Shown here: in pieces, positions 1-30,430 of the stretch | Layout of the letters: each line of letters begins with the position of its first letter | Position numbering within the stretch: the stretch's first letter is position 1 | Position numbers and translations under genes: made by a program | Notes under the pieces: generated by a model | Told to the model about the DNA's origin: nothing | Databases searched by the model: none | Seen by the model: the letters and a program-made list of their open reading frames with translations, nothing else | Assembly: GCA_027064565.1 (NCBI GenBank) | Contig: JAMOPK010000364.1 | Location: 1-30,430, forward strand | Direction: 5' to 3' | Length of the DNA: 30,430 bases | From: a candidate division WOR-3 bacterium | GTDB taxonomy: Bacteria; Hydrothermota; Hydrothermia; B15-G9

Positions 1-25
1 CGACTCCCCTCAGCTCCATGCTCGT

Positions 26-53
26 GCGGAGCGCCGAAGCGCTCCGCTTTTTA
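26..53 (+). terminator. Intrinsic terminator hairpin, possibly bidirectional, at the 3' end of purB
   Basis: GCGGAGCGC-cgaa-GCGCTCCGC perfect 9-bp stem (26-47) followed by TTTTTA on the + strand; lies 13 bp past the purB stop. Confidence 0.85.
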
Positions 54-59
54 TTTCAT

Positions 60-1364
60 TCACATCCCGAATCGCTCGAAAATCCTATCGACCCACCGGA
101 GGTAATCGTGTTCAAGGGCCTTTTTGATCTCGTCTTCTGAAAGGACCTCCCTGATGTTCGGATGTTTTTTGATCTCAGCGGCAAAGGAAGTTTTCTTCTC
201 AAATGCCCTGTGGGCGCATTCCTTGACCCACGCATAAGCCTCCGACCTCTGAACCCCCTTGCTCACAAGGGCAAGCAGGACGGGTTCCGAGAGGTAGAAA
301 TCCCCGAACCTGCGCATGTTCTTCTCTATCTGGTCTTTTCTGATCTCAAGCCCCCGCAGTATCTTTGCGGTCTGATCCAGCATGAAATAAAGCGTTGCAG
401 TCATGTCCGGCCACACGAACCGCTCGACCGAGGAGTGGGAGATGTCACGCTCGTGCCACAGAGCGACGTTTTCGTGTGCGGCAATGGTCAGTGACCTCAA
501 CAGCCTTGCAAGGCCGTCGAGACGCTCCGATTTGATGGGATTCCGCTTGTGGGGCATGGCCGATGAACCGCGCTGTTGACGGCCAAAAGGCTCAAACATT
601 TCCTGAACCTCGGTTCTCTGAAGCAGCCTTATTTCAAGGGCGAACCGTTCGATGAATTCACCGATCAGGGCGATTACGGACATCGCATAGGCATGTCTAT
701 CCCGTGGCACGATCTGGGTGGATACCGGTTCGGGGACAAGGCCCAACTTCTTGAGGGCGAGCTCCTCGACGCAGGGGTCGATGAAGCTGTAATTTCCCAC
801 CGCTCCGGAGATTTTTCCGTGAGAGACCTCATCGATGGCGCTGTCCAGGCGCTCGATGTCCCTGAGCGATTCGGAGTAGTAGCCGAGGAATTTCAGGCCG
901 AGCGAAGTCGGCTCGGCAAAAACGCCGTGCGTCCTGCCCATTATGGGCTGATGGCGGAACTCCTGCGCCTTCTCCCGAAGGAGCTGGCTCACGTCAATGA
1001 GTTTCGTTTTGATGGCCTTCAGCGCTTCCCTGAGAATCATCGATCCGGCGGTGTCAACCACGTCGCTCGATGTCAACCCGTAGTGGACGAAGCGCGCCAG
1101 CGGCCCCATCAGCTCCTCAATAGCCATCAGGAAGGCTATGACGTTGTGGTCAACGGATTTTTCGATCTCTTTCGCCCGTTGGACAAAACCCGTCATGTCG
1201 ATCTCACGAATGACCTTCCCCAATCTTTCGGGCACTTCGGGCGGTATCAGTCCACATTCCGCCTCCGCTTCAGCAACAGCAAGTTCCACATCCAGCCATC
1301 TGGCATAGACGTTCTCCTCGCTCCAGATGCGCTCCATCTCCGGCAACAGATACCTCGAAACCAT
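60..1364 (-). CDS. purB: Adenylosuccinate lyase
   Basis: 434 aa; fumarase/lyase-family signature GSSAMPHKRNP, GRTHG (catalytic His), GAVGN, and LWHERDISHSSVER typical of PurB. Confidence 0.96.
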   Translation of the reverse strand: MVSRYLLPEMERIWSEENVYARWLDVELAVAEAEAECGLIPPEVPERLGKVIREIDMTGFVQRAKEIEKSVDHNVIAFLMAIEELMGPLARFVHYGLTSSDVVDTAGSMILREALKAIKTKLIDVSQLLREKAQEFRHQPIMGRTHGVFAEPTSLGLKFLGYYSESLRDIERLDSAIDEVSHGKISGAVGNYSFIDPCVEELALKKLGLVPEPVSTQIVPRDRHAYAMSVIALIGEFIERFALEIRLLQRTEVQEMFEPFGRQQRGSSAMPHKRNPIKSERLDGLARLLRSLTIAAHENVALWHERDISHSSVERFVWPDMTATLYFMLDQTAKILRGLEIRKDQIEKNMRRFGDFYLSEPVLLALVSKGVQRSEAYAWVKECAHRAFEKKTSFAAEIKKHPNIREVLSEDEIKKALEHDYLRWVDRIFERFGM

Positions 1365-1367
1365 GAA

Positions 1368-2735
1368 TTATTCCCCCTTTTTGATGTTGTATTTGGTCAA
1401 TTTCCTGTAAAGCGTTGACAGGTCTATCCCGAGGATGGCCGCTGCCCGCTTTTTGTCCCATTGGGTCGCATCAAGGACAAATTTGATGTATCTTTCCTCA
1501 AGCTTTTCCAGGGACAGCAGGCCATCGCTCAGGAACCTTTCAAAGACCTCGCCCTTCATTCCTGCGGCACCTTTGCGCAGTTCATCGGGCAGGTCGTCGG
1601 GGCCGATGATATCCGTCTGGGAAAGGATAAGTGCCTGCTCTACTACATGCTCCAGCTCCCTGACGTTTCCAGGCCAGGGATACCGCTGAAGGAGATCAAG
1701 GGCTTCACGTGAGAATTTCTTAGGAGGGAGACCGTGTTTCAGCGAATATTTGCGGACGAAGTAATCGACGAGCAACGGGATATCGCTTTTGCGCTCCCTC
1801 AGGGGCGGCAGTTTTATCGTGATGACGTTCAGCCTGTAAAAAAGGTCTTCCCTGAACTTCTTTTCCTGAACAAGCCTTTTCAGGTCTTTGTTGGTCGCTG
1901 CAAGGATCCTGACATTCACCTTTATCGGTCTGGTCGAGCCGAGGGGGGTGATTTCCTTTGTCTCTATGACACGCAGGAGCTTGGCCTGCAGTTTGGGCGA
2001 TGTCTCGCTGATCTCATCCAGAAACAGGGTTCCGCCGTTGGCCGCGACGAAAAGCCCTTTTTTGTCAGATGTTGCGCCTGTAAAAGCCCCCTTTTTGTGC
2101 CCAAAAAGCTCGCTTTCCAGCAGGTCCTCCGGGATAGACGCCATGTTGATGGCTATGAATGGGCCGTCCGAGCGGTTGCTTAGAGAGTGTATCTCCCGTG
2201 CGATTAGCTCTTTCCCCGTGCCGCTTTCTCCGTAAATCATGACGGTGGAGTCGGTTCGTGCTATGATCCTGACCTTTTCCAGAACAGCCCTGAAAGACGG
2301 ATGCTCACCTATCAGCTTCTCAGATTTGCGGTATTTCTCCACCTCTTCCCTTAACTTGATGTTCTCGTGTTGCAACCGCCTATAATCGAATGCCTTGCTC
2401 ACAACAAGCTTCATCTCATCCAGATCGAAAGGCTTGATGATGTAATCGAATGCCCCCTTTCGGAGAGCCTCAATGGCGGATTCAACGGAGGCATAGGCGG
2501 TCATAACGATCACCGTTACATCTCCGATCTCACGTAGGGCAGACAGAAGCTCAAGTCCATTCATGTCTTCCATGCGGACATCCACTATTGCGACGTCCGG
2601 CATAGTTTCGGAAGCGCTCTCAAGCGCTTCCCTGCCCGAATATGCCACTTTCACATCGTGTCCCTCCTGCGAGAGGGCTATCTGGAGCATGTTCGCCACA
2701 CCCTTCTCATCATCCACAACGAGAATCTTTCCCAT
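1368..2735 (-). CDS. pilR: Sigma-54-dependent response regulator (NtrC family, PilR-like)
   Basis: REC domain (ILVVDDE, DVRM), Walker A GESGTGKE, GAFTGA loop, Walker B LFLDEI, YPWPGNVRELE, Fis-type HTH. Start reassigned to ATG 2735 (GAGGTG upstream; 455 aa). The PilR label rests on synteny with pilBTC and the kinase. Confidence 0.9.
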   Translation of the reverse strand: MGKILVVDDEKGVANMLQIALSQEGHDVKVAYSGREALESASETMPDVAIVDVRMEDMNGLELLSALREIGDVTVIVMTAYASVESAIEALRKGAFDYIIKPFDLDEMKLVVSKAFDYRRLQHENIKLREEVEKYRKSEKLIGEHPSFRAVLEKVRIIARTDSTVMIYGESGTGKELIAREIHSLSNRSDGPFIAINMASIPEDLLESELFGHKKGAFTGATSDKKGLFVAANGGTLFLDEISETSPKLQAKLLRVIETKEITPLGSTRPIKVNVRILAATNKDLKRLVQEKKFREDLFYRLNVITIKLPPLRERKSDIPLLVDYFVRKYSLKHGLPPKKFSREALDLLQRYPWPGNVRELEHVVEQALILSQTDIIGPDDLPDELRKGAAGMKGEVFERFLSDGLLSLEKLEERYIKFVLDATQWDKKRAAAILGIDLSTLYRKLTKYNIKKGE

Positions 2736-2739
2736 AACT

Positions 2740-4407
2740 TCACACCTCAGAGTTTTTCTTGTTCCGACGGGGGAGCAACAACAGGAATATTGTCCCCTCT
2801 CCCTCCTGAGTATCGAAATCCACGCTGCCACCGTGGATTTTAGCAATCCTTCGGGTCATAGCAAGCCCGAGACCGAGTCCCTGAGCCTTGGTGGTGAAGG
2901 AGGGGGTGAAAATCTTGTTGATGATGCCTTTGTTGATACCCGGCCCGTTGTCTTTCACATAGACACCCCAGTATCCGCCCGGCACTGTCCAGCTTTTATG
3001 CCATCCTGAGACCCTGTCGCCCTGTCCGACGACCCCTATGGTTATATCGCCGCCCTTCACGGCAAGGGCATCGGCGCTGTTCCTTACAAGGTTCACAACG
3101 GCTTCCTCCAGCCGTTCATCGTCGAAACATGCTATTTCTGGCGGGTTGTGGAAAACCAATCTCAGATTTATGTCCTGAAGTTCACCGATCATGTATCGAA
3201 GTTTTCTGATAAGCGAATCGAAGAAATCCTTAACATTATGCTCCTTGCACACGAGGTCCATGTTATGCGAAAACTGTCGATATTGGTGCAGGATGCTCGA
3301 AATCTTTGTGATTTCTTCGTCCAGGATATCCATGAGTTTTTCAGTGTCTTTCGGAGATGCCCCCTTCTTCAGCATCTGCACCACTCCTTTAAGGGCAGCC
3401 ACAGGGTTGCCGAGCGAATGCACCATTTCGGCCATCTGCTGGCCGAGCAACGCATATTTCTCTTGCTCCCTGAGCCTTTCCTGTAACTTTTTCTGTTCCG
3501 TTACGTCCTGAATGGTGAAGATAAACCTCTGAGCATTCGGGAGATTGGAAAAAATGACAAGATAATTCCTCCCGTTAAATGACAATTCCTTTTCATAACT
3601 ATCCTTGTTTCTGGAATTTCCTTCTGCAGACTGATTTTGGAAAATCGAGTATAACTGAGGCCATAATGTCCTCACTTGCTCGATGTTTTTCAGGACAGAT
3701 TTTGAGTTCTTGTCCTGCAAAACGCGCTTAGCTGCGTCGTTTATGTAAAGCACGTTGCCCGTCCTATCCAGAACCAGCACAGCGGATGGGATGTTTTGCA
3801 GGATAAACGATGTGTCCATGCGGGCACGAGTGAGCGACTCCTTCAACCTGCCGAGTTCAATTGTCTTGGATTTCACTGCCTCGGCAAAATAGCTCGAAAG
3901 GGCAGCAATGAAAAAGAGAAACAGGGATTGCAAGAACGCTTTTGCGGCAAGTGCGGGAAGCCCCTCAGGGTTAGCGTTTTCCAGCCAGTCACCCGGAGGG
4001 AGGATATCTTTGTAAATCAGAAAAACCATAAAACCGAGCATCAGGGAGGAGTAAAAGGCGGCGAAGAAAGCCCCCTTGCTGGACAGGACAACGGCAGCGG
4101 CAATTATAGCTATCCCATAGAGAAAAAGGAACGAACTGTTGAGGGCACCGGTCATGAAAATAATTGCCGTGTAAATGGATATGTCGAGGGCAAAAAGCAA
4201 GTAAGCGAACACGGTTCGTGGTTTGCTCGCTCTGATGTAATAGCCAAGAGCGAAGGTCAGAATGTAGATGGAAAATATGAAAAATGCTATGCGGGCGACG
4301 AACTCGGTGCCTAAAAAACGATAGTAATAGGCAGCTGTGCCAAGGATAGCGGTAACGGAAGAAATCCTAAGAATCGAGAGCCACCTATATCCTTTTTCAA
4401 GCATCAT
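2740..4407 (-). CDS. pilS: Membrane sensor histidine kinase (PilS-like): about 6 TM, PAS-like, HisKA, HATPase
   Basis: Multi-TM N-terminus, PAS-like segment (VLDRTGNVLYINDAA), H-box HSLGNP, N-box NLVRNS, G1 DNGPGI, F/G2 FTTKAQGLGLGL; ATGA overlap with the pilC stop. Confidence 0.85.
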   Translation of the reverse strand: MMLEKGYRWLSILRISSVTAILGTAAYYYRFLGTEFVARIAFFIFSIYILTFALGYYIRASKPRTVFAYLLFALDISIYTAIIFMTGALNSSFLFLYGIAIIAAAVVLSSKGAFFAAFYSSLMLGFMVFLIYKDILPPGDWLENANPEGLPALAAKAFLQSLFLFFIAALSSYFAEAVKSKTIELGRLKESLTRARMDTSFILQNIPSAVLVLDRTGNVLYINDAAKRVLQDKNSKSVLKNIEQVRTLWPQLYSIFQNQSAEGNSRNKDSYEKELSFNGRNYLVIFSNLPNAQRFIFTIQDVTEQKKLQERLREQEKYALLGQQMAEMVHSLGNPVAALKGVVQMLKKGASPKDTEKLMDILDEEITKISSILHQYRQFSHNMDLVCKEHNVKDFFDSLIRKLRYMIGELQDINLRLVFHNPPEIACFDDERLEEAVVNLVRNSADALAVKGGDITIGVVGQGDRVSGWHKSWTVPGGYWGVYVKDNGPGINKGIINKIFTPSFTTKAQGLGLGLAMTRRIAKIHGGSVDFDTQEGEGTIFLLLLPRRNKKNSEV

Positions 4408-5606
4408 TCAGTCTGGATCGTGCCTGCCAGACCGAATATAGGCAGGTAAAGCGCTATCAAGATACCTCCTACAAATCCGCCCAGAAAAACAAGCATTACC
4501 GGCTCTATAACGGAAGCCAATGCCTCAACTGCCGCATCAACTTCCTCCTCATAGAAATCAGCAACTTTTTCAAGCATGTCACTCAATTTACCTGTCTGCT
4601 CACCGACGGTGATCAGATGGATGACAAGCGGAGGGAAAATGCCGCTGTCCCTTAGAGGAGCAGCAAGGCTTTTACCCTCGCCTATGTTCTTTCTCGCGTT
4701 AAGTATCGCTTCTTCAATAACTTTGTTTCCGACAACACGAGAAGTGATCTCAAGACTTTCCAGTATAGGGACACCGTTCCTGATGAGGATACTTAGTGTC
4801 CTCGAGAATCTTGTAAGAGCTGTTTTCAACACCAGAGATCCCACAATAGGGATTTTAAGCAATAATTTATCCCACTTGTAACGTATCGATGGGATTTTCA
4901 AAAGCCTTTTTATCAAAATGATGAAGCCGACTATTCCGCCGATTATGTAAAGAAGGTTCTTTTGCATGAACTGACTGACATTAAGGAGGAGCTGGGTCGG
5001 CCCGGGCAATTCGCTGCCCACATCGGCATAAAGGGATGCAAAGGTGGGAACAAGTTTAACCAGCATGAGGATAACAACACCAATCGTCACAATGAGCACC
5101 ACCATCGGATAGGCCATTGCTGATTTCACCTTCCCCTGCAACGCCGTGATCTTTTCGTAGTATTCGGCTACACGTGTGAGGGTTGAGGCAAGTGAACCGC
5201 CTGTCTCACCCACATCGACCATGCTGATGAAGAAATCGCCAAACATTTTATGATGTTTTCTGAGCGCATCACCGAGGGTTTTACCGCCTTCCACTTCTCT
5301 TTTCACATCAGTAAGTGCTTCTCTCAACTTGTCCTTTGTTGCCTGCTCGGCAAGGATACCGAGCGCCTGAACCGCCGGGATACCAGCATTTATCATAGTA
5401 GCAAACTGACGGCTTATAAGAGCGAGGTCCTTGGCAGTAACCCGCTGGAAGAAAGAAAAGGATAATCCTCCTTTTGTCTCATTGATCGTCTCAATGATGA
5501 TACCCCGATCCCTGAGTCGTTTAACAGCTTCTTCGAGGCTCTTAGCCCTAATTTTACCACTTACCGGCCGCCGATTCATGCGGCCAGTCCATGCAAAAGT
5601 AGGCAT
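4404..5606 (-). CDS. pilC: Type IV pilus inner-membrane platform protein (T2SS-F family)
   Basis: 400 aa; RQFATMINAGIP, GETGGSL, KVKSAMAYP, GEQTGKLSDML, EPVMLVFLG, LYLPIF motifs. Confidence 0.95.
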   Translation of the reverse strand: MPTFAWTGRMNRRPVSGKIRAKSLEEAVKRLRDRGIIIETINETKGGLSFSFFQRVTAKDLALISRQFATMINAGIPAVQALGILAEQATKDKLREALTDVKREVEGGKTLGDALRKHHKMFGDFFISMVDVGETGGSLASTLTRVAEYYEKITALQGKVKSAMAYPMVVLIVTIGVVILMLVKLVPTFASLYADVGSELPGPTQLLLNVSQFMQKNLLYIIGGIVGFIILIKRLLKIPSIRYKWDKLLLKIPIVGSLVLKTALTRFSRTLSILIRNGVPILESLEITSRVVGNKVIEEAILNARKNIGEGKSLAAPLRDSGIFPPLVIHLITVGEQTGKLSDMLEKVADFYEEEVDAAVEALASVIEPVMLVFLGGFVGGILIALYLPIFGLAGTIQTE

Positions 5607-5632
5607 CTATCAACACCCCCATGAAATTTAGT

Positions 5633-6712
5633 TTACGCGAATATCAAGCCTGATTCCCTTCCCATGCGTTTTAGCTCTTCAGGATTCGGGGAGGCCAGCA
5701 TGGCCGTCTGCCACGATATCAAATTTTTCTTGACAAGTTCGAGGAGAGACATGTTCATCGTCTTCATGCCATACCTCTGGCTCGTCTGGATAACGCCGTA
5801 GATCTCATGCAAGCGGGCTTCACGGATAAGAGTTCTGATAGCCGGCGTGGCGATCATTATCTCCGTTGCAAGTGCAAGGCCTTTGCCGCTTGCTCTCGGC
5901 AGAAGCCTTTGAGCTATAACCGCTTCTAAGACCTGAGCGAGCTGTGTTCTGACCTGCGATTGTTGATGGGCGGGGAAAACATCGATGATCCTGTTGACCG
6001 ATTCAATGGCCGAATAGGTGTGCAAGGTCGCAAAGACGAGGTGACCAGTCTCTGCAGCTGTCAGGGCAAGGGCAATTGTTTCTTTGTCGCGCATCTCACC
6101 CACCATGATGACATCAGGGTCCTGACGCAGAGCATATTTCAATGCATTGGCAAAGGATTTTGTGTCCTGGTCAATCTCACGTTGCGAGATTATTGACAGT
6201 CTCGGCTGATACACGTATTCGATCGGGTCTTCCACGGTCAGGATGTGTTCTGCGCGTTCGTTGTTTATTTTGTTTATGAGGGAAGCGAGAGTAGTGGATT
6301 TACCGCTACCCGTCGGCCCCGTAACAAGAACGAGGCCCTGTGATTTCTGGGTCAGTCCTGCGACTACCGGTGGGAGTCCGAGAGCTTCAGGAGTGGGGAT
6401 TCTGACCGGAATCCTTCGTATAGCCGCTGCTACAGTTCCCTGCTGCCAGTAGGCATTTGCCCTGAAACGGCTCAGTCCGGCAATCGAGATTGCAAAGTCG
6501 AGTTCCATTTCGTTTTCAAACCTGAGTTTCTGTTGGTCATTCAAAACGCTATAGATTAACATTCTGGTTTCTGCTGCTGTAAGTGGTTCTGTCCCAAGCG
6601 GAGTCAGTTTTTTATCAATACGCAAATACGGGGGTATCCCTGCTATGATGTGCAGATCCGTTGCCCTCTGTTCAACGGTTATCCTCAAAAGTTGTTCCAT
6701 TGTGTATCCCAT
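5633..6712 (-). CDS. pilT: Type IV pilus retraction ATPase
   Basis: 359 aa; Walker A GPTGSGKSTT, TVEDPIEY, LRQDPDVIMVGEMRD, AETGHLVFATLHT, AIRTLIRE (AIRNLIRE variant). Confidence 0.95.
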   Translation of the reverse strand: MGYTMEQLLRITVEQRATDLHIIAGIPPYLRIDKKLTPLGTEPLTAAETRMLIYSVLNDQQKLRFENEMELDFAISIAGLSRFRANAYWQQGTVAAAIRRIPVRIPTPEALGLPPVVAGLTQKSQGLVLVTGPTGSGKSTTLASLINKINNERAEHILTVEDPIEYVYQPRLSIISQREIDQDTKSFANALKYALRQDPDVIMVGEMRDKETIALALTAAETGHLVFATLHTYSAIESVNRIIDVFPAHQQSQVRTQLAQVLEAVIAQRLLPRASGKGLALATEIMIATPAIRTLIREARLHEIYGVIQTSQRYGMKTMNMSLLELVKKNLISWQTAMLASPNPEELKRMGRESGLIFA

Positions 6713-6713
6713 T

Positions 6714-8414
6714 TTAATCCTCCACGGTTGCTCTCAGGACTTCCTGGATGGTTGTTTTTCCAGCCAATAGCTTCTTTATTCCCGCCTCACGCAAGGTCAC
6801 CATCCCTTGCTCTATGGCCTTTTCTTTAATGGCGTGAGTAGGGGCATTTTTAAGGATAAGCTCCCTGATCTCAGGTGTTATCTTCATCACTTCATACAAA
6901 CCTTCACGGCCGGAATAGCCGGTATTGTTACAGGCATTACACCCTTTGCCATAGTAGAGCGTGGCTCCCCGCAGCTCATCTTCGCTCAAATTTAGCTTCA
7001 AAAGGTCATCTTTTGTCGGATGATAAGGGGTCTTACATTTAGGACAAATTTTTTTGACAAGACGCTGAGCCACAATGAGGTTCAGCGAAGCGGCGACAAG
7101 ATACGGGGGGATGCCCATATCGATCAACCTGCTGACGGTGCTCGGTGCGTCGTTGGTGTGCAACGTTGAAAGCACAAGGTGACCTGTAAGTGCCGCTCGA
7201 ATAGCGATCTCCGCCGTTTCGGTATCACGTATCTCACCCACGAGGATAATGTCCGGGTCCTGACGCAAGAACGCCCTCAATGCAACAGCGAATGTCAGGC
7301 CGATGTCCTCCCTGATCTGGACCTGATTTATGCCCGGAAAGTCATATTCGACCGGATCTTCAGCCGTCATGATGTTGACTTCGGGCTTGTTCAACCTCGA
7401 AATTGCGGAGTAAAGCGTTGTCGTTTTACCGCTACCCGTCGGACCTGTAACCAGGATGATGCCGTAAGGCCTCTGGATAGCCTCAAGGAACAGTTTAAGC
7501 GCCTGCTCTTCCATGCCCAATTTTGATAGGTCAAATTTAAGGTTGCTCTTATCCAGAATACGCATAACCACCTTTTCGCCGAACAGGGTTGGCAGGGTGG
7601 AAACACGCAGATCGATGACGCGACCATCAGGCAGTTTCATCTTGATGTGACCGTCCTGAGGCAAACGGCGCTCAGCGATATCCAGCCTCGACATAATCTT
7701 TATCCTTGAAACGACCGCATCCCTGTAGCGCTGAGGGATAGGCATAACTTCATGCAAAACGCCATCGATCCTGAACCTGACACGAACAAACCTCTCATAA
7801 GGCTCTATGTGGATATCGCTTGCACGTCTCTTAACCGCCTCTATGATTATGCCGTTAACCAGTTTTACAACCGGCGCTTCTTCAACGAGTGCAGCCGCTG
7901 TCTCAGGGGATGTCTCCTCTTCCTCCATAACCTCAAGTTCACTATCAGACTCTTTCAGGCTTTCAAGTATCTCTTTCAGTTTGTCTTCCGCCCCGTAATA
8001 CTGGTCAATGGCCCTCATAATGGAGGTTTCTGTGGCAAGCACAGGCTCGATGTCGAATCCAGTTATAAACTTCAGGTTGTCGACAATAGTGTAATCGGTG
8101 GGGTCGCTCATGGCTACAATCAACGTGCGCCCTCTCCTCTTGATAGGGAAAACCTTGTATTTTCTCGCAAGTTCCACCGGAACGTATTTGAATATGCTGG
8201 GATCAACGTCTTCGGTTGTGGGGTCAACCACAGGTATTCGATAAATTTCTCCAAGTGTTCGAATCACATCATCTTCGGAAGCTATTCCCATTTTGGGGAT
8301 CAATTTTACAAGGCTGAGATTGGAGTTTTTACGTTCCTCCAGAAGCATCTCAGCCTGTTCCTTGGTCACGATTTTGGCACGTAAAAGGGCATTCAATATT
8401 CTCCTGTCATCCAC
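6714..8414 (-). CDS. pilB: Type IV pilus assembly ATPase
   Basis: 566 aa; ASDIHIEP, LDIAERRLPQDG, Walker A GPTGSGKTT, LRQDPDIILVGEIRD, tetracysteine CPKC...CNAC. Confidence 0.95.
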   Translation of the reverse strand: MDDRRILNALLRAKIVTKEQAEMLLEERKNSNLSLVKLIPKMGIASEDDVIRTLGEIYRIPVVDPTTEDVDPSIFKYVPVELARKYKVFPIKRRGRTLIVAMSDPTDYTIVDNLKFITGFDIEPVLATETSIMRAIDQYYGAEDKLKEILESLKESDSELEVMEEEETSPETAAALVEEAPVVKLVNGIIIEAVKRRASDIHIEPYERFVRVRFRIDGVLHEVMPIPQRYRDAVVSRIKIMSRLDIAERRLPQDGHIKMKLPDGRVIDLRVSTLPTLFGEKVVMRILDKSNLKFDLSKLGMEEQALKLFLEAIQRPYGIILVTGPTGSGKTTTLYSAISRLNKPEVNIMTAEDPVEYDFPGINQVQIREDIGLTFAVALRAFLRQDPDIILVGEIRDTETAEIAIRAALTGHLVLSTLHTNDAPSTVSRLIDMGIPPYLVAASLNLIVAQRLVKKICPKCKTPYHPTKDDLLKLNLSEDELRGATLYYGKGCNACNNTGYSGREGLYEVMKITPEIRELILKNAPTHAIKEKAIEQGMVTLREAGIKKLLAGKTTIQEVLRATVED

Positions 8415-8436
8415 TTCTCACAGCCCCCCTGATGTT

Positions 8437-9177
8437 TTATGTCAGGCCGCCATCTATTATAAAGGTCTGGCCAGTTATGTAACTCGCCCTATCCGAGCAG
8501 AGAAAGGCGACGAGCTCGGCCACATCTTCAGGTTTACCAAACCTCCTCAAAGGGATATTGCTGAAGTAGGCCTTTTTCACCTCATCTGGCAGAACAGCGG
8601 TCATATCGGTCTCGATGAAGCCCGGTGCCACCGCCACAACCCTGACGTTTCTCGGCCCGACCTCCTTGGCAAGGGATTTTGTGAATGCTATGAGTCCGGC
8701 TTTAGAAGCGGCATAGTTGGTTTGCCCGGCGTTGCCGATTATCCCCACGACCGATGAAATGTTCACGATAACGCCACTCCTTTGCTTCATCATCTGGCGG
8801 ATCACGGCTTTTGAAAAATTAAATGCACCTTTCAGGTTGACCGAGATGACCCTGTCCCAATCCTCCTCCTTCATCCGCATCAGCAACGTGTCCCTCGTTA
8901 TCCCGGCGTTGTTGACCAAAAAATCCACCCTTTTCCAGTGACTGATGACTTCATTAACGCCGTCAGCAACTGCCCTTGAGTCCGTCACGTCCAGCGGGAT
9001 GGCCACGGCTTCGCCGCCGGCTCCCTTGATTTCTCCAACAAGTTCATTCAAAGCCTCTGCGTTCCTCGCGACGAGTGCGACCCTTGCCCCTTCACCGGCA
9101 AACTTCAACGCTATGGCCCTACCGATGCCGCGGCTGGCACCGGTGACGATGGCAATCTTCCCTTCAAATTCCTTCAT
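8437..9177 (-). CDS. fabG: 3-oxoacyl-ACP reductase
   Basis: 246 aa SDR; TGASRGIG, NNAGITRDTLLMRM, catalytic YAASK, GQTNY. Confidence 0.93.
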   Translation of the reverse strand: MKEFEGKIAIVTGASRGIGRAIALKFAGEGARVALVARNAEALNELVGEIKGAGGEAVAIPLDVTDSRAVADGVNEVISHWKRVDFLVNNAGITRDTLLMRMKEEDWDRVISVNLKGAFNFSKAVIRQMMKQRSGVIVNISSVVGIIGNAGQTNYAASKAGLIAFTKSLAKEVGPRNVRVVAVAPGFIETDMTAVLPDEVKKAYFSNIPLRRFGKPEDVAELVAFLCSDRASYITGQTFIIDGGLT

Positions 9178-9811
9178 GTGAGATCCTCCTCGAGATGGAA
9201 TCCGCGAACCTTATGGGTTCGGGCAATTTGTAGCCCCTTGTGAGGTTTAAAATCCACTTCACACTCGACTCGACATCAATGAGGTGGCCTGGTGAAATGA
9301 AAACAGGCTTTACCCTGTCACGGGTGCGAACCACCGCACCGATAACCCTGCCATCCGCCATAAGGGGTGACCAGCTCCCCCGTCCTTCGGATGGCATGAC
9401 AAATTTGCCGAAAAGATGCGATTTTGCACATCCTATCGTCGGGAGTCCCACGGTAACGCCGAAATGGGCAGCTATACCCAGCCCCCTCGGATGGGCAATT
9501 CCCTGACCGTCCACCACTATCAAGTCAGGCTTCTTTGCGAGCTTCCTGAAGGCCTCGAGCAAGGCCGGCAACTCCCTGAAAGATAGAAAAGTCGGAATGT
9601 AAGGGAATTCGACCGGTGCAGTGTGATGGGCGATCTCAACAAGCTTCAGGGACGGATAGGAAAGAAGGGCGACAACAGCAGTCATCTCGTTCTTTGAACG
9701 GTTGTAAGATACATCGCAACCGGCGACGTAACGGACATCCCCATCGAATTTATCGAGCCTGACGCTGCCAGCAAGCCTGATTTGAAGCTCTTTCAATTTG
9801 TCCAGTTCCAT
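9164..9811 (-). CDS. nfi: Endonuclease V (deoxyinosine 3' endonuclease)
   Basis: 215 aa; AGCDVSY, PYIPTFLSFRELP, DGQGIAHPRGLGIAAH, IGCAKS, KPVFISPG, LPEPIRFAD. Confidence 0.95.
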   Translation of the reverse strand: MELDKLKELQIRLAGSVRLDKFDGDVRYVAGCDVSYNRSKNEMTAVVALLSYPSLKLVEIAHHTAPVEFPYIPTFLSFRELPALLEAFRKLAKKPDLIVVDGQGIAHPRGLGIAAHFGVTVGLPTIGCAKSHLFGKFVMPSEGRGSWSPLMADGRVIGAVVRTRDRVKPVFISPGHLIDVESSVKWILNLTRGYKLPEPIRFADSISRRISHEGI

Positions 9812-9818
9812 CGTTTCA

Positions 9819-9847
9819 ATTCTAACCCATAAAAAAAGCTATGTCCA
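9819..9847 (-). promoter_or_regulatory. Sigma-70-type promoter for the nfi-fabG-pil operon
   Basis: On the - strand: TGGACA (9847-9842), 17 nt, TAGAAT (9824-9819), 7 nt, then the nfi ATG. Confidence 0.7.
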
Positions 9848-10027
9848 TGAGGCAAAATCGTGGTTGCAACCCCTGTGTATTAAATATGTTCGCTCAGACA
9901 TGAAATTTGCACAGGTATAAGCCTCTGAGATACAATAAAGTTGTATCGTCGCTTTGATTTAATGAACGGATGGAAACAATCTCAACGGAGAGTGAAATGA
10001 AGTCAACGTTGCAGTCTGAGCTTTTGA

Positions 10028-10286
10028 ATCGACATTAACCCCGTATTCGCGGAGATCTCCATAAAAGACTCGAACGCTATAGAAAAACAGTTAGGCAATG
10101 GAAACCTTCTTTCTCCGAATTAGATAAGAGCGAGACAAAATGGACTTAGAGCAATTGAGGCAATACCTGAACGGATTGGCGGATTCGCTCACTCCAGACA
10201 ACAGAGATTTGTTAAACGCAGGGTTAGAGGGTTTATCTTTTCCCTCAGAGTTCACAGGATTGCACAGTTACTGGACATCGTTATGA
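10028..10286 (+). pseudogene. Collapsed relic: C-terminal tail of a DNA methyltransferase followed by a 48-codon fragment of the adjacent gene
   Basis: 10028-10066 reads IDINPVFAEISIK; a -1 shift continues RLERYRKT. This resembles the (G)I(E/D)I(D/N)PxYxEIAxxRL tail of beta-class N4/N6 methyltransferases. ATG 10140 opens MDLEQLRQYLNGLADSLTPDNRDLLNAGLEGL..., stop 10286. Recognition is from memory only. Confidence 0.5.
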
Positions 10287-10323
10287 AAAAAATGGCTTCA
10301 TTGAATATCATGTTTTTCATTTC

Positions 10324-11241
10324 TCAGGCGTAGCAGCTCTCGATGGCGGCCACGAGGGCGTCGAATATCTCCTCAGGAGGCACGTAGCGTATCCCTTTGA
10401 GAGACCTTGAGAAATAGAACTGGCGCCGGGCGAAGGTTCTCGTTCGTTTCTTGGTTAGCCTGACGGCGGTCTCCAGATCCATTTTGCCCTGAAGGTGAAG
10501 GTATAGCTCGCGATAGCCCAGCGTGTTCATAGACGGCAGGCTGAGGTCGTAGCCCATCTCCATCAGGTTTCTGACCTCGTCTAAGAACCCCCGCTCCATC
10601 ATGACGTCCACCCTCCGATTTATGCGCTCGTAGAGCTGAGGTCGGGGCATGGCGTTGAAGAAATAGACCGGCCTGAACATCGGCTGTCTCTGGTTCTCCC
10701 TTCGCACGACCGAAATGGGTTTTCCGGTCTGGTAGAAAACCTCCAGCGCCCTGATGATTCGGAACCAGTCGTTGGGATGCACTTTTGCGGCCGTCTCAGG
10801 GTCAATTTTTTGCAGTTCATCGTAAAGTGCCGCGGGTCCTTCTTTTTCGAGCCGTTCTCTAAGTTTCTCGCGTACCGATTCCTCGATGGGCGGCGACTCG
10901 AAAAAGCCCTCAAAAAGTGCTTTGAGATACAGAATGGTGCCGCCGACGACGAGGGGTATCGAGCCGCTCTCCAGGGCCTTTTTAATCTCCCTTTCGGCGT
11001 CAAGTGCGAAATCCTGAGCGCTGTAGGTCTCATCGGGCATCCTGATGTCTATCAGCCGATAGTGCCGGCGCAATTCGGGCGGCGGTTTCGCTGTGCCGAT
11101 GTCCATGAACCTATAGACCTTTCGCGAATCGCAGGAGATCAGCGTGAGCTCAGGGAAACGCTCAAGCAATCGGCGGGCGATAGCGGTCTTGCCGGACGCC
11201 GTCGGGCCTGTCAGGACGATGATTTGGGGAAAACCGCTCAT
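10324..11241 (-). CDS. miaA: tRNA dimethylallyltransferase
   Basis: 305 aa; GPTASGKT, DSRKVYRFMDIGTAKP, VGGTILYLKAL, RIIRALEV, LGYREL, TRTFARRQ. Confidence 0.95.
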   Translation of the reverse strand: MSGFPQIIVLTGPTASGKTAIARRLLERFPELTLISCDSRKVYRFMDIGTAKPPPELRRHYRLIDIRMPDETYSAQDFALDAEREIKKALESGSIPLVVGGTILYLKALFEGFFESPPIEESVREKLRERLEKEGPAALYDELQKIDPETAAKVHPNDWFRIIRALEVFYQTGKPISVVRRENQRQPMFRPVYFFNAMPRPQLYERINRRVDVMMERGFLDEVRNLMEMGYDLSLPSMNTLGYRELYLHLQGKMDLETAVRLTKKRTRTFARRQFYFSRSLKGIRYVPPEEIFDALVAAIESCYA

Positions 11242-12935
11242 TTCTTCGCGTAAAGGTAACGCTTGATCTTCAGGGTTGGTGTCTTCTCGAACGGCTCCGG
11301 ATGCTCAACACACCGGGAGATCTTCGAGTAGGCAGGCAGTTTCTGGTTCACTTCCCGACAGATTTCGTCCAGAATTTCCCGCATGATCCGCTCGCGCTCG
11401 GCCTCGGATTTACCTTCCAGCCTGTCCTCGATCATGGCGTAATCTGGGTAGATCCATGCCTCCAACCTGCCATCATTTTGCAGGACAAGGGATTCCTGAA
11501 CCAGCGGATGGGCGTTGAATTTCTCCTCGATGGCCTCAGGGAAGATGTTTTCACCGCTCGGACCGAGGATCAAACTCTTCGACCTGCCCTTAATGTAGAG
11601 GTAGTTGTCATCGTCCAGGTAACCCAGATCCCCGGTCTTCAGCCAGCCGTCAGGGGTGAGCACCTCCTCGGTGAGTCTCCGGTTTTTGTAATAGCCCTTC
11701 ATGATGTTCGGGCCTCTCAGGTAGATTTCGCCGACCCCGGTCTCCGGGTCAGGGTTCTCTATCCTGACCTCGATGTCGATCAGCGGTTTGCCCACCGAGC
11801 CGGGCCGTGTCTCATTGACCTTTGCGCCTGCAACGACTGGAGAGGCCTCGGTCATCCCGTAGCCCGTCGCATAGGGGAAGCCGCATTTGCGCATGAACTG
11901 CTCTATCTCCTCGTTCAATGGCGCTCCGCCGAAGGACATGGTGCGGAGTTCGCCGCCGAAGAAGTCCATGAGCTTTTTGCCGATCTTCCGGTAAATCATT
12001 CCGGAAGTCAGCGGGTTTCTGACCAGGAACCTGATTACAAGGTTTTTCTGGAGCGATGGCACCACCTGCTTTTTATAGATTTTTTCGATGATGAGCGGCA
12101 CGGAGGCCATGACGGTCGGTCTGACCTTAGCACAGGCCATTTGCAGGATGCGCGGAGTCGGTTTCTTGCCAATGTAATAGATCGGGGCGCCTTTGTAAAG
12201 CACGTAGAGGAAGCCGAGGGTGTTCTCGTAGGAATGGGACATCGGGAGGATGGAGAGTATCCTGTCCTCAGGCGTCACGTCGAAGAAATGGTCGATCTGG
12301 ATGATGTTCGAGGCGATGTTGTAGTGGGTCAGCATGACGCCTTTGGAATGCCCGGTCGTCCCGGATGTGTAAACTATGGCTGCGAGGTCGTCCTCGTCCG
12401 GCTCGTATTTGATTAACCCGACCTTCGATGGCAGGCTCCTCAAAAGTTCAGATGCCTGTTCTATCAGGCGTGAGATCGGGGATGTTTTCACCGGATTCCG
12501 TTCCGGCACAAAGTCGTCCAGCGAGATGATATGCTCCACACCTGAGACATCGACTTCTGAGAGCTTCTCGATCTGCCGTCTTGTGGCGAACACGATTCGA
12601 CTGCCGGAGTGTTTCAGGATGTGAGCCATGTCATCGGCGTGGAAATCCGGCAGGATCGGCACCGCAACCGCTCCCATGAAGACTATTGCGAGGTAAGCGA
12701 TCCCCCAATTCGGCGAGTTCTCCCCGATGATGGCAACCCGGTCGCCTTTGATGATCCCGTGATCCTGAAGCATGTGCGATAGCGAAATGACCTTCTCCTT
12801 CAGTTCCCTGAACGTGATCGGCACGGAGTCATAGAACCCAAGGGCCGGCCTGTCGCCGTATTCATCGAATTTCGGGCACAGAAGCGCCCTGAGTGTCTTT
12901 TTCACATTGATTTCGTCAACTTTCCATTTTTTCAT
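11238..12935 (-). CDS. Long-chain fatty-acid-CoA ligase (AMP-binding family)
   Basis: YTSGTTGHSKGVMLTH P-loop, GYGMTEASP, TGDLG, IKGRSKSLI, GENIFPEAIE, FEKTPTLKIKR. Start reassigned to ATG 12935 (565 aa) because the promoter overlaps the longer ORF start. Confidence 0.9.
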   Translation of the reverse strand: MKKWKVDEINVKKTLRALLCPKFDEYGDRPALGFYDSVPITFRELKEKVISLSHMLQDHGIIKGDRVAIIGENSPNWGIAYLAIVFMGAVAVPILPDFHADDMAHILKHSGSRIVFATRRQIEKLSEVDVSGVEHIISLDDFVPERNPVKTSPISRLIEQASELLRSLPSKVGLIKYEPDEDDLAAIVYTSGTTGHSKGVMLTHYNIASNIIQIDHFFDVTPEDRILSILPMSHSYENTLGFLYVLYKGAPIYYIGKKPTPRILQMACAKVRPTVMASVPLIIEKIYKKQVVPSLQKNLVIRFLVRNPLTSGMIYRKIGKKLMDFFGGELRTMSFGGAPLNEEIEQFMRKCGFPYATGYGMTEASPVVAGAKVNETRPGSVGKPLIDIEVRIENPDPETGVGEIYLRGPNIMKGYYKNRRLTEEVLTPDGWLKTGDLGYLDDDNYLYIKGRSKSLILGPSGENIFPEAIEEKFNAHPLVQESLVLQNDGRLEAWIYPDYAMIEDRLEGKSEAERERIMREILDEICREVNQKLPAYSKISRCVEHPEPFEKTPTLKIKRYLYAKK

Positions 12936-12942
12936 GGCTGGA

Positions 12943-12971
12943 ATTTTAAGCCCAATCGGCGCGCCCTTCAA
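12943..12971 (-). promoter_or_regulatory. Sigma-70-type promoter for the fadD-like/miaA unit
   Basis: On the - strand: TTGAAG (12971-12966), 17 nt, TAAAAT (12948-12943), 7 nt, then ATG 12935. Confidence 0.7.
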
Positions 12972-13015
12972 AATGTTCTATGTTAGGCGGATGTGAGCTA
13001 AGAGTGAGTTAAAGG

Positions 13016-13294
13016 TTAACACATATGATAGCCGTCATTGTGGATTGGGCGTCTCGCCCGACGCCTGAACAGGTGGTGAGATGATCGAGGCTGGTATTTA
13101 GCCTGATGCTTCATGACGGCCGGGGACGGCCGTCCCACCTTTGTTTTAGCTTCCCACATCTGTTTTACTGACTGCTTCATCATGAGTGACACCTGATGGC
13201 CATCCTGCTGGTATTCGGATACGGGAACGAAATAGTGTCCTTCAGGGTCAAACAGAACGTCTTTCGGTTTTTGAACATTTGGGTAAACCATCAA
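13016..13294. pseudogene. Degenerate relic region: possible IS3-type core fragments on +, short beta-propeller-like fragment on -
   Basis: + strand 13025-13081 MIAVIVDWASRPTPEQVVR and 13115-13129 DGRGR echo the IS3-family motifs DWxSR and SMDGRGR, in the right order. The - strand 92-aa ORF begins VQKPKDVLFDPEGHYFV, like one NHL/propeller blade. Confidence 0.3.
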
Positions 13295-13297
13295 AGA

Positions 13298-13326
13298 TTG
13301 AAACGTTGGTCATATACCATTAGAAT
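13298..13326 (+). promoter_or_regulatory. Sigma-70-type promoter for the fibre operon
   Basis: TTGAAA (13298-13303), 17 nt, TAGAAT (13321-13326); GGGAGG RBS before ATG 13454. Confidence 0.7.
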
Positions 13327-13453
13327 GTCGGGTTGAAAAGGCTCATGCTGCCTGAGGATCTCATGGGGTGGTTGGAGGAAGCACCCGCCTTTGTGATTCC
13401 CCGGTAGTGTGTGATTGGAATTGAGTGCGACCAAAACAAGGGGAGGTTAAATT

Positions 13454-16400
13454 ATGTTATGGTTGGTTCTAATATCAACGCTGGGGTTTAATTCCATAAC
13501 CCCGGGGATGGCTATTGAGCGGGAGATAGGCCGTTCATCCAACAAAAATGTCCCGTATCACATCAACTATCAGGGATTCCTGACATCCGGTGGCTCAGTG
13601 GTAAACGACACTTTGCAGATGGTTTTCAGGATATTTGGTAGTTCGACCGGAGGCAGTCCGTTGTGGGAGAGCCATGCAATGAACGTTGTGGTTAGGGATG
13701 GCGTTTTCGATGTGGTTCTCGGTTCGGCTGTTCCGATACCGCCGGACGTGTTCAATGGCGATGTGAGGTGGCTTGAGATCGAGATCGAAGGCACGGTTAT
13801 GAGTCCGAGGCAGGAGCTGGGTAGCGTTGGCTACAGTGTCAGGTCCGTTTTCGCTGATACGACGGCCTTTGCCGTTTCCAGTGGACATGCCGACTCGGCA
13901 CGCAGGGCGAGGTTCTCCGACCATGCCGCTCTTGCCGATCAAGCTGACACTGCCGCCTTTGCGGCGGAGGCCGGTCACGCCACGACGGCTGACACCGCGC
14001 TTTTCGCCCACGTGGACTCAGTCGATTATGCCCTTGAATCTCATCATGCCATATTGTCAGATTCGGCTGGATATGCCCTCTTATCCGGGCACGCCACAGT
14101 CTCTGACTCGTCTGTCCACGCCCAGCAAGCTTATCATGCTGTGAGTTCTGATACGGCGAGTTTCGCCATGGCTTCTGCCCATGCATCCGTGGCCGACACA
14201 GCGATGTTTGTCGCCGTGGACTCGGTGAACTATGCCGTCACAGCCGGTCACGCAACAGCTGCAGATTCAGCCGGTTTCGCAGCCAATTCGGGTCATGCGC
14301 TCGTGGCCGACAGCGCCCTGCACGTCTCGGTTGATTCGGTTCGACATGCCGTGACGTCTGACTCGGCGGATTATGCCGTCAACTCCGGGCACGCCGTTGT
14401 TGCGGATTCCGTAATCCATTCCGTCAACCACGTCTCACGTGCAGACACAGCGGATTATGCGGACTACGCCCGACATGCCGGTGTTGCCGATAGCATTGCG
14501 GATTTCTCCGTTGACACAGTTCAGCATGCGATTACAGCCGATTCCGCGGACTACGCCGTGGCAGCAGGTTCAGCTGACTACGCACAGCATGCTGGTGTCG
14601 CAGACAGCGTAAGTAATTTGTCCGTTGATTCGGTTCAGCATGCGGTGACGTCCGACTCGGCTAATTATGCTGTGGCAGCGGGTTCAGCCGACGAAGCGAA
14701 CCATGCGACGGATGCCGACACTGCCCAGTATGCGTTTTCAGCAGGACATGCAGATTTTGCCGACAGTTCTGTTGTTTCCGACTCGGCCGATTTCGCCCAT
14801 CATGCCGCCATGTCCGACAGCGCACTGAGGGCCGACTCCGCAGACTTTGCGGCTTCGTCCCACAACGCAGTTTATGCTGATACAGCGCTTTACGCACACA
14901 TCGATTCCGTAAATTACGCCTCGTCCGCAAATAATGCTAATTATGCAACTCATTCGGACACATCGAATTATGCTTTTTCGGCCGGATATACGCCGGTTAG
15001 CGACACGGCCAATTATGCCTCGTCGGCGGGCAATGCCTCAACAGCGGATTACGCCGCTCGATCTGATACCAGCGCCTATGCGGAAAGTGCAAACAATGCT
15101 ACCACTGCCGATACTGCACAGTTCGCTTATTATTCTGCTCACGCAGCTTATGCCGATTCCAGTTTGACGGCGCTGTGGAGGACTGATGGAATGGTGCTTT
15201 ACCCGAAAAGCGGCTACGGCATATCTATCGATACCGAAAACGTGTATTACGGAAATTTTGCTTACACTCATGTCAATCTGGGATTCCATTCCTTCACTGG
15301 ATATTCCGATACCACAAAATACGCCAGCGTTCTGGGTGGTTATCGCAACTGGGCCGAAGCCACATACTCTGTCGTAGGCGGCGGTCTCCACAATGCGGCT
15401 GTTAAAGAATTTTCCGCGGTTATGAGCGGTGATTCTAATTCTGCGGGGGGTAAATACTCTTTTATCGGTGGCGGTGCGCAGAACTATGCACTGAGCAATT
15501 ACGCGGTTATTGTAGGAGGCAGGGATAATGACGCAAATTACGAGAAAGCCGTTGTTGTAGGAGGTAGCTCCAATTCGGCATACGGAGTTAGCGCGTCAGT
15601 GGTTGGCGGAGATTCCAACCTCGCCAGCGGCTCCTACTCTTTCGTAGGCGGCGGGCAATACGATACCGTAGGTTCATTTGCTGGATTCATCGGTGGAGGC
15701 GTGAACAACAGAGTTGCGTCATCCTACAGCGGCATAGCTTCGGGTTATAGCAACTATGTAACTGGTTCCATATCGTTCGTTGGTGGTGGCGCGAAGGATA
15801 CTGCATCTGGAGCATATTCCGCGGTGCTTGGCGGTTATAAGAATGTTGCAAGTGGGTTTGCCAGCCTTGTTGTTGGAGGCTATATAAACAGCGCTTCCGG
15901 TGACCGCGCGGTTGTGGTTGGAGGTTACAACAATGAGGCAAACACCATTTATTCCACTGTCGTAGGAGGATCCGACAACGCAGCGGCTGATTCATTCTCT
16001 TTCATCGGAGGCGGAAGATTTAACATAACAGGCAAATATGCAGTAGTTACAGGAGGGTATAAAGATACGGCATCAGGAGAATATTCCTTCATCGGAAACG
16101 GTTACAGAAACAATGCCTCTGGATATAGTTCAATCGTAGTTGGCGGTTATTTGAACGATGTCGGAGGAAAATATGGATTTATTGGGGGCGGCTGGTATAA
16201 CGAAGCATCCGCCTATACCAGCGTCGTGCTGGACGGCTACTGGAATGAGTCATCGGATTCATTTGCCACTGTCATCAACGGAATGTCCAACTCGGCAAGC
16301 GGCCATTATTCTTTTGTTGCTAATGGAAAATACAACATCGCCGACGGCGACTTTACTTTTATTTTTGGATATTACGCCAGAACCCAGGGCTATGACAGTG

Positions 16401-16819
16401 TTGCCGTGTTTAACTGGGGGAGCGGGCAAGGCCACTTTTTCATAGGAAACAACGCTTTTTCGACCAGCCATCGCCTTTACGTCAATGGAACCATCTATTC
16501 TTCAAAGGGCATCTACCAGAAGGCCCCATCGGGGAAGGCGCTGGAGACCAAAATTGACGATGCCATGGGTAGAGTCAGCCGTCTGAACGGCGTCTTTTAT
16601 TCCGATGATGGAGAGGATGACGTTGGCCTGAACGCCGATGAGGTCGCTCAGGTGGTGCCTCAGGCCGTGGCCTATTCCCCTGAGGGAGAGGTCGAAGGCG
16701 TGGATTATTCCAAACTCGTTCCCGTGCTTATCGAAGCGATCAAGGCTCAACAGAAAGAGATCGATCAGCTGAAGGCCCGGGTGCAGGAGCTGGAAAAAGC
16801 ACGGGATGGGCAGAGATGA
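13454..16819 (+). CDS. Secreted tail-fibre-like protein: N-terminal beta domain, Ala/Ser-X-X shaft, 15-aa beta-roll repeats, C-terminal S74-type intramolecular chaperone
   Basis: 1121 aa; short hydrophobic N-terminus; INYQGFLT...RIFGSSTGGSPLWE...DGVFDVVLG module; repeats as listed separately; C-terminus LNGVFY...VGLNADEVAQVVPQAV...VDYSKLVPVLIEAIKAQQKEIDQLK is typical of the endosialidase chaperone domain. Confidence 0.85.
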   Translation: MLWLVLISTLGFNSITPGMAIEREIGRSSNKNVPYHINYQGFLTSGGSVVNDTLQMVFRIFGSSTGGSPLWESHAMNVVVRDGVFDVVLGSAVPIPPDVFNGDVRWLEIEIEGTVMSPRQELGSVGYSVRSVFADTTAFAVSSGHADSARRARFSDHAALADQADTAAFAAEAGHATTADTALFAHVDSVDYALESHHAILSDSAGYALLSGHATVSDSSVHAQQAYHAVSSDTASFAMASAHASVADTAMFVAVDSVNYAVTAGHATAADSAGFAANSGHALVADSALHVSVDSVRHAVTSDSADYAVNSGHAVVADSVIHSVNHVSRADTADYADYARHAGVADSIADFSVDTVQHAITADSADYAVAAGSADYAQHAGVADSVSNLSVDSVQHAVTSDSANYAVAAGSADEANHATDADTAQYAFSAGHADFADSSVVSDSADFAHHAAMSDSALRADSADFAASSHNAVYADTALYAHIDSVNYASSANNANYATHSDTSNYAFSAGYTPVSDTANYASSAGNASTADYAARSDTSAYAESANNATTADTAQFAYYSAHAAYADSSLTALWRTDGMVLYPKSGYGISIDTENVYYGNFAYTHVNLGFHSFTGYSDTTKYASVLGGYRNWAEATYSVVGGGLHNAAVKEFSAVMSGDSNSAGGKYSFIGGGAQNYALSNYAVIVGGRDNDANYEKAVVVGGSSNSAYGVSASVVGGDSNLASGSYSFVGGGQYDTVGSFAGFIGGGVNNRVASSYSGIASGYSNYVTGSISFVGGGAKDTASGAYSAVLGGYKNVASGFASLVVGGYINSASGDRAVVVGGYNNEANTIYSTVVGGSDNAAADSFSFIGGGRFNITGKYAVVTGGYKDTASGEYSFIGNGYRNNASGYSSIVVGGYLNDVGGKYGFIGGGWYNEASAYTSVVLDGYWNESSDSFATVINGMSNSASGHYSFVANGKYNIADGDFTFIFGYYARTQGYDSVAVFNWGSGQGHFFIGNNAFSTSHRLYVNGTIYSSKGIYQKAPSGKALETKIDDAMGRVSRLNGVFYSDDGEDDVGLNADEVAQVVPQAVAYSPEGEVEGVDYSKLVPVLIEAIKAQQKEIDQLKARVQELEKARDGQR
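13853..15163 (+). repeat. About 437-aa (Ala/Ser-X-X)n coding repeat with six V/I-D-S/T-V-x-Y/H nodes
   Basis: For example ANH-ATD-ADT-AQY-AFS-AGH-ADF-ADS-SVV-SDS-ADF-AHH; nodes HVDSVDY, AVDSVNY, SVDSVRH, SVDTVQH, SVDSVQH, HIDSVNY. Confidence 0.9.
14459..14686 (+). repeat. Imperfect tandem duplication, 2 x 114 bp (38 aa)
   Basis: ADYARHAGVADSIADFSVDTVQHAITADSADYAVAAGS (14459-14572) then ADYAQHAGVADSVSNLSVDSVQHAVTSDSANYAVAAGS (14573-14686). Confidence 0.85.
15320..16351 (+). repeat. 23 tandem 15-aa repeats (one of 14 aa), consensus (Y/F)S-hyd-hyd-G-G-G-x-x-N-x-A-S-G-x
   Basis: Split by hand from YASVLGGYRNWAEAT to YSFVANGKYNIADGD; 344 codons = 23x15-1; resembles the beta-roll head repeats of trimeric adhesins/fibres. 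Confidence 0.9.
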
Positions 16820-17349
16820 GACGGTTACTCCCTCTCATCCTGACATTGATTTTGCCGGCTGTTGTTTTTGCTCAGTCGAACTATGAGCTCAGGGCCGGCC
16901 AGATTTCCATGGGGGGCGGCAGCGCCGCCTCACAGAACTACACCCTGAAAAGCGTCTCAGGGCTTTCTGTCACAGGCAGAAGCTCAGGTGGAGCCTTCAC
17001 TCTGACATCAGGAATGCCTTACGGGAGCATAACTTTCGGCATCGAGGAATCCCCCATCGAGCGTCCGCCCGCCATCTTCAAGCTCTATCCAATGGCGCCT
17101 AATCCATTCAGAAACCACACAAGGATAATTTTCTCGATCCCGTCGAAAACCGACGTTGCTATCTCGGTTTACGATGTTTCCGGCCGATTGGTCTGGAGCG
17201 TGTTCATGGATGACGTCGAGCCGGGACAGCACTCCGTCGGATGGAACGGGACTGACGTCAACGGTCACCATCTGCCCGGAGGCATGTATATCCTCAGATT
17301 TCGGGCGGGTGAATTCGACGAGGTCAGGAAGTTCCTGATTTTGAGGTGA
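16816..17349 (+). CDS. Small secreted protein with C-terminal T9SS type-A / FlgD-Ig-like sorting domain
   Basis: 177 aa; signal peptide ending AVVFA; about 55-aa Ser/Gly-rich segment with repeated SxNYxL; then LYPMAPNPF...ISVYDVSGRLV...WNGTD...LPGGMYILR...RKFLILR. ATGA overlap with the fibre stop. Confidence 0.85.
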   Translation: MRRLLPLILTLILPAVVFAQSNYELRAGQISMGGGSAASQNYTLKSVSGLSVTGRSSGGAFTLTSGMPYGSITFGIEESPIERPPAIFKLYPMAPNPFRNHTRIIFSIPSKTDVAISVYDVSGRLVWSVFMDDVEPGQHSVGWNGTDVNGHHLPGGMYILRFRAGEFDEVRKFLILR

Positions 17350-17356
17350 AAACATC

Positions 17357-17381
17357 GGGCGGCGGCCGAAGGCCGCCGCCC
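17357..17381. terminator. GC-rich hairpin just downstream of the fibre operon
   Basis: GGGCGGCGGCC-gaa-GGCCGCCGCCC perfect 11-bp stem, 8 bp after the stop; no U-tract. Confidence 0.6.
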
Positions 17382-17498
17382 ATCCCCATGCTGAAATTTC
17401 CATCCGCTTTAGCTCTCTGCCGGAACCCATTTCCCCTGACCCAGGAATAATGTCTACCTCTTGTCGAGTTTGGCATGGCTTTCAGGGTAAAAGCAGAT

Positions 17499-17538
17499 AA
17501 AAACTGACGGGCCGGGCGTCTTGTCTAACACCCGACCC
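17499..17538 (-). terminator. Minus-strand hairpin with downstream U-tract; probable terminator for the C25 gene
   Basis: - strand GGGUCGGGUGU-8 nt-ACGCCCGGCCC, 11 bp including two U.G pairs that would be mismatches on +, followed after GUCAG by UUUUUA. Confidence 0.55.
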
Positions 17539-17614
17539 AAACCGCCTGAGAGCAGGCCTTTTGCCTTGTAATTTATGTCCTAACAATCTATCTTGCCGTG
17601 ATTTTAGCAAAGCC

Positions 17615-20600
17615 CTATCTCAAGTGCAACACCTTCCTTGTAATAAGCGAGTTCCGGCCACGGCCGACGACGAAATAGATTCCGCCCGGCAATGAGTTCA
17701 CGGAGATAGTTGTCTTGCCCGACATTCCGCTGACCGTTTTGCTCAGAATCAGCCTGCCGGTCACATCGAAAAGCTGCAGCTCGTTCAGAGCGCCGTTCCA
17801 TCTCACATCCAACAGGTCCCCTCTTTGCGTGACCCATAACTTGCCATGATGCGCCGGGTTTTCGACATAGCCCGGTTCGGATATGCCCGTCGAATTCCAT
17901 GTAGATGTCAGCGTTACGTCGTCGATATACCAGCCTTCTAACTGAACCTCATTGTCCTCGCTATAAAACGCCATTGTCAACTGGATCTCCGTTCCGGGCC
18001 TCAGCCCTGTCAGCGGGATGTCAAACTGTTTCCATGTGGTGGATTGACCGTCCAGACTTGCAACGAACCGATAATCCGTGTCTCCGTTCACTTTATACCT
18101 CACGATCCCGAAATCCCAGCCCGCCTGAGTCTCGAAATACGTCCAGAATTTGAGGTGCGGATTGATCCCGACGAGCATCCAGGGCGATGTGATGGAGGCC
18201 ATGACGTTTGGAGGATACTGCCACGAACCCTCGTTCCCGAAATAAAGGCTTTGCTGGCCGCTGTGGCTCCTGTGGGCTGTCAGGTGCCATGGAGACTCGA
18301 CGGTCCATCCCTGGACCCCATCCTCAAAATCAAAGCTGTAGCCCACATAGCCGCTGGACAACCACAGGGTATCACTGAACGGCTCAAGCCTGAACATGGC
18401 AAAGTTGGAGCCGCAGGCGACGGTGTCCAACTGAAAGCTCAGGTCGATGGTAGTGGAATCGCCCGGCGCAATCGAACCCACCTGCAGGGAATCGTCCGGG
18501 AACGACAGACCTGCTGAGATCGGGATCGGATGGAGCCACAGGTCGCTGACTTCCGCTGCGCCGGTGTTGACCACGCGCAGCCGCGCGGTGCTGTAAGGCG
18601 TGCCATCGGAAATCGAGGCGATGGAGAAGGAAAGCCTGAATCCGAACACCGTTATCGGTTGTTCCATTGTGTCCGCCGGGAGGTTGGCGCCTGAGATGAC
18701 CAGTCGAACGTGGGAGTTGCAGGTCGAATCGCCGGCGTGGATGGTGGTGCTGACCACGAATGTGTCGCTGACTCCGAAAGAAGGCGTTGTGAATCGGCTG
18801 CTGTCAAGGGAAAGACACGGCCCGGCCGTGATCGCGAGAGAGAAGTCCTGCACCGGTTCACCGCTTCGATTGACTAATTTGACCGTGAAAGGCGACGATT
18901 CGCCGAAGGACATCACCCCATCATCGCCGCCGTAGGTGATTTCAACCAGTTGAATGTTAGAAGATTGAACCGTGACGGTATCGTCATGAAAAACATAGCC
19001 GTCCTTCCAGACCGCAACCTCGATCCAGCCCGATGCAGCTTCAAATTCGAGGTAGCAGGTGCCGTCCGGGCCGGTGACTCCACGCGTAAGCACTGAATCG
19101 TTCTGAAAAACCGTGACACGTGCATCGGGAATCGGCTCGCCGGTGGGAGCCGTCACCGTAACCGCTAGATTGTTCCGTCCGCTTACCGGCCGGCCGCTCA
19201 TGGAGACCTCCATCTGCTGGAGTTCGGCCGTAGGAAGATAGAGGTCAGGGTCTCCTAACAGGTTAACGGCGTATTCGCTCCATCTGAACGTGTTGGCGCC
19301 ATCGGCCTGAGGCGCATAGAGCGCTTTGACGCTGGCCAGCGCAACGCCTAACTGCTGCAACCGATTCCTCACAACCTGATGGAAAAACTCGATGTCCATC
19401 CTGTCGGTCGAGCTGTAACCCATGAACTGCGGGATATACCACCCGTATCGGCTGTTTCCTATGAAAAATCCGCCGCCGTTCGGCGCCTTGACGAACCGCT
19501 CCGCGATGCAATCATAGTCGAAGGATGCCACCCAGCAGCCGATGGAATAGAATACTCCGACGTATTTCGGGGCATTGGTCAGCTCGTTGAAGGCATCCAT
19601 GTAGATGTAATCCGGCCCGGCCTGCATCATCCATGTGTTGCCATGGCCTTCATGGTTGACGAAGTTGTAGCCGTAGTTCAGGAAGCCTATGAGGCTGTTG
19701 GCCGTCAGATTGCCGAACCGCTCGTAAAGCTTCATAACGCTGACCTCAGGTTCCACTTCAGCGGCGATCATGTCCTTGAGCACGCCTCCGTCGTTGGATT
19801 CGTCGAGATAACTTGCGGCGAAAAGCGCTGTGCCGGAATAGTTCGGTGCGTGCTGGCTTTCATAGGCGATCACCTTGTTGACAAACACGGAAACTTCCTG
19901 AGAGGTTGAGACCGGTGCCCTGCCGACGAAAACGTCCGGGAGCATGTCGACACTGTCGTCAACTTCCCCGAAAACATTGTTGCCGTTGGCATCCCATGTG
20001 CCGTCGAGGTCGGAAAAGTAGAGGTCAGTCGGGATAGTGTCGCCTTCCTGAGGTGTTGGCTCGGAATTCACGGCGAAAGCCTTTCTGTAAGGCAGGACGT
20101 CGGTGTCGCCGCCGAGCAGCACATAGACAAGGCCTGAATCCAGCGCTGTTTTCAGGTAGTTCCTGAGGGCCTCGGCATCGTCCCTGCCCGAATAGTTGCT
20201 CCTTATCCATTCGATTGTCCTGAGCGCAACCCTGTGCCCTTTTCTGGTCTTCCACCTGATCAGCGGCTGCCAGGCCGGGGCAAGATTCCCGGAAGTGATT
20301 ATCAAGTAGTCAAAACCCGTGGTTTTCGGTGCTGTCCTGACGAGGAGCTCGCCGTTGGCAACGATTCGCTTGAGAAAAGCCAATCTTGAGGCCGGCACAT
20401 TTACGGGAGCCGTTTCCCATTCGATCTCGATTTTCCGGTTGAAGATGATCCGTTTCCCGACCGGGTCGAACTGAACCGGGTAGAGCTTTATCGCAGCCAC
20501 CCTGACGTCTGCGATACGACCGGGTTTGATCGAGTAAGGTTCTGAGGGATAGAGGCTTCCGCTGTTATAAATCTTCGGGTCAGGTGGCGAAAACTCCAGT

Positions 20601-20875
20601 TTCCCTTCTCTGTCGGTTGGCAGTGGGATCGGCGATGGAGAAACATATACGTTTTCCATAGTGTCAGCCGCTAAGATTCTGATTTTGGGAAATTTCCCGT
20701 TTTCCGGAAGCGCCACTAACAGGTTTTTGACCGGGAGCCATGGCCTGCCGTATTCGGTTTGCATAGGGAGGTCTTCGACAAAGGGGATGGTTCCTCCCCC
20801 CGATTTTTTCAGGTCAGGTGCCTGAAATTCCAGTGTGAAGGCATATAGAGATGCAATTATCAGAAAGTTCATCAT
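17615..20875 (-). CDS. Gingipain-like C25 cysteine peptidase with propeptide, Ig-like domains, adhesin-like beta-sandwich and T9SS-A-like C-terminal domain
   Basis: 1086 aa; DYLIIT, WKTRKGH, YVLLGGDTDVLP, TDLYFSDLDGTWD, DVFVGRAP, catalytic NHEGHG and SIGC, NLLGDP; late FDFEDGVQGW...SITSP...GWYIDDV domain; tail LFDVTGRLI...LPGGIYFV...RKVLHLR. Confidence 0.92.
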   Translation of the reverse strand: MMNFLIIASLYAFTLEFQAPDLKKSGGGTIPFVEDLPMQTEYGRPWLPVKNLLVALPENGKFPKIRILAADTMENVYVSPSPIPLPTDREGKLEFSPPDPKIYNSGSLYPSEPYSIKPGRIADVRVAAIKLYPVQFDPVGKRIIFNRKIEIEWETAPVNVPASRLAFLKRIVANGELLVRTAPKTTGFDYLIITSGNLAPAWQPLIRWKTRKGHRVALRTIEWIRSNYSGRDDAEALRNYLKTALDSGLVYVLLGGDTDVLPYRKAFAVNSEPTPQEGDTIPTDLYFSDLDGTWDANGNNVFGEVDDSVDMLPDVFVGRAPVSTSQEVSVFVNKVIAYESQHAPNYSGTALFAASYLDESNDGGVLKDMIAAEVEPEVSVMKLYERFGNLTANSLIGFLNYGYNFVNHEGHGNTWMMQAGPDYIYMDAFNELTNAPKYVGVFYSIGCWVASFDYDCIAERFVKAPNGGGFFIGNSRYGWYIPQFMGYSSTDRMDIEFFHQVVRNRLQQLGVALASVKALYAPQADGANTFRWSEYAVNLLGDPDLYLPTAELQQMEVSMSGRPVSGRNNLAVTVTAPTGEPIPDARVTVFQNDSVLTRGVTGPDGTCYLEFEAASGWIEVAVWKDGYVFHDDTVTVQSSNIQLVEITYGGDDGVMSFGESSPFTVKLVNRSGEPVQDFSLAITAGPCLSLDSSRFTTPSFGVSDTFVVSTTIHAGDSTCNSHVRLVISGANLPADTMEQPITVFGFRLSFSIASISDGTPYSTARLRVVNTGAAEVSDLWLHPIPISAGLSFPDDSLQVGSIAPGDSTTIDLSFQLDTVACGSNFAMFRLEPFSDTLWLSSGYVGYSFDFEDGVQGWTVESPWHLTAHRSHSGQQSLYFGNEGSWQYPPNVMASITSPWMLVGINPHLKFWTYFETQAGWDFGIVRYKVNGDTDYRFVASLDGQSTTWKQFDIPLTGLRPGTEIQLTMAFYSEDNEVQLEGWYIDDVTLTSTWNSTGISEPGYVENPAHHGKLWVTQRGDLLDVRWNGALNELQLFDVTGRLILSKTVSGMSGKTTISVNSLPGGIYFVVGRGRNSLITRKVLHLR

Positions 20876-20939
20876 GATTTAACTCCAGTGTGGTTTTAAG
20901 GGGGGGAAAGGATACTGCAAAAGGCAGATAAAACAAAGA

Positions 20940-21014
20940 TCGGGGCGAGTGGATTCGAACCACCGACCTCTTGGTCCCGAACCAAGCGCGCTAACCAAAC
21001 TGCGCTACGCCCCG
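20940..21014 (-). tRNA. tRNA-Pro(CGG)
   Basis: Reverse complement CGGGGCG-TAGCGCAGTTTGGTTAGCGCG-CTTGG-TTCGGGA-CCAAG-AGGTC-GGTGG-TTCGAAT-CCACT-CGCCCCG-A; anticodon CGG; CCA not encoded. Confidence 0.97.
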
Positions 21015-21029
21015 ATCTGTCGGTGCAAA

Positions 21030-21058
21030 ACTATATAAACCGAACTTGTTTTTGTCAA
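21030..21058 (-). promoter_or_regulatory. Sigma-70 promoter of tRNA-Pro
   Basis: On the - strand: TTGACA (21058-21053), 17 nt, TATAGT (21035-21030). Confidence 0.85.
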
Positions 21059-21149
21059 GCATCGGCGGCTATTTGCCGCTTTTACGGTTAAAATCGGTCG
21101 AATGGAGAAAACGAATATCTATAAATGTGGCTATTTGCCGTAATAATCC

Positions 21150-21412
21150 CATCTCTTTGTCCCAAGCGTCTTTTCTCCACTGTATCCTTGATATCCATCT
21201 GAACCAGAACTGCATTCACATTGCTCCCCACGCCCAATGTGTGGGGTATACCTTCACCTTAGGCTTCTTTTTCGTAAGTCCATGTCTATCGAGTATGTGC
21301 ATTACCGTGTGTTCGGAAAGCTTTACACCCTGCCGCTTCCTGAGCTCCTTTTTGTATCTTCGTAGTTTCGATAATCTTGCGTCGGGCTTCAAAGTCATTC
21401 ATAAGGGTTCAT
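21150..21412 (-). mobile_element. Degraded IS481-like transposase remnant
   Basis: RBS GAGGT then ATG 21412 MNPYE; frame-shifted DFEARRKIIET; then LSEHTVMHILDRHGL (HTH) and YPTHWAW; shifted again to VQMDIKD (first Asp of the DDE core). Remainder missing. Family assignment is from recalled motifs. Confidence 0.65.
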
Positions 21413-21555
21413 CTTAAGACCTCTTTGGAGGTGAATGTTAGCATTTTCGGTCCATTTTTCTGGAAGGAGTTATTTTATGGAGCCAATTTATCAAGTCTTT
21501 CATTAAATTCTTGTCAATAGGCGGGTCAATATCTCCTGGCAGTTTTACATCCGCC

Positions 21556-21587
21556 TTTTGACGATACGGTTGTCAAAACCTTAAAAT
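21556..21587 (+). promoter_or_regulatory. Probable promoter of the V/A-ATPase operon with overlapping inverted repeat
   Basis: TTGACG (21558-21563), 18 nt, TAAAAT (21582-21587); inverted repeat TTTTGAC-N9-GTCAAAA at 21556-21578; RBS GGGAGG before ATG 21623. Confidence 0.6.
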
Positions 21588-21622
21588 TTGTGTCCTTGCA
21601 AAAAATTTAAGGGAGGCAATCA

Positions 21623-21928
21623 ATGGAGCTTCTCCGTGACATTAAAGAGGCCGAGAAAAAGGCCGAGGAAATCAGGAAAAAGGCAAAGGAAGAGGCTGAA
21701 AAGATCATCGCACAAGCTGAGGAAGATGCAAAAAGGATAATCCAAGAGGCGGAACAGGAGAGTTCGGAAATAAGGAAGAAGGCGATTCAGGAGGCCAGAG
21801 AGGAAGCGGAAAAGAGAGTCGTCCAGCTGGAAAAAGAGGTCGAGAAACAGAAGAAACAGCTCCGGGAATCCGCTCAGGGAAAATTTGATAAGGCTGTGGA
21901 CTTCATAATCGAAACACTGGTGTCCTGA
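21623..21928 (+). CDS. V/A-type ATPase peripheral stalk subunit G/H
   Basis: 101 aa E/K/A-rich coiled coil (IKEAEKKAEEI...AVDFIIETL), first gene before subunit I. Confidence 0.85.
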   Translation: MELLRDIKEAEKKAEEIRKKAKEEAEKIIAQAEEDAKRIIQEAEQESSEIRKKAIQEAREEAEKRVVQLEKEVEKQKKQLRESAQGKFDKAVDFIIETLVS

Positions 21929-21929
21929 A

Positions 21930-23849
21930 ATGGCCATCGCAGGCGTTAAGAAAACAATTCTCGTTGTCCACAAAGATGAGAAGGACGCCCTCATCGAAAA
22001 CCTCCAGAAGGCGTCCGTGATACACATCTCCGACATCTGGAAAAGCAAACTGTTTCAGCAGGAACTTCCCGAAGAACAATCCCCGCAGAAAACCACTTAT
22101 GGGGACATCCTTCAACGGCTCAAAAGGGTGATAAACGGCCTCAAGAACTATGCCCCACAGCAGGGCGGCGGCCTTTTAGGTAGCGGCAAGGAGAAAGTAT
22201 CCGCAGAAGAGTTCAAGGAAATCGTAAAATCCTACGATCCGCAACCCGTCATCAGTGCGTTTGAGGAGATTAAAAAGCGTCAGAACGCCATCAAACTGGA
22301 ACGAAATGCCATTAAGGAGCAGATTTCGGCCCTCTCCCCGTGGGCACCGCTCAAATACGATGTTTCTGAGCTGAAAGAGGTTCGCGACGTCGTCCTTCTG
22401 GCTGGCACGGTGTCCCTGAAATCCCTTGAAATCCTCAAAAATGCCTCCATAGAGGTGGAGGAGGTCAATCGTGATTCCAAAAAGGCCTATGTTCTGGTCG
22501 CCTACCTCAAGGAGGATGAGGCTGAGGTCAGGAAAGTGCTTGCGGAAGCTGGGTTTGAGGCCTTCGACTTTCGGGATGTGAAGGGCAGGGTTGAGGATGA
22601 ACTCAAAAGGCTCCAGCAAAAACTTGAAGAGTTGGATCGGGAAGAGGAGATACTCGAAAACAGGCTTCATGAGCTTGCCAGAGAACGCAAAAAACTGCAA
22701 ATCATCCACGATTATTACGCCACTTTGATGGAAAGGGAGCGTGTGGAAAGCCTTTCCCTGTCAACAAATGAGACCTTCATCCTTGAGGGATGGGTCATCG
22801 AAGATAATTGGCAGAAATTCAGGGAGATCACGGACAGGTTTGAGTCCGTTTCCGTGGTGGAAGTCGAGCCGGCAGAAGGTGAAAAGCCGCCGATAGCTTT
22901 GAAAAACAAAAAGATTTTCCGTCCCTACGAACTGATAACCGAGATGTATGGCCTCCCGGACTTCAGGGAGGTAGATCCCACGCCGTTGCTAATGCCGTTC
23001 TTCGTGGTCTTTTTCGGGGTCTGCCTAACCGATGCGGGCTACGGACTGGTCGTGACTCTGCTTGCACTATGGCTCATGAAAAAGATGGGAGCAGAGAACA
23101 GGCTCCTTGCCATTCTGGCGGGCGGCGGCCTGTTCACGATAGTCGCTGGAGCGCTTACCGGAGGCTGGTTCGGTGACCTGTTCGTCAGGTTCAACATCCC
23201 ATTTCTCGCTGCAATAAGGTCAAAGCTTATGTGGTTTGATCCCATGGAAGACCCGATGAAATTCTTTTACATCTCGCTCGCAATGGGTTACATTCAGATC
23301 CTCTGGGGTCTGCTCATCGGATTTTACAACAAGTGGAAAATGGGGGCACGTCTGAACGGCATCGCAAATGAGCTCGCATGGGTGATCGTCCTCATGGGAC
23401 TCGTCCTGCTCTATGTCGCCCACTTTTCATGGGCCAAATGGGCAGTTTACCTTGGCCTCGCTCTGATACTGTTCCTGAGCGGTTCGAGCAAAAACCCCAT
23501 CTTCAGGTTCTTTCAGGGGCTTTACAACATCTACAATGGCATAGGATTCATAGGGGACCTGCTCTCCTACGTGCGTCTAATGGCGCTCGGCATGGTCACA
23601 GCCGGGATAGCTATGGCGGTCAATATCACTGCACAGCTTGTAAAGCCCATCCCTTTCATAGGCTGGCTAATCGCCCTGCTGGTGCTTGTGGGCGGTCACA
23701 TTTTTAGCATAGCGGTCAACGTTCTCGGCGCATTTGTGCACACGATGCGCCTGCAATACGTGGAGTTCTTCACAAAGTTCTACTCGAACGGCGGCAAGCC
23801 GTTCAGGCCTTTCTCTGAAAGACACGAATTTGTTGAGATAGAGCATTAA
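21930..23849 (+). CDS. atpI: V/A-type ATPase subunit I (a)
   Basis: 639 aa; YGLPDFREVDPTP, DAGYGL, GDLLSYVRLMALG (essential Arg), HTMRLQYVEFFTKFY. Confidence 0.95.
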   Translation: MAIAGVKKTILVVHKDEKDALIENLQKASVIHISDIWKSKLFQQELPEEQSPQKTTYGDILQRLKRVINGLKNYAPQQGGGLLGSGKEKVSAEEFKEIVKSYDPQPVISAFEEIKKRQNAIKLERNAIKEQISALSPWAPLKYDVSELKEVRDVVLLAGTVSLKSLEILKNASIEVEEVNRDSKKAYVLVAYLKEDEAEVRKVLAEAGFEAFDFRDVKGRVEDELKRLQQKLEELDREEEILENRLHELARERKKLQIIHDYYATLMERERVESLSLSTNETFILEGWVIEDNWQKFREITDRFESVSVVEVEPAEGEKPPIALKNKKIFRPYELITEMYGLPDFREVDPTPLLMPFFVVFFGVCLTDAGYGLVVTLLALWLMKKMGAENRLLAILAGGGLFTIVAGALTGGWFGDLFVRFNIPFLAAIRSKLMWFDPMEDPMKFFYISLAMGYIQILWGLLIGFYNKWKMGARLNGIANELAWVIVLMGLVLLYVAHFSWAKWAVYLGLALILFLSGSSKNPIFRFFQGLYNIYNGIGFIGDLLSYVRLMALGMVTAGIAMAVNITAQLVKPIPFIGWLIALLVLVGGHIFSIAVNVLGAFVHTMRLQYVEFFTKFYSNGGKPFRPFSERHEFVEIEH

Positions 23850-23913
23850 AAACCGTGTTGTCACGGCTCGAATTGTCGGGTCGCATCAAAATCAAAGAAA
23901 AGGAGGTCATTAA

Positions 23914-24432
23914 ATGCAAGTTATCTGGAGTGTCATAAGCCAAACTGCTCAGACAGCACATACAGGTTGGGGACTGGCTCTTGCAATGGTAGGTGCACTC
24001 ACAGCGGTTTTGCTGGGCGGAATAGGCTCAGCTGTTGGCGTTGGCCTTGCCGGACGCACGGCAACCGGCGTCCTTGCCGAAGACCCGGACAAGTTCGGAC
24101 GTCTGTTCCTTCTCGTCGCACTGCCCGGCACACAGGGGTTCTACGGATTCATCGGCGGACTCTTTATCATCCTCAAGGTGGGAATCCTCGGCACACCCAA
24201 GCCTGTGAGCGTGGTTCAGGGCTGGCAGTTCTTCTTTGCAGCGCTTCCGGTCGCAATCTCCGGCCTCGTCTCCGGCATACATCAGGGTAAAGTGGCGGCA
24301 TCCGGCGTCGAAATGGCAGCCAAACAGCCCGAAGCCTCCATGAAAGCCGTTATCTACGCCGCAATGGTTGAGACTTATGCCGTGCTGGGACTGCTCGGCA
24401 CTCTTTTCCTCCTTCAGGGCATAAAACTATGA
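23914..24432 (+). CDS. atpK: V/A-type ATPase rotor subunit K (c), 4-TM, Na+-type signature
   Basis: 172 aa; GIGSAVGVG, LPGTQGFYG, IHQGKVAA, AMVETYA. Confidence 0.95.
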   Translation: MQVIWSVISQTAQTAHTGWGLALAMVGALTAVLLGGIGSAVGVGLAGRTATGVLAEDPDKFGRLFLLVALPGTQGFYGFIGGLFIILKVGILGTPKPVSVVQGWQFFFAALPVAISGLVSGIHQGKVAASGVEMAAKQPEASMKAVIYAAMVETYAVLGLLGTLFLLQGIKL

Positions 24433-24986
24433 GCACAGAGAAGATAACAAACAAAATCATCCAGAAAGCACAGGCTGAGGCCGAGGAGATTATCGAACAG
24501 GCTAAAAAACAGGCCGAGGAAATCATCAAACAGGCACAGGCTGAGGCCGAAAAACTCAAAAAGAACGCTCTCGGTGAGGCCAGAGACCTGAAAGAACGTG
24601 AGATTGAGAAGCTTTTGGGCATGAGAAACATCGAGTTCAGAAAGGAGATACTGGCTGAGAAGCGGAAACTCATCGATTCCGTATTCGACAAAGCGGTGAA
24701 GAAGATCAAAAACGAGCCTGAGGTTTACCGGAAGCTCATGGAGAAGATGATCAGGTCGATCACTTTCCGTGGAGGCGAAACCATAATCTACTCCGACGAC
24801 CTGACCGGCAAGATCCTCAAAAAGAACGCCAAAGGCAAATCCTTGAAATTCGAGAAAGGCGATGTGGAGCACGGTTTTATCGTCCGAAGCGGAAACATCG
24901 AAATGAACTTCACGGTTGATCTCATCATGAGAGAGGCAAGTCGGGAGCTGGAAGCAGAGGTCGCCAGAATACTTTTTGAACAATGA
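24429..24986 (+). CDS. atpE: V/A-type ATPase subunit E
   Basis: 185 aa; long N-terminal coiled coil, C-terminal GFIVRSGNIEMNFT...VARILF; ATGA overlaps on both sides. Confidence 0.9.
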   Translation: MSTEKITNKIIQKAQAEAEEIIEQAKKQAEEIIKQAQAEAEKLKKNALGEARDLKEREIEKLLGMRNIEFRKEILAEKRKLIDSVFDKAVKKIKNEPEVYRKLMEKMIRSITFRGGETIIYSDDLTGKILKKNAKGKSLKFEKGDVEHGFIVRSGNIEMNFTVDLIMREASRELEAEVARILFEQ

Positions 24987-25981
24987 TCAAAATACCACGT
25001 CAGGAAGATACGAGATTTGCCCATGCGCTTGGACGCATAAGGGCACTTGAGACACACTTGCTGGACAGGCAGAAGGTCGAAAGGCTACTGGAGTCAGATT
25101 CGCCACAGGACCTCGTGAATGCGCTTCAGGATTCGGATTACGGCCCGTGGTTCTCGGAACTGGATTCGCCGTTCCAGTTCGAGGACGCCCTGAAAAAGGA
25201 GAGGCGGCGGGTCTTTGACCTGATCGAAAAGCTCTCTCCGGATAGAGCTATACCGACATCTTTCAGGGCAAAGTATGACTTCCACAACCTGAAAGTCCTC
25301 ACCAAAGCAGCAATCGCCGAAAAGAACTTCGACCATGCACTTGTGGACCTCGGCAACATCCCCATTCAGGAATTCAAATGGGCGATGGAGAACGAGCGAT
25401 ACGACAGGCTACCTGAGCACATTCAGGATGCCTTTCAGGCCGCCATCGAGGCATATTACAGCGGAAAAAAGGACCCACGAGTCCTGTCCATGGTGATCGA
25501 CAGGAAGATGTATCTCCACTTCATCGATTCCAGTCCCGCCCTTTTCCTGAAGTTTTACCGCCAGGTTGAGATCGACCTGATAAACCTCAAGACACTGGTG
25601 CGCCTCAAATACATGGGCCAGGAACACCTTTACGATAAAGCCAAACTCGATGGTGGCACGATAGACCCTTCAATTGCACTCGGCGAACAGCTGGAATCGA
25701 TACCTCATCATTTCCACAGGACGCCTTATTACGGTTTACTTGAAGATGGAATCTCTTACCTCAAAAAAACCGGTTCGTTCAATCGTCTTGAGAAACTGGT
25801 GGACAACTTCCTTGTGGGACTGTTGCGCCGCACAAAATACATCGACATGGGGCCTGAGCCGCTTATAGCCTACTTCTTCGCCAAAATGAACGAGATCAAG
25901 GTCGTCCGAATGATCTTCGTGGGAAAAATCAACAGGATGCCATCTGAAAAAATAAGGGAGAGGTTGCCAGATGTATTCTGA
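24983..25981 (+). CDS. atpC: V/A-type ATPase subunit C (d)
   Basis: 332 aa; ALGRIRALE, KYDFHNLKVL, EIDLINLKTLVR, GPEPLIAYFFAKMNEIKVVRMI, IRERL. Confidence 0.93.
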   Translation: MIKIPRQEDTRFAHALGRIRALETHLLDRQKVERLLESDSPQDLVNALQDSDYGPWFSELDSPFQFEDALKKERRRVFDLIEKLSPDRAIPTSFRAKYDFHNLKVLTKAAIAEKNFDHALVDLGNIPIQEFKWAMENERYDRLPEHIQDAFQAAIEAYYSGKKDPRVLSMVIDRKMYLHFIDSSPALFLKFYRQVEIDLINLKTLVRLKYMGQEHLYDKAKLDGGTIDPSIALGEQLESIPHHFHRTPYYGLLEDGISYLKKTGSFNRLEKLVDNFLVGLLRRTKYIDMGPEPLIAYFFAKMNEIKVVRMIFVGKINRMPSEKIRERLPDVF

Positions 25982-26297
25982 AGGCAAAGTCGTGTGCATA
26001 GGCGAATATGACATTGTGTTCCCATTCAAAGCGGTGAACCTTGAGGTGGAAGCGGTGTCCAGCGGTCAGGAGGCCCTTGAAGCGGTCAGAAAGTTCAAGG
26101 ATGCGGGATATGCCCTCATCCTCGTGCAGGAGGATTTTCTTGAGGCGATACAGCCTGTCCTCGACGAAACCATTGAATCACCTTTACCGGCGATAATCTC
26201 CATTCCAGGATCAGAATCCACAAGAGGGCAGGCTTTGCTGAGGCTGAGAGAGGTAATCAAAAAAGCAGTGGGAATGGACATATTCGCGGAAAAGTAA
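25971..26297 (+). CDS. atpF: V/A-type ATPase subunit F
   Basis: 108 aa; KVVCIGE, YALILVQE, LPAIISIP, IKKAVGMDI. Confidence 0.9.
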   Translation: MYSEGKVVCIGEYDIVFPFKAVNLEVEAVSSGQEALEAVRKFKDAGYALILVQEDFLEAIQPVLDETIESPLPAIISIPGSESTRGQALLRLREVIKKAVGMDIFAEK

Positions 26298-26420
26298 AAC
26301 AAATTGCAAAGGAGAGTCTTAGCTTTTTTCTTATAAACAATTTGAATTTAACTTTGCTTTGCTTTATTTTCTCTCCAGAAAATTTGTAAAAGTCTCGAAA
26401 AAACGCAAGGAGGAGGCAAA

Positions 26421-26834
26421 ATGGTTTACAGGGAACACAACGGTTTGATTGTAGTGAGGCTCGATAATGGAGAAAAATTCCCTGAAACGATAAGCAAATT
26501 ATTCGATGAAATACCTTACATGGAAAGCGGCGTGGTGGTGTCAGCACTTGGCATGCTAAACGAATTCGAATTGGGATACTTCCATGAAGGACAATATGTT
26601 ATTGATCGTTTTGATACCCCGATGGAACTCCTGTCGATAAATGGGAGTATTGCCCGCAATGCCGAGCCGTGGTATCACATGCATGCAGTTCTTGGAAAAA
26701 AAGATAAATCCACGGTAGGTGGCCACTTGTTCGGCGGCACTGTTTGGGGTACTCTTGAGCTTTTTGTCCTTGCTTCGGACGTAAGACTTGGCCGTATTCA
26801 AAAAGGGCCATTAAAAGTCCTTGACATCATGTAA
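26421..26834 (+). CDS. PPC-domain (DUF296) protein
   Basis: 137 aa; VVRLDNGE, SALGML, MELLSINGSI, WYHMHAVLG, VGGHL, TLELFV; strong RBS. Confidence 0.88.
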   Translation: MVYREHNGLIVVRLDNGEKFPETISKLFDEIPYMESGVVVSALGMLNEFELGYFHEGQYVIDRFDTPMELLSINGSIARNAEPWYHMHAVLGKKDKSTVGGHLFGGTVWGTLELFVLASDVRLGRIQKGPLKVLDIM

Positions 26835-26855
26835 GTTATAAAAGGAGGAACAACG

Positions 26856-27446
26856 TTGATCGTAGATATTGGCGAAAAAGTTATAAAACTCAAGGTGTTG
26901 TATTACGGGCCGCCTGAATCGGGCAAATCCACAAATCTGCTTTACATCAACGAAAAATTTAAGGGAAAGAATCTTGGACTGAAAGAGCTGGAAACTGCTG
27001 GCCAGAAGCACCTGTCTCTAATCCTCGCTCCTCCCGGCCTTGAAAAACTACGCAGTTTCACGGTTTGGACGGAACTCTACACTGTTCCGAGCAATCCCGA
27101 ATACAAAACTGCGAGAAGGATTTTGCTCAGAAATGTGGATGCGGTGGTTTTCGTGGCAGATTCTAAAATAGAACGCACAAACGAAAACTTCCAGATGATT
27201 GTCGATCTCAAGGATAACCTGACAGCTTACGGGCTGGAGACATCCGATATCTTCATCCTGATGCAATATAACAAACGTGATTTACCGGATGCCGCCCCAA
27301 TCCCATATCTGCAGAGGGTTCTTAACGGAAGTTTAAAAGCTCCTTATACCGAAGCTATTGCTATACAGGGTGTCGGAGTCATAGAATCCCTCAACATGGT
27401 TTTTGAAAAACTCATTGAGTCGTTAAAAACCAAATATGGTTCTTAG
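26856..27446 (+). CDS. MglA-like small GTPase with degenerate switch residues
   Basis: 196 aa, TTG start with AGGAGG; KVLYYGPPESGKSTNL, LYTVP, VDAVVFVADS, QYNKRDLP, GVGV align end to end with Myxococcus MglA. Confidence 0.88.
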   Translation: MIVDIGEKVIKLKVLYYGPPESGKSTNLLYINEKFKGKNLGLKELETAGQKHLSLILAPPGLEKLRSFTVWTELYTVPSNPEYKTARRILLRNVDAVVFVADSKIERTNENFQMIVDLKDNLTAYGLETSDIFILMQYNKRDLPDAAPIPYLQRVLNGSLKAPYTEAIAIQGVGVIESLNMVFEKLIESLKTKYGS

Positions 27447-27470
27447 ACATAAATTTTTTAGAGCGAAGAT

Positions 27471-28259
27471 TCAGAGGCCATATTTTGAAGCGATCTCAGC
27501 AAGTTCCTTTTTGAATTTTGCCCTTGATTCCTCCGGGACCTCCTGAGCAAGCAACTCTATGAGTTGAGGGATTTTGTTTTTCGGGAAAGCGCTCTCTTTT
27601 TCGCCCAACTGCATGATCTTTTCGCTCATGATAATTCCGGAGATCGGGCCGATGTATTCGGTAAATTTTTTCATAATCTCATCCATAAGTCTCTTGTCGG
27701 CAACTTCATCGGGGGATCTGAATTTCTGCACTTTGACAAGGCCAAGGGATATCAACCTTTTGATTGCCTTAAAGACTTCGATCTCGCTTATCCCCAGTTT
27801 CGCAGCTATATCCTTGATCCTGGATTTCCCGTCTATCTGAGCAAGAATTTTCCACTCGGTAGCGCTGAGTTTCAGTTCTTCATTGGCCGCAGAAGCACCC
27901 TCGGTGAACACCGGAACGGCAAAGGGATCCAGCGCTTCTTTAATGTCTTGCAATTCATCGAGTTTGACCGAGAGGTCAAGAATGATGCTCTCTATGTCTT
28001 CGTTAATTGTGGTCTTAGGCGCCTCAACGTTGGGTGAGAACTCAAAAGTGCCTTCATTCCAGAGATACATGAGGAAAAGGGCATCTTTACCTTCCACACT
28101 GCCTGTCACAGCATGGACAACGTTTCCCTTACTAAAATAGATCTCCCCTTTGTCCTCACCGTGGTTCAACTCAAGTTTACCGGTGAGGCGTGAGTGATGG
28201 ATCAGCTCAAGGATGTCTATAAGCTTTATATCTGCTAAATTCCCGGTTATTACAGGCAT
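27471..28259 (-). CDS. DUF4388 (PatA_N-like) protein with winged helix and C-terminal helical domain
   Basis: GNLADIKLIDILELI...LTGKLEL...GEIYFSKGNVVHA...WNEGTFEF; wHTH-like EWKILAQIDGKSRIKDIAAKLG...LISLGLV; C-terminal YIGPISGIIM. Start set at ATG 28259 after GAGGTG. Confidence 0.85.
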   Translation of the reverse strand: MPVITGNLADIKLIDILELIHHSRLTGKLELNHGEDKGEIYFSKGNVVHAVTGSVEGKDALFLMYLWNEGTFEFSPNVEAPKTTINEDIESIILDLSVKLDELQDIKEALDPFAVPVFTEGASAANEELKLSATEWKILAQIDGKSRIKDIAAKLGISEIEVFKAIKRLISLGLVKVQKFRSPDEVADKRLMDEIMKKFTEYIGPISGIIMSEKIMQLGEKESAFPKNKIPQLIELLAQEVPEESRAKFKKELAEIASKYGL

Positions 28260-28279
28260 ATTCACCTCTTGGCTTAATG

Positions 28280-29449
28280 TTACCTTGCTATTATAACGGA
28301 TTTTCCGCGTCTGACCTGGGCGATATAAATTTTCCTGATGGCATCACCTCTGGAATCAAAGGATATGGTGCCGGTAACCCCACGGTATGGAGGTATGGCC
28401 CTACCTACCACTGCAAGGTAACGTCTCACGTTCTCTCTACCAACGCCGTTTTCCTGAAGAGCGGTCAGCACGAGTTTAGCGGCATCATAAGCAAAAGCGG
28501 CCCATGCCGAAGGTTCGAATCCGTATTTTGCCCTGTATCTCGCTACAAAGGTCTTGTAAGCTTGAGTGTTAGGATCGACGAATTCAGTATGATAGACCCC
28601 TTCAGCGTGGCGGCCAGCCAATTTCTTGAAACTCTGAGGAATACACCCATCGCCTCCGAGTTTCTTGATTCTCCTCAAGCCAACAGAATCAGCTGCGATA
28701 AAAGTCTCGGCAGACGTTATGGGGATACCAGCAACAAACAACAAATCAGGATTACTGTTTTTGACATTGGTAAGTTCAACGTAAAGATTCGTAATCCCTC
28801 TCTGATATGGTATTCTTGCCACAACTTTTCCACCGAGTGAAGTGAATTCTCGTATGAAGAAGTAGGAAAGACCGCGACCATAGTCATCATTGTCAAAAAC
28901 CACAACCACACGTCTCGCCCCAAGGCTTGTGAAAGCGAATTGAGCAAGTCTTCTGCCCTGAAATGCGTCACTGGGTACCACACGGAATATGTATCTACCG
29001 GCTTGACTGATCCTCGGGCTTGTAGAAGCGGGAGAGATCGCCACAAGACGATATCTGTTATACATCAAAGCTCCAGCAAGAGTCGCAGAACTGTTGTAAT
29101 GGCCAACAACAGCCATGACAGCAGGATCACGCCCGAACATTCTGGCAACTTTCAAAGCCTTGTTCCTGTTGGCCTGGTCGTCTCCTTTTACCACCGCTAT
29201 GCTCAGGCCCTGTATGCCACCAGCAAGGTTCACTTCGTCCACGGCCATCTTCACACCGTTGTAGATATGTTCAGGTTCGGGCGCCATTGATGCCACACTA
29301 AACGGGGCAGCCACCCCGATTTTTATAAGTTTCAACTGAGAGACAACGCCATCGTATACCGTGGTCGATGGCATAGCTGTCAGTATGGTTGCGGCGAACA
29401 CCGCAATTAGGAAAGCAAAAACAAAACCGAATCCCAATCTCTTAATCAT
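28280..29449 (-). CDS. LivJ/Peripla_BP_6-type periplasmic ligand-binding protein (no transporter genes nearby)
   Basis: KIGVAAP, AVDEVNLAGGI, DDQA, VVGHYNSS, YIFRVVPSDAFQG, DDYGRGL, YDAA, GVTGTISFD. Start set at ATG 29449 after GGGAGGT; N-terminal hydrophobic signal/anchor with no lipobox. Confidence 0.88.
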   Translation of the reverse strand: MIKRLGFGFVFAFLIAVFAATILTAMPSTTVYDGVVSQLKLIKIGVAAPFSVASMAPEPEHIYNGVKMAVDEVNLAGGIQGLSIAVVKGDDQANRNKALKVARMFGRDPAVMAVVGHYNSSATLAGALMYNRYRLVAISPASTSPRISQAGRYIFRVVPSDAFQGRRLAQFAFTSLGARRVVVVFDNDDYGRGLSYFFIREFTSLGGKVVARIPYQRGITNLYVELTNVKNSNPDLLFVAGIPITSAETFIAADSVGLRRIKKLGGDGCIPQSFKKLAGRHAEGVYHTEFVDPNTQAYKTFVARYRAKYGFEPSAWAAFAYDAAKLVLTALQENGVGRENVRRYLAVVGRAIPPYRGVTGTISFDSRGDAIRKIYIAQVRRGKSVIIAR

Positions 29450-29466
29450 ATTGGTTACCTCCCTCA

Positions 29467-30195
29467 TTATCTACGAAGCCTTTCGATTGCAAGTTGCAAA
29501 CTACGAGCCATCCTTTCGATGGCCTGTGCAAGTTCGCCGATCTCATCATTGGATCTGACGTCGATTTTTACGTCAAAATCACCCATGCTTATCTTGTTGG
29601 CAACTTCCGTCAAGTGAACGATAGGATTGACGATGCTGTTAGCGAATATGATTGCCATTGCGATTCCGCCGAGGAGCACGATGAGCACTATAACGAACAG
29701 GGATTTCATGATCTGATTAACCTGTTTCTTCACACGCAAAAGCGAGATGCCGACTCTTATAGTCCCAAGTTCACCTCCCAGGATGGGCACGGCAATATCA
29801 ATGTAAGGAATCCCTCTGTAAATCACTTTGGCGATCTTGAGAGTATCGCCTGTCTGCGGGATATTAGCCTTGACAAATTTGTCCGAAACATTCTCAGTTT
29901 GGAAAGTATGTGCGAGCAAATTGCCTTGATCATCCTCAATCAGAACGTAGTCGACGTCTCCCGAGGACTGAACTCGGTCAACCAGCTCATATAAACTTGC
30001 TTCGTCCATGTTAAGTATGGGGTTCTCAGCGGATTTCGCTGCCTGCTGAGCCAGGATTATACCTCGTCTCTGCAGCTCTTTCTCGAAGAATCCTCTAACA
30101 ACACTGTTGATATAAAGAGCTATGATTACAGAAAGACCAATAATTAGCACGACCACCATTCCGATCACTTTCCATCTCAAGCTCACTTTTTTCAT
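29467..30195 (-). CDS. Membrane receptor TM - Cache-like - TM - HAMP with no output domain
   Basis: 242 aa from ATG 30195 (AAGGAGG RBS); two TM helices; extracytoplasmic VDYVLIEDDQGNLLAHT...IAVPI...GTIRVGIS; HAMP PIVHLTEVANKISMGD...DEIGELAQAIERM; ends SLQLAIERLRR then TAA TGA. Confidence 0.9.
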   Translation of the reverse strand: MKKVSLRWKVIGMVVVLIIGLSVIIALYINSVVRGFFEKELQRRGIILAQQAAKSAENPILNMDEASLYELVDRVQSSGDVDYVLIEDDQGNLLAHTFQTENVSDKFVKANIPQTGDTLKIAKVIYRGIPYIDIAVPILGGELGTIRVGISLLRVKKQVNQIMKSLFVIVLIVLLGGIAMAIIFANSIVNPIVHLTEVANKISMGDFDVKIDVRSNDEIGELAQAIERMARSLQLAIERLRR

Positions 30196-30291
30196 CGTGC
30201 CCTCCTTTGTTGACAAAGTTTAAAGTTGCCGAAATTTTAAGTCAATCAAACATGCTCAACCATAACAGAAACAATCAAATGTGTCATAATG

Positions 30292-30321
30292 AGTATACCT
30301 GAGGAAAAACAACAAAATCAA
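30292..30321 (-). promoter_or_regulatory. Probable sigma-70 promoter of the HAMP-SBP-DUF4388 operon
   Basis: On the - strand: TTGATT (30321-30316), 18 nt, TATACT (30297-30292). Confidence 0.55.
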
Positions 30322-30344
30322 GCGACCTGAGGCTATTTGCCGTT

Positions 30345-30373
30345 TTGTTTGTGATAGAAAACTTTGTTAAAAT
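30345..30373 (+). promoter_or_regulatory. Possible divergent promoter for a gene starting just beyond the window
   Basis: TTGTTT, 17 nt, TAAAAT with an extended -10 TG; AGGAGG near 30415-30420 followed by ...AAAAT at the window edge. Confidence 0.45.
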
Positions 30374-30430
30374 TTAAACCTCCTGCTGGAACACTCACTA
30401 TAAATCTACCCAACAGGAGGTGGAAAAAAT

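Follow-up and report, generated by a model that had tools for sequence, protein, structure and literature searches.

A two-gene cassette of a candidate division WOR-3 bacterium pairs a MAT-like fibre with a small protein that is probably its surface-anchoring adaptor

It was not until 2024 that tail-fibre-like adhesins were recognised on bacterial cells, and the mosaic adhesive trimer (MAT) fibres of Bdellovibrio bacteriovorus were described by Caulton et al. (2024; PMC10769870). These authors placed the N-domain of the fibres next to the cell surface, and the surface element that it binds "awaits further study" (PMC10769870). Known cargo of the T9SS with a type A C-terminal sorting domain (CTD; TIGR04183/PF18962), for example the gingipains, carries its functional passenger on the same chain as the CTD. 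In cohesin-dockerin anchoring, and for T9SS type B CTD cargo with PorP/SprF-type helpers, a separate protein attaches the large surface protein. In PAAR on VgrG, a single chain with three internal pseudo-repeats caps a trimer by strand complementation, and in the gp37-gp38 tip of S16/T2-type phages (6f45) a single chain ends a trimeric fibre, with a 3:1 symmetry mismatch.

Here, a cassette of two genes was analysed in a stretch of 30,430 nucleotides of a candidate division WOR-3 genome (contig JAMOPK010000364.1; hereafter the window), and we propose, with a probability of roughly 0.6, that the smaller gene product serves as a 3:1 adaptor and thereby holds a MAT-like fibre at the cell surface. 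The fibre gene (P0001; 13454..16819, + strand) encodes 1,121 amino acids; it is preceded by a GGAGG ribosome-binding site read from the sequence (13442..13446, +), 8 nt before the ATG at 13454, and by a sigma-70-like promoter candidate further upstream (13298..13326, +; TTGAAA-17-TAGAAT, 10 of 12 consensus matches). The partner gene (P0002; 16816..17349, +) encodes 177 amino acids, and the ATGA overlap reported in the first-pass annotation was confirmed at the junction, which reads AGA TGA / ATG AGA and thus shares 4 nt. A GC-rich hairpin with a 12-bp stem of which 11 pairs are GC (17356..17382), a likely terminator, sits between the partner gene and a convergent C25 peptidase gene. Paralogues of both genes occur in the same genome, that of the fibre gene on contig C276, where it is cut by the contig end, and that of the partner gene on C204.

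Inspection of the fibre revealed a signal-peptide-like hydrophobic N-terminus (about residues 1-20; 13454..13513, +), and a hydrophobic stretch precedes the conserved domain in all homologues. The N-terminal beta-sandwich or "base" domain (about residues 31-130; 13544..13843, +) was delimited by an alignment of 87 sequences (A4) and an AF2 model, with pLDDT above 90 over about 90 residues. It contains the INYQG strand, the most conserved motif of the fibre, of which P, N, Y, Q and G are nearly invariant in A4. The domain had no family match in Pfam, NCBIfam or PHROGs, a Foldseek comparison with the PDB returned only generic Ig-like/CBM48 sandwiches (best E 0.016), and no relatives were found in a scan of viral contigs; the fold also opens collagen-like, YadA-head, S74 and GLUG proteins. 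The translation further shows a stalk of Ala/Ser/Asp/His-rich repeats (13853..15163, +) and a Gly-rich, beta-solenoid-like repeat region (15252..16423, +) with a weak match to LbR_Ice_bind, below the cut-off (E 6.7e-4).

The fibre ends in a phage tail-fibre C-terminal domain of the S74/intramolecular-chaperone-like kind and a terminal coiled coil (16541..16816, +), as assigned by PHROG and profile matches. Over its last 132 residues the fibre matches many phage tail-fibre PHROGs at their C-terminal ends (best E 3.5e-15), while Pfam S74 (PF13884) was matched at 14.6 bits against a cut-off of 22 (E 0.042). A profile of eight such ends matched gp37 of phage S16 (6f45_A) at E 2.8e-5 and, more weakly, the MYRF ICA domain at E 0.036; the end of the fibre is thus related in sequence to that of gp37. 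Inspection of the eight sequences of alignment A6 found the SDxxxK cleavage motif in none of them; the consensus ahead of the chaperone core is APSGK(T)..I. Family-profile searches for a CTD gave no match within the fibre (13454-16819), and the earlier observation that it terminates in a chaperone, with no sorting tail, therefore holds.

By its architecture the fibre family looks like the MAT fibres of 2024: both combine a signal peptide or signal-peptide-like start, a conserved beta-rich N-domain (about 130 residues) that has no solved homologue, a long repeat fibre and an S74-type chaperone or other tip, and both are encoded in the chromosome and not by phages. The fibre differs from the S74 subgroup of MAT fibres by the absence of the SDxxxK motif, and from MAT fibres in general by the partner that is encoded beside it, none having been described in Bdellovibrio.

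The partner is composed of a putative signal peptide, a triple-repeat module of about 50 residues and, after a short linker, a T9SS type A domain. Its start, MRRLLPLILTLILPAVVFA|Q (then S), resembles by eye a classical signal peptide of residues 1-19 (16816..16872, +), the position of which is conserved across alignments A1 and A7. The N-module (residues 20-72; 16873..17031, +) holds three S.NY.L / F.L.SG pseudo-repeats, as revealed by an alignment of 43 sequences (A5). The sorting domain (residues 94-177; 17095..17346, +) matched TIGR04183 over residues 94-175 (E 3.5e-10, 39.7 bits, cut-off 23), PF18962 (E 4.9e-8, 33.6 bits, cut-off 27) and FlgD_ig (36.1 bits, cut-off 27), and reaches the extreme C-terminus of the protein. 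This agrees with the initial description of a signal peptide, SxNYxL repeats and a T9SS-A/FlgD-like CTD. The partner shares the terminal sorting domain and, by its appearance, the signal peptide with known type A cargo; here, in contrast, the CTD carries no passenger beyond a 50-residue binding module, and the large functional protein is made as a chain of its own.

When folded alone by AF2, the N-module was poorly ordered (pLDDT 39-71), whereas the CTD in the same model reached pLDDT values of at least 94. The module had no family match in Pfam, NCBIfam or PHROGs, and no published description of the partner protein was found. A word-index protein search with the whole partner returned one relative only, and the family became visible only through six-frame genome searches and profiles; it has 9,107 cluster representatives in the public protein library. 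A weak NCBIfam match to PamT, a CPR pilus protein (17.5 bits; cut-off 240), was rejected for the partner, as it consists of the signal peptide and Ser/Gly-rich strands. A supposed fusion of the SxNYxL-plus-CTD unit to larger cargo on contig C168 was also discarded, as the 614-aa ORF gave a CTD match only.

Components of a T9SS were searched in the genome, an 86%-complete MAG. The search detected a PorU-like gene at 409.5 bits (cut-off 420), a PorV-like gene at 128 bits (cut-off 250) and fragments resembling SprA at 110 and 99 bits (cut-off 200), all of them below the curated cut-offs, a point against the adaptor reading; the genome also has 63 CTD matches. GldM gave no match in this MAG, in a search that matched no control genome and is hence uninformative.

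Genomic surveys showed that the pairing of fibre and partner is not due to chance, and that the two genes are almost always neighbours where contigs allow, an outcome that favours the first-pass annotation, which had proposed this check. Among 201 genomes of the phylum, module and N-domain were both present in 79 and both absent in 112; only one of them occurred in 10, the module in three (all at contig ends) and the N-domain in seven. In seven closely related genomes, all 10 module matches, including the two of the window's own genome, adjoined a fibre gene or a contig end on that side; in these relatives the two genes either overlap by 4 nt, as here, or lie a few bases apart. A first class-wide pass found the partner for 15 of 17 evaluable N-domain genes, and one of the two exceptions later gained a 139-aa partner. 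Starting from the module (44 genes in 40 genomes), a same-strand N-domain gene was found within 500 nt for 30 of them, and for seven more if frameshifts, runs of N, a fibre cut by the contig end or a single gene in between were tolerated; five were not evaluable and two stood alone. In other phyla (Zixibacteria, Calditrichota, Krumholzibacteria, Nitrospirota, Desulfuromonadales, Betaproteobacteria, Dehalococcoidia and others), a module gene was present at 23 of 63 N-domain loci, within 400 nt at 20 of these, and likewise at three of the four loci with DNA that came from metagenomes or other genomes. Against the adaptor reading, about 38 of the 63 cross-phylum N-domain genes had no adjoining partner, often in genomes rich in fibre paralogues, and lone partner genes were seen at loci L136, L165 and L174.

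The C-termini of the fibres differ among homologues, and the N-domain is therefore their sole constant part; the only constant parts of the pair are this domain and the N-module of the partner. None of the 105 fibres examined carried a CTD of its own (0/63 and 0/42), while all partners of the phylum sample did (44/44). Among the best 150 module proteins from a library of 1.8 billion proteins, tails matched Por_Secre_tail in 38, Dockerin_1 in 36, CHU_C in 14 and SLH in one; partners with Ig-like domains or with no recognisable tail also occur. The swappable tails (T9SS CTD, dockerin, CHU_C, SLH) are all surface-sorting or anchoring modules, and cohesin and CTD share ORFs in one genome with a dockerin-type partner. 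The early label of a partner with a sorting domain only does not hold for the family in general, the conserved part of which is the 50-residue N-module. The dockerin, CHU_C, SLH and Ig-like tails argue that the partner serves more for anchoring than for export. Dockerin and CHU_C tails also recall cohesin-dockerin anchoring, from which the pair differs in that the fibre-binding element would be the 50-residue triple-repeat module, and in that the fibre has neither dockerin nor CTD.

Structure prediction with three fibre N-domains and one partner yielded an ipSAE of 0.85, compared to 0.01 for the best of three controls; of the solved complexes, 58 of 80 attained that mark, and of the mismatched pairs 2 of 110, although the custom alignments and the 3+1 chain layout used here differ from the calibration setup of the tool. 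The runs shared at least 91% of the contacts, with a partner pLDDT of at least 71. The predicted interface contains the INYQG strand of all three fibre copies and partner residues 21-74, and so joins the most conserved fibre motif to the conserved partner repeats; the contacts predicted with most confidence are those of repeat 2 on copy 2 and of repeat 3 on copy 3. The contacts are modelled as beta-strand pairings with the INYQG strand, in line with the beta-strand complementation at the N-terminal module of the fibre that had been suggested as a possibility from the sequence.

In the proposed mechanism, one partner would bind the base of one fibre trimer, as supported by the prediction and by comparative genomics, with one partner repeat per fibre subunit in a 3:1 beta-strand augmentation extrapolated from the contacts of repeats 2 and 3. 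Following established T9SS biology, the partner would be exported by the T9SS, and its new C-terminus, once a PorU-type sortase had removed the CTD, would become attached to a glycolipid of the surface. With its C-terminal head outward, the fibre would be tethered to the cell at its N-terminus. Since the partner is predicted to clamp the fibre base and carries a T9SS tag, it probably provides the link, missing so far, between the tag-less fibres and the cell. The fibre itself might cross the outer membrane bound to the partner or by another route, and the partner perhaps exports the fibre as well as anchoring it.

An alternative in which export is the main role would have the periplasmic fibre trimer and its partner pass together through the T9SS by means of the partner CTD. 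The distribution of CTDs, found on every partner of the phylum sample and on none of the fibres, agrees with this, as do the translational coupling of the genes, the predicted binding and the ability of the T9SS to transport folded proteins, very large ones included (review PMC9251779). We nevertheless hold it to be rather unlikely. Many partners end in dockerin or SLH or lack a recognisable tail, which shows that pairing does not require a T9SS tag and argues against export in trans as a general role. Bdellovibrio is not known to have a T9SS. The display of MAT fibres by that organism (PMC10769870) therefore indicates that such fibres can reach the surface without a CTD in trans, and no case of co-transport through the T9SS was found in the literature. 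The combined proposal that the T9SS exports the tag-less fibre as a pre-assembled 3:1 complex, which would be the first hitch-hiker secretion through this translocon, and that the adaptor family with its other tails is the surface anchor of MAT-type fibres across phyla, is similarly doubtful. Of the first-pass claim that the small protein supplies a sorting or anchoring signal in trans, the anchoring part is favoured by predicted binding, pairing and the nature of the tails, while export of the fibre in trans stays conjectural.

Placement of the predicted contacts at the N-terminal domain also bears on whether the partner is a tip or assembly factor that caps or templates the fibre trimer, like gp38 on gp37 or a tail-fibre assembly protein. 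A three-repeat monomer on a trimer resembles such caps, its binding is predicted, as for PAAR, to occur by strand complementation of repeats, and the module could help the N-termini to trimerise. However, the N-domain is the particle- or cell-proximal end in phage fibres and in the MAT model (PMC10769870), while gp38 and PAAR cap the distal end and have no sequence or family relation to the partner module. The fibre distal ends vary and the partner module does not, and the variable tails of the partner, one of them the anchoring tag seen here, are anchoring modules rather than adhesin domains; such a role is accordingly very unlikely. It is likewise very unlikely that the small protein is an ordinary, independent T9SS cargo which shares the operon and makes no contact with the fibre. 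Small CTD proteins are common, as the 63 matches in this genome illustrate, and some partners stand alone, but adjacency and co-occurrence are kept across phyla despite changing tails, stalks and heads, and the complex prediction lies far above its controls.

The reading of the partner as an anchoring adaptor thus makes the cassette a testable candidate for the base-domain binding partner that the MAT authors left open (PMC10769870). It also brings to light a large, unnamed family of small proteins, in which the tail would act as surface anchor while the conserved module, by prediction, holds the base of the fibre. If confirmed, this would explain the attachment of tag-less fibres in many uncultivated phyla, extend T9SS cargo recognition or anchoring to action in trans, and provide a small portable handle for the surface display of trimeric proteins.

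The fibre gene (P0001, 1121 aa; 13454-16819, + strand) is preceded by GGAGG, and the start codon of the partner gene (P0002, 177 aa; 16816-17349, + strand) overlaps its stop codon (AGATGA). Because of this overlap, of a promoter-like site upstream of the fibre gene (13298-13326) and of a 12-bp GC hairpin 3' of the partner gene (17356-17382), ahead of a convergent peptidase gene, the two genes look like a two-gene operon. The convergent gene (17615-20875, - strand) encodes a 1086-aa C25 (gingipain-family) peptidase that has a propeptide, CarboxypepD_reg and MAM-like domains and a T9SS C-terminal sorting domain (CTD) of its own, and its match to PorU was weak (55.6 bits).

Searches of the fibre against Pfam and NCBIfam revealed no family above cut-off and no CTD. 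The last 132 residues matched the C-termini of numerous tail-fibre PHROGs of phages (best E 3.5e-15), and a profile of eight fibre ends picked up the MYRF ICA domain as well as gp37 of phage S16 (6f45; E 2.8e-5). The Pfam S74 match was sub-threshold (E 0.042), and the SDxxxK Ser-Lys cleavage motif was absent from the S74-like end (16505-16819) of the fibre and from those of the seven proteins closest to it, where the consensus is APSGKT..I. On these results, the chaperone end does represent a genuine fold family; self-cleavage is doubtful, and with the SDxxxK motif missing, the chaperone and coiled coil may stay attached to the fibre. The long stalk (13853-15163) consists of Ala/Ser/Asp/His-rich repeats, with units such as ADSADYAxxAGHA. 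Residues ~31-130 formed a confidently modelled beta-sandwich (pLDDT >90), here called the N-domain, for which a PDB search gave no solved relative (best E 0.016). In predicted-structure libraries, this domain also starts collagen-like, YadA-head, S74 tail-fibre, GLUG, fibrinogen-C and collar proteins.

The partner has what looks like a signal peptide at residues 1-19, three repeats within residues 20-72 (SNYELRAG, QNYTLKSVSG and AFTLTSG; the N-module) and a T9SS type A CTD at residues 94-175, which matched TIGR04183 (E 3.5e-10) and PF18962 (33.6 bits) above their curated cut-offs and was also matched by FlgD_ig. When the partner was modelled alone with 56 homologues, the CTD was predicted confidently (pLDDT at least 94) and the N-module was not (pLDDT 39-71). 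The first-pass annotation had described a fibre with a chaperone end and no sorting tail, coupled by an ATGA overlap to a small protein of this makeup, and that observation is confirmed.

The same genome contains a second fibre paralogue (C276:3-1493, - strand, locus L012; N-domain 53% identical) and a second partner paralogue (C204:3-455, + strand, locus L002; 48% identical), and since both are truncated where their contigs stop, they suggest a second pair split by the assembly at repeats. On C276, the assembly is broken in the same stalk-repeat region. Among 40 relatives, each partner-module match directly adjoined a fibre gene wherever the contig extended that far, and most partner genes lay directly 3' of a fibre gene whose product shares the coiled-coil end, with a 4-nt overlap. 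More distant members of the class had fibres with the same N-domain and different C-termini. Downstream of nearly all of these came a protein of 140-208 aa that shares the N-module and ends in a T9SS CTD or in a dockerin (PF00404, E 1e-12).

Of the 201 genomes surveyed in the phylum, 82 encoded the module and 86 the N-domain; both were present in 79, the module only in 3 (all at contig ends), the N-domain only in 7 and neither in 112. This distribution was patchy between families of the phylum, and the co-occurrence therefore reflects more than the shared ancestry of one clade, although related genomes are not independent samples. A sample of 40 genomes, with a single module locus taken per genome, gave 44 module genes, 30 of which had a same-strand N-domain gene within 500 nt; seven more were paired when frameshifts, masked stretches, a fibre truncated by a contig end or one gene in between were tolerated, five were at contig ends and two were alone. 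The CTD was present in all 44 partners and in none of the 42 N-domain proteins of this sample, nor in any of 63 N-domain proteins of other phyla. At L140, in one genome of the phylum, a gene for a 535-aa secreted protein lies between the fibre and partner genes (G090:C40, 5034-6638, - strand), and the partner genes at L136, L165 and L174 had no N-domain gene within 5-7 kb. G119, also a genome of the phylum, showed complete identity with a 'Candidatus Stahlbacteria' MAG record along 10 kb.

Outside the phylum, 66 loci encoded the N-domain, in Stahlbacteria, Zixibacteria, Calditrichota, Ignavibacteria, Krumholzibacteria, Omnitrophota, Nitrospirota, Desulfuromonadales, Betaproteobacteria, Dehalococcoidia, Elusimicrobia and others. 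A module gene was present at 23 of 63 such loci, within 400 nt at 20 of them, and two additional Ignavibacteria pairs were recognised by eye; the tails of these partners were CTD, FN3-like, CARDB or Ig-like. The module profile matched 9107 proteins among 1.84 billion representatives (E up to 1e-3), mostly of 100-250 aa with the module straight after the signal peptide, and the tails in the best 150 of the 9107 included Por_Secre_tail (38), Dockerin_1 (36), CHU_C (14) and SLH (1). An N-domain gene adjoined three of four further module loci with DNA examined. Many fibre genes had no adjacent partner, mostly where the genome encodes numerous fibre paralogues; one adaptor could serve several fibres with a common base domain. 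Tandem N-modules, two or three copies per protein, occur in the partner-family proteins P0004 (1034 aa), P0005 (243 aa), P0009 and P0012, which might bind several fibres at once.

Partner-paired fibres vary in stalk and C-terminus, which leaves the N-domain as the one constant candidate for the binding site. A complex of three fibre N-domains (87-row alignment) and one partner N-module (43 rows) was predicted with an ipSAE of 0.85, whereas the best of three controls scored 0.01. In the calibration of the method, whose alignments and chain layout differ from those used here, 58 of 80 solved complexes and 2 of 110 mismatched pairs attained this mark. At least 91% of contacts agreed between runs, and the partner pLDDT was at least 71. 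All three fibre copies used the same residues, 37-47 (INYQGFLTSGG), plus two later strands, and partner residues 21-74 were all in the interface; the lowest-error pairs joined this strand of copy 2 to partner residues 43-48 (repeat 2) and that of copy 3 to residues 61-66 (repeat 3). As the contacts are made by the INYQG strand and the partner repeats, the predicted interface involves, in both families, the motif that is most conserved, and the model supports binding of the partner N-module to the fibre N-domain. Both computational checks proposed in the first-pass annotation, co-occurrence with adjacency and multimer prediction, turned out in favour of its interpretation, which is thereby supported by computation.

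We consider the partner to be an adaptor that anchors the fibre, with a probability of roughly 0.6. It would sit as a 3:1 adaptor on the N-terminal, cell-proximal end of the fibre, and its CTD would send it through the T9SS of this organism, in whose genome PorU-, PorV- and SprA-like genes and 63 CTD matches were detected; as in known cargo, a glycolipid anchor would afterwards take the place of the CTD. Since the T9SS transports folded proteins (PMC9251779), the fibre might also be exported through it while bound to the partner, but we regard such piggy-back export as rather unlikely, as the dockerin, CHU_C and SLH tails of other partners, all anchoring or sorting modules, point to anchoring as the general role. 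In G004, a relative with a dockerin-tailed partner, cohesin and T9SS CTD matches occur in the same ORFs of 820, 837 and 473 aa (C7:21762-22931, C118:17763-18449 and C80:813-1418), which are possible docking sites, themselves T9SS-anchored, and suggest that a dockerin-tailed partner would reach the same anchor indirectly, through a cohesin-CTD protein.

According to its published description, the mosaic adhesive trimer (MAT) fibre of Bdellovibrio bacteriovorus has the same architecture as the present fibre, the likeness being one of architecture. A beta-rich N-terminal domain that has no solved homologue is common to all 21 MATs, and it is presumed to bind tightly some surface element whose identity was left for later (PMC10769870). 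No paper on the partner family or on CTDs that act in trans turned up in a literature search, and the partner is a new element on this recently described kind of fibre.
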